64,000 nt of DNA, taken from positions 1 to 64,000 of the forward strand of contig NW_015162104.1 of the NCBI RefSeq assembly GCF_001447785.1. The letters run 5' to 3'. The stretch is from Gekko japonicus. Its lineage: Eukaryota. The translations under genes and the position numbers were made by a program. Positions 1 through 64,000 of the stretch are shown here, piece after piece. The notes beneath the pieces are model-generated. The model saw only the letters and a program-made list of their open reading frames with translations. It had not been told where the DNA came from and did not search any database. Position 1 is the stretch's first letter. Each line of letters starts with the position of its first letter.

Positions 1-2310
1 CGCCTTCACTATTAGATATATAGATGATGTGGAATGGCCAACATCATTTTGCTGGGTGCATTTGATGAGACTGTACAACTGTATGCTGATCTCCTGATCA
101 CTGTGTTCATGAGCGGAAGGCTCAAGTCAAGTAGCTCCTGATCAACCAAATAACTGTTTACCATGTTGCCCTTGGCTGAAACATCTTCAGAACTATCACT
201 GCCTTAGGCAGGGTACATTCATTTTTAAAGGGTGGGGAGCCTATTTTCTTCAAGGAAAAACATTTGAAGACATTCACACTGACTTACACACAAGCACGCC
301 CACTGTTTAAAGCAAACACTGACAATCCTAGTAATGCTTTGGCTGCAAACCAAGAAAAAAAGAATTCATTCTTCCTGGCAAATAATATTGTATGTGCTGG
401 ATGATAGTTTAAATCCTTCATTTGCAACCTGGACTTTTCTTAGGGCTATGACAGACTCTGTCGCCTTCTTCAGTAACATGGTGTTTTGATTTTGCTCATT
501 CCCTTAAAGCTTATAAGTGTAAGAAAAACATAACCATTTGTATTATTTATATCACACTTTTCCTCCTAAAGGGGACCCGAAGCAGTTTATTGCATTGTTC
601 TCCCTTTTTCACTTTATCCTCACGAGAACAACCCTGTGAGATAGATTAGACTGAAAAATTACGATTGGCCCAATGTCATCCAGAGAGCTCCTGTAATAAA
701 GCAGAGATTTGAATTTAGTTGTCCCATGTTGCAGTCCAAAGATCTAAAACACTACCAGATTAAATAATTCTTTGATCATATTCACAGCAGATACAGCCTT
801 GCTCCCTTAAAGCCTATTCATTGGGAAAGCAATTTGAATATAAAAACACCAGAGATTATCTTCCTGTAAGAGTCAAAGGATAGGGATTCATAAATCAATG
901 CTTTTGGTTGGGTCAGGGACTTTAAGGGCTAGGGTGCAACATATAGATTACAAGAATATGTCCACCTCTTTGAAGCTTAAAAATGTGGTTAGGTAAATTC
1001 CAAAACAGGTGTGGAAAATATCATAGTCCTTTACTACCTTCAGAGCATAGATTTAAATAGAACTATTCTCAAATGTGTTGTTTGTTTTGTTTGCTGGAAA
1101 CTGTGTTCCCTCTGAGATTTAGCAGCTATTAATTTAAAGAAGACTTTGAAACCATGTGAGTGCATCCTAAACACGGCTGAAAATCAAAGAATCTGCAAAA
1201 ATGTATCACACTTCTATCGTATGTGTGATTAAAATTCCAGAGGAAAGGGGCTTTAAGGTTTCTAAATTAAAATGCTTTATCATTTGGACATGAGGGACGA
1301 ACAGATTATATACCAGACAGTAGTGAGCATATGGACTCTACAAACCACCACCATTATGATTGTGAAAGCAAACTGCATCTAGCAAACAAATCCCTAGTTA
1401 TTTGTTTTATTCCAGAAAGCAAGGGAACTAGTTTGGACTCAGTGGCTGAATCCTCAAACCTAGGCTGCAGCGCTAACAAAACTTTTCTTGGAATTAGCCT
1501 AATTGATTTAAGTGGGACTTCTGAGCCAACCTGTTTTAAGATTGCTCCACTAGAAGGTTTGGTGCTCGGCAAAATACATGTTTACCAATGCAATTGTAAT
1601 CATTAGTATTTTTGAGTGAAAATAGTTAGGGAGTGGGAGGTGGACATTATTCTGTCCAGGAAGTTTTTGTTTGTTTGTTTCTTCAGGAAAAGGAACAAGG
1701 CTGTACTTTTTCTGCACAATATCTTGGGCCATCCAGGGGTATGATTCCTAAATTCTTTTGACAGCTGTGACACAAGAACCTTCTCAGAACACTTGGTGGG
1801 ATTAGCAGACAAACATTCTTGATTCCTTTAGCCCATTTCTTTATTCAAGAAGAGAGGAAACCAAACTGAAGCCTTATCTTAGATGAAGTGGCTGGACTAG
1901 CTCCTTAATCAAAACCTCTGGGTAAGATCAGATATGGAAGAACAATAGTTTGTCAGATGATTTATTAAGAAAGCAAGCTGATGCTCAGTGTTTAATAAAA
2001 GAGCTACTGGCACTAATCATGTAAGAAGAGCTGATCTAACAAAAAAAATTGTCTGTGGGCATTATTGTAAAAAAGAAAATAATTACTGGGGCAGCCTTGT
2101 TAAGTCTATTACAGCAAGAACAAACAAGTTCAGTGGCATCTTAAATAGTAAGTTTATTCCAGCATAAATTTTCATGAGGGACTTCACATTCTTCACACAC
2201 CCCTGTCTGGTGCTTATAATTTCAAGTATAATTCTAAATATAAATAACTGCTGTGGATGTACACTCCATGCCATGAATCTGATGAAGTGAATTCTGTCTC
2301 ACAAAAATCG

Positions 2311-2313
<3 letters not shown>

Positions 2314-2345
<32 letters not shown>
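2314..2345. repeat. (GA)n microsatellite
   Basis: Directly visible. Confidence 0.95.
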
Positions 2346-2347
<2 letters not shown>

Positions 2348-2559
2348 TTTTGTCTATAATTACGACCTTTGCCTCCATACCCATGTATGCACACGCACGG
2401 AGATTTTGTATACAAAGAGGTAAGATAGGTGTATGGGGAGCAATAACAATACTAGAAGAGTGAATATTTTTAGAATGTGCGAGGATCACATCCTCTCTCG
2501 ACCTTATAATATTTTTACAGCCAGGGAGCGGGATGGGATGAAGTGTGTCTGTGTGTGTG

Positions 2560-3200
2560 TGTCTGTGTGTGTGGTTTTGTTTGTTGCGCTGGGAGAAGTA
2601 TACGCGATCCTGCCGGAGCAAGCCTGTCTCCTTTAAGACCGCGTGTGACGTCAGCAAAGCGCTGTATCTCCAGTTTCCCGCTGTTGCCTCCGGCGAGGAA
2701 ATTCTCCGGCTGATTTAGGTTACCGGCTGGCGGGTTGGGCGCGTTTGTTGACCAAGGTGGATTACGGCACTTGTTCCTGGGCGGGCCGATACGACTGGGA
2801 GGTAGAGGCAGGTTGCTAAGGCGAAGGAAGGAAGGAAGGAAGGGAGGGCCAGCCTCAAGTGGCTGTAAGGCGGCGAGACCTGTTAGCGCGTCCGGATTGA
2901 GGTGCTTCTTCTGCCGTGTCGTCCTAGCCTGGCTCCGTCTCCCATGGCTCCTACGGGCGCCCTCCGGCACCTCAGCCTAGCACTGGGCGCAGCGGTGGCC
3001 GCCTTGGGATCACTCCTTTTCATAGCCTTGAAAATCTATTTTCGAGACGTCAACGACAGCAGCGTCGGCTGGAGAGGGCGCTGGGAGCAGCAGCTGGCTG
3101 TGGAGCTAGGGCGCAAAACCCCGAAAGGGGACGACGAGGTAAGATGAATGGGAGCGCCCTCTACCCCCAGACCTGCTCTGGAGAACTGCTTAACGTCCCT
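2560..3200. promoter_or_regulatory. CpG-rich ARL10 promoter with a CRE palindrome
   Basis: CpG-dense stretch around ARL10 exon 1; TGACGTCA at 2646-2653. Confidence 0.7.
2944..3138 (+). CDS. ARL10: ARL10 coding exon 1 (N-terminal hydrophobic anchor)
   Basis: ATG at 2944; MAPTGALRHLSLALGAAVAALGSLLFIALKIYF...KGDDE resembles the ARL10 N-terminus; donor GAG|gtaag; 195 nt, phase 0. Confidence 0.9.
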
Positions 3201-5040
3201 AAAACGTCCAGTTCTGCCTTCAAAGCTTGGTGCCTTGGTGCTGGATTTGTTAGGTGCCGCTGTCATTACCCCAAGGCATTCTGCACACGCCCAGAGGTCT
3301 GCTTCATTTTTTAAAGTCACATATTCCAGGGCTGAGCTCTAGCACTGGAAACAAGTAGGTAAACCAGTGCTGGGATAGAACAAGAATACACTGGGCCATT
3401 GGCCTCCGATCCAGACCCATCAGCGTTCCTACTCAAAATTTAGTATATGGTTTGTATTTTCTTTCATTGTGATATTCTGCAAAATGAGGGCAATGCACTA
3501 CTCCTTCCCCTGCACTCTGCACAGGTTGTGCCTGCCTCAAGAGGGAAGCTCCTGAAGCGGGGGGAGAGTGGAAGAATGGCAGGGTTACAAGCTTCATCCT
3601 GCACGTCCAGCTTTAGAGCCAGTCTATCTGATCATCCAAATCAAGCCTTTGGAGCAGTTCCACGTCCAGCTACATGGTCTGGCATACCTGAATACTTCTA
3701 CACGCCTATATACATGAAGACAGTGTAATGTAGTAGTTAAAATGTCAGACTAGGATCTGGGACACCAAGGTTTGCATCCCCACTCTGCCAAAGAAACTTG
3801 ATGGCTGACTTGAGGCACGCCACACACACTCTCTCTCTCGGCCTAACCTACCCATTGTGTGGAGGATGAGAATGAAGAATGATGTGAGCTAGCTTGAGTC
3901 CCCACTGGGGAGAACGGTGGGGTATAAATGATAGGCAACTGGTGCCTACAAAAAGGGAGGTGCTGCCCTGCAATACCAGTCTCAGCTCACCTTTTAGTGG
4001 CTCCATCCCTACACAGTCCTGCTGATTGGCTCTGCCTCAGCTCTGCTCATGGAAGTCATGTTAGCAAAATAGAAATTTTGTGTTCAGAGACAGTGCGTCG
4101 CTACATGCCAGATGCTATGGCTGTGCCACAGGAAAACACTGTTGGTCTCATGCCCTGCTCCTAAGCTTCTTGAGGGCTTTAAGCAGCACTAAGAGAACAC
4201 TGAGCAAGATGGAAACAAGTGATTTTGACCAAGGCCTCAAAATAAGCAAAGGGCAAAGTCTCAAAACCTGACTTCTTTCATTTACCTCACAAACACTCAT
4301 TCCCTAGTGGATGCTACCACTTGTACATGTAGCCCTGTCTGCTTTCTAAAGGGAAACATCGCTTTTTCTCTCCCCTCAGAGCTTTTCTTCAACAAAGCCC
4401 AGTCCTTTGTCCCCCTGCCTCCAGCTTAACAGGAAAAAAAGGGAGCAAAATGGGCAATTGCTGTGATATGCTAGCTAGCTAGCTGAGGAGAAAGTTAGGT
4501 CTTTTCTCCCTTAACCCTATTTCCTGATTTGCTAGTTTATTTATAAATATTCCTCTTGAGCCCCACCTGCAGTCTGAAGTGGTACCATCCAGGAACTGTT
4601 ACTAATTAATTCTGCTGACTTGATAAATGTGTCCTTGGATTAAAAAAGGAACTATGTTGAGCCTTCATTCAGGTCTGACCTATATCCTGTGTTGGCAGCT
4701 TTGTCTTCATGTAGTTGTGTAAAGAGGCTGACTAGGCTTTTAAATTTCCCCACAACTGGGTATATGGCTACAGCACCTCTCATTGTAGCTGGTTGCTTAT
4801 GACAACAGCGTTCCTGAGAGGAATTTTAGAGCTCAGCATAAGCAGCAGAATGAGCTCACACTGGTTAATAAAACAGCTTGAGCTTCAAGTTGGCTGCAGT
4901 CCTATTCTATTGGTTCCTTAACCTAATAGCATTTATTATAATTACTATCAGACAATTGCAGTTACCTTTCCAACTAATTTCAATTCTGAGTCATCCTTTC
5001 CTCATTTCTACAATCCTGCCTGTCTGTTAGGACTGACCAA

Positions 5041-5042
5041 TA

Positions 5043-5078
<36 letters not shown>

Positions 5079-5096
5079 TGTATGTATGTATGTATA
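5041..5096. repeat. (TA)n/(TATG)n microsatellite
   Basis: Directly visible. Confidence 0.95.
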
Positions 5097-5407
5097 AAAA
5101 GGCAAGCAGAAGATTTGAAGTTCCTCCAAACTCACAAAAGCAAAGCAGAGGAAATAGAACTAAATATGCTTAAGGTGCTATGGAGAAGCCCCAAGTCTGT
5201 TTGCTATCTTGAGATGCTAGGTTGTTAACTTCCTTAAAATGGAGACCAGGAAGACATGTTGCAATTTTAACTGGATTATATGGTAAGGGATACAACTTGG
5301 GTTTCAAATTGCACCACAGACTGCTGGGGTTAAAAGGCAAAAATTGAGTACTTTGAAAATATAAATTCCAGCAGTTCATCTCAGTGTTCAGTTTCCCCAC
5401 ACATTAC

Positions 5408-5608
5408 CCTGCTGGTTCAGACTAGTCCAGCATCCTGTTCCTCTGGAGGGCTAACAACAGGGCATAAAGGCCAAGACCTTCCCCTGATGTTGCCTTCTGG
5501 CTCTGGGATTCAGAGGTTTAGTGCCTTTGAACGTGGAGGTTCACTATGTCTAGTAGCCACTGATAGACCTGTCCTCCATGAATCTGTCGAATCCCCTTTT
5601 AAAGCTGT
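5408..5608 (-). mobile_element. Decayed CR1-like 3' fragment
   Basis: Similar to about 22835-22950; motif GCCACTGATAGACCTGTCCTCCATGAATCTGTC..CCCCTTTTAAAGC. Confidence 0.5.
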
Positions 5609-6274
5609 ACATCCCTCAGTGGATGCATGCAGGCGTGCTGACCAAAGGAAGAAGCGGTGACATGGCTACTCACAGCAATTGTCTGTTCAGGGTGGTGATG
5701 CATGTGGCATTCCAATTTGTTTTTGGAGCAACTCTGCAAGGTAAGTTAGACAGAAAGACAATGATTTAGCCAAGGCCACTGGGACAAAGGTCCCATCTGC
5801 CAAACTGACAGTCCAACCTTGAATTTATGGAATACAATGCTTTTGCACTGAATCCTCCATGTTCAAAACCAAGGGAGTTTCCCTTTAAGAGTTCCAGCAT
5901 CCTGATTTTTCCAGTGATGAACTAGAGTTACAGTGGGAGCTCATGACTGCTCTTGAATAATAGATTTTGAAAACTTGAAGAACTGTAATGGAAAAGCCTT
6001 TCAGCTGCTCCTCTAGGTGAACCGGTCAGGCAGTAATGATGATGGGAGCCTTGAAGATGAACCTTTCAAGGTGCCTCTTGATTTCCTTGGGCATGTTTCT
6101 TGGGGAAAGGGAGGGCTTATAGTATATTGCAATGTTTCCTGTGTCAGCTTGCTTTTACTGCACCATCTTTTACCTTTGTAATTCACTTTCTTTACCATGT
6201 GCAGTGCTTTAGACAGTTCTCTGTTTGCATTATTTTCTAATTCTGTAATCCTAGACTTAGTGCATTGTTTGATG

Positions 6275-6894
6275 CAGGGGTCCCCAACATGGTGCCTGTG
6301 GGTGACACGGTGCCCAGAGACACCTATCCTGACACCCACCAAGTACTTCTAGAAAGGGGGTGGCTCCCTTGTAAGCCGCCCTGAGCCCACTTGTGGGGAG
6401 GGCGGGGGCATGGATATAATAAATAAATAAGTCAGGCTTTTGTCCAGCAAGGCTTCTGATTGGCTGTTCACATTTTTAATAGTTGCTTTGGCAGCAGCTG
6501 TCACCGCAGCACAAGAATCTTTGCTGTGTGACCAGTGTTCCCTCTAAGCTGAGTTAGTGTGAGCCGGCTCACAGTTTTTTAGCCTCTGGCTCACACATTT
6601 TTTGTCTTAGCTCAGAAGGGGATGGCTCCAGAGCAAACTAATCTATGCAGTAGACAAATCGCTCACTCACAACTTTAATGCCCAGTAGCACACAAAGTAG
6701 AATTTTTGCTCACAAGACTCCACAGCTTAGAGGGAGCATTGTGTGTGACTGAAGGTAAGCTGTGGCACCTGTTTTATGCCTGGCTCTGTTTCTTGTGGCA
6801 GCCCCTTCATGACAGCCATTTTGTCACTGCACCCACCACACTGTGACAGAACTCCACAGAGTCCCACAGACTCAAGAAGGTTGGGGAATCCCTG
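6275..6894. mobile_element. Non-autonomous hAT-type element (outer)
   Basis: TIRs CAGGGGTCCCCAAC / GTTGGGGAATCCCTG; imperfect 8-bp TSD gtttgatg / ctttaatg. Confidence 0.7.
6533..6741. mobile_element. hAT MITE (inner)
   Basis: TIRs CAGTGTTCCCTCTAAGCTG / CAGCTTAGAGGGAGCATTG; perfect 8-bp TSD TGTGTGAC. Confidence 0.88.
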
Positions 6895-7282
6895 CTTTAA
6901 TGGATATAGTATACTGTCTGAGTGAATCGTTTATTATCTTTTTAAATGTTTTGTAATCCACCTTGAGTCTCAGTGAGAAAGGCAGGGTATAAGTGAAGTA
7001 TATAAATAGAGGTTTCCTAGTGCTGGAGTTATGTAGAATCTTTTACGGGGTGTAAAAGAAAAAAAAAAGCATTTGCCTCACAGTGATGCTTCTTACCAGT
7101 CATCAGGTAAGAAAAATGCAGTACTCATAATTCACTCCCAACAATAAATTATAGTGAAACCTGGAGGTCAGATATCATCATCTTGGCTAATAATGACGAC
7201 TGCTGAGCTGCTGTGACGGACAGGCCCTTCCACAACCACATCGTTGCTCAAAACTAACTCTAATCTCTTCCTCTCTTTGCAG

Positions 7283-7451
7283 GCACACATATGTGAATAT
7301 CAGGTTTTGGTTCTAGGCTTGGATGGTGCTGGAAAGAGCAGCATTCTCCACTATGTCTCCAGTACAGAAGCCAAAAGGTGCATATCTCCCACTGAGGGCT
7401 TCAATTCTGTGCAACTTCAGGATAGTGGCCTGCAGGTGGACCTTCTGGAAG
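7283..7451 (+). CDS. ARL10: ARL10 coding exon 2 (G1/G2 motifs)
   Basis: Acceptor ctctttgcag|; encodes VLVLGLDGAGKS and PTEGFNS...VDLLE; donor G|gtaag; 169 nt. Confidence 0.95.
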
Positions 7452-7908
7452 GTAAGACCTGCCATAAACTCTTGGGGGATATCACATAATCCAGAATTAT
7501 TAAATTCGGGAGTTACATACACCTTCTCTGTTTTTTTGTCTGGCTTGTGCAGCTGTGTAGCTGGAAACTCTTCAGATGCCACAAAGACATTGATTTTAAG
7601 ACTCACACTTAAACAGATTTATAATGGCACAAGTCTTCATGCCATAATAGGAGCCACAGGTTTGGTTTTGTTCTGCTGTACAAACTATAACAGCTACCTC
7701 ACTAGAATTTGTGACCATTTAAAAGAATTATTCCCATACTTAACTGCTCCCCTCCTCAAAACATGCTCCCATAACACATCATATTACTAAATATAGTTGT
7801 TGGGGCTGCATCCATAGCAACAGCTATGAACTGGGTTTACTGTCTATTCCCCCCTCCTGAAAGGAATACCTGTGTGAGTTCTGACTTCAAGTTTTGTTTG
7901 TTCCCCAG

Positions 7909-8084
7909 TTGGTGGCAGCCAGAATCTACGTTCCTACTGGAATCACTTCCTGAGCAAAGCCCACATTTTGGTGTTTGTTGTAGATGCTGCAGATAGTCCA
8001 CGCCTTCCTGCTGCCCGGCAGGAGCTGCACTGTCTGCTAGCTGAGGATTCTCAGTTGCCTTTAATTGTGCTGGCCAACAAACAG
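7909..8084 (+). CDS. ARL10: ARL10 coding exon 3
   Basis: Acceptor ttccccag|; [11 protein letters not shown]...LVFVVDAAD...RQELH...LANKQ; donor |gtacgt; phase matches exon 2. Confidence 0.95.
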
Positions 8085-8449
8085 GTACGTTTCTTTGCAG
8101 CTCTCACCTGTGAGCATCCTAGAGATCTGGCTCATCTAGGCTGGACACCTTAGTCTCCTGCATGGAGACTGACTGTACTAATGCGGCATCCAGGGCTTAG
8201 CCCTTATGGGTCACTTGACTGGTGTTAGCTCCTGGTATAATTATTTCCCATACTTAGTTTCCATGCTAATCCTTGTCAGATAAGGAATGAGAAATTATAA
8301 TTCACTTAAAGGGGAAAAGCCTTGTTGGTCATTATTCTGTTTGTTGGCTACTGTGTGAAACAGAATGCCGGACCAGGTGGCTCACTGGACCTTCAGTTGG
8401 CTCTTCTTATGCCGTTATTATTCAAACAACAATTCTGTACCCATTCTAG

Positions 8450-8626
8450 GACAAGGAGGATGCGCTGAGTGTAGCAGAATTACAGAAGGAGTTGGCCTTG
8501 CACACCTTGAATAACCAGAGGGAATTCTTTCTCCTGCCTACAAGTGCTACTTATGCAGGCCTGGGCACAGCAAACAGTGTTCTCCACCTGAAGAATCTGC
8601 TGATCAAACTTCTTGCACAGATCTGA
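8450..8626 (+). CDS. ARL10: ARL10 coding exon 4 (stop)
   Basis: Acceptor ccattctag|; DKEDALSVAELQKEL...NQREFFLL...LLAQI*; completes NKQD (G4); total CDS 717 nt. Confidence 0.92.
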   Translation, partial: DKEDALSVAELQKELALHTLNNQREFFLLPTSATYAGLGTANSVLHLKNLLIKLLAQI

Positions 8627-10244
8627 AAATTCTTGGACCTCGCCAAGATATTCAAGCCAGGTGGACATCCAGGACTTTACTTCTCGCAGCAGCTACCCGA
8701 GATATTTTATCTGTACAGCTGAGGAGCAGACAGGCTGAGTCCTCCACAGACTCCTCTTTAGGCATTTCCTAATTTTCCCCCCCTGATAAGTGAGCCCCCA
8801 CTGCCATTCTGTCTTTGGAAACAGGGTAGAAAATATAAACAGAAACAAAGGGCCCTGTTCATGCTGACAACACCAGTCTTCAAGACAGTGGGTAGCAGTG
8901 GCCCATGATGGATGCATTCCTAAAAAAATTCAAATATCAATACTTATAGTCCCACTTTATCTTTCGGTCCTTACTACCACCAGATTTGTAGGAAGAAACA
9001 GAAAAGATAAAAAGTGGTGAACGTGCCTTGTCATAGAAACTGCTTCCCTTTCTTTGCCTATGAAATGGCTGGAATACACAAACCTTTGTGTCCTCCTTGG
9101 AAGGTGGGGGTTGATCTTGCCCCAGCAGGGCTACTCAAACTAGCTGGGGAAAGGGTCCGAGGATGGCAGTTTCATTGGCATCTTAGGAGAACATGTACAA
9201 TGGCCTGTGCTGGTAAACTAACTCACAGAAACACCAGTATCCTCTTCAAGGCCTTCATTGCATTCATGTGTGGCTCTCGAATCTCCTAAAGATGTGGTAT
9301 CTTAGCTGCTCCCTCACTGGGACACAAGGTGTCCTTAATTGACTGGTATTCCCTGCCAGGCTAAGCTTCTTAGGGTAACTGGGTCTGTGACCAAACTGGT
9401 CTTGGTGAGGCCTTTTTATATCCAGTGTTATTCCTGATACCAGCTTCAAGTTGGTTCCCCAATAGAGTTACCATCTACACCTCAGTGCAAGTTTGCTTGC
9501 CTGCTCGTTGTTTTTGAAGTCTGAATCAACTGCAGCAGAGCTTGCATTTGCCAGGGTGAATTTGCTTGAAGGGCTGGTTGCTCAAGAAGTAATAGGAAAA
9601 TATTGAATTAGCTAGTATGGAATGCAGGTGGAGTGCACTGATACAGCCTCTTTTCCTTATTTGGTGCTATGTCTGATCTCAGTTACCCAACTCAGGAATA
9701 AAATTGTTCCTATAGCATCCATGTATGCTTTGACCTGGAAACAGAGAAGCACTGCACAGTCTGACTGCACTACCAGGCAACTACCCCATTCAGGTTGGAG
9801 GCATGAACCTGCATGGTTTCCTAAACCTCTGCTAGAGACGAAGCTGGTGCTGGTTCAATGGCCCATTTTGTCCCCGGATAAAAATAGTTCTATATGTTCA
9901 GCCAGCCGTCTATACATGGTTTTCCCTGTTTACATGAAACTAACTCAGCTGTTACTTTTAAGCAGTACTTTTGCTGCCTTCCTAGTTTTTCTCTTGTCCC
10001 CTTCAGCCAGGACAGGAGAATCACAGTACTCTGAACCTCCCGGCCCAGTCCCCACTGTTTCTTGATCCCAGAATATAGGAAGCTTTTTTTGTGCTGATGG
10101 ATCACAGCCCTACAAAACCCTAGGTTCCTCTATACTAGGTGAAAAGAGCAAATGCAGACCAATTGTTTACATTACGTTTTTCCTCCTTCTACACCAATAA
10201 ACCTTGAAATATTACCTCTTACAAAATGTGGTTCTGTGTTTCAG

Positions 10245-10833
10245 ACTGGTGGTTCACACTGGCGGAAGGAAGCACACAAAAGTCGCATCATATAGTATTG
10301 CTACTAGGGAAGGGCAGAACTCATGGGATTTTGTTATGGTTACCATCATCACAGTACCTCCAGAGGACTCTACACAGGACTCTCTCGAGAGAAAAAATGA
10401 CCCATGGGCTTAGGGCTGGGCAGCAATTGTGCTTTCTGTATGTTTTAGAGGGAGGTACAGAATCTTTATCAAAGGCACACTTCCCTTAGAGAGAAAAAAT
10501 GACCCATGGGCTTAGGGGCTGGACAGCAATTGTGCTTCCTGTATGTTTTAGAGGGAGGTGCAGAATCTTTATCAAAGGCACACTTCCCTTACTGGTGGTT
10601 CACATTGATGGAAGGAAGCACACAAAAGTAGCATCATATAGTATTGCTACTAGGGAAGGGCAGAACTCATGGGATTTTGTTATGGTTACCATCATCACAG
10701 TACCTCCAGAGGACTCTACACAGGACTCTCTAGAGAGAAAAAATGACCCATGGGCTTAGGGGCTGGACAGCAATTGTGCTTCCTGTATGTTTTAGAGGGA
10801 GGTGCAGAATCTTTATCAAAGGCACACTTCCCT
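10245..10833. repeat. Complex tandem duplication A-B-B-A-B
   Basis: A (about 142 nt) at 10245 and 10591; B (about 102 nt) at 10387, 10488 and 10732. Confidence 0.95.
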
Positions 10834-10888
10834 TTGTACCTATGTACAGGCAACATGCAGCCATGAAGATATCCAGAGAAGGCACCAC

Positions 10889-11128
10889 AATTCCTTTGGA
10901 AATAGAAAAATCCCTAACAGAGAAGTATGGCACTTTTCCCATAAAACTCTGAATGGCTCGACCTGAGGAGGTAACTCACCTCCCCGACACCTACCAGGTG
11001 GGTAAATTCCTTTGGAAATAGAAAAATCCCAGAATACTTTAACAGAGAAGTATGGCACTTTTCCTATAAAGCCCTGAATGGCTCGACCTGAGGAGGTGAC
11101 TCACCTCCCCGACACCTACCAGGTGGGT
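10889..11128. repeat. Tandem duplication, units of about 116 and 124 nt
   Basis: AATTCCTTTGGAAATAG...CCAGGTGGGT at 10889 and 11005. Confidence 0.95.
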
Positions 11129-11434
11129 TGCCGTTCAGTCCTGTAGGGAGTACTACTGAGAACAGGAGCTCTTCCTCAATCCATCTGTCCGGCCCCCTCA
11201 GATTGCCCTTCTAGATATGCATACCAGAGCTGCTCCTGGCCTGTCTACTTAGTTCTTTGTGAACATCAAAGAACACTGCCCTGCAACTCTCAGGTTGCAC
11301 TGCCTGTGCAAAGTCATCCTTATCATCAGATTTGAATTCTTTGGAAATACACACAAGCAAGCCCCACTGCTTGCTCCATAAAAAAAGGAAATGTAGCTGC
11401 ATTTGGTACTACTGACTCTCAGCTTTAGAAGTAG

Positions 11435-11440
11435 TTTATT
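11435..11440 (-). terminator. Candidate NOP16 polyadenylation signal
   Basis: AATAAA on the minus strand about 390 nt after the stop codon. Confidence 0.6.
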
Positions 11441-11449
11441 TTATCCAAT

Positions 11450-11791
11450 GTAAATGCTGCTCCTTTCCCCCGGAACAGTAGAAACTGTAAAATCAATGCT
11501 CCCTTCACTGCACCAGTCCAGACCAAGAGTCCCATCTGTGCAGATATTGTCCTGTGTTCTCTCACCAAATGGTAGGATTACATTTAACATACATAAGCTG
11601 CACTTTCTGAACACTAGAATAAAAGTAAATGCTGTTCCTTTTCCCCAGAACAGTAGTAACTGTAAAATCAATGCTCCCTTCGCAGCACCAGTCCGGACCA
11701 AGAGTCCCATCTGTGCAGACATTGTCCTGTGTTCTCTCACCAAATTGTAAGATTACATTTAACATAAGCTGCACTTTCTGAACACTAGAAT
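11450..11791. repeat. Tandem duplication with about 175-nt period in the NOP16 3' UTR
   Basis: GTAAATGCTG...AACACTAGAAT at 11450 and 11625. Confidence 0.95.
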
Positions 11792-11826
11792 GAATTGCAG
11801 GTGCTTCTTCCCACTGCTGTGGTAAG

Positions 11827-11970
11827 TCATTTGTGGTCCATCTTTTCCTGCTGCAGAGAGGCACAAAAAGCTTGGTACTCCTCAGGGTAGAAGCGTTTAT
11901 ATACACTGATCTTCCCCTTTATTTGCTTTGGTGTGTCCTGGTAGTAGTTCTTCTCATCACGAGCCATAGC
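11827..11970 (-). CDS. NOP16: NOP16 coding exon 5 (stop)
   Basis: AMARDEKNYYQDTPKQIKGKISVYKRFYPEEY...MDHK*; total CDS 543 nt. Confidence 0.95.
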   Translation of the reverse strand, partial: AMARDEKNYYQDTPKQIKGKISVYKRFYPEEYQAFCASLQQEKMDHK

Positions 11971-12361
11971 CTGAAAGTTGAAGGAAAGAGTTAATAGCTG
12001 AAGAAGTCAAGCAGCAGCTTCAAGAAGGCCCTCCCACACCCAGAAAGCAAGGACTCTGCTGTGCATCAAGACGCAAGCTCAGTCTGTTCACAACACAAAT
12101 AAGAAGTGGCAAGCACAGAACAAACAGAGGCACTCAAAGGGTAGATACAATCCATTGGCGTTCAGCACAGAGAAACAAGTGGTTTCATCTGACAGGAAAT
12201 CTGTCATGGGTGAAAAGAGGAAGCCAGCAGAATGCCAATAAGCGTGTTCTACTACTTCCTGTTGAGGAGATCAGGAAGTTCTGGAAGTCACGCTAACAGC
12301 TGCAAGCATTCAAAATGGGGCTCTTAAAGTCTTTCACATCTTCAATAATTCAAGCATCTAC

Positions 12362-12468
12362 CTTGTAGTTTTCACCATGATTCCGGATCATGTGCTGAAC
12401 GTAGTCAATGAGATCTCTGGAGAGGGTCTCTGACTTCTTCTCTGGGAGGCTGGCTTGATATTCCAACT
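12362..12468 (-). CDS. NOP16: NOP16 coding exon 4
   Basis: ELEYQASLPEKKSETLSRDLIDYVQHMIRNHGENYK; acceptor catccag|, donor |gtagat. Confidence 0.95.
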
Positions 12469-13216
12469 CTGGATGGGAGTGAGGGAGACAATACAGTGAG
12501 GCAACAGAAAACTACTTCACACTGCAGATGCCTGTTCTGGCAGAAACCGCTAGATTTGACTAGTGCACTGGTCTTCAAGTGATGAGTTCTGATGCACAAG
12601 TTAGTCACATCCTGCCCTACTGAGATACAGCAGCTCTCCACTAATTTTTGTTTCAGGTTTTTAAAGGAAAATCAAGGAAAGAAAAGGCAAAATACACATC
12701 AGGGATATGACTAGCTACAAAGCAGACCAGAGCATCTTTACTTTTCAGTACCTAAAGAAAAGAATTTCAGCAGGGAAACCCCTTCACAACAATACTGCAC
12801 CTACCAGAATCCCCCCTTTTGTATCTGGTCACCCTAAGAAACATAGAGTAAAACCATTAAGGGTGAATCCCATCTTGGTTTAGAGGTAGTTCCTGCCTCT
12901 GTAAATGCTGAAGACTGCTAAACTACCAGGATCATAGCCATTCAGCCTCTGCCAACTGCAGTGCCCACTTTTATGAAAGCAGCAAGTCTGATGGGCTCAA
13001 AGGAAAATATCAACCTAATCTAATCTCATAATCCTAACAGCCAAAATTAATGAGAGTGACTTCATACCTGGAACATTAGGTATCACTGATAACAGTGATG
13101 TATGATTTGTGTGTATGAGAAGGAAATCCGACATTTTTGGTTCTACTATTTTCATACAGTAGTTAAAGGCACAGGATGAAATATGTTTCCTGTATGTTAA
13201 TTATGTGTTACATGAA

Positions 13217-13880
13217 TGGAGAGGAGACTGCACTCCCCTTGAAGGAACAGGTTCACAGTTTGGGGGTGTGCTTAGACCCAGGCATAGTGCTAGATAAGCA
13301 GGTGGCAGCAGAGACCAGGAGTGCCTTTGACTGGTTAGCCAGCTGCAGCCTTTCCTGGGCAGAAAAGATCTGGCCACTGTGGTGCATACCTTCGTTATAG
13401 CTAGATTAGGTCACTGCTACGTGAGGCTGCCCTTGAGAAGTATTTGGAAACTTCAATTGGTACAGAATGCTGCAGCCAGGATGTTGACTGGAGTGGGCTG
13501 TAGGGATCGTGTCATTTCAGTCTTGGCCCATCTACAATGGCTTCCAATTTGTTTTCTGGGCACAACCAAGGTGCTAGTCTTGACCTTCAAAGCCCTGTAC
13601 GGTGTGGGACCAATATTTCCTGAAGACTATCTACTTACTTATGAACCTGTCTGACTACTTCGGTCATCCTCACACACCCTGCTGTGGGTGCCCTTGCCTT
13701 CAGAGCTTAGGTGGATGGCAACCCAGGAGAGCGCCTTCTTGGCACCCAAGCTCTGGAGCTCTTTCCCCGAGGAGATTTGTCTGTCCCCTTCTGTTGCCAT
13801 CTTCCGCCAGTGGGTGAAGACTTATTTTGTTTCATTTGGCATTCCCTCAGTGATCCCTCCTTCCACCCCGATGTTTTAAT
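13217..13880 (+). mobile_element. L2/CR1-group LINE 3' fragment
   Basis: Decayed ORF2 C-terminus: KLQLVQNAAARMLTG...LAHLQWLPI...KVLVLTFKALYG. Confidence 0.8.
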
Positions 13881-14049
13881 TGCATTCATTAATTATTTAT
13901 AACATTTACTAGCCACCTTTCTTCCTTACAAAGCTCAAGCTGGCTTCCAATATAAATAAAATACAATTACAATGTACGTTAAAATACACAAAACCAAAAT
14001 TTAAAATGACAATTCAGGACCGCTTTAAGCAAAGGAAGTCCTAAATAAA

Positions 14050-14649
14050 TTCAGTTGGGCAAGCTGTGTTGGTCTGAAACAGCAGAGCAAAGTTTGAGTC
14101 CAGTGGCACCTTTAAGACCAACAAAGTTTTATTCAAGGTAAGAGCTTTTGTGTGCAAGCACCTTCAGATACAGAAGATGCCAGATACAGAAGATGCTATA
14201 AAGGCACCTCCATGCTTGAGAGGAGATGGGTGGCAGGGTCTCAATGAGTTACTCTCAGCATTCCGCAATTAACGATACATCAATCTCCAATTTTGAGATA
14301 TTTATTTCCTTCACTGTTTTCCCCCCAGAATTGAACCCCCCAAAATGGTAACCATATAAACTAAGCTTATTATCACTGTTTGATCCTTGAATCTATTAAA
14401 CATCTTCATTATGCTGTACGATGATTTACTGCTATACCTATATGTATGGACTGTTAATTTCCATTTTTGTTTCTGTCTCTGTATTTAATTGGGCCTTTCT
14501 GGTAACTGACTCCCCCCCCTCCTTTATGTGATGGTTGAGAAAATTCTGTTTCACGGTATCTGAAGAAATGTGCATGCACATGAAAGCTTATGCCTTGAAT
14601 AAAACTTGGTTGGTCTTAAAGGTACCACTGCACTCAAACTTTGTTCTGC
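14050..14649. mobile_element. Penelope-like element with inverted terminal repeats
   Basis: About 14087-14171 is an inverted copy of about 14556-14649; 13-bp TSD AGTCCTAAATAAA (14037-14049 / 14650-14662); related decayed ends at about 40570-40780, 57650-57750 and 59105-59222. Confidence 0.7.
14555..14594 (+). ncRNA. Minimal type I hammerhead ribozyme motif
   Basis: GGUAU-CUGAAGA-A-AUGUGC(AU)GCACAU-GAA-AGCU-U-AUGCC: stem I, core, stem II and palindromic stem III. Confidence 0.6.
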
Positions 14650-15537
14650 AGTCCTAAATAAAACAGTCTTCAGGTGCCTTCTTTTGCTGAAATAAATGTT
14701 ATTATTTTTAACACACTTCAAACAGACAAACAAACATACACGAGAGCAATAGTAGCATCATCAAATCTCTTAAGTCATCCTAATACATATATCTATTAAC
14801 CAATTTTCACTCAATACGTGGTTTTTATTACTACTAACCTATATTTTACAATCTAACCTTTTATATTTCTGTTCTATAAATCTAACTATGCATATATCTT
14901 GAAATTACCTATTCACTTCAATCTACAAATTTAATTTCATTTCTAATAATAATCAAAAACAAGTTTATCCTGTTTAAGCTTTCTATAATAACCCTTTATA
15001 GACTTATTGATCTAGTCATTATAATATTTTTATAAGTACAATCTATAAAATTCTCTGTAATTATATTTTCCCTAAACATTCTTCTCTAATTAACTTTGTT
15101 CATGTGAGCATTTATAACGTGTATTTATAATTTGTATATTTATAACCTTTTTAAATGTTTCTTATTTTATCACAACTTAATGACACGTGTTTATAAAGCT
15201 TTTCTTTTTTAAAAAAAATTATATATTTTAAGTTTTCAAAAAGAAAAGAAAATAGTGAGAGCAATACATTTTAAAGGAAATCCATGTCAATGTCTCATAC
15301 ATAACATCGTTTTGCTTACAAAATTAATTTTTCTGCTTATTTATAGGCCTTTGTAGGGGCAGAAAGGCAGAACAGAAATTTTGTAAATAAATAAATACTT
15401 TCTTTAGTCTGTCCTGAGTCTACTAACCCATATTTATCTATAACCTATTGCTGTAAATCTCCAAGGCAGCTAACAAACAGTTGCAAATTAACATATACAT
15501 TAAAAAACTGGGATTATATTTAGAAAATGATACTGCA

Positions 15538-15741
15538 CACATGAAGTTGCCTTGTATCAGACCACTGGCCCATCAAAGTCAGGAATTATTGTCTACTAGA
15601 CTAAATGTGGCTCTCCAGGGTCTCAGGTAGGTCTTTCACATCACCTACTCCCTGATCCTGTGTACTGGAGATGCTGGGGATTTAACCTGGGACCTTCTGC
15701 AAGCCAAACAGATGCTCTGCTACTAAGCCACAGCCCCTCCC
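15538..15741 (-). mobile_element. tRNA-derived SINE (second family)
   Basis: Minus-strand head GGGGCTGTGGCTTAGTAGCAGAGCATCTG...CCAGGTTAAATCCCC; relatives at about 41965-42085 and 49790-49960. Confidence 0.6.
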
Positions 15742-15932
15742 TCTGATGATGATGATGAACAATAATTAATATTGGAATGCATACATGTGCTCTTCTATGG
15801 CTCAAACCCCTACATCAGCTTTAAGTACTGTTACTGTGAATATCAACAGTACTTAAAGCTAATTACTAAAAACTAAAGCTGTTACTGTGAATATATGGGC
15901 TGCAGTGGCTCAAGTGGTTAAGAGGCTGAACT

Positions 15933-17728
15933 GCTGAAGACTTCCGGTTTCGGCGACTTGCTGGTGGGTGTGCTCCAACGAAGCTCCGATAAGAGCGGCC
16001 CGTGATCGTGCCGGACGGGAGGGGTCCCAGATGATTCTGGGTCCCCCCAGAGCCCTCCGAGGGGGCTGGTAGCCTGGGGTGCGTGGGATGCCTCTCCTGA
16101 GGCAACAGCCGAAGGATTGAGGCTCCTCTTTGCCCCGACAGGTCTCGCTGCCACGAGACCAGCCATGGTATCAAAGACACACACCGGAGTGAGTGTGCAA
16201 GAGATCGGGTGATAGGAGATGTTCCCTATCTCCTGAAGCAAATTGCGGAGTAAAGCGTAAGTGAATACTTATTTTAACAAAGCAAGCGATCAAGCGTAAA
16301 ATCACAAAGCTGCCCCAAAGCCCCAAATGTAGCACAGGGGAGGAGTTAACCATACCCTGGAAAGAATATCCTATAAAAGGAAGAAAACGAGGGGCAAAGT
16401 GGCGGCTATGACAGGAGAACAATAATCTAGCCGAGCAGTGTGCAGACTAGTAAGAAAAGTGCAACTCACAGATCTTCAGAGATTTTAAAGAACTTTTCCT
16501 TTTAATGTAAACATGTTGCATTGGGCTGAAAAAATAGCGTCCAGGGCGAAACCTTCTTCAGGAACTACCAGTTCAACGACGCCAGTCTCCAGACTGGAAG
16601 CAACCACAGACTTCCCTAAGATGATTGCTGCAGCACTGCACCCTCTGCTGGATCAGATGACTAACCTCAACAACAACTTTGATGCTCTTCAAAAGGAACT
16701 GAAAGAAACTAGCATAAGAACAGAGAAGACAGCCAAAAAGCTGAAAAAGGATGATGATAAATGCGTTAAATCAAAGACTGGAGGTAGTGGAAAAAGAAAA
16801 GACCTCAGAGTAAGAACAGCTGTTACAACTGCAGATGGAAAAGTCATCATATGTCCTGAGATTTCAAGGGATTCCAGAAAAAAAAGGAGAAAACCTGAAA
16901 GAGATCTTAAGCGAAGCCTTCGCTTCAGTGGCAGACTGTAAAGCGGAATCATTACAAAGCAATATGGATATGGTATACCGTACCTATCCAGAATTTATTA
17001 AGAAAAACAAGCTGCCCAGTGAAGTGTTTGTGAAATTCTCTAACAGGTCAACAAGAGATATGATACTGAAAGCAACTAACGGAATAACCTTAAAAGTCAA
17101 AGGAGAAGAAGCGAAAGTTTTAAAAGATGTTCCATCTGAGGTGAGAAAAAGCAATATAGAAACCTGACATTATTTCTGCAGAAAAACTCCACTCCCTACA
17201 GATGGGTTATTCCAGAAGGACTTTTCTTCAACTTTAAAGAGAAAAAAGAAAAGATTGACTCTGTTACAAAAGGAAAAGCGGAGGACAAAAATGCTACAGA
17301 AGATAATAGTGAACACAGATCGAGAAGCAGCGGTAGCTCATCGAGTAGTTCTCCAGAAGGAACTCTAGACTCTGAATCAGAATTAGGAGTAGTGGCTCCT
17401 AAGCCTCTCAAAATTAAGCTGACCTTTGATAAAAACAAACATAGAGGGGGGAAAACCAATAAATAGCTTAACTCTGAATATGTGATTTCTTTTTTATTGA
17501 AATACTAAGATGCACCCACTATGACTAATTATGCCTGTATTTGTTTGAACTAGTAATATTAGTAGCTAATCTCCATTTCTTAAAAAAAACTAAACAATAG
17601 GGAAACACCAAGTAATTGATGTATAGACTGTTATGATCCTTGCTAACTCTGTATTTTAGTTTAGAAGATCCCTTACCCTTATTCCTTGTAATATGTAGAG
17701 ATTAAAAGCAATAAAAATGTTAAAAAAG
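15933..17728 (+). mobile_element. L1-derived ORF1-only non-LTR retroelement (HAL1-like architecture)
   Basis: 12-bp TSD AGAGGCTGAACT (15921-15932 / 17729-17740); CpG-rich 5' end; disrupted L1-type ORF1; AATAAA at 17710-17715 and a short A tail; no ORF2. Confidence 0.8.
16513..17466 (+). pseudogene. Disrupted L1 ORF1p (coiled coil, RRM, CTD and a Ser-rich extension)
   Basis: Heptad-rich N-terminus, LRFQGIPE, VFVKFS, VLKDVP, YRWVIPEGL; frameshifts near 16745 and 17150; in-frame TAA at 16811. Confidence 0.8.
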
Positions 17729-18376
17729 AGAGGCTGAACTCCAGACCAGAAGGTCGGTAGTTCAGCAGTTTGAGACCTGAGTGCCGCATGACGGAGTGAG
17801 CTCCTGTCTCTAGTTCCAGCTCCTGCCAACCTAGCAGTTCGAAAGCAAGAAACTGCAAGTAGATAAATAGGTACTGCTTCGGTGGGAAGGTAACAGCATT
17901 CCGTGCGCCTTGGCATCTAGTCATGCTGGCCACATGACTACAGAAATGTCTTTGGACAGTGCTGGCTCTTTGGCTTGGAAACAGAGATGAGCACCGCATC
18001 GCTAGAGTCGGATTCAACTGGCTTTTGAGCAAGGGAAACCTTTACCTACCTTTACCTTACTGTGAATATAGAGAACAATTCAAACTTTACAGAGCACACT
18101 TGTGTACATGCCAAAACAGTCAGCTAAGGATACCTCAAAACCATCACTATTTAGCTAATGTTTCTTGAATATACTGAAAGAAACACTGGACATCACCAGT
18201 TTTTGACGTTTCATAGTGCAAACCTTTACCTACAGTGTTGCAAGACTTCAGAACCACAGCTGCCTCTAGACTTGTCCCACTTAAATTGTTTATACATTGC
18301 TACTGAATATAAAAATTAGTCTGCCTTTAGTCTCAGTATAAAAGGCGGGCTACAAATGAAGTAAATAAATACCAAC

Positions 18377-18446
18377 CGTTTAGTACATATGGCTTCCGCA
18401 CAATTTTTGTCTTTTTTTCCTGTCCATCAATTTCCATTCTCATCAC
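18377..18446 (-). CDS. NOP16: NOP16 coding exon 3
   Basis: VMRMEIDGQEKKTKIVRKPYVLN; acceptor ttcag|, donor |gttggt; 70 nt. Confidence 0.92.
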
Positions 18447-19112
18447 CTGAATTTGAAAGACAAGTTGGTTAATGTTATACATGATGGACTTCTATGTATT
18501 GCTTTGGATGCTCTTTACTTTTAGCTGCACCTATGGGTAATATTATTCACCTTGTCTGAGGGCTTTAGCAAGATCAGTCCACTTTTTAGGCTATCATGCC
18601 AATTCATATCAGTTTCTATTCTGTTCATCTTGTACTTGATCTAATCTGGATGCAATGGTATCACCAATGGGATTACTGGTAATATGTGTTGCAAAGAAAA
18701 AGACTAAGTTTCCTAGAATTAACTATTATGTAGGAACCATAATTTTAAAATACTGTCACAACCCTTCATGGTAGTCTATCTCCCACTAAAGAACAACAAA
18801 ATAGTGCTTCGTTCTGCTTGGACCAACTACTCAGCTGAAAAGCAAAGGGAAAAACAACCAACTCTATTATACGAGCCCAACATGTTCTTTATTAGTGTGA
18901 AGGGAAAAAAGTTTACTTAACACTTAAAATCTCTCTCTCTCTTTTTTTGTACTTTCACAAACAAGCAAACCTAATAAGCAGTTTTCTGTTGTGGACGGCC
19001 CTTTTAACATGCACATTAGATTACTGGGATGTGCTCTACACAGGGCTGCCCTTGAGGAGCGTCTGGACACTCTAACTGGGTCATAATGCAGCAAGAATGT
19101 TGAATGAAGCAA

Positions 19113-19460
19113 GCTGTAGGGACCATATCACTCCAGTCTAGTTCCATCTACACTGGCTTCCAATTTACTTCAAAGTACTGGTAATGGCTTTTAAAGTCTT
19201 GTATGGTTTGGGACTAGCATACTTTAAGTACTGCTTATTCCCATATGAACCTGCCTAGCCATTACAGTCATCTTCAGGGCCTTGCTTCAAGTGGCTAGAC
19301 AGTGGAGGCTAGATGGTGGGAACCCAGGATAGGACCTTCCCAGTTGCAGCACTAAAACTGTGGAATTCCATTCCCAAGGAGATTCATTCATCCATCCTCC
19401 TCTATCACTATCTTCCACCAGTGAGTAAAAACATTTTTGTTTCATTTAGCATTGCCTCAC
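19113..19460 (+). mobile_element. L2/CR1-group LINE 3' fragment
   Basis: Colinear with 13500-13845. Confidence 0.7.
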
Positions 19461-19917
19461 TGAGCCTCCTCCATATTTATGTTTTTAATGATTGTGTGTA
19501 TGTGTATGTGTGTGTGTGTATATATATATATACATGCGTGTGTGTATGGTTTTTAAAGTTGGTTTTTAATGCTTTTTAACTTCACTGCATTGAGGGCCTT
19601 AATTGGATAGAAAAGCAGGATATAAATAAGTATATACTAAGATGACATTTTTCCTACTACCTCTCTCTCAGGTATATTTGGTCACAGTCTAACTGCAGAT
19701 ACCACATGAGGTACATTGGTTCCTTTGTTGATGCATAAATGGTGCACTTTTTATGGGATAATTTTGTTTTATGTAAACTGTCTTGTTGGGACTGCATCCA
19801 TTCTTCACAAGCAGGTTGCCAACTGAAGCAGTAAACATCATATAAACTTTCACTCAAATTATTCCATTTATTTGACTCACACATCACAGTCTTATTTGGA
19901 GCTCATTCTACACTCAC

Positions 19918-20032
19918 CGGTTGCATTAACTTTGGAATGGGAACAGCCTTGTTTGGGTCAACAGCCAAGCCCATTTCAGCCAGGTTCTGTGATACAGATT
20001 TTGTGCGGTCCCAGGCATGTCGGATTTCGGAA
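19918..20032 (-). CDS. NOP16: NOP16 coding exon 2
   Basis: SEIRHAWDRTKSVSQNLAEMGLAVDPNKAVPIPKLMQP; acceptor ctttttag|, donor |gtgagt. Confidence 0.95.
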
Positions 20033-20778
20033 CTAAAAAGAAAGAAACAAAGAAAAAGCCACATATAAGCACTATCCATTCTTAAAGGCGCTTCCTCTCC
20101 CTTCTCATGAGAACTGTCACACATCTATGGGGAAATATGAACCACTTCACTCAATTGCCTAGAGAACTCCAAAGGGCATTCATTAGCTTTTTAAAGCATG
20201 TCAGAATCCTTGAGGGTCTGCAACAGTTATCACATGGAAAGCACATGGAACACTGCTAAATGTTGTTCCGGGGCAGCACTTTACTGATAGATATTGGAAG
20301 GGGCTATAACCATAGGGTGAGTCATTTTCTCCAATGGTAGTTAATTATTGAAATTGCTGGACAGATTCTTCAATAATTCCAAGAATGTCACAGAAACGCA
20401 TTATGGAGGTTATGGGTATCAAAAACAAAAAGCCAGCCTCCAATGCCAGATAGTAGTCAAGAGCGTTCCTGTGTCCTGCATTACATTGTACAAAAATATA
20501 CAAAAATGCGTTATTATTTGCAGTCCTAATTACAGTGCCTGGATCAAACTGAGACAGAGGCAAAACCAGAGCTGCTTCTCGCACTATCTCAATATAGTCC
20601 AGATCTTTTTCGTGCTGGTGTTAAAAAAAACCCCAATCACAGTGTGGTTCAAATATCCTTCGTGCTAGTGTAGGGGAAGAACCTCCTATTTAACTCATCC
20701 CTTGAGAAGACCGCACAACAAAAGCTCGAATCTTCCCCTCCCTTCGTATTAACCCCAGCTGTCTCTTTGTCTTCTTAC

Positions 20779-20885
20779 CATTTTATACGGGGTTTCGCCC
20801 GCTTGCGAAAAGCCCTGTTCTGTTTTTTGCGGTTCACATTGTAGTTGTACTTTTTCTGCCTGTTTCTTTTCTTGACTTTCGGCAT
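20779..20885 (-). CDS. NOP16: NOP16 coding exon 1
   Basis: MPKVKKRNRQKKYNYNVNRKKQNRAFRKRAKPRIKC; donor TG|gtaag; 107 nt. Confidence 0.93.
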
Positions 20886-21204
20886 CGCGACAATAAGACC
20901 AGACAGACGATGCACGCGGCTCCTTCGCCAGTGAAACAGCACCGATTACCGCTGTAGCTGATAGGAAATGTAGTTCAGCTTCCCCTAGAAGTATAATCAA
21001 AATCTCAAATCAAAGCCCTTATATGGACTACATCTCCCAGAGACCAACAGCTTCTAATAGTATATTTGACCGTTTCCATATCCGGATCACAAAAGTAATT
21101 AACCGCAAGGTTAGAGGCGGACTTGTACGGTGGCTGAAGAAGGACAGTGTAGTGAGAGCGAAGCGCACATTTTTCTTGCTGTGGCCTTTAGTGTAGGGTA
21201 TCCA
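20886..21204. promoter_or_regulatory. Bidirectional NOP16/HIGD2A promoter
   Basis: Divergent ATGs 319 nt apart; ACTACA-N2-TCC motifs on opposite strands at 20963-20975 (-) and 21027-21040 (+). Confidence 0.85.
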
Positions 21205-21349
21205 ATGGCGCAGAGTGCTCCGCCACCCTTTGATCCCAGCCATCCGCCGGTCGTCGAAGGCTTTACGCCCAGCGCTTACCAAAGCCGCGAGGAGACATTT
21301 AAAGATAAATTTCTACGCAAGAGCCGTGAGAATCCCCTTGTGCCCATAG
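21205..21349 (+). CDS. HIGD2A: HIGD2A coding exon 1
   Basis: MAQSAPPPFDPSHPPVVEGF...FKDKFLRKSRENPLVPIG; donor G|gtaag. Confidence 0.95.
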
Positions 21350-21733
21350 GTAAGAGGGAAGTCGAGGCCTAGGGTGAAGGCATTGCTCACGAAGGGACGA
21401 GCCGCACACGGGACCCTTTGCAGATGGAGAGGGCACAAGACGGAGGGTTGCGAAGATCAGGAGCCGCCGCCTGCTGTCTTTTCTTTTCTTAAGACTCCTC
21501 TTTCTAGTAGGCCATAATTCAAAAGAGAAAGCTTTCTTTCCAGTATAGAAAAATGCAGTGACAGACAAGGCTTTGCCTGTTGAATCTCTCGCTTTCATGA
21601 GGTTGTTATAGCAGTAGTGTCCCGCCCTTGTTCTATGGGTTCAGGGCGATATGCATGGTCCTCTCTTCCTGTATTTTTTTCTCACAACGATAAGTTCCGG
21701 AAGAAGAAGAAGAGCAGGTTTTTATACTTTGCT

Positions 21734-21953
21734 AGTTCGAAAGCAAGAAATTGCAAGTAGATAAATAGGTACCACTTCGGTGGGAAGGTAACAGCGTTCA
21801 GTGCGCCTTGGTGTTTAGTCATGCCGGCCACATGACCACGGAAACGTCTTCGGACAGCGCTGGCTCTTCGGCTTTGAAACGGAGATGAGCACCGCAACCC
21901 TAGAGTCGGATTCGACTGGCTTTCGAGCAAGGGAACCTTTACCTTTTACCTTT
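21734..21953 (+). mobile_element. 5'-truncated Sauria SINE inside a minus-strand Squam3-like fragment
   Basis: Near-identical to 32816-33030; ACCTTT tail. Confidence 0.85.
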
Positions 21954-23142
21954 CTGTACCTTAAGGCGTCTCAAAGCGGCTTATAATCACATTCCGTTCC
22001 TCTCCCCACAGCAAGCAGGAGCATAAATGGCCTGAGGTCACCCAGTGAGTTTCATTGCTTGAGTGTTAAGGGCACAGAACCTTTGTAGAAGGAAACATGG
22101 GGGCAATTCTGGCAGACATAGCATACCCCTCAACTGGCCACCAGTTTCAAGATGTATTGTAGCTGTTCTTAGAGGAATTGTAATACTATAATTTTATTGT
22201 AGGTAGGTTTATTGACTGCCTCTAGATTAGAACTCTCAGTGAAGAATATTAATATTTTAAATATACAAGTATTTTACTTTGCTTTTATCAATGGAGTTGA
22301 CCCTAGGTGACCTACAAAAATACAACAAACAGAAAAACAAAGAGTGTAATACACTACATTCTGGATTAGTCCTGGATTTACTGTTTTAGCTTATTGGGGG
22401 GTCATAGTTTGTGCTTCTGACAAATCTTAAACGTCTGTAACAAGAAACAGAAGTTCACTCTAAATCTTATGCAGTTGGCAGAGATGTCCCCAAGATTCTC
22501 CTCCTGTGTTAAATAAGTAATTTTTTTAAATTTGACCAGTATCGCATTAAAAAAAAGAATACCACTACTTAAGTGATTTCGTTATGGTGTCATGTGTGAA
22601 CAAGGACAGGGGTCAAAGTGGCTTGTCCCCTGGTCATGCTACTGTCAAGGACAGAAACAATAGCATAGCAAAGCTTCCCTTTCTAGGTGACTGCAATAAC
22701 CACAAGTTACTTCAGAGAGGAAGGACTGGTCTGCAATTAGTAGAGGATTTTACTTTCCTGTTGCTGTTTAGAATTTCACTAGACGGAATTGAAAATGTAG
22801 GCTGACCCTGATGTTCTAAAACCTAAGGCATGACTTGCTGGATCATGCTAGTAGTCCATCTGGTCCAGCGTTGTTTCACACTGCAGCCAACCAGTTGCCC
22901 TGAAGGGCCAACAAACAGGACATAGGGGCCAAGGCCAATGATGTTGCCTCCCGGAAAGTAAAATTCAAGGATTTATCTTTATCTTGAAGCCAGGCCTTCA
23001 TGCTGGCCCATGAATCAACTATATAGCCAAGGGGGAATTGAGAAAGCATCCTTGAATCTAGGCCTTTCTCTTCACAAGACCAGACAGAAAATCACATTTT
23101 CTTGTCGGTTCACTGACTGCTTTTTCTTGTTCTTCTCTGTAG

Positions 23143-23309
23143 GCTGCCTTGGCACAGCAGGAGTTTTGACCTATGGACTCATCTGTTTCAAGAGGGGCAA
23201 CACTCGCCAGTCCCAAGTTATGATGCGGGCACGTGTTCTAGCCCAAGGCTTCACCATTGCTGCCCTAATGGTGGGGGTGGTTATTACAGCAATGAAACCA
23301 CAGAAGTGA
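23143..23309 (+). CDS. HIGD2A: HIGD2A coding exon 2 (stop)
   Basis: CLGTAGVLTYGLICFKRGNTRQSQVMMRARVLAQGFT... (HIG1 domain QxxMRxRxxAQ); total CDS 312 nt. Confidence 0.95.
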
Positions 23310-23706
23310 ACCTACTGCCAGTATCCAGTAATAGCCTACTATACAGCATAGAAATGGGTCTTTCTATCCTGGAGAAGAGCACTTGTCAAAGCTTAGAGAG
23401 TGATGTTTCAGTGATATTTTTAGAATGACCATCATGTCCCAGTGTGTTTTCAAGTGTTTCTTAAATACCATTGAATACATTCAGATGATTCAACCTTGCC
23501 ATCTGTGTATGAAATATTTTTTGAGTCCATTGATACAGCCTTGTTCTAAGGTCATCTTTGCCAACAAGGCCAATATCTTAAGTCCCTGGTATTAGTAAAG
23601 CTTATCAGAAGAAGTGTCTTTACTGCCTTCTGGGCAGTGGAATAGTTCAAAACACAGTGGAAATACTTAAGTTTTACGCAGGGCCCTGGGGCAGGGAGTG
23701 GCCAGT

Positions 23707-23712
23707 AATAAA
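23707..23712 (+). terminator. Candidate HIGD2A polyadenylation signal
   Basis: AATAAA about 400 nt after the stop; a further one at 25578-25583. Confidence 0.55.
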
Positions 23713-26700
23713 ATTTGAATAGTAGGGAACAGCTCCTCTGATTATGGTTGCTTTTTCTTAACTCATGTTTATGTCCAGTAGGGTAATGGTGAAAAGGCAG
23801 TGTGATCTATAAAACCATGTTCCCATTTCAACTTGAACTACAACCAAAGTCTAAGTTTGCTTACTGTTCTCTTTGCCAGCTGTCAGTCTGTACATGTTAA
23901 AAAGCACATGCTGCTTTTTAAATATTATTTTATGGGGAACTTGTGCCAGCTTCTAGCCAGCTGCTATCAGTTTCAAGAGTATTCAGGCTGCTGGCTTGAA
24001 AGGGAAGGATAGGGAAAAGAAGATAAAACATATGCCTCGAGAAAACAGTAACATGACTTGAACTGGTACATGGTTTATGTTCAGTCGTCTGTGATTGACA
24101 CACGGGGTGCTGCAATGGACGTGTGAAAAGGACCTCTCAAAATAGCTGTGCGGCTTAGAGTGCAGGGTGTAAGTGAAGACACATGAAATGGAGTGATGGG
24201 AAAAAGTTTATTTTCAAAGTGCTGTTTAATATACAACCATTCCGTGTATAAAGTACAGTTACGGCTGTCCGTAGGCAGAGTTGGAATTGCTCTTCAGTGT
24301 ACCTGAGTAGTAATTGTTGCTTTATAGAGCAAGCCATGTTGCATCCTCACCAGCCTCTGGGCATCCATATACCATTGTATTATTGCAGAGTTAGGGGGTA
24401 TGTTTGTTTTTGGTAAGAGAAACCTTGTTTACTATCCAATTGTAGGATTTTAGAGCAAACCTTAGCTATTTTCTGTGTCCAACAATAAAGTGTGAGATTG
24501 AGAAAATGTGTGTGAGAGGAAGGGTTTGGTCTATCTAGCATTTTCCCCATCCTTTCTATTGACACATACTTTGCTAGTCAATGAGAAAAAGCAAACACCA
24601 TCAGAGTTGTTCAGAATGGCACCCTGTACACCCAAGATGTTGCATCACTCTCAGCACTGGAGTCTAATACTGTGTTGGGAGGACCCTACGTTTTTGTGTA
24701 CAAACGTAATTATAACCCCAGGCAGGTAACAGCTATGGAAAAATCTGGGAAGATAGCAATTTGAATTGAGCAAATGAAGACTTTGTGGTAAAAGCTTTTT
24801 GATGACCCCACTGTTAAAGCCCATTACTGTGCATTAGAGCAGTTTAGCTTTTGTTTTGCCAAGTTGTCACCCAGTATAGTAGCAGTAGCATGATCATTTG
24901 GCACATCTGAACCTGACTTAAAGAAGGGTTGGATTTAATTGAGCTTGGCTTCCATTTCAGCTGTTTCATCCACTATGGATTTTTGTTGTTCTGTTGAAAA
25001 CTACAAATTGCAGCTAAAGCCTGTGCCAAGAGGACTGGTATTTTGCATGTTCATTCAGAAGTCAGTTCTACTAAAGCCATTGGTTCCTACAGCACCTGCT
25101 TAGAAATCTGAGTTCAATGGGACTTATTCTCAAGTGTTGCATAGGAAGTATAGCCTGAGTTGTATGTTAATTACCCAGCAACTGCATGAATTGTAACCGG
25201 CAGGTTTATGAAATCATTAACTAAGCCAAACTTTATAAGGCCAAAGTGGAGACGCAAGAGGAATAGCACTGTGCCTCTTGTCATGTCAGAGACATGAGTA
25301 ACCTGCATATGGCTGGAATACTTGTAGCCAAGTAGCATGCACTGCCTGCCTGCTTTACCTTCTTTCCTCATAAGGAGTGGCTTGTCTTGGCGTTACAGCT
25401 TGGAAGTTAGTTCACTGCAGTGTTCTACAGTCAGTTTAAACAAAGTAGAACTAGTTGGTATTTTTAAATATTCGGTCCTACTTGCTGTGTCATACTTACT
25501 GGTTTTAAGAGTTCCAGACATTTCAGAAGACTGGCCTCCTTAACATAATAGAGAACTTCTTATATGCCAACCTTACCAATAAAATTTCAACTGGTTCTCA
25601 TTTTTCCATCTACTGTTGTTTGTAAGAGATGCTTAGCACCGTACAGCACCAGATGTAAAATACAGTATTTGTTTATGCACAAGTTCAGGTGATGCTGAGC
25701 TTGTATCAACAGTAAAAAATTTACTGACAGTCAATACAAAAGGCACCCCCCCCCCTTCAGTGGGAGAAAAGGGGGAAAGAAAAGGCATTCTCAAGAACAC
25801 TAAATATAGATGTTACATCCAGTTTGCAGTGAGCTCCTTAGCTAAGGCACAAAACAATCCTTTCTAATGAATTGCTTGCCAGACGTAATGCAAGTTACCC
25901 TGAGATGAATAGGTATATATATGCAGACAGGAGGTAAGCCACTTTTTATGGATTGGTAAGACATACTTGTGTGCACAGTTCAAACTAAGATGCTTGAACA
26001 ACCTCTTCTTTCACACAGGGTGACTAGAGTGTGCTAAAGGATATTCTCTCACTCTTCCAGAGAGTGTTCAAAAATTTAAAGTGATGGTTCAGATCTGTCA
26101 GTTCATATGAGAAGAAAACATACACTAAATATTAAGTGTGCATTATTTTCTTCAAGAGAGAAGTGTGATGGAGAAACTTGTTTAAAAATGAAATAACACT
26201 ATTCTCTCCCTTGTTGTTAAATGTTGTTCTCAAAGGCTGCTGAGACACACATTTTCTTTTGTGAGCTTCTCATATGGAGCTTTGCTAAGGATGCACTTAC
26301 AGGCACACCTTATCTGATCACAAACCCATCTGAATAGAACGCCTAGAACCAGGCTGTAGGTGTCTTATAGAGCATATTCCAAATGCCCATTCTGAGGAAG
26401 GGATTCAGACTGGCCATATTTCTAGCAGAAATGTTTGCTAGGCCCAGAGCCCAAGATCTGTGTTAATTGTCCCCTGCAATCCCCAAATTACAACAGATAA
26501 AAATGTGGAAATAAAGCATTCCGCGACTCTTAGCTCTGTGGCTGGAGTAGGGGCAGTTTATTGATAACAGATGATTTAACAGATCTTGAAGCTGGGGTGG
26601 GGGTGGGGAAACAGGACAGCCCTAGGCAAAGCTTCCCACCTCTCCTGAATGCCACCTCTGCTCTTCCTGGCATTTGTGACAGAGGATCAAAGGGCAGTGA

Positions 26701-26986
26701 ATGTCAGGGGCAACAGGGTAACTCCAAGCAGGGCCTGTGTCTTGCTATTCGCAAAGGCTGACGAAGAGAGAGCCTGATTAACGTGGGCTGTGGCAACCAG
26801 TTGGATCATCAGTGCTTACAGATAGCAGCCTGTCTTTCTTGTCTAGGCTGTGAACTGCTCTGTAGCAAACAGTAGGAGAGGCTGCAGCTGCCAGTGCGTC
26901 TTCTGTCCCCCACCTTACAGTGTGGCCCTTCTCTGCCTTCACTTCTGTGTGATTTGTATTATCTACCCACCCCCACACCCCCCAGC

Positions 26987-27056
26987 TTTTTTTTTTTTTC
27001 TTTTTTTGCTTGTGTCGAGGGCTGACTTTCAATAGATCGCAGCGAGGGAGCTGCTC
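26987..27056 (-). pseudogene. Retroposed 3'-terminal fragment of 28S rRNA with poly(A) tail
   Basis: Minus strand GAGCAGCTCCCTCGCTGCGATCTATTGAAAGTCAGCCCTCGACACAAG (27056-27009), then an A tract; flanked by a direct repeat ACACCCC(CC)AGCTTTT. Confidence 0.9.
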
Positions 27057-28074
27057 ACACCCCAGCTTTTGAAGAAATAATATCCAGAGAAAACATACCC
27101 CTACACACACACAAAAAAACCCATGGCAATTTCATGTTTTTTCTGCACTTTTGCCTCCTTTCTGCAGCCAGCTGAGAACATAGTGCGACTGCCACAAATG
27201 CCAAATCTCAGTTCAGCATACTTTAAACCAGTAGGAGCTAGGCCTGGGATATGATGCACTGAGGACTTGCCCATTGTTTAGATCCTCATATGGCAAGTCT
27301 CCCCCCTATATTACCAGTGTTCATTTTTATGGAGTCTCCTTCTGAACCTCTGCAGCTCCTGATTGCCAAGAAACACACATTTTGTCAATCACCTTCCCTA
27401 CTAGAATATCCGCACTACTTTCTTTCAAGTGCCTCAGGGTGGGAAAGTGATGTTGTAAAGTAACCACATGAGGACTTTAGCATGTTATAAATAGGAAAAA
27501 GACAAAAGGTCCAGATCAGTCACTGTAAAATCTTCAGGGGGTGACTTTATCCCATTCTTTTGCAGGGCGAGGCACTGGTATGACTTAGCCCAGGGCTGGA
27601 AAATTCAAACGTTATCAGAGAATATGCTTGAAATAGCTGGGCGACTGCCAGTCTTCCTATGCGGAGCGTTTTCTCACAAATACCTCCATGTGGAGATATG
27701 AGTTGATGCCACCACATGAGGACCCTGTACTGAACAATGTGCCTGTGAATAAGTGATCAGAAAAGCCAGCTCTATGCAAAGTCAGCTTGGGTGGGGAAGT
27801 GAACTCCGTTAACGGATGTTGAATTTATAGCTTGATTTTATGTGTCCTTCCTAGCACAAATATATTAAAATTAAGACTAAATACTGCCAGTTCTGCTACC
27901 TCTAATAGGCTGTATTTTTTTTAAAAAAAAACAACAACCCCAAAACCAAACTTCCCAGGCTCTCTCATAACCACATGTGGCCATTGTGCTTTTTTAAAGT
28001 TTTGCTTTAAAAAAAAAAAGATTTAAAGCTTCCACTAAGACTACCTTCTTTACATTTACTCAAGGTAAAGAACC

Positions 28075-28080
28075 TTTATT
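28075..28080 (-). terminator. Candidate CLTB polyadenylation signal
   Basis: AATAAA on the minus strand about 1.47 kb after the stop; a more distal one at 26557-26562. Confidence 0.5.
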
Positions 28081-29544
28081 AAATGAGCCAGAGAGAACCC
28101 TGGCAACACAGCATATGCCCAAATGGGAAACCGCAGTAATCTGCTGCTCCCCTTCAGTTAAAAAGGGGGGGGAGGAATAACTGCAGGAATCTGCAACATA
28201 GGAACAAATACTAGAAAAATCACCTGCTGACCACACAGCACTGAGCAGAGCTCCTCTTTTGTGACTCTTCTCCATCTGCTTCTTAGCTAGGCTGATGGAT
28301 CATATAAGGAGCGGAGGGGACCAGTATATACCAGGGCCAGTACATACTGAATGGCTCAGGTGGGGGATATCTGCTTCCAAACAAAGGTGATGGTATTGGA
28401 ACAGGATATGTTGATTCTGTGGCTGAGGGTAATGCAGGAATTGGCTTGGGGTTTACTCAAGTGCCTAAAAGATTTCTAACATCCTTCCTGTCTCTCACAT
28501 ACAGCAGTGTCCTCCTTTCGCCTGTCTTCACTTAAAAGAACAAGGTTTGGAAGCAAGCATCTCAGCGGACCCCATATCATGCCCCTGCATTCAAGCAAAT
28601 ATGGTATAACCTCTTCCTAGAGAGGGTTATAGTTTTACTCCCATTCCACCTCTACAGGAGGTTCTTCCCCTTTTTCATTACTTAGGTCCAAATAAATTTT
28701 GCCTTCTGGTCCACCTTCTTGCAGGGACAAATAGTGCCTTATGCAGTAGAAGTACATCTTACTGAAATGGCTTGGTCATCCCCCCCCCCCCCCAACTCTT
28801 CACAACTTCATACAGTATTCGTCTCAGTCAACCATTTCAATGCCCTTTTAGGGCACCAGGTTTAGAGTTTTCATCATTAGCCTTTCTCCCCTTTGCCTGC
28901 TTTGCCCTGAAGAAACCTACTTCCTGCTAGGCATCACCTTCTATTGTTACCAAGGTTGCACTCCAATTGGCATGCGAGTTCCAACTCTGTCAGAAAAAAT
29001 GATCATTATCACTGGGGGAAACAACAACAGATCTAGGATTCGAAGTCGGGCATCCTGCTTGCAACCTCAAACTCGGCCTATGAATGGTACTTGCCTTTGA
29101 TTTAGTGTTGCCTTCTGGGCCTGGTGCAAAGTACCAGAAAAGATGAATTGCACTTTATCTACTGTATCTGCCAAGTTAGATGAGATCAGGGGACTTGGGC
29201 CTCTGACCAGTGGAAGGGGAGCAGATGAATGCTCCCAGCACTGTGAAAGAGGGAGTGATTTTCCTGAAGGCAGCAGGTGTAGGAACCAAAGAGGGCTGCT
29301 GCCCAAGGAACCACACAGTTAATAAATATGTGTAAAAAGATACCAATGCACCCTTTAAGCAAAGTAAAATCAAGGGGAGGGGTACAGGCCAGAGTAACGT
29401 GAAGGTTGAAGAGAGGAAGGGGCAGGAGTGGGATGCTTTAGGACTCCTGCCGGTGGCCCTCTAAGCCTGTTGTGCTGCAGCTACACCTGCTGGCAAAAGA
29501 GTAAACTGCATCCTCACTCCAGCCCCAGCCCCTCCTCCACTAGG

Positions 29545-29716
29545 CTAGCGGGCCAGAGGAGTCTGTTTGAGGGAGATCAGCACAGATCGCATGCGTGACA
29601 CGTCCTTGGACTGCTTGCTGCTCTTGGGGTTGAAGTCGCAGAGCTGGGCCACTTTCTCCCATTCCGTGCCTGGAGTCTCTTCCTTGGATTCTTTCAGAAA
29701 GGCTTCCTCCGAGGCC
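29545..29716 (-). CDS. CLTB: CLTB last coding exon (stop)
   Basis: ASEEAFLKESKEETPGTEWEKVAQLCDFNPKSSKQSKDVSRMRSVLISLKQTPLAR*; total CDS 684 nt with the neuronal exon. Confidence 0.97.
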
Positions 29717-30467
29717 CTAGGGAGAAGGCAAACAAGAAAACAGGTCTCAACTCCTGGAGTTCTGTGAACATGAAAAAAGGGGGTGGAGACTGCAGATCTT
29801 CCTAGGGGGAACACACACCGCCCTGGAGGTACTGAACTCATAGAATATGCAACTACTTTGGGAAACTCTCCTGAACATAAGTATTTGGGAGGCCTTTTTA
29901 TCTTTCTGTGCAGCCAAACATTTGTGTAGGGATAAAAAATGGCACTGGTGAAAATTTGCTTTCTTGCTGTGAGGCCATGCCTTCACAACGTGCAAGTGGC
30001 CGAGCTGAACACAGCTCACCAGCTATCTGTGATGGCCAACCAGGGACTCCACAAATGTCCTATTCTTGCTGCCTTACCTGGGACTGCCTACCTGGGTTGT
30101 CAGGCATCTGGCAGGCCACAGTACAAAGACTGATGGGGTGCATTCAGCTCGGTGAATCACAACTCAGGCAAGCTGGATCTTGGGCAAGCATTTTTTAAGG
30201 AAGTATCAAAATTAAACGGGACCTTTTTTTTTAAAGGTCACTGAATGGCTAGGGGAGGGAGATAGAAGGGGGAGAACGGGTATTGTTTGTCAGAGCGTTG
30301 TCAGTGGCATGATCCAACAAATGGCTGTGATACTTGGGCAACCTCATTCCACACAGTATTCAATTCTGTAAGAGAGAAGCATTTGCTGGAAACTACCATA
30401 TGAAGTTACTAATAAGAAGCAGTCATTGCTACATTAGGAATTAATTACTGTATGGCATTGTGTATAG

Positions 30468-30787
30468 CAGTGGTGGCGAACCTATGGTACGGGTGCCAGA
30501 GGTGGCACTCAGAGCCCTCTCTGTGGGCACACGTGCCATCGACCACAGCCAGGCCCAGACCATCATTAAAGTGTCGAATTCTCTGCCAAATAATTTTAAG
30601 TAAATGAAGGCATTTGGGATTGTGTTCCTTACTTTGTTTGGATCATCTTAAGTTAATGTATGAGGGTTTTTTTCTAAAGTAAAACCTCCGTATTCAGGTT
30701 AAATTGCCGTGTTGGCACTTTGTGATAAATAAGTGGGTTTTGGGTCGCAGTTTGGGCACTCGGTCTCTAAAAGGTTCGCCATCACTG
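30468..30787. mobile_element. hAT MITE with hAT1-like TIRs
   Basis: TIRs CAGTGGTGGCGAACCT / AGGTTCGCCATCACTG; perfect 8-bp TSD GTGTATAG. Confidence 0.9.
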
Positions 30788-31233
30788 GTGTATAGTATAG
30801 CCAGGCGATCCTAAGATCGTCTGGCAGCCTAAAGTTCTAGCTCTTTTACAGTTATGTACTACTAGGTGGTGAGCAGGAAATTAGTACGTAAAGATCACCC
30901 ATGGATCTCTCAGCTACGAGAACAGCATCTTGCATAGCAATACCAAAGAGACACTGGACTTGCTAAATGAAAGAGGAGGCTGCATAGTCAAACATGATTA
31001 CCAGTAAATTGGTGCGCTTCGAAGCTCTTTCTATAAAAGGAGCAAGTGGTACAGCATACCCCTGTTCTGTAATATTAATCTGGAACCCATCTCCAGTAAA
31101 ATGTCTGGCAGAAGGCAAATGTCTATCTGAGTTCCAGCATAGCCAACAAGCTCATTTTAAGGATTGGAAATCTCACTCATCATCTGTACAGGAGGTTCTT
31201 CCTAGGAAAGATTACAAAGGCAAAGAGACGTAC

Positions 31234-31287
31234 ACATAGCCAATCACATCGGCATCTGGCTGCTGGTAAAAGGCTTTGTCAGCAATC
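31234..31287 (-). CDS. CLTB: CLTB neuron-specific alternative exon (18 aa)
   Basis: 54 nt, frame-preserving, IADKAFYQQPDADVIGYV, matching the known brain-specific insert of clathrin light chains. Confidence 0.95.
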
Positions 31288-31669
31288 CTACGGCACGACC
31301 CAAAGACAGGAGAAAGTGCAGAGCAGAGAGGCAGCAAAGAGTTAAAGAGAGAAAGAGAGGTTAGTACCCTCAGTGGGCAGAGCAAGAGAATTCGACAGTG
31401 CAGGACAGTACAGGTGCTTGCTAGAAATTCATTAGTCAAATGCTTAGGAGAGACGGGAAGAAGCCTGATTCAAAAATAAATCTTTGGCATTGAGCAACCA
31501 CAGGAAACAACTTCTGAGAGAATATTCCAAGGAGTAGCATAAGGAGGGCCCACCCCCAATCTCTCAGCTAACAACTTCAGCAGTGTTTGAGGCTGCTAAG
31601 GCCTGCACCCGGCTGTTAACATGGAAATGACTGCCTTTGTGCTGCAGATAACGTATCTGTGATTATTTT

Positions 31670-32460
31670 TATTTATTTACATTATTTATAGTCCGCCTTT
31701 CTCACAGGGACTCAAGGCAGACTACACGTATTCAGCCAGTACAATCAGCAGTGCATTAGGATTGCAAAAGTCTGGGATGAACCAGAAGGAACTGAAGCAC
31801 AGCATAAGTGTTAACATGACACATTAAGCAGTGCAAAAATTACATAATAGGATCCTACTTACATAATAGGATCCTACTTACAGTAGGCCTTACCCAGCAG
31901 TATAGACCACAGTCCCTAATCATTTATCCAAGTAACTTTTTGTAAACCATTTTGTATAATGCAACCTTATTACAAGTGCAGAAAAAAAACTCTTGGATAG
32001 TTCAGTTTTGCAGAAAACCAGGCGAGTGGGAGCCTTCCTGACCTCCTCAGGCTGGCCCTTCCACAAGGCAGGAGCCACAATGGAAAAAGCACATGCACAT
32101 GATGTATCTCATTTGCAGTGGGCACCTGCAGAAGGTGCTGCTGACAAGAGTAAAGCTGTTGTGGAGAAGCATATGGGAAAAGGTGGTCACACAGGTAAGA
32201 GGGACCAAGGCCATGAATGGCCTTGTGTGTGAGTCAATACCTTAAACTGAGCCAGGTAACAAATGGGCAGCCAGTGGAGCGTCCGCAGACGGAGTAATAT
32301 GCATGCTCCATCTGGCTTCTGATAGTAGCCGAGCCACAGAACTCTGCACCAGCTGGAGTTTCCAAATTGGTTTTGAGGAGAGACCACTGTACAGTGCATT
32401 ACACTAGTGTAGTTTTGATGTTACCGTGGCATTGATCCAGGTGGCCAGATCAGCTGTATC
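31670..32460 (-). mobile_element. L2/CR1-group LINE 3' fragment
   Basis: LRTLHWLPICYLAQFKVLT on the minus strand; tail ending in TAAA-rich repeats. Confidence 0.65.
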
Positions 32461-32683
32461 AAAGTCAGATTAGTCTTGCATTGCATGGCTAGGCCACCAA
32501 CCCATTTATTTGGCACTTGTTCAGCACCAGCAAATGGGAATGATGGTAAACACATGGCCTGAGATGCTTTACCTCTGAACTCCCAGCCCAGTCCCCTCTG
32601 AGCTTCCATGCCTTTAGGACACATGGCCTGCAGCCAAAAAGAGCCTGCTCCCTTCTATAGTGCTGTGTTACAGCTCTCGAGAG

Positions 32684-33036
32684 AGCTGCGGTGGCTCAAG
32701 TGGTTAAGACGCTGAACTGCAGGCTGTGGAAGGTCAGTAGTTCAGCGGTTCAAGACCCGGGTGCCGCAAGACAGGGTGAGCTCCTGTCTTTAGTTCCAGC
32801 TCCTGCCAACCTAGCAGTTCGAAAGCAAGAAATTGCAAGTAGATAAATAGGTACCACTTCGGTGGGAAGGTAACAGCGTTCCGTGCGCCTTGGTGTTTAG
32901 TCATGCCGGCCACATGACCACGGAAACGTCTTCGGACAGCGCTGGCTCTTCGGCTTTGAAACGGAGATGAGCACCGCAACCCTAGAGTCGGATTCGACTG
33001 GCTTTCGAGCAAGGGAACCTTTACCTTTACCTTTAC
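32684..33036 (+). mobile_element. Full-length Sauria SINE
   Basis: A-box GGTGGCTCAAGTGG, ACCTTT tail, TSD TTACAGCTCTCGAGAG (32668-32683 / 33033-33048). Confidence 0.9.
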
Positions 33037-33589
33037 AGCTCTCGAGAGGCAGCTTCAATATTCTGGGGGTTGATGGTGGTGAGTGTCATGATCCACAGAT
33101 GTAAGGTGTTTTGAAACTCACCAGGAGTCCCTGGGACCCTGACAGCCACTTAACTTTCCCAGGGAAGAGAGCCATAAAATGCATCAAGAGGTCACAGCAG
33201 AGATGTGTTTCTTTAAAGAAATAACCACTGCTTTACCTGCCACGAAGGGCAAGGTGGATAGCTGTTGTAAAACATGATCTAGGTATTGAGATGTGTAGAA
33301 TGTGTGCCTTTGGTTGCTTGGGAGATCGAGGTTCACCATCCATGTGGGGGTGAGTTCCTAAATTTAGACTGGGGAAGAGACTTTTGGAGGTCATTAATTC
33401 AAAGTGTCGCCATAAGTCAGAACTTGCAGTTAGTGATGTTCAAATGCTAGTAGAAGTGACTTAACGGCACTTAACACACACAACTTGCAGTTAGTGATGT
33501 TCAAATGCTAGGAGTCGGGTAGAGTCAGGATTTGCATTTGCTCCATGGACATCCAGAGAGGGAAGTTGGAGGGAAGTTCTTTTGGCTAT

Positions 33590-33667
33590 GCTCCTGCAGA
33601 GTGCAGGGGGTTGGACTAGATGACCTGCAAGGTCCCTTCCAACTCTAACATTCTATGATTCTATGAT
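33590..33667 (+). mobile_element. CR1 LINE 3' tail
   Basis: GGGGTTGGACTAGATGACC...CCCTTCCAACTCT followed by (ATTCTATG)2. Confidence 0.8.
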
Positions 33668-34089
33668 AAACCTTCTGTATTGTTAAGTGTAGCTTATTAT
33701 TCTAGCTGAATAACCTGTAGCAATAAATTTTTCTGTTTGAGAGAGCAAGACTGTTTCAGATTCCTTCCCATGTGGCCTTAGCAGCTACTCAGTCACACTA
33801 CAGATGCATGCAAAAGGGAAAGGCTAAAGTAGCTGGGAAACTTTGCCCCATGCACATGCTTAGAGGCAGCCTTTACCTGTGTTCCCCAAGTCACTGGTAA
33901 TGTGGGGGGCTAGATCTTAACTTAGGGCGGTGGCATGAAAAAAAAGGAACATGCATACATGCACATGAACACGTTACATGCATATAAACACACACAGACC
34001 CAAGGTGGGTTTATGATAGTGAAATATGCTAATATTGCTGTTACTGGCAAGATTAAAATGGGTCGGGTGCTTATTCCTCCCAGCCATAC

Positions 34090-34201
34090 CTGTTATTGAC
34101 CCGGTTCCTCTCCATTTGTTCATTCTGCCGCAAGTTCCACTCTTCCAGATCTTTCTTGGCTTTTTCACGCCATTCCTGTTCTAACACTTTTGAAGCAGCG
34201 T
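34090..34201 (-). CDS. CLTB: CLTB coding exon 4
   Basis: DAASKVLEQEWREKAKKDLEEWNLRQNEQMERNRVNNR; 112 nt. Confidence 0.96.
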
Positions 34202-35551
34202 CTAGAATGAGATATACATGTTTGGTAGAATGAGCTTTCCCAGTCACTTGAGTGCCATGTAAAGCTGACTTCTGTGACACGGGCAGGAAAAAAACTTGCA
34301 CATTTGCTGGGGATAATATCCACAGCAAGGGAGAGATTCCTTGAATAAGCATGTTCCTGAGGGCAAAATGTCAAACGTGTCCAGTTTGAGAGAAGGTAAT
34401 GGGTTTCCTCCAGATTGCAAACACTTAGCCACCCCACATACTTTTATCAGGATAACTTTTTTTATTTTGCATTATTTTCCAAGTGCCCAGCATGTTTGTC
34501 TTTTCTAAACCTTTGTTCACGATTTAATCTTTGAAAGCTGATCAGACAGGTACGAGGAGGAGGCTGCTTTGTGACGAACACAAAAGCCAGCCAATCAACA
34601 CTGTGAAGAGCACAGCTCAAAAAGGGGATGCAGAGTCTTCATGACTGACACAGTGGGTGGGTGCAGCACAAATTCAGAGTCTGCTCTAAAAGAAAAACAT
34701 ATTTCCCAAGACCCCCCCCCCTGAGAAGAAGAAGGCTGATACGCAGCAAGTGCACTTCTGCAGCAGGCTGACTGTAGAAATGACCTACCATTAGGGTTGC
34801 CAGCTCCAGGTTGGGGAACACCTGGAGATTTGGGGGGGGCGGAGCTTGAAGAGGGCGGGGTTTAGGGAAGGGAGGAACTTCAATGGGGTACTATGCCATA
34901 CAGCCCACCTTCCAAAGCGGCCATTTTCTCCAGGCGCACTGATCTCTGTCGCCTGGAGATCAGTTGAAATCCCAGGAGATTCCCAGCCACCACCTGGAGG
35001 GTGGTGAACCTACCTACCTACCATGGAATGCATAAATACTAAAGGAGCTAGTGAGGCTCACAGTTCTAAAGGAGGCCCACAAATGCTGTCGGCCCGCTGA
35101 AGCCTTTTGTGACGGTCCCTCAAGTAAGGCCTGTAGTCAGTATTTTCTTTTTTTTTTATCTCTCTTTTTTTGTAACTCTTCTCGAGTCACTGTGAGGATA
35201 AAAATACTATAGTCTCTGCCATTACCTCCATTTCCTTGCTGTCCCCCATTTATATATTCTCCCAGCTCTCTTTATATATATTTCATTGCCCATTATTACC
35301 GTTTTAATTGTTCTACTATTCTCAGATGATCTCTCTTTCAGTAATACGCGTCAAGCTAATCTTTACTGCCTATTTGTCTTTTCCTTTCCTCTCTCTCTCT
35401 CCCCCCCTTGCCTCAAATTTCTGCTTCAGATTTGTACACCACAGATTTCTGTCCCTCAAAAAATCCACATTATACTTTAAAAGGCACACTGACATATCTT
35501 CACAATGTCAGTTTGTATAGTTTATATTTTTCACCATGTTTCCATTCTTAC

Positions 35552-35669
35552 CCAGCTCCTGCAGTCTCTTTTTCTGTTCCTCTCGCCATTTGCGAATACT
35601 CTCGGGCTCCTGTGTCAATCGGTCAGCTCGGGCAATGGCTGCATACGCATCTGTGGGTCCATTGGATTC
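35552..35669 (-). CDS. CLTB: CLTB coding exon 3
   Basis: ESNGPTDAYAAIARADRLTQEPESIRKWREEQKKRLQEL; 118 nt. Confidence 0.96.
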
Positions 35670-36290
35670 CTTGAGACAAAAGTAACACTGTGTAAAATCC
35701 AGGACATTCTCCCATATCCCCCCACAGCACTGACCGGCATTTTACCTGTGGTATGGTGAAGTGCATAAAAGCCATGAGTCTCTAATCCTTCCTGTGCAGG
35801 GTTGTCAAACTCCAGGTGGGGGCTAGAGATCTCCTGGAATGACGACTGATCTTATGGTTGGCAGGTCTTACCTGGCTGCGGGTGGGGGCCCGGTCTTCCT
35901 CCGGGAGTCTTTTGGTGCACACGCGAAGTGTGCATGCCGTGATGTCGTCACCCAGAGGTGACATCATCGCACTGGGCACGTTGGGTGGGACGCTTGAGTA
36001 TTTGGGTAAAAATACTTCTGTTGTCACCATAGAATTTTTTGCCCAAATGCTTGAGCATCCCCAGCGTGACGACGTCACCTCCGGGTGATGTCATTGCGCT
36101 GGGCATGTCAGGCGGGATGGGGCTCTTCAGGGGCAGGGCTCCCCACCACCAGCCAACTGGCCGGTGGCAGATTGGGCCCCTTGAAATCGGGGGAAACCTG
36201 TCCGCATCGGGGGCATGGCGTGGCAACCCTGACATCTCCAGACTATACAAATCACTTATCTATTTATAATTTATTTAAAACATTTATTCC

Positions 36291-36583
36291 ACTTCTCCTG
36301 GAGAAAACAGCTGCTTTAGAAGGCCCTTCCCCTCCCTAAGCCCCCCCTTTCCCAGGCTCCACCCTCAGATCTCCAGGTACTTCTGAACCTAGAGTTGGCA
36401 ATCCTACTCCTGTAGTAAGAAGTTTGATATAGAAGTAACTTCTCCTGGAGAAAACAGCTGCTTTAGAAAGCCCTTCCCCTCCCTAAGCCCCCCTTTCCCA
36501 GGCTCCACCCTCAGATCTCCAGGTACTTCTGAACCTAGAGTTGGCAATCCTACTCCTGTAGTAAGAAGTTTGATATAGAAGTA
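36291..36583. repeat. Tandem duplication, 147-nt period
   Basis: ACTTCTCCTGGAG...ATAGAAGTA at 36291 and 36438, near-identical. Confidence 0.95.
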
Positions 36584-37864
36584 TGGGTAAGGCCTACTTC
36601 TAGATATCCAGGAGACATACATGTTCCTTTCCCAATGCCCAGTGAATAGGAGGGGGGAAACAAAATGGGGATGGGTCTGAGAATCTAGGTCCCAAGAACA
36701 ACTTCCATGACTAGGCTAGGGCCATACAAGCCTAATGGGACTCCTTTATAAGTAATGTACCTGCCCAGCCCTATAGAATTTGCCATTGGCTGCCCACATG
36801 ACTTTCATGTCTGTGCATCAAGGGAAATCCTGCAGTTGCAAGAAGGAAGGGTTGTAAACTGTGCCTCTGTGATGTCATCCCCGTGATGTCACAGTCAGTC
36901 TTAAAGGATTAGTGTCTTGTGCCTTTGAAGAGAAGGGGATCTTCCTTTTCAATTGGTCTTAGAATCACACTGATGCCATCAAGTGCTGTTACCATGGTAA
37001 GGGCTGACTATCAGCGCCTCACAATGACATCATGGAGGCTAAATGCGGCGACCTTTACTTAAGGCCAGTAGTGATGGTAATAAGATAAACCAGCTGCAGA
37101 GCTGAAAAGGCCCACACAGTATGGGTTCCATTTATATAGCCAATTTCTTGCTCCATAGTAGTAGTATAGGGTTGCCAACCAGCAAGTTGTGGCTAGAGAT
37201 CTCCCGCTACTACAACTGATCTTCAGCTGCCAGAGATCAGCTCCACTGGGGAAAATGGCCACTTTGGAAGGTAGACTGTATGGCATTATACCCCATTGAA
37301 GTCCCTCCCCTCCCCAACCCCCGGTCTCCTTCAGGCTCCATCCCCAAAATCTCCACGTATTTCCAAACCTGGAGCTGGCAACCCTATTTAAGTACTCCCT
37401 GCATAGGGCTGCCAAGTGGGGGCGGGGAAACCCCCGCTTTGGAGGCCCGATTTCCGCCACGGCGGAATCGGGCCCCGGGGGGAACTCCGCCCACCGAAAC
37501 GCAGCGTGGCCGCGTCACCTCTGGTGACGCAACCACGTCGACCACATTGGGGGCGTGGCCCGGATCATCGGAGGGAAAACTATGGTTTTCCCTCCAATGA
37601 TCCGGGCCACGCCCCCAACGTGGTCGATGTCGCGTGTCACTTCCGGTGACGCGCTGGCGGCGCGCGCATCCAAGGACGGCTCCCAGAGCCCGGCGAGGCT
37701 CCCCCGCCGGTGAGTGTTTTTTGACTTGGCAACCCTAAAAGGGAGGGACCTAAGCAGGTATAATGCTGTAGAGTCCATCTTCCAAAGGAGCCATTTTTTC
37801 CAGGGGAACTGATATCTGTTGTCTGGAGTTCAGTTGTAATTCTGGGAGATCTCCAGGCCCCACC

Positions 37865-38102
37865 NNNNNNNNNNNNNNNNNNNNNNNNNNNNNNNNNNNN
37901 NNNNNNNNNNNNNNNNNNNNNNNNNNNNNNNNNNNNNNNNNNNNNNNNNNNNNNNNNNNNNNNNNNNNNNNNNNNNNNNNNNNNNNNNNNNNNNNNNNNN
38001 NNNNNNNNNNNNNNNNNNNNNNNNNNNNNNNNNNNNNNNNNNNNNNNNNNNNNNNNNNNNNNNNNNNNNNNNNNNNNNNNNNNNNNNNNNNNNNNNNNNN
38101 NN
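37865..38102. other. Assembly gap (238 N)
   Basis: Run of N flanked by repeat fragments. Confidence 1.
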
Positions 38103-39777
38103 CCCACCTCACAGGGTGTCTGTTGTGGGGAGGGGAAGGGAAAGGAGTTTGTAAGCCGCTCTGAGACTCCGAGTGAAGGGCGGGGTATAAATCCAATCTC
38201 CTCCTCCTCCAATTTTATTGCACAATCTGTTTTTGTAGCCTACCCATGAAATAAAGCCTTAATAAGGAGAGCACAATGCAACAGACAAAGCAATTCTAGC
38301 CGTAAAATACATATCTTAATGCAACTAAGTAAATGGATATAATTAATGCCTATGGTATTTTGAAGTTGTTTGGTTATTTTACTATTTCCCAGAAGTGATG
38401 GTACCTGCATTTACAGGAGTTAATTATTTAACACTGTTAACTCATACTGGCCTGGGTAAATAGTTACCTCTTAATGTAAACCCCCAGCCCCCTCTGGTAT
38501 GCTATCGTCACGGGTCACATTCCCTTATACAGTACAGTCTTAGTACTCTTCACAAATGCTGAACAGACTGGCTGTGTTAGCAGTCCTGGAAGGTGCTTAC
38601 AAACTCACCACTAGGTTTCTAAAGCAGAATAACCACTGTTCTCAAAGCACAACTGTTTTATGAAGTTCAAGCTAAGTCTTGTTCTGCCATGCAAAAAAAC
38701 CCCATGTGCATGTGATCATTTTTGATTGGCAACAAAAGCTGCTTCCTCTTGAGAGCTATAGAACAGTGCCATTAATACTATGCAAATGTAAGGGGTCCTT
38801 TCTGCATGAATGAATGAAACAGCAGTGAACAAGGAAGACTAGAGCCCTAGTGCTGAAAGGGGGGAGCTTACAACCTTCAAATAAAAATAAAATCTAAAAA
38901 GAGAAGCTTCTTAAATGAAGTGGGTGTTAGCCTCATACTGCTTATCCTCTTTTTAAACAGCTGCAGGAGCACATGTGTTAAAGCAAGTATGTGCTCACCC
39001 TTTCCTTGACTAAAAATTACAAGTCTACAGTTAGGAAACACAGCTTATATTAATTTCTGGGTGTCAGTGAAAAAAACCCATCCCCCCAGTCAAAAAGGGT
39101 GGCCAGGTCCCCTTGCCGTCATAGCAGGGGGATTTGAGGGGCATATGAGTGATGTCATCGTGCACAACACTCTGGTTTGGGGCAAACCTCTATGGTTTTT
39201 TTGCCTTCAAAACCATAGAGTTTGCCCCAAAACCAGAGCATCACTGTGCAACATCCCCAGCATAATGACATCACTAGGGAGTACTGTAATCATGTCAGGG
39301 ACATCGTGCGATGATGACGTCCCTGTTTGGGAGTGGGGTTTACCCCACCGGCCAGGTTGCCGGCGGCAAAATGAAGCCTCCCAAAGCAGAGAAACCCCTG
39401 CTGGGACCTGGGGCTGGTAACCCTACAATTAAAAAAATGGAAATGTCCGAAGGAGGAGTTTCTGTAACCTTTGCTGAAAATGTAATCCATTCCATTTTTA
39501 AAATCATATTTCTTGCTAGCAAATTAAAATCCTCCCTTGTCCAATCTGAGACTGGTGGGAATTACCATATCTCTCCATTCTGTTATATATGTAATTCGTC
39601 TTGCTCTTCACCAGAGTGCTAGCTACTGTCATGAGACAAACTTAATATCCATAATTTCAAGCCAGGCATATTTCAAATATCCCCTTCTAGGAAAACTGCA
39701 CAAATTTTCAGTTTTTTCAGTTCTGACTTAGCAGTTTTGAAACACCAAGAGTGGGGCCCAATGCTGAAGCATAAATT

Positions 39778-40093
39778 TGTTGTTGTTCAGTCGCACAGTC
39801 GAGTCCGACTCTTTGCGACCCCATGGACCAGATCACGCCAGCAGGCCGCCACCTTCCTGTCTTCCGCCATCCTCTGAAGTTGGCTCAACTTCATGTTCCT
39901 TGCATCTATGACACTATCTAACCATCTCATCCTTTGCCGTCCCCGTCTTCTTTGACCTTCAATCTCCCAGCATCAGGGTCTTCTCCAGTGAGTGCTCCCT
40001 TCTCATTTGGTGGCCAAAGTATTTGAGCTTCAGTTTCATTATCTGGCCTTCCAGGGAACAGTCAGGGTTGATTTCTTTTAGGATTGACTAAAA
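39778..40093 (-). mobile_element. Bov-B (RTE) LINE 3' end
   Basis: (CAA)n tail, colinear with the 51235 copy; TSD GAAGCATAAATT (39766-39777 / 40094-40105). Confidence 0.85.
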
Positions 40094-42391
40094 GAAGCAT
40101 AAATTACTACATTTTAAAACCCTCCCCAGATCATAAGGGACAAAGAAATAGGAACTCATCACCAACTCTATAGTTAATAAAAGACTTCTGGAGGGCTTCC
40201 ACAAAAGCTAGGGCTGCCAACTATTGGTTGGGAAACACCTGGAGACCTGTGGGTGGAGGCTGGGGTTCAGAAATGAGAGGGACCTCGGCACAGCATAGTG
40301 CCATAAAGTCCACCAAAGCAGCTGCATTCTCCAGGGGAACTGATCTCTGTTTTCTGGAGATCGGTTGTCATAGGGTTAACAACCCTAACAAAATCTTCCC
40401 TGTGTTTCTTTTACTATTTATCCAATGGCCTGGGTATAGAAAGGGAAGAGGAAACTGGAAGGGTCTTGGCACTAAAGGAGGCTGGGATGACAGAATCATG
40501 CAGAGTGACAATGTACTGTTCTTCACCTTTCATGCTGTCTTACCAACTTAGAAAGCTTTTTTCAAAGTGAAACAGAAATCAAGTAACACCTTTAAGACTA
40601 ATCAAGTTTATTCCAGTATAAGCTTTCATGAGTCAGAGCTCAAAGATTTTCCATCCTATATGCATGTGATAAAGTGAACTCCAACTCAGAAACACATCCT
40701 GGAATATGCTTGCTTAGTCTTAAATATGATTGATTTTTCAATTTGCTTTGCTACAATACACGGTGGGCTACCCTTTTGGAGTTCTTGGAATTTTAAAAAA
40801 GTTTACATTCCTGTGGTCTCTCCACTTGGTTTGCACTTATTGCAACTTCTGTTGTTACCAGGATGCAACCAGGAGATAATTTCATCATGGGGTAGATTTG
40901 GCCTCTTCTACCTTTCTGTAAGAGGCAGTGAGGTAAACAAACAAGAGCAAACTATCTCCCTAGAGTGAAATGCGACACCTGACTAATAACTACATGAAGA
41001 GTAGGAATGGCACAGAGGGTGGCACCCAACCCTCAAGACCATTTCATCTGTTCCCTGAGAGCTTACAAATTCTGGTGTGCAGTGGAAGGCAACACCAAAC
41101 TGGACTCATTGGGGGGGGATCACTTCCTTCTCCTGAAACCACAGCTTTGTGCAGGAGCCTCCATAGCGTTCCTCTCCTCCCGTCTTAGGCTCTTAAAGAA
41201 GAATTATTACAGCCTTCCTCAGTGCAATTGTCCTCGTGAAATTTGCCCAGTCATTCCTCCATCCTCTCCAGTAACTGAGTACTAAGGCAACCCCCCTTGC
41301 AGTCTTCAGAAGTAGGCTGTCCCAAAGTGCACCTGGAATAATTTCTACCACAGTCAAGTTACAACAGGTGAGTAGCATAGATGCACTCAGCTATCTAGTT
41401 GCAACAGCTTGGATGACATCCCTATTACCACAAAGTAATTCCACTCCCTTTTCTCAGCCCGCCTCAAACATCCTTTCCAAGTGGGCAGAAAGTTTAACCT
41501 GACCATTGACATATGGGCCCGCTCTCTGGCTAGGAAAATATATGGCTCAGAGAAGCTGTTATCAGGATTTGATAAGACTGGAGGTAAGCCAGAAGGGAGG
41601 GGTTGCCTCACTGGGCTGAGCTGTCAGACTCCCAGGCCATTTGAATCAGAAAAACAAGCAGGCGTGCATAAGTGCTTGCGCTGTTCTTCAGAGAGATTGG
41701 ATTACACTCCACTCTCACACCCAATCCCCTAATCTAATTAAGTCTACCCATCTCCAGTGGGATTATGAAACTGTAAACCAGGTAAATACCACAGCAAGGG
41801 AGAAGATATGAAGGAACGGCACCAAAAGGGACAGTGCATGTTACACTTCTCCTTGCAAACAACTACCGAAGTACAAACCTGCAATGGTGCTATATGGCTG
41901 TGGGCTGGTGTTACCAGAAATGGGAGGGAGGGTAAAGGCGTCATATGGAAGACTCAGAACTAGGGAGGAGTAATTACTTAGGGGCAGAGCACTTGCTTTG
42001 AACACCAGAGGGCCTTGACAACTCAGGCCTTGACAACTCCAGTTTAAAGATCTTAGGGAGCTGGTGTTGGAAAAGACTTCTTTTATATAGAGATATAAAC
42101 TGTAGTGGGGGGAGCCTGCAGTTTTAAAAAGATCAACTGGAAAGGGGGCTATATTTCTTCCTGCACCCCATAAAAATGCCATCCCCAAGGAGCTTTTACT
42201 TCTGTTGGGAAAAATTTATAAAACATCTCTACATTTTGTCTAGCAGAAGCAAAACCAAGGAGGGAGGGGGATAATTATCGTATGGCATTGTGAACAGAAT
42301 AGCCAGGAGAGCCTAAGATTGTCTGGCAGCCAGAAGTTCTAGCTCCTTTAGCATCATGCACTATTAGGTGGCAAGCTAGACTTGTTTTTAA

Positions 42392-42540
42392 TGTTTCAGA
42401 GGTGGTTTGCCATTGCCTGTCTCTGCATCACAACCCTGGCATTCCTTGGAGGTCTCCCATCCAAGCACTTGCCAGGGCTGACCCTGCTTAGCTTCCAAGA
42501 TCTGACAGATTGGGCTGGCCTGGGCTATCCAGGTCAGGGC
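42392..42540 (-). mobile_element. 5S rRNA-derived SINE (SINE3 type)
   Basis: Minus strand GATCTTGGAAGCTAAGCAGGGTCAGCCCTGGCAAGTGCTTGGATGGGAGACC resembles the 5S internal control region, followed by non-5S GGCAATGGCAAACCAC. Confidence 0.8.
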
Positions 42541-43365
42541 AAAGGGAGGGGGCAGTAAGGAAAGAGTTAAATAGCTCCTCTGCACACAAACGCACACACC
42601 CCTTTTCCTTTTGAAATTGCAGTCTGAATGGCTATAGTCTATTAAAAAAAAAAACAGTCTGGAAAAATAATGACAAAACTTCCCATAATGTGTAGTTGCA
42701 CTTTAAAAGCAAAACTAGACATAACAGAAAGACTCATATGTACTAATACACATGTCCACCGGCTCAGCACTCAAGAGGCACTGTGTGGATCAATTTTATA
42801 ATAAAAATGGAGCATGTGGGTAAGGGGGGGGGGTGACACCCTGCCTCTGTCTTTTCAGCTCTTTTCTTTCAGCCTGGCTCCTCTCCAGTGTCAGTGGTGG
42901 CCTGAAAGAGTTACACGCAAATCCACTGAGTGCTGCATGCTAAAGTGAGGGGAGGGAGAAAGCTTTAGTTCCACTAAGGGATCTTTGCAGCAGCAGGCCT
43001 CCCATCCCACATAAAACATGAGGGCAAATATATGAGGATCAGGTTTCTGGTGCTAGTCTGGCTGAGGCTTTCAAGCTGTGCTCTGCATCAAGGGGTTTTA
43101 TTTATCTAATTTTCAGTTTCTGTTTGTGCCTGTTATCTTGTTTTCTGTTCTTTATAAGTTTATTTTAGATGCTTCTTTTTATTTTGTTTTTCTCATTGCA
43201 TTTGGACTGCCTTCATGGGGGATTACTATCGGCGGATAGCCAGTTCCCTTGCCTCACTCCCTATTAGGTTTAATTGTTTATTTTAAACTGTATTTTTGTA
43301 TGTTTTAATCTATTGTAAATCACCCAGGTTGTACTCAGGGATGGGATGATTCAGAAATTCAATTA

Positions 43366-43390
43366 ATGATGATGATGATGATGATGATGA
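43366..43390. repeat. (GAT)n microsatellite
   Basis: Directly visible. Confidence 0.9.
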
Positions 43391-44310
43391 AAGGGAAATG
43401 GTGCGATGTTTCTAGCAGTTCTGTAGTTTTATTTATTTTATCTCTTTTTTCAGTTTTCTGACTATCTGGAACTTTCAGAAGACCAAGAAGATTTATCCGT
43501 TTAAACTCTGACAGCTTCTTTTGTATTCTCCCTCATTATTCCCAGGGGTGAGAGTGCTGGGTGGGAGAATGCTGCAGCTGCCTGCAGGTTTTATTTTAAT
43601 TATTGAGTTTAGGTTAGTTCAGGCCTTTCCAGGGTACTATTGGTTTGCCTTTTATTATCTTTGTCGTTCAAAGAGAGCCAGCGTGGTGTAGTGGTTCAGA
43701 GAGACGGACTCTAATCTGGAGAGCCAAGTTCGATTCCCCATTCCTCCACATGAAGCCAGCTGGGTGACCTTGGGTCAGTCACAGCTCTTTCAGAGTTCTC
43801 TCGGCCCTAAAAACAAGTCTAGCTCACCACCTAATGGTGCATAAATATAAAGAGCTAGAACATCTGGCTGCCAGACAATCCCAGGCCCAAAGGATGCCAG
43901 GCTGACAACAACCAGGGCCTTCTCAGTGGCGACTGCATACTGGTGGAACAAGCTCCCAGAAGAGATCAGGGCCCTGCAGGACTTTTTACAGTTCTGCAGG
44001 GCCTGGAAGATGGAGCTCTTCCACCAGGCTTTCGATTAAGGCGCCGCATTATACACCGAGGAGTGTCCCTGTGCCCTGGCTTCACCATCATCATCTCCAG
44101 CCTGTACTCTGGTTTACCACCTTTGCCGCCACATAATAAATTGGGTGATCTGAGCTGGCATAAACATCATCAGAATATACAGTTACCTAAGCTGTTTTTA
44201 AATAACTTGCTCTCGTTTTTATCAACTTATGTTCCAGTGTGTTAGGCATATTTTAAATGAATGCTGTTTTATGTTTATTTGCTCATAACAGGTTTTAAAT
44301 GTATTTCTAT

Positions 44311-44656
44311 GTGGTGACTCAAGTGGTTAAGACGCTGAACTGCAGGTTGTGGAAGGTCGATAGTTCCGCAGTTCGAGATCCGAGTGCACCGCATGACGGA
44401 GTGAGCTCCCGTCTCTAGTTCCAGCTCCTGCCAACCTAGCAGTTTGAAAGCAAGAAATTGCAAGTAGATAAATAGGTACCACTTCAGTGGGAAGGTAACA
44501 GCATTCCGTGCACCTTGGTGTTTAGTCATGCCGGCCACATGACCACGGTAATGTCTTCGGACAGCGCTGGCTCTTCGGCTTTGAAATGGAGATGAGCACC
44601 GCAACCCTAGAGTCGGATTTGACTGGCTTTCAAGCAAGGGAACCTTTACCTTTACT
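44311..44656 (+). mobile_element. Sauria SINE
   Basis: Colinear with the 32684 copy. Confidence 0.88.
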
Positions 44657-46161
44657 TTTTATGAAATTTTATGTAAGCCTCCCTGAGCCCACCTCGGCAG
44701 GGGAGGGTGGGATATAGGCGGAATTAAATAATTAAATAATTTTACACACAATGCCAGATGACGACGACAATGATTTCCAGGCTATTATTAGTTTGTCTCT
44801 TATTAGCTTTGGAGTTTGAAGTTCATTCCTTTTTTAAAAAATTAGATGGCAGCTGACCTTGGCTTGTCCAGGTATTTTCTCATTCCCCTCTCCCCCTTGA
44901 AAATGACAAGTTTGATTGGTTTATTACCTGGGTTGGGGGGGGGGGGGATGTATTAAAATGAGTAAAAAACAGGACTAAAGATAATGCATATATGTGGATC
45001 CCCCACCCCCATCATCTCTGGTTTAGCCCTTAAGAAAATCTTACAAACCACAAAGCTGTGATGGACCCTAAGTAAATATTGGGAGAAATACTACAAGAAC
45101 ATCACATTAAAGAGTAGCAAATCCCAGTTTGCAATGACTGTACAATTAATAGGGAGCTGCATCTGATCTACAATAATCAGGTGTCTCTGAACCCCTGTTT
45201 GCCACAGTGTAAATTCCTTAGGGTCACAGCTAAAAACATGAAACGTAAACAAGCTCTTGCTTACTTTCACAAAGCCTCCGATTTGCCCTCTCAAAAAATG
45301 CAAGGGGCAAGAGTGCTACCCAGAGCTACACAGCCAATGTTCCTCCCAGATGGAGGGAAAGGAAGGAACCCACGGATAGCCATCTTCATCTAATTTATCA
45401 AAAGAAAGAAAAAAGCTCTGCCGCCTCTGCTGGTCACCTCTGCCCTTGGAAAACGACTGGACTACCGAGCCACAGCTTTCTCACCCTCTATTGGTACTCT
45501 GCCAGGTAAAACCATTGGATTCAGTCCTAACAAAGCATCAGTGCCCATGAGCTGCACCTGCATATGAAGAGACTCAGTCAGTATTGCAAAGTGGGAAGGG
45601 CCGAGCAACCTTTTCACAATTTGTCTGACGGTTTCCCAGCTTTGAGAATCCTCTCCATGCAGAGATACAGGTATGGTCCCTGTAATTTTCCTTCACCCAG
45701 AGGGCATCACTTTAAAACAATATGCCAGACAAATCCTTTTGTTTACTACAGTACTCAACAGAGGTGGCTCTCTCCTCTATAAAAGTCCCCATTTCTTAGT
45801 CTACTCACCCACCATATTCTCCTTGTACCCCAAACCAAACTGTTTACCCCATTGATTATCCAGCCTGACAGAATCAATTAATTTCCTGCCTTAAAATTTA
45901 ACCTCTGTCCATGACCCCGTTGCCCTCCAAGCTGTAACCATTACAAGATGCCCTTAAGGAACTGCTATAGGGGAAAGGTGATGCTACAGCTAGTCAAGAT
46001 ACAGGTGCAATATTAGTGTTCCTCTTTCACGGGACATCTCAATGAATCGTCTCCTGAACTTTCAGTCCAGCTACTTCAGTTCACTATCTCAATCCCACTG
46101 TGACTGCTAACCATCAAGACCAAGCATCACTCCCTTCCAAAGCAAGTGCACAGATTCTCAC

Positions 46162-46208
46162 CTGAAACACATCTCCATTCACAGTGGCCCCTGTGCTCTC
46201 AAAATCAA
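46162..46208 (-). CDS. CLTB: CLTB coding exon 2
   Basis: 47 nt, (V)DFESTGATVNGDVFQ; acceptor ctttctctgcag|, donor |gtgaga. Confidence 0.93.
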
Positions 46209-46352
46209 CTGCAGAGAAAGGAAAAGAACAAAGTGTTAGTTATTTGCATTGCATTCATTTATATCGCCAATGGCTCTCCCCTCCTCCATTTTCTCACAAT
46301 AACAACCCTGAGGCAGGAAAAACTGAATTATTTTCCCCTCACAATAACAACC

Positions 46353-46475
46353 CTGTCAGATCTCAGAACCTAAGCAGGGATGGCCTTGGCTAGTATTTGG
46401 AAGGGTAACCTCCAAGGAGTATCAGTGTCTGAGGAATACCAATGGCAAACCACTTTTGAAACATCTCTTGCCTTA
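46353..46475 (+). mobile_element. Degenerate 5S-derived SINE copy
   Basis: Same 5S-like head and CAATGGCAAACCAC segment as 42392-42540. Confidence 0.65.
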
Positions 46476-49400
46476 AAAAAAACAAGTCTCACCACCGAAT
46501 AGTGCATAACGCTAAAAGTGCTTGAACTTCTGGCTGCCAGACAATCTTAGGATCTCCTGGATATTCTACACACAATGCCATAAGATTATTATTAATAATT
46601 ATTATTTATTATTACAACCCTGTGGAGTAGGCTAGGCTGACAGATTGCGACTGGCCCAAAGTCTCCCAGCAAGCTTCCGTGACAGAGTGGTGATTTGAGT
46701 CCTAGTCTGACACTGTCCACTATACCATGCTGGCTCTCTGGACAATGGTGGGTGGCAGCATAAGGCTGGACCTGAAGTGTGGTACACTATACTCAGGAAA
46801 TGGCTTCTTGCCTTATGGGCGGCGGGGGGGGGGGGGCAGCTCTGTTCGTTAGCACCTCTTCGTTGGTGGTGTGGGAAACAGGATGGAATGTACAAGAAAC
46901 AGCAGGACATGGGAGTTGAAAGAAGATATAAGGAGGCTCCAGGAGAATTGAGAGCGACAGGCAGAAATTGAGGGTAACTGGGGACAGAGTGTGCAGGAAT
47001 CTCTAATTCTCACATTCATCTTCCAACATCCCCAAAGTAAAACCTGGTAGCCGAGTCACTGGTTATAGTTTCCTCTTTTGGACAACCTTCCTGGTAATAG
47101 TATGTCTATCACTCTGTGACTCATTCTTCTAGATAAGGAACCAGTCGCTGTGTACAGGAAACTCTACAGAGATTAAAGTTGAATGGAATGTTCTTGGAAG
47201 CCTGATGCCTGTCAAAATCCCCTCAAAGGTCAATGGGACTTACTTTTCAGTAATTATGCTTAAGCTTTTTAGAAGTTAGGAAGGTACTGAAAGAATTATC
47301 GACGTGGGCTTTTGTGCGCAAGGACCTAGTTCACCCGATGCACAAAGTGGAAAGAAAAAGCAGTAGGGAAAGTATGAACACATGGGCAGAGGTAGAGCGG
47401 AGGGGAAAACAAAGTTAGTAACCTTAATAAGCCACCTGATGCTATGTATGTTTACTCAGAAGCCAACCCCTCCTGTATTCAAGGTTCCTTACAGCTAAAA
47501 AGGAATAGTACAGCCTAAATTACAATGGATAGAAATGCAAGCAACACATCCTGATTTACAGGAGATATAATACTGATACAAAAGAAAGCAGAGTAATATT
47601 TTTAATTAGCAGGACTAACCAAAATAACAAGCTTTTGTATTCCCCATGTTAATTCAGAGATAAAATAACATTCATCTGCTGGAATAGCAATGTGTCAGTA
47701 GGTAAAAACAGCAATGCCATTGCATGGGAACAATTACTTTTTTGCAAGAAGCTACCCAAAGGCAAAAATATCAGATTTCTTAAGACTTTTACAGCTTCTC
47801 ATTCAAAGTGTTTCTTGAAGTTTTTTAAAGTTAAAGTGATTTAAGGGTTAGAGGGAGAATGTTCAGGAAGACTGAAACCTACTGGTTTTAATCTGTTTCT
47901 GTTTTAACGTTTGACTCGTGCCCATTTATCACTTTATGAAGGAACTGTCTGTGTAAACTGCAGAACAGCACTGTGGGCAGATGATGGAATACATGACCTC
48001 CACTGAGAATATGCCCTTGATAAATATTCCCATCCAAATGTTGTAGTGAAGGAAGAGGTTGCAAATGCCAAACTGCTCACTTGTAAAACGCCTGTTAAAG
48101 GCACAAGAACCATGTTCTGTATGAACCCTGTTCTGATCACCCTAAGAAGAGTTAGCTGCTGGCATATAGCATGTGTCTTAGTTCTCCCTAGGGTTGCTAA
48201 ATGCCTGTTGCTGTAATTCCTGATTGCATAACAGTAGTACCCTGTGGAACATAATAGCTAATCCCTTTATTTCAGAAGGAAATCCCTTTATTTCAGAAGA
48301 TTTACACAGATAAATCTACTTTAAAAAAAAAATTGGCCAGAAGAATCAAGTTCTGCCCTTGACCTGACATAATGGGAGAGGTTTTCCCCACCTACATCCT
48401 TATCCCATGGGGGGAGGGGACCTTGAAGTACCCTCCAGTGCAGTTCTAGACTAAACTAAACTGTCTTAAGGGCATCTAGTCCAGAAGGAATCTACTATAG
48501 CCACATCTACTATAGCCACATTTTGGCCTGTAATGAGGAAAGGACATTACTGAATTTGTTAAAGCTTCCAGACAGCTCACCAAGAGCATGGTTGGAAATA
48601 CCAGCCGGCCTCTGTCAGTCCCCCAAGGCATTTGGAAACAGTAACTCGGGCTTTTCAAGTTACTGCCCTGCTTTTGTGGAATAGCCTCCTGGAGGAAGTA
48701 AGGCAGGTTTTTGCTCTCTTGACAAGGCTACAAAAACTGAATTATTTAGAAGGTCCTTTGGAGAAGTATGAGGGTTTTGTGACTATATCAGATTGACTGT
48801 AGCTGGTTGTTCTAACAACAGAATGTGTTTTGTTTTTTAATTTAGTTTTTAAAGGGGGGGGGGGTTTCCTGTGTATGTTTTGTTGATGGCCACCATGATC
48901 AGGACAGAGGTGAGCATGCAAGTATTTAAAATACATAAATAACCGTGGCCAAAGAGAACAAATTTCTTGTTTGGAAGCATGGTGCTTTCAGGTGTCCTTT
49001 CGCACCTGAGCGAGAATTGCCTTGCTGTGCTGTCCCCCATGCCTTGAAGAACAGTACAACACGGAGAAACTGCAGAGGTGAAGCTTTTCTCAGCATAGTG
49101 ATAAAGTAGTCAGAAGAGCTTCCTCTCCTATATTTATGAGAACCAGACACATGTCAAGGGCACACGAGCAGAGCATTTGAAAAGAATCGACAACCCCAAG
49201 CAGAGATAAGGAAGGAAGTCAAGGAGGAAAAGTATTCCATGTGCTGCTTGTATACTTAAAGAGCATATTCCTTTCCTACTGCCACTTCCTTACAGATGCT
49301 TTTTCCCTTAACCTGACACAACTCCCACCTTGAGTATCTGACTACACCCAGAATGACTGTGTCTGGTCTGGCAACATTTGCAGAGACTCCTCCCAAAGTC

Positions 49401-50029
49401 AACGCAGAGCTTTGGGATGTCTATCTCACATACAATACACCCACAGAGAATCCAAACCCTTCCTTCTGCAGCCTGTCTACCTAGTCCTGCGGCAGTCAAG
49501 GAAGGAATTCAAGCTCTTTTGATGGGTCATGCTGAGCTGGCTTGCCCTTGGCCTATTTGCTAGAGACAAGTGTGGCCCACTAAGCTTCCTTTCCTCAGGT
49601 AGGTAGAAGTTGCTTTGGAGGGCTAGGGCTGCTTGTCTCTTATGAGACCCTCAAAGCACAGCCAGCCTTTGCTACAGGTATGAAGACTTTAGGATAGAAA
49701 GCCACTATAGTGAAGAGATGGGTCAAGTCACTTCTCTGCCACAAAATTCTTGACTTTTTTTTCTAAGCCTCAGTTGTGGGGTGGGGGTGGGGAATCATGG
49801 CTCAGTGACAGAGGACCTCCTTGGCATACAGGATGTCCCAGGTTCAATTGTCAATCTCCAGTTAAAAGTAGCAGCTGATGGGAAAGACTACAACCAGACA
49901 GCCCCCAGCCAGTCAGAGCAAACAAAACTGACTTTGATAGTCCAATGGTCTGACTCAGCATGTTCCCCAAACGCAATCCAGACAGTAGAAAGTGCTATTT
50001 AAGTTATAAATAGCAGTAGCACCATCCTA

Positions 50030-50870
50030 GCTGATGCCTTGGCCAGCGTAAGGCTCCAAGTGCAAAGACAGCCTCTGCGCTTCCCACCTCCGGAAAGGTT
50101 GCGTTTGCAGCCTCCCCCCCCTCCCCTCCCCCCCCCATGTAGAACCCTTGCTTGGGTGTCCCCAAGCGCTCCTCCGACAAGAAAAAGCGGGAGATCTCAG
50201 TGGTTCCCTGCTAAAATGAGCAGCGGCTTCCGGCTCCCAGGGCTTGAGGAGGCCCGCGCTGCCCCTGCCATTCAACGGCAACGCCAGCCGGCTGGTCTGC
50301 TTTGTAGGCCCGTGGAGGATTCCCCTCGGCGGAGGGGCATGCTGCCTTCCCCACTCTCACCTGGCTGCTCTGTCGCCTGAGGGTCTCCGAAGCCCCCTTC
50401 GGCCGTGCTGAAGCCCTCGTCGTTCTCGATGCCCGCGATCTCGCTCTCTTGCTGAGCCAGGAAGGCAGCGGCTGGGTCCTCCTCCGGGACCTCGGCAGCT
50501 CCGCTCTCCGAGGAGGAGAAGAAACCGAAATCATCAGCCATGTTTGTTTCCCTGCACCAAGCCCTCCTTCCCGGGGATGGGCGCTGAGCAGCCCTGACGT
50601 TCCCTGCCTGCAAATGTACACGCCGCCGAGCAGGGCAGTCCGCGAAAGGAAGCCCGGGCTCAGCTGTCACTGCGGCGGCGGCGGCGGCTGCAGGAGGAGC
50701 CTGACAGTGCGAGGGAAGGGAGGCGGTGACATCACCAAGCGAGCGGCGGGGCTTCTCTGGAGCCACACGAGGGCAGCACTGCTTTGAAGCTGGCTACCGG
50801 GAGACTCAGGAGTGTCCCCTGAAATCGGATCAGCTCAAGGGGGCGTTTCCACCGTCACAGCAAACGTTGT
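50030..50870. promoter_or_regulatory. CLTB CpG island / promoter
   Basis: CpG-dense region with a (CGG)n run upstream of the CLTB ATG. Confidence 0.75.
50361..50541 (-). CDS. CLTB: Clathrin light chain B coding exon 1
   Basis: MADDFGFFSSSESG...EEDPAAAFLAQQESEIAGIENDEGF; donor G|gtgaga. Confidence 0.97.
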
Positions 50871-51234
50871 GTAAACCCAGTCTTGGGCTTTGGGGCCTTC
50901 TGTGTGTGTGAACAGGGGTGTGGACAGTCTGACAAGTCACAAATTATGGATAGGGTTACCAGGACCCTGGAGAAAAATCTCCCGTCCCTTTAGGAGAGGC
51001 TCAGTGTACCTAATAATTGCTGCACATCAAACTGATATTAAAGGAAGAACTAGGCAGAACAATTTAAAAAGCTGGAAGCCATTAGAGTTGCCAACCTCTG
51101 AGTGGAGCCTGATCTCCCAGAATTACAATTGATCTTTATATGACATAGATCAGTTCCCCTGTATGAAATGGCTGCTTTGGAGGGTAGATTCTATGCCTAT
51201 GGCATTATGCTCTGCTGAGGTCCCTCTACAGGTC

Positions 51235-51768
51235 TGTTGTTGTTCAGTCACACAGTCAAGTCAGACTCCACGACCCCATGGATCACATCACACCAGGCCC
51301 TCCTGTCTTCTGTCGTGCTCCGGAGTTTGCTTAATTTCATGTTCCTTGCTTAACCATCTCATCCTTTGCCGTCCCGGTCTTCTTTGACCTTCAGTCTTTC
51401 CCAGCATCAGGGTCTTCTCCAGTGAGTGCTCCCTTCTCATTTGGTGGCCAAAGTATTTGAGCTTCAGCTTCAGTATCTGGCCTTCCAGGGAACAGTCAGG
51501 GTTGATGTCTTTTAGGATTGACTGATCTGATCTCCTTGCAGTCCAAGGGACTCTCAAGAGTCTTCTCCAGCACCATAATTCAAAAGCATCTACTCTTCGG
51601 CGCTCGGCCTTCCTTATGGTCCAACTCTCGCAGTCATACATTACTACTGGGAATACCATTACTTTGACCATGCGGACTTTTGTTGGCAGGGTGATGTCTC
51701 TTTTTATTATGCTGTCTACTTTTGCCATCACTATGGAGCAGGCGTCTTTTAATTTCGTGCTGCAGTCA
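51235..51768 (-). mobile_element. Bov-B (RTE) LINE 3' fragment nested in a MITE-like repeat (about 51084-51820)
   Basis: DITLPTKVRMVKVMVFPVVMYDCESWTIRKAERRRVDAFELWCWRRLLRVPWTARRS...LKYFGH. Confidence 0.9.
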
Positions 51769-51943
51769 GGCTCCACCCCCAAATCTTCAAGAATTTCCTG
51801 ATCCATTGTTGGAAACCCTGGATACCCCAATTATGGAGGACACAGGTTGGGTCTGGGATCCCCATCCTGAAATGAAAGTGGGTTCTCCTCAGTTCCTGAT
51901 CATGTGGTGCATGACTGTGACTTTGGCATGCAGGAAGAAGGGA

Positions 51944-52222
51944 CATCAATTTGGTGTCGTGGTTAAGAGCGGCAGACTCTAATCTGGAGAACTGGGTTTG
52001 ATTTCCCACTACTCCACATGCAGCCAGCTGGGTGACCTTGGGTCAGTCACAGTTCTCTCTGAACTGTTCTCTCAAGAGCAGTTCTCTCAGAGCTCTCTCA
52101 GCCTCACCTACCTCACAGGGTGTCTGTTGTGGGGAGGGGAAGGGGAAGGGAAAGGGATAGTAAACCATTCTGAGACTCCAAGTGAAGGGTGGGGTATAAA
52201 TCCAACTCTTCTTCTCTTCTTC
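51944..52222 (+). mobile_element. Squam3-like tRNA-derived SINE
   Basis: TTTGGTGTCGTGGTTAAGAGC head, (CTT)n tail; related pieces at about 540-755(-), 3720-3930, 38103-38210, 43675-43808, 58322-58580 and 61704-61835(-). Confidence 0.75.
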
Positions 52223-55200
52223 CCCCTTGCACTATTTTCCCAACCAGCAACAGTCCTGGGGGCAGTACTGCTTGACCTACTAGGAAAACCCATGAGTACA
52301 CTTGTGGGTTTCTCAAGCAAACCAGATAGCACCACACCCTTGGATCATTTCAGGTCAGAACACGCATCACACAGGACTCAGGATTCAGGCCCTGTATCCA
52401 GCCTCCATAATGTATGATTCTGTGGCTCTGTGTTTCAAGCTAAGAATGGGTATTGGGTGCAAAAATTAGTATCCTCCAAAATCCAGCTTTTATTTTAAAA
52501 CATAATGAAGGTTTCTAGCTCTTGACTGCAGAGTCATACTTAGTCCTGTATGTGCCAATCAAATGTTTGCAAGTGTACTCAATGTTCTATACAAAAGCAT
52601 GCAAAATGTGGGTTATCTTTGAGAACCAAGAGTAATGCCATTTTGTTAGATTTTGGCAGGCAGTGGTGGGCAGCTAGCACTCTGGGCACCTCTGCCCGCC
52701 TTCAATAATTTTGATACAGTTTTCTGGAATGTAAGAGACAGGAACATTCTGAGAAATGCTGAGCATGAAGGAACAGAGAGAATATGGGGGAGAGAACAAA
52801 GGGTCTTCAGTATGCCTCAAATGAGATAAGAAACTTATCCACTTGCTTACTGACATGCAGAAGTTAGCCATGGGAATAGAACAAAATGCAGCTTGCGCAT
52901 GTGTAAAGAAAAGTTTTTTGTGTGTAGTGGTATAAAAGCCCACCCCAGCTCCACTCAAGTGGGAGCAGAACAGATGGAGTTTATTTGCCATTCTGCATCC
53001 CCCTTATTCCTGGAATTAAGGTCCCCCCCCCCAGTCAACTGAGTGCTTCGCCTGTGTGTGCATTAATTGGAATGGCACACGCCAGGTTAACAACCCCATT
53101 TTGTCAAAATTCTGAGTTTGGATCAGTGCAGAGTAAAGATGGTTCAGTATATAAACACAGAACAAAGAGATAGTCCTTGCCTTCGATTCTAGTAAGAAGT
53201 CTGAGGGGCACTGCATCCAGATTTCATTCCCTTTGGATGAGAGAGCACTGAGGACCTCTGATGTCAGGCAAAACCTGTTCAGACAACAGCTAATGATCCA
53301 AAGTAGCAACCGTGCATCACTTTTTTACAATAATTAAGTTACTCCTTCACAGCTATTAATATGAGTACAGAAATCACAGTTTGGGTACTTTTCGCCTTCT
53401 GTGTATATTCCCTGTTGGGTTGCCAGATCACAGCCTGTTGATCCTGTCTGTTTTTTAAACTGGAGTCCTACTTATTGACACCACTCTAGGAGGAGCACAG
53501 ATGAGGGAACTGAGGAAGGAATGGGAATGTGGCATAACAGCTGCATTCTCTCCCACTGCCTCAGAAGGGGCAAGCGGAATCTCTGGGTTGTAATCTAACA
53601 ACCCTGTTTCTAAAATGCAGCAAGTACCATCTCTCCCCATTATTGGCCCATCCAGAGTAAAGCAACCCAAGGTGAACCCTAGACTGCATGGCAACAAAGT
53701 AGTTATAGAAACCTTGAAGACTGCTGTTCAACCAGATTGTAAACCTGATCAGCAGGACATTTAATTATATTTATTTAGATATTATATCTTGCTGTTCTAC
53801 CCAGTAGGCATCCAAAGCATCTTGTAACTTCATTCTCCTTGCATCCATTTTATTCTCACAACAACAACCATGTGAGGTATGTTAAGAGTGAAAACAAGCT
53901 GAACAGGGATTTGAACCGGGGTTTCCCAGATCTTAGCCTGGCTCTCCTTTCTCACATTTCTGCATATGCCAATGAGCAATGCCAAAACAGACACCTAAAA
54001 GTGTAATACTTTCCTAAAGGTCTAGAAGTTATGCCAGTCCTGTTTCAGTGCAAGGACCCTTTGTGCCGGTCTAATGGTTGAGCTACATCCAACATGCACA
54101 AGTGTTGTGTTTGTCTCGTGTTAGAAAGCAGGTTTCAGGTTTGATGGGATGCAATTGTGTTGACTAGGAAATTTTCACTAACCAAAAACCTTTCAGTCTA
54201 TTTGCATACATATCCACTTGGAATGTGAAGTTTCCTCAGAGTTTAGACACACACAGGTGCAGGTTGGGACCAAAAGAAAGATCAGTAAAGCTCTTTATAG
54301 GACCAAGTATGTCACAATGTAGTGAGTAAGATTTTGAGTTCACTGAAATTTTTCTGCTGTCTGGATAGTAAGCAAAAGAGAGAGAGAGAGGAGGAGGAGG
54401 AGAGGGGGTGGGTGTGAAAAAAGATGATACAGGACTGATGAATAAGCCCAATCATGTCTCTGAAAGGCATAACTGGCAACAACCAACACATAATAGCAGT
54501 ATTATGTAACTGACCTCTACACTTGGCCTATTTTGCAATAAATGGATCCTTCAACCTCATCAGTGTGGCAGAGGAGATTTTGTTTACCATGGGGCCCGAG
54601 GAATATCACTGGCCCTCACCTGCTGCCCCCCCTGCCCCCCAAGGGACTCACAGTGCATTAATTAATTACAAAGAGTAGCCCACAGTGGAAAAGGCAGCTG
54701 GCTGAAAGTGACTCCTCCCTACAGTAGAAATAATAATTGAAAAGCATTTAGCAAGAAAATGATAGCCAGATATTCCAAAATTCAGAGAGGTATTATACGG
54801 GCAGGTAGGACTGCCAATGTAGGACCAAGGTTCTGTGTCTCTTACAAAAAAAAAAAAAGAATTTTGGCAGGTACAGCTTCTTCTGTCACAGTGCTGTAAA
54901 GACAAATAAAACTCAGCTAGCTTGTCAAGAGCAGCTGTAAAAGAAAAGGAGCCCCGTGCTGTATTGCATGAAACTATAATCAGTTGATTATGTTCCTTTA
55001 AAGTATTAACTAGAAAAGAGGCAGAACATCAACTGTCATTTTCCATTCAACTTTCTCAACGCAGGACCTCTATAAAGTAATTTGTCATGCTGGTAGCATA
55101 CCCTTTGTTCAAAGTGCTTTCAAGGGAAATAATTTTTAAGGGATATCTTTTATAAGTGTTTACTAAGTTTTAATGTCTATGGAAATTTCCTAGATTTTTA

Positions 55201-56428
55201 AAAATTATATATATTGTTGCTTTGTATAGTACTTGAGGTTTTTATTGTATTCTTTGTAATTTTTGTAATCTGATTTGCATCTGTGAGAAAGGTGATTTAT
55301 AAATGAAGTAAATGATAATAGTAATAACATAGATGGGTTGTTTTTCTTTTTCTTACAATAACTTTGTAAGGCAGTCCTAGGTTGACACATAATGACTTCC
55401 CAAGGCTACCTGGTGAGCAACAGAGCCAAACAGGGATCTGAACATCAGCATCTAACTGCTAAACCTACCACTCCAACCATTTTACCGTATTGGTTCTTCT
55501 TGCCAGATAAGAGGGGATGCCTATTTAAAGATGCCATAGAAATTCTTAGTACTAGCAATATTTATATTTGGATTCCATCCTTCTGCCAATAAACTCAATG
55601 CTTTATTTCCCCTCTTCTCAACAACCCTCTAAGGTAGGCTAGGTTGAGAAACAGTCACTGGCCCAAGGGCACCCCATGAACTTCAGTACTAAGTAGGAAT
55701 TTGTACTCAGGTCTTCCACTATCAACTACACCACACTGATCCTCATAAACTGTAGATTGTACTTGGTTAAAATCTGTAACACTTGCAGGGCAAGAAAAGA
55801 AATTATAATACTGTTTTATCTAAGCATGAATTTTATATTTGTTGTCCAATACTTAAATAATTGATAGGACAGGCTATAGCAACCTCTGAGTACATCACAC
55901 TGCATCACAGTTATTACTGCTGAGCTGCCACTGACTACAAATATGGCTAGATTTTGCCTTACCCTGCTGTCTAAAGTTATCCTGTGCTTGTGAGTTAATC
56001 CTATACTTCGTGTTGATGGGTGCAACTGCATTTAATTCAGTTATTAAATTGAGGTATAGTTTTCTAAGGACACTGAAGATTATCTGTTACCCATTTCTCT
56101 CAAATCCCCAATGTTTCTAATTTTGCCTTTAGGTCTGTTTTCCAAGGTTGGATCATACACTTCTCACTTTTTCTGCTGCATTCACAGTTCTGAATGATAT
56201 GATACCATAAAAATACTTATTTAACACACGCTTATAGTGGAAATGTGAGGAACACAAAAATGCACTTTCTGACCCTAATATGTTCAAGTGTTAATGGGGT
56301 AGATGATCAGTACAAGTAGGTAGAACTGGACAAAACTTAATTCTAAGAGAGTTTAAAACTGCAGTAAATATGCAATGTCACTCAGTTTACCTAAGAAATG
56401 TGTCATTTTTGGCATTGGTTCTGGAACA

Positions 56429-57195
56429 TACGTCAGAGGTAGGAAATGTACTGCCTGGGATCCAGTTAGGTAGTGCAGTTCACATAGCCCATCTGCACAG
56501 AAAGGTCCTCCCAGTATACAGATCTTCATAATCTAAATGATTCTGAAGGAGAAACAACCCACTGAACAAGGGATTTTGGATGTTTGGATGGAACTTAGAA
56601 AACCTAGGATCTTCTGCTGTGCAACAAAGCATGGGAAATGGTGGATGATGAAAGGAAACATCTTGTTATCAGTGATCAGAGAGAATGTTTGAGGAAAAGC
56701 CCATTAAGAAGTGCCAGTGGTACCAGTTTCAGGTTGACACTGTCATATACAACTGAAAGATACAGCTTCCTTTCTCAGTATCTGAGCTCCATAGAGCATA
56801 TGAACAAGTACGTCAGAGGTAGGAAATGTACTGCCTGGGATCCAGTTAGGTGGTGCAGTTCACATAGCCCATCTGCACAGAAAGGTCCTCCCAGTATACA
56901 GATCTTCATAATCTGAATGATTCTGAAGGAGAAACAACCTACTGAACAAGGGATTTTGCTGACCGACTCTTTGTACATTTGGATGGAACTTAGAAAACCT
57001 AGGATCTTCTGCTGTGCAACAAAGCATGGGAAATAGTGGATTATGAAAGGAAACATCTAGTTATCAGTGATCAGAGAGAATGTTTGAGGAAAAGCCCATT
57101 AAGAAGTGCCAGTGGTACCAGTTTTAGGTTGACACTGTCATACACAACACAGCTTCCTTTCTCAGCATCTGAGCTCCATAGAGCATATGAACAAG
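56429..57195. repeat. Tandem duplication, about 380-nt period
   Basis: TACGTCAGAGG...ATGAACAAG at 56429 and 56809, with small indels. Confidence 0.95.
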
Positions 57196-58293
57196 CCAGT
57201 TCAATAGCATTCTGTAGGACACCCTGGCCCCAACAGACCTCCCATTCTAATAATTTGAGCGAGAAACCTTACTTTAGTCAATATAAAGAGGTTAATTTCT
57301 CATATCATCACTTTCATAAAATATATTTGTTATTAAAAGGCATTTGAAGCCTCAAGGAATGGGAAAGGAACACAAGTTCCAAGTAAGGTCTCTCCTCCTC
57401 TCAGAGTTGCTAACAACTATGTCATCAGGGTAATAAGTGAAAATAGCTCTTATGTAAATAAAATATTTATTTAATCAGAAGATTTCTGTGCCACCTGTCA
57501 AGGCAGCTTCTAAAGTAAAGATAAGACACCATAAAAGCCATTAACAATTAATAAACTATTAAAAACGCAGCATAAAAACCCAGCAAGAACACAAAAACAG
57601 CACAAAACACTCAGCAGCTTAAAACAAGTCTCGTGAAATAATGTGCAGGTTAAAAGCAGTAAAACAAAACAAAAATCCAGTGGCACCTTAAAGACTAACA
57701 TTTATTTCAAAATGAACTTTCATCACTCAGAGCTCACTTCTTCAGATGTACGGAAAGGAAATCATTTTGGGAATATTTATAGGAAAAATTACAGAAGAGG
57801 GGAAAGGAGGAGTAGAGGCAGAGAGAAATTTAATGTGAATCCTACAATAAATCCTGCATCTGTAATTTTCTGAGTAAGAAACTGCAGTGGAATCCGTCAT
57901 TACACATAATGGATGATGAGAATCAGTAAAGCCTGTCATCTTCCCAATGACAGGAAAACAACAAAACTTTCAAAGAACAAAATGTTCCCAATATTTTGTC
58001 AGATCTGGGCATTTATCACCAGGACACTGGCACTAATGGGGTGTTGCTAGACCTTGCATCTGTGTTTCTTTGTCCCCCAGTTGCTCCTACAGACTCAGTT
58101 TTTGTCTAATATTGAAGTCTATTCGTTTCACTAGCTTAATACCATCTCTCATTCTCTAAACTGACAATATGCATTGAATTTCATAATTCTGGGTTTTAAG
58201 GGTAACCTTGCACACATTTTCTCAGCAGTTCTGATGACAATATGATCTACCCCCCAACTAGGCTTATCACAATAATTTTGTGACAATAACAAC

Positions 58294-58771
58294 CAGTGTT
58301 CCCTCTAAGCCACTGGAAGATTCAGTTTGGTGTAGTAGTTAAATGTGCGGACTCTAATCTGGGAGAACCAGATTTGATTCCCCACTCCTCCACTTCCACC
58401 TGGCTGGATGACCTTGGGCAAGCCATAATTCTGGCACAGCTGTTCTTGAAAAAGAGCAGTCTCTGTCAAAGTTCTCTCAGCCCCACCTACCTCACAGTGT
58501 CTGTTGTGGGGAGGGGAAGGGAAAGGAGTACACCTTTGGGTAGTGAAGGGCAGGGTATAAATCCAATCTCTTCTTCTTCTAAAATGAGTTACTGTGAGGT
58601 AGCTCACAATTTTTTAGCCTCCAGCTCACATGTTTTGTCTTAGCTCAGGAAGGATGGCTACATAGCGAACTAATTTATGCAGTAGCAAATCACTTGCTCA
58701 CAACTTTAATGCCAGTAGCTCACAAAGTAGAATTTTTGCACACAAGACTCCATAGCTTAGAGGGAATACTG
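58294..58771. mobile_element. hAT MITE (same family as 6533) interrupted by a Squam3-like SINE
   Basis: Same TIRs and body; perfect 8-bp TSD ATAACAAC. Confidence 0.88.
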
Positions 58772-59899
58772 ATAACAACATATACAGATCAAGTTTATCG
58801 GAACAAGAGAACACACTGGATTGTAGGACAGCAGGCTATGATTTCCAAAATTCTTTAGCTACCAAACTCATATAAATAGCTCACTCATTTGATTCACCAA
58901 ACGGGTACCATGAAGTTGATTCCCAAAGAAATATTTATTTTTCTCTGACAAATGTTGGAAGGTGCAGAGAACACAGCACCTTCAAATCAGGTTAGCACAC
59001 TCATCCTATGATTGTAGCAGCTTTCAGAAAGGACAAAAATTCATATGCTAAGAATGCAGAACTCAAATCATTCTATGAACCACTTCTACGTTTTAAGATT
59101 CCAAATGAGTAGCCACATTAGTCTGAGCAAAGGAAAAAACAGAAGTCCAGAGACCCTTTAAAGACTAACAAAATTTATTCCAGCATATAGTTTCATGAGT
59201 CAGAGCTTGCTTCCTCGATGCTACATCCACAACAGAACAGTATTTTGTAACATTTTACATCCGGCAATATTTATCACAATTTCCCCTCTCTCTGCACCAC
59301 CATCTTTCATTTCCTCCCTTTTTATATCTTCCGTGTCATTACGGATTGGGACCGGCCAGGAAAGCCCTCCGAATGGACTCACGTCCAGCTATTACCATTT
59401 TAAAGGAATATAATGTGCAGGGGTGATTCGAAACGGGGCACCGGATGGCTAGAATTGAGCGTAAACCGATTTTCTCTCGGTTTTCTTCAGCTTCTGTACC
59501 TTCGGTTCCCCTTCCTCCCTTCTGTTCTGAGTTCAGTAGCAACACCACACAAGGTTTCTCACTCGCCCACAATCTGCAGTTTCTTCGCTGTCAGGTCTTG
59601 GGAGACTGAGAAGTCTGACTCGCTAAATCTCAAGGTGGGTCTTGTCGCACAGCGGGCAGCACAGCACACTCCTTGAAATCCAGGGAGTCAATGCAGACGA
59701 GGAGTGCTGCACGCTCCTGCCTTCGATGGACATGGGCGGGCCTTAAGAGCACAAAAGCGGGGAAAGGAGGGACTATAAAGAATGGGGATTTGGTGTGTGC
59801 TACTCAGAGAACAGGACGCAACTGTCTCGTGATCCTTAGGTCGTGGTGGCGCCTTCGACAGCCCTTGAAATTCACTACATCCGAGACTACACCAAAACC

Positions 59900-60560
59900 C
59901 ACCCCCTTCCTTTAACAAGGAAATTCGTTGAATTCACATCTCCGATCTCCTGCGTTGTAATCACTGATTCAGGTGAACAGCCGCCGCCACCAACAAAAGT
60001 ACTCTAGAAGCAAGACAAAAAAAAGTTACTCGCATCACGGGACCTATTCTTGCAACAACAAAAACTACACACATCACGCTTCATTTACTTGCACGTACAC
60101 AACTCGCGCTTTTCATTAGTAAACACGAGAAATGGAACCTTCCCCCACCGGAAGTTAGGGGGCGAGGCTACTCTGTTTCTTGTCTTGTCCTATGGCGCGC
60201 GGGGAATGTATACGGAAGCTTCGAATTGTGGCGTCACTTCCCTGGAGTGACGCAGCTGCGGGTCAGAGGCGGCAGCAAAATGGCGGCCCCAGAGGAGCGG
60301 GAGCTGTCGGCGGAGCAAACTGAGAAGCTGCTTCAGTTTCAGGTGCTGGTCATGGGAAGGGGAAACGGGCTCCACTTGGCGGGCGGGGCCAGCCTGGCCT
60401 CTCTGCCTCCTAGGTCTCTCCAGTATCGCCAAGGGGAGCGGGGGAAGATTGGCCGCAGGTGTCTGCTGGGGGCTGGCGCGGACATGGGATGGCGGCGGGG
60501 CCATGTGGCGGCGGAGCACCGTCTCCCACGTAGAAGTGTTCAGGATACAGTGGCTTTGCC
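59900..60560. promoter_or_regulatory. FAF2 CpG island / promoter
   Basis: CpG-dense; ETS-like CCGGAAGT; YY1-like AAAATGGCGGC overlapping the ATG. Confidence 0.75.
60280..60342 (+). CDS. FAF2: FAF2 (UBXD8) coding exon 1; rest of the gene not found in the window
   Basis: MAAPEERELSAEQTEKLLQFQ, donor CAG|gtgctg; lies in a CpG island; synteny after CLTB. Confidence 0.93.
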
Positions 60561-63500
60561 CAAGCCTTAAGTGCACTTGCTGTCACCTGCCTGGACGTTT
60601 ATCCCATTCCCCTCTTTATGATGGGGAACCGCTGGTTTTGATCCGTTTCAGCAGGGAGTTTAGGAAAGTCAGTGATCTGTGAAATCGGCCTGCGGGTTGG
60701 TAAAACTTATTGGAATAATTCTGTTGAACCGTGGCTTCGAAATTCGTTAGCAGCAGCAGCAGCAGCAGCTATATCTTGTGATTAAAGACAACAGGAAGTG
60801 AATCAATATACCTGTATGTAGGAAGAACATCCCAGTCCATTCCGCCCTGGTTAATAAGATGTGGCTTATCTATACTGTGGGATGCATAAAGCTTCCATTT
60901 GTGTATGACCCAGTTTTATGCCTATTTACTAAGAGTGAAGTTCCACTGAGTTCAGTGGATACAATCCCCACTAGACCTTACACTATTGCTGTACTACATT
61001 TTGTTTTCTGTCATCTTTAGTGCACCGAGCAGTTTATGCAAACTCTGTTTTACAGGTCTAAAGTAAACGAATTTCCCCTTAAGTCTATAAGCAACCTTTA
61101 GCCAGCATTCATTCATAGAAATTGTAATCCACGTAGCAGTTCTGATGGATAGATCCAAACTTAGTTCTGATGGAGTTATTGAGGGAGATGTGACAGTAGC
61201 CATCTCTCAATGTTGGGCCACTTTATTTATGACTTATATCTGGTACCGGTAGCCTTCCTAAAGTGGAGAATAAATAATTGATTATCCACTGATGTTGTGT
61301 TATAACCTAAGTTTTACTTGATCATATTCTAATATAAGCAGTAAACTTTCTGGAAGTGTTAACAGTGAGCCTAATATCCTTCAGGTTTTTTCTTGCTCTT
61401 TATGATGAACTTGTCAACATGGCTGTAATGATAAACACCAGTGTAATTCTTGTGTTGCTGCATTTTTAGCACCATTACAACTTTAATCATTGGTTTCTGA
61501 TGGCTGTTACAGGATATCACTTAGAATTTGCAATAGGAATTGGTTAACAGCTGAGTATTATATGAAAATTCAAACAACACCTTTAAGAAGATAAGAGTCA
61601 TTATCGTGTCATTGATAAACACTCCTTGATAAATAGCATTGTATTAAAATTACATTTCAGAAACTAAGAAGAAGTGTAATATTTACAGATTCTTACATTT
61701 ACACGTGAGGTTAAGGTGCTTGTGTCACTGCCAGAAACCCAAGGTCACCCAGCTGGCTTCATGTGGAGAAGTGTGGAATCGAACCCAGTTCTCCAGATTA
61801 GAGTCCGCCAGTCTTAACCACCACACCACACTGGTTCTCTTCTACTCTCAGAGTAATTGCTGCTTTCAACATTGCTGGACTGGTATAGAGTGAATCTGTT
61901 TCGAATTTAAATATTAGATTTTGAACATAAACATCTGTTTTGTGTCCTTTTACAGTATAGTTTTTCCCACTGAGTGATTTAATTTGATTTATTAATTACT
62001 GAGCAGAAGTGATGTATGAATGACTGAGTATATATCTGTTCAAATAATGTTGGTGTGTACAGTTTCACATGTACACATTCTAGCCACAGACTCTCAAGTG
62101 CCGAAATGTTTCATAGTTCTTCTGCATCCTTGGATGACCAGATCTTCATATATTGTACTGCACAGCACTACACTCAGCAAGTTCATGCCAATGCTTTTGA
62201 AAATCTGGGTCAAATACTTGATTAAAGGCATTTTGTTTAGAAATCTAAGAAGAATGCCAAGATGTTTTTTCTTGCTACTGAAGAGCAAGTTGCGATCTTT
62301 TGAGAGCTAAAGATGGTCAGCTATCAAACTTTAATAGTACTCCCATTCCTCTTGGTAACTGGGGATAGAAGGTGTCTTAATTTTATTGAAATCTAACATT
62401 TTTATTATCCATCAGTTAGACAGCATTTGCAGTCTAGTATTCAGAAAAGTTTTCTTTTCCTCTGAACATAAATTTGAATACCGTTTATAAAAAACAGAGA
62501 CATGCTACAGTTATCCATGATTTGGTAATGTGCAGGTTAGATTATTGTGATTACATCTGGGCCTGACTATGAAAGATATTTAGAATATTTAACTGCTTCA
62601 AAACAACCTGGCCAGGTTATTATTGAGGACTTGTGCTGAACATATTTCACATGGACTGAAAGATCTTAATTAGTTTTCACATACTAATTTCAAATGCTGG
62701 TATTGGCCTGTAAAACACAATTGGGTTGGGACCAGGATATTTATATGAATGTCTTCCCTGGTATGAGCCTGCCCATAAGCTCACTAACTGAGGCTGTGTT
62801 CTGTATGCTCCATGTCTTTGGTACGTAGTTGGCTACTGCAGCAAGAATCTCTTTGACTGTGAAACACTCTCCAGTAATATATCTACATGCATGAGTAACT
62901 TCTGGCAACAGATAAAGGCTGTTTTATTTTCACTATCTTAGTGAAATCCAATTACGGATTTGTTTAAGTTGTGTTGCTTTGTCCTGACCGTACTGTATAT
63001 TGTTATAATTGTTTAATGCTATGTTTTAGCCTGAGTGAATTGTTTTGATAGTTATTGTAGCTTTTACGGGGGGGGGGGTTGTATGCAAAGATGCTATATA
63101 AGTTTCTTAAACAAGTCTGACCTGTTCACACTTCTACACTAGCAGATATTTTCAAAAGCAAGTTAAGCTAAAAGCATACAGCTATGGCTGTTCTGTGCTT
63201 AAACAATGTAAAAGCATGGTAAGTAATTTATTTAGTGCTGCAGGGTTGCAAGGCACTTAGAAAGCATAAGTTTAAAGTAAACTTGGGGTAACGACTAAGG
63301 GCATGTGGTGGGATTGATAAGCAGGGAAAGGCATTTTTCCAGAGCTGAAAAAAGATAGGTAGTGTCTGAAAGCTTACATACTGTTCCAGGAACTCTGTCA
63401 TTATAATTTTTTTAAGGCATGGAGACAAGAGTCTTTACAAGAAAGCTAATGGAATAAAGAGTATTTGAGAGCTATGTGTTACAGCTGAATGAACTAAGGA

Positions 63501-64000
63501 GAGAAAGTACAGAGAAAAGTGCATTTTCATGCTATTCCTGTACTTCAGGGTTAGCAAACATGCATCTGACTTGTGTTCTGTTGGGCTTGTCCTTAGGCAT
63601 GTTTCAAGAGAACAGCTGACTATCAATAAGCTCAAGAAAAGAAATAAAGACACTTCAGCAACATAGATGTTTTTGGCTGACTGTTTAAAAATAGGGTTGG
63701 ATCCAGGCTAATGTTCTGCAAGTACTTATGCTTGCCAAGCAAGATTCCCTTTCCCCCAGCCCAAAATGTCTCCTGAAATTATGTTTCTGGAGGTCCCCCA
63801 GAAATAGGGGGGGGGGCATTTCAAGGTGCTGCAAGGTGGTGAGGCATGAAAATTGGGCTGTGTAGATGGAGGTCCTTTTGCCCTTGGGTACAGATCTAGC
63901 CCCAGGTATGCTAGAGGCTGGCTGTATGTCAGGTTGGTTGGCATTTTAGGGGACATATACATTCCATAACTGAAAGTTGTTTTGTTACTCATGGTTAGCA

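Follow-up and report, generated by a model that had tools for sequence, protein, structure and literature searches.

Does the ORF1 protein (ORF1p) of a reptile L1 carry a ligand of the BET ET domain? The question is raised by a 1.8-kb (1796 bases) ORF1-only L1 derivative located at 15933-17728 (+) within a 64-kb window of Gekko japonicus DNA (the whole stretch analyzed here), since the tail of its ORF1p contains the heptapeptide PLKIKLT. Vertebrate L1 is generally considered to pick its sites via its endonuclease, without a known host tether. If true, a BET ligand on ORF1p would represent a gammaretroviral strategy reached convergently by a non-LTR element, and would give a concrete nuclear function to a protein that is still described as having an obscure role (PMC5381506). 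The family's own copies would then record any insertion bias.

Structure of the element and its insertion site

The insert is flanked by a 12-bp target duplication (15921-15932 and 17729-17740) and is organized as follows.

15921-15932 (+): left target-site duplication AGAGGCTGAACT, within the head of a SINE; TT/AAGA just before
15933-16512 (+): 5′ UTR, first 300 bases CpG-rich; GACTTCCGGT at 15939-15948
16513-16765 (+): N-terminal part of ORF1 with a putative coiled-coil region, in the first frame from an inferred start codon; disrupted near 16740-16765
16766-17146 (+): remainder of the putative coiled coil, then the RRM, in the second frame and interrupted in frame by the stop at 16811-16813
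17146-17280 (+): ORF1p CTD; 7 bases held by other copies are missing here at about 17148
17281-17403 (+): acidic, Ser-rich linker, resembling the tails of relatives
17404-17424 (+): PLKIKLT, candidate ET-domain-binding motif
17425-17466 (+): basic C-terminus (NLS-like; family majority more basic) and stop codon
17467-17728 (+): 3′ UTR, 262 bases, AT-rich, with AATAAA at 17710-17715, a short A tail and no ORF2 remnant
17729-17740 (+): right target-site duplication, followed by the remainder of the SINE

No ORF2 match was obtained, as tblastn with ORF2-carrying relatives matched ORF1 alone in the element. Because the spacers of clade-1 L1 measure only 0-110 bases (PMC5381506), the 262 bases after the stop codon look like a 3′ UTR. 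The element is non-autonomous, in agreement with the original prediction. At its start the insert has GACTTCCGGT, the consensus 5′ end of clade-1 L1 from lizards (PMC5381506). Several features of the HAL1 type are present (ORF1 alone up to the 3′ end, target duplication, poly(A) signal and tail), and judged by them the element is a HAL1-type derivative of L1 in a squamate. It had also been proposed that the motif could explain the retention of ORF1. Such an explanation is not needed, since ORF1-only HAL1 arose several times in mammals (PMC5753468).

A second copy of the element was not found elsewhere in the 64-kb window. The insertion split a SINE, which we take to be of the Sauria/Squam type, into 15899-15934 and 17729-18042; uninterrupted sisters of this SINE are located at 32685 and 44308, with a further sister copy at 21647. 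The TT/AAGA ahead of the left duplication is presumably an L1-endonuclease-like site. The element lies antisense in NOP16, in the intron that separates exons three and four of those found (Pfam Nop16, E=3e-4, below the family cut-off), and 3.2 kb from a CpG island containing the starts of NOP16 and of a divergent gene. The NOP16 exons extend over 11830-20885 (-), head to head across this island with a gene at 21197 (+) which we assume to be HIGD2A (the piece tested gave no Pfam match). A single insertion near a promoter (n=1) says nothing on insertion bias and fits an ordinary endonuclease target. Elsewhere in the window, a tRNA-like match at 15666-15737 (-) (Rfam RF00005, 39.6 bits) is probably the head of another tRNA-derived SINE, and local tandem duplications of 100-400 bases with 92-100% identity (10245-11766, 36325-36583 and 56429-57148) are either real or assembly artefacts.

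The encoded protein is an L1 ORF1p

A search with the RRM piece retrieved 216 relatives at E<=0.001, the best being 49% identical, and the named ones (5/10 looked up) were all five squamate. The window ORF1p pieces by themselves gave no L1 Pfam match; their relatives match PF02994 just below its cut-off, and a profile including the window pieces matched human LINE-1 ORF1p structures with E=1e-8. By this sequence likeness the encoded protein is an L1 ORF1p, with an RRM and a CTD homologous to those of LINE-1 ORF1p. The N-terminal region showed a heptad-like stretch with weak coiled-coil Pfam matches and is broken in this copy.

Three lesions of ORF1 precede the tail: a frame change near 16740-16765, the stop at 16811-16813 and a second frame change at about 17148. 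Because of this stop and these frameshifts, the copy is dead and no tail would be made from it within a whole ORF1p. The break between RRM and CTD at 17148 is this copy's own, as other copies hold 7 more bases there.

PLKIKLT lies in frame in the ORF1p tail

Translation of 17140-17466 (+) runs from the CTD (YRWVIPEGLFFNFK) through the linker (RSRSSGSSSSSSPEGTLDSESE) to VVAPKPLKIKLTFDKNKHRGGKTNK and a stop codon. This confirmed that PLKIKLT at 17404-17424 shares the frame of the ORF1p CTD and of the acidic linker. Hydrophobic alternation extends past the motif to a Phe (L-K-I-K-L-T-F), and the motif adjoins the Lys/Arg-rich end of the tail. A reading of the tail as the start of ORF2 or as another frame was ruled out by stops in the other frames and the lack of an ORF2 match.

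To estimate the chance occurrence of the motif, the residues of the 61-aa tail were shuffled 200,000 times. The loose pattern Phi-K/R-Phi-K/R-Phi was found in 0.25% of the shuffles, the strict pattern [LIV]K[ILV][KR][ILV][TG] in 0.026% (~3 in 10,000), and the strict pattern with a leading Pro in 0.0015%. Within the 127,996 six-frame codons of the window the strict pattern occurred once, as PLKIKLT itself, and the loose one 24 times. Since the strict patterns were defined after the motif was seen, and a genome-wide scan covers very many windows, chance may still account for PLKIKLT. In such an explanation the tail would consist of a fast-evolving acidic linker and a basic NLS or RNA-binding end, PLKIKLT being an accident of A-rich L1 codons picked among many windows. 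The 24 loose occurrences are in line with it; the match of the leading Pro and trailing Thr as well (0.0015% by shuffle, with a post hoc pattern) argues against it. We regard chance as a serious contender, although we would not put it at even odds.

Searches with the tail gave little. No PDB chain matched its 28-aa end, an exact scan of metagenome contigs with the 21 motif bases returned 0 hits, no relative of the element was found in viral contigs, and the ESM Atlas gave no usable match. Word-indexed protein searches yielded no family member and recovered only two proteins already in the query. A single-sequence fold of the CTD and tail, of low confidence over its whole length (mean pLDDT 54.6), showed no structure in the linker. 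When the 32-aa tail was modeled together with an animal ET domain (71/75 residues identical to human BRD4 ET), the complex scored 0.30 twice against a mark of 0.34; the controls did not fold, and the result counts neither for nor against binding.

The motif resembles single-strand ET ligands

Ligands of this class form Phi-K-Phi-K-Phi strands that pair with an acidic ET loop. Six residues of PLKIKLT are identical to the CHD4 core PLKIKL and 6/7 to the MLV integrase core PLKIRLT, and the Phi-K-Phi-[KR]-Phi core of cellular KIKL-class ET ligands is present in the window tail. The precedents named in the original prediction were found as stated: the CHD4 epitope is KVAPLKIKLGGF, and the MLV tail, which holds PLKIRLT, ends PLKIRLTREAP; the corresponding epitopes of INO80B and BRG1 are PQLKLKIKLGGQ and RSVKVKIKLGRK (PMC10849530).

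The gammaretroviral BET motif is W-x3-[RK]-[ST]-x2-PLK[IL]R[IL]xR, and its binding hot spot is the Trp, eight residues ahead of the Pro (W390A abolishes binding); in MLV the motif steers integration to near promoters (PMC4121521). The window tail departs from this consensus, since the regex fails and a Glu occupies the Trp position. A MLV-type motif was rejected because of this missing Trp. The proposed likeness to ET ligands thus held for a CHD4-type single strand, with identical PLKIKL, but not for the MLV hairpin.

This distinction bears on the expected affinity. As single strands, CHD4 and BRG1 bind with Kd of 95 uM and 7 uM, against about 90 nM for the MLV hairpin (PMC12642612); for ASXL1, which binds as an extended strand, the value is 0.5 uM (10.1101/2021.07.15.452438). 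With no Trp for a MLV-type hairpin, any BET binding by the tail would likely be weak and of the CHD4 type. In BICRA, a peptide of LKLKIK pattern was weaker than a non-canonical epitope (PMC10849530), so that a pattern match is no guarantee of a working ET site.

The exact CHD4 core, its similar upstream V/A-A-P context and the rearranged nature of the element would also suit a capture of the tail end, by template switching at the loss of ORF2, from a host ET-ligand gene (CHD3/4/5-like) or an endogenous gammaretrovirus. Yet likeness ends at the core (TFDK vs GGF in CHD4), the upstream Trp strand of the MLV type is absent, none of the PDB chains matched the 28-aa tail end, and the linker resembles native ORF1p linkers. 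Capture is accordingly, to our mind, very improbable.

The motif within the family and its conservation

Part of the element was present in 20/24 listed public runs, none of which contains half of its words. Four public runs were aligned to 17080-17745, and from one of them, the DNA run X1, 968 contigs were placed on this interval. In public runs the family is present in multiple copies. None of the substitution rows listed (40 of 217) falls at 17404-17424; those near the motif are at 17393, 17394, 17403 (synonymous), 17441, 17448-17450 and 17458. In our reading of the table, every listed row reaches a share of at least about 64% in one or more runs. As no such majority-share row falls in the motif, PLKIKLT appears to be the reading of the family majority; changes present in a minority of copies do not show in these rows.

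Relative to the X1 majority, this copy has differences at 13/186 tail bases (7% divergence). At this divergence, zero majority differences in the 21 motif bases have P=0.22. The motif is thus familial, but on these figures (with 40 of 217 rows listed) the lack of differences is no sign of extra constraint over the linker, a point in favor of chance. The majority also makes the C-terminal end more basic (H>R, G>K), and nearly all relatives end in basic stretches, which again suits an NLS or RNA-binding end. Among the 5 listed pieces spanning the motif, three are gapless with 84-87% identity and another contains 8 gap letters of unspecified position; one X3 contig has lost 7 bases at 17364 and gained one at 17430, so that its motif is out of frame. 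Dips of depth within the linker were considered as a sign of lower conservation and rejected, because they coincide with this copy's clustered mismatches.

Many contigs cover the tail and 3′ UTR, and at the 3′ end of the element the depth falls off, from 12169 to 538, which fits a shared end. A one-off early-polyadenylated L1 may be an alternative to an ORF1-only family, as no piece spans the whole stretch. At 17632-17723, X1 depth exceeds that of the 3′ UTR upstream two- to fourfold. This excess perhaps comes from 5′-truncated copies, or from a 3′ end common to other families, including perhaps an autonomous partner.

No RNA data set was listed as containing the element. In raw RNA run X21 the tail had thin coverage on both strands, and X22 had none at 17287-17608. 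The pattern fits intronic read-through and was not counted as evidence of expression. In another explanation, BET binding would be real but serve transcription of the element, shielding of new copies from silencing, or BET sequestration. L1 site choice is set largely by the ORF2p endonuclease, and the insertion site here fits that, which speaks for such a role. Conversely, ORF1p is established to bind RNA and not the element's promoter, and the X21 coverage of the tail is low and two-stranded. LANA, orf73 and other viral ET ligands do serve transcription and genome maintenance besides tethering (PMC9609653), but we find a role of this kind improbable.

Related tails are enriched in arginine-anchor-like motifs

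Usable post-CTD tails (25-160 residues) were available for 53/150 relative matches. The loose ET pattern was present in 0/53 of these tails (shuffle mean 0.36) and a relaxed pattern in 1/53. With none of the 53 tails holding it, the motif has no cross-family conservation. In this respect the original prediction was partly supported: the motif appears to be in the family majority, and no relative's tail shares it. These counts also speak for chance; by shuffling, the loose pattern would turn up in some 0.7% of such tails (mean 0.355 of 53).

Another type of motif emerged from an unbiased ranking, in which TR was the second most enriched dipeptide (25/53 tails vs 12.6). The pattern Phi-x-[T/L]-R was found in 13/53 tails, with a shuffle mean of 4.2 and a maximum of 12 in 3000 when kinship among the tails is ignored; the reversed and Lys control patterns, at 5/53 each, were not enriched. 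Motifs of [T/L]R plus a basic residue reached 31/53 vs 13.0 by shuffle. The tails compared are kin and some are possibly incomplete, so the anchor count is a lead rather than a proof. The pattern has the geometry of nucleosome anchors of viral proteins, LANA M6-R7-L8-R9, IE1 M483-V-T-R486 and foamy Gag Y537-x-L539-R540 (PMC9040877), and anchor-like examples include MVTR in P0003 and YDLR in P0001. Relatives contributing to the enrichment are P0001, P0003, P0002, P0006, P0013, P0039, P0066, P0120, P0131, P0141 and others. The window element's own tail has no Phi-x-[T/L]-R. The location of PLKIKLT at a place where relatives carry another chromatin-type motif, missing here, counts against chance, and the enrichment makes a tether function of the tail slot more plausible and suggests a swap.

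Further features of these tails were noted. An AVGG/VGGAR motif recurs ahead of the basic end (VGG 9/53, GAR 9/53; shuffle means <1). P0066 ends PLQVRTRL, which matches both the relaxed ET pattern and the anchor pattern and is a possible intermediate. P0066 and P0003, both from Gekko japonicus and annotated as 'apolipoprotein A-IV-like', are L1 ORF1p mis-named in public annotation.

A putative chromatin tether

We therefore weighed a reading of the tail as a chromatin-tether slot, carrying here a BET ligand, so that the family would have evolved its own tether. We judge this the most likely of the readings weighed, with about even odds of being true. Intact family members would have coated their RNA with ORF1p of their own making and relied on an autonomous L1 for ORF2p. 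The exposed tail would pair with the ET domain as a single beta-strand, weakly for each peptide, with avidity coming from the many ORF1p on one RNA. BET docking would keep the particle on chromatin that is active or mitotic, and L1 particles reportedly gain access to nuclei during mitosis (PMC8535693); docking could possibly tilt insertion to active regions. The motif would occupy the slot of the relatives' arginine-anchor-like motifs, one tether having been swapped for another.

A broader proposal is that tails of squamate L1 ORF1p are exchangeable chromatin-tether modules, most of them with an anchor like that of LANA, IE1 or foamy Gag, and that in the ORF1-only family a BET ET ligand took the place of the anchor, so that a vertebrate LINE would be drawn to promoters and enhancers, much like MLV, via its RNA-binding protein. 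We consider this generalization rather unlikely. The anchor-like motifs raise a wider question all the same: do reptile L1 particles ride chromatin like foamy virus and MLV? Our literature search, which left most subscription papers outside, found nothing linking ORF1p of LINE-1 or other non-LTR elements to BRD4, BET or the ET domain, and a single meeting report on LINE-1 ORF1p and the nucleosome acidic patch. If functional, the motif would be a new form of a known tethering strategy, proposed from one short motif in a dead copy.

Comparison with known systems

The closest structural parallel is HAL1. Like it, the window element is derived from L1, encodes only ORF1p and has its own 5′ promoter region, a poly(A) signal and a target duplication; unlike the HAL1 elements described in mammals (PMC5753468), it derives from clade-1 L1 of lizards, and its tail is long and acidic and bears an ET-like motif. 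A functional parallel may be offered by TRE5-A of Dictyostelium, a member of the L1 clade whose ORF1p contacts the targeting factor TFIIIB (PMC5911963). The parallel lies in an L1-clade ORF1p contacting a host factor that is bound to chromatin and bears on site choice, as is proposed for the window element; TRE5-A itself is autonomous, strictly site-specific and uses another host factor. No vertebrate counterpart of this ORF1p targeting was found in the literature searched.

For the relatives, the Phi-x-[T/L]-R geometry of their ORF1p tails is shared with KSHV LANA, HCMV IE1 and foamy virus Gag, whereas the tail of the window element is without the anchor pattern. This tail instead resembles the KIKL class of CHD4, INO80B and BRG1: an alternating hydrophobic and basic strand in a low-complexity region, with a PLKIKL identical to that of CHD4. 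It differs from CHD4 in that the core is followed by TF and not GG, and in being a candidate ligand, known from sequence, on a retroelement protein. Finally, the ORF1p of the element shares with MLV integrase, another protein of a mobile element, a PLKI[KR]LT core close to the C-terminus, where an acidic tail of low complexity ends. Unlike MLV integrase, the window tail has neither the Trp at -8, nor [RK][ST], nor the terminal Arg, and consequently no partner strand for a hairpin, and its motif is carried by an RNA-binding protein and not by the enzyme that cuts the target.
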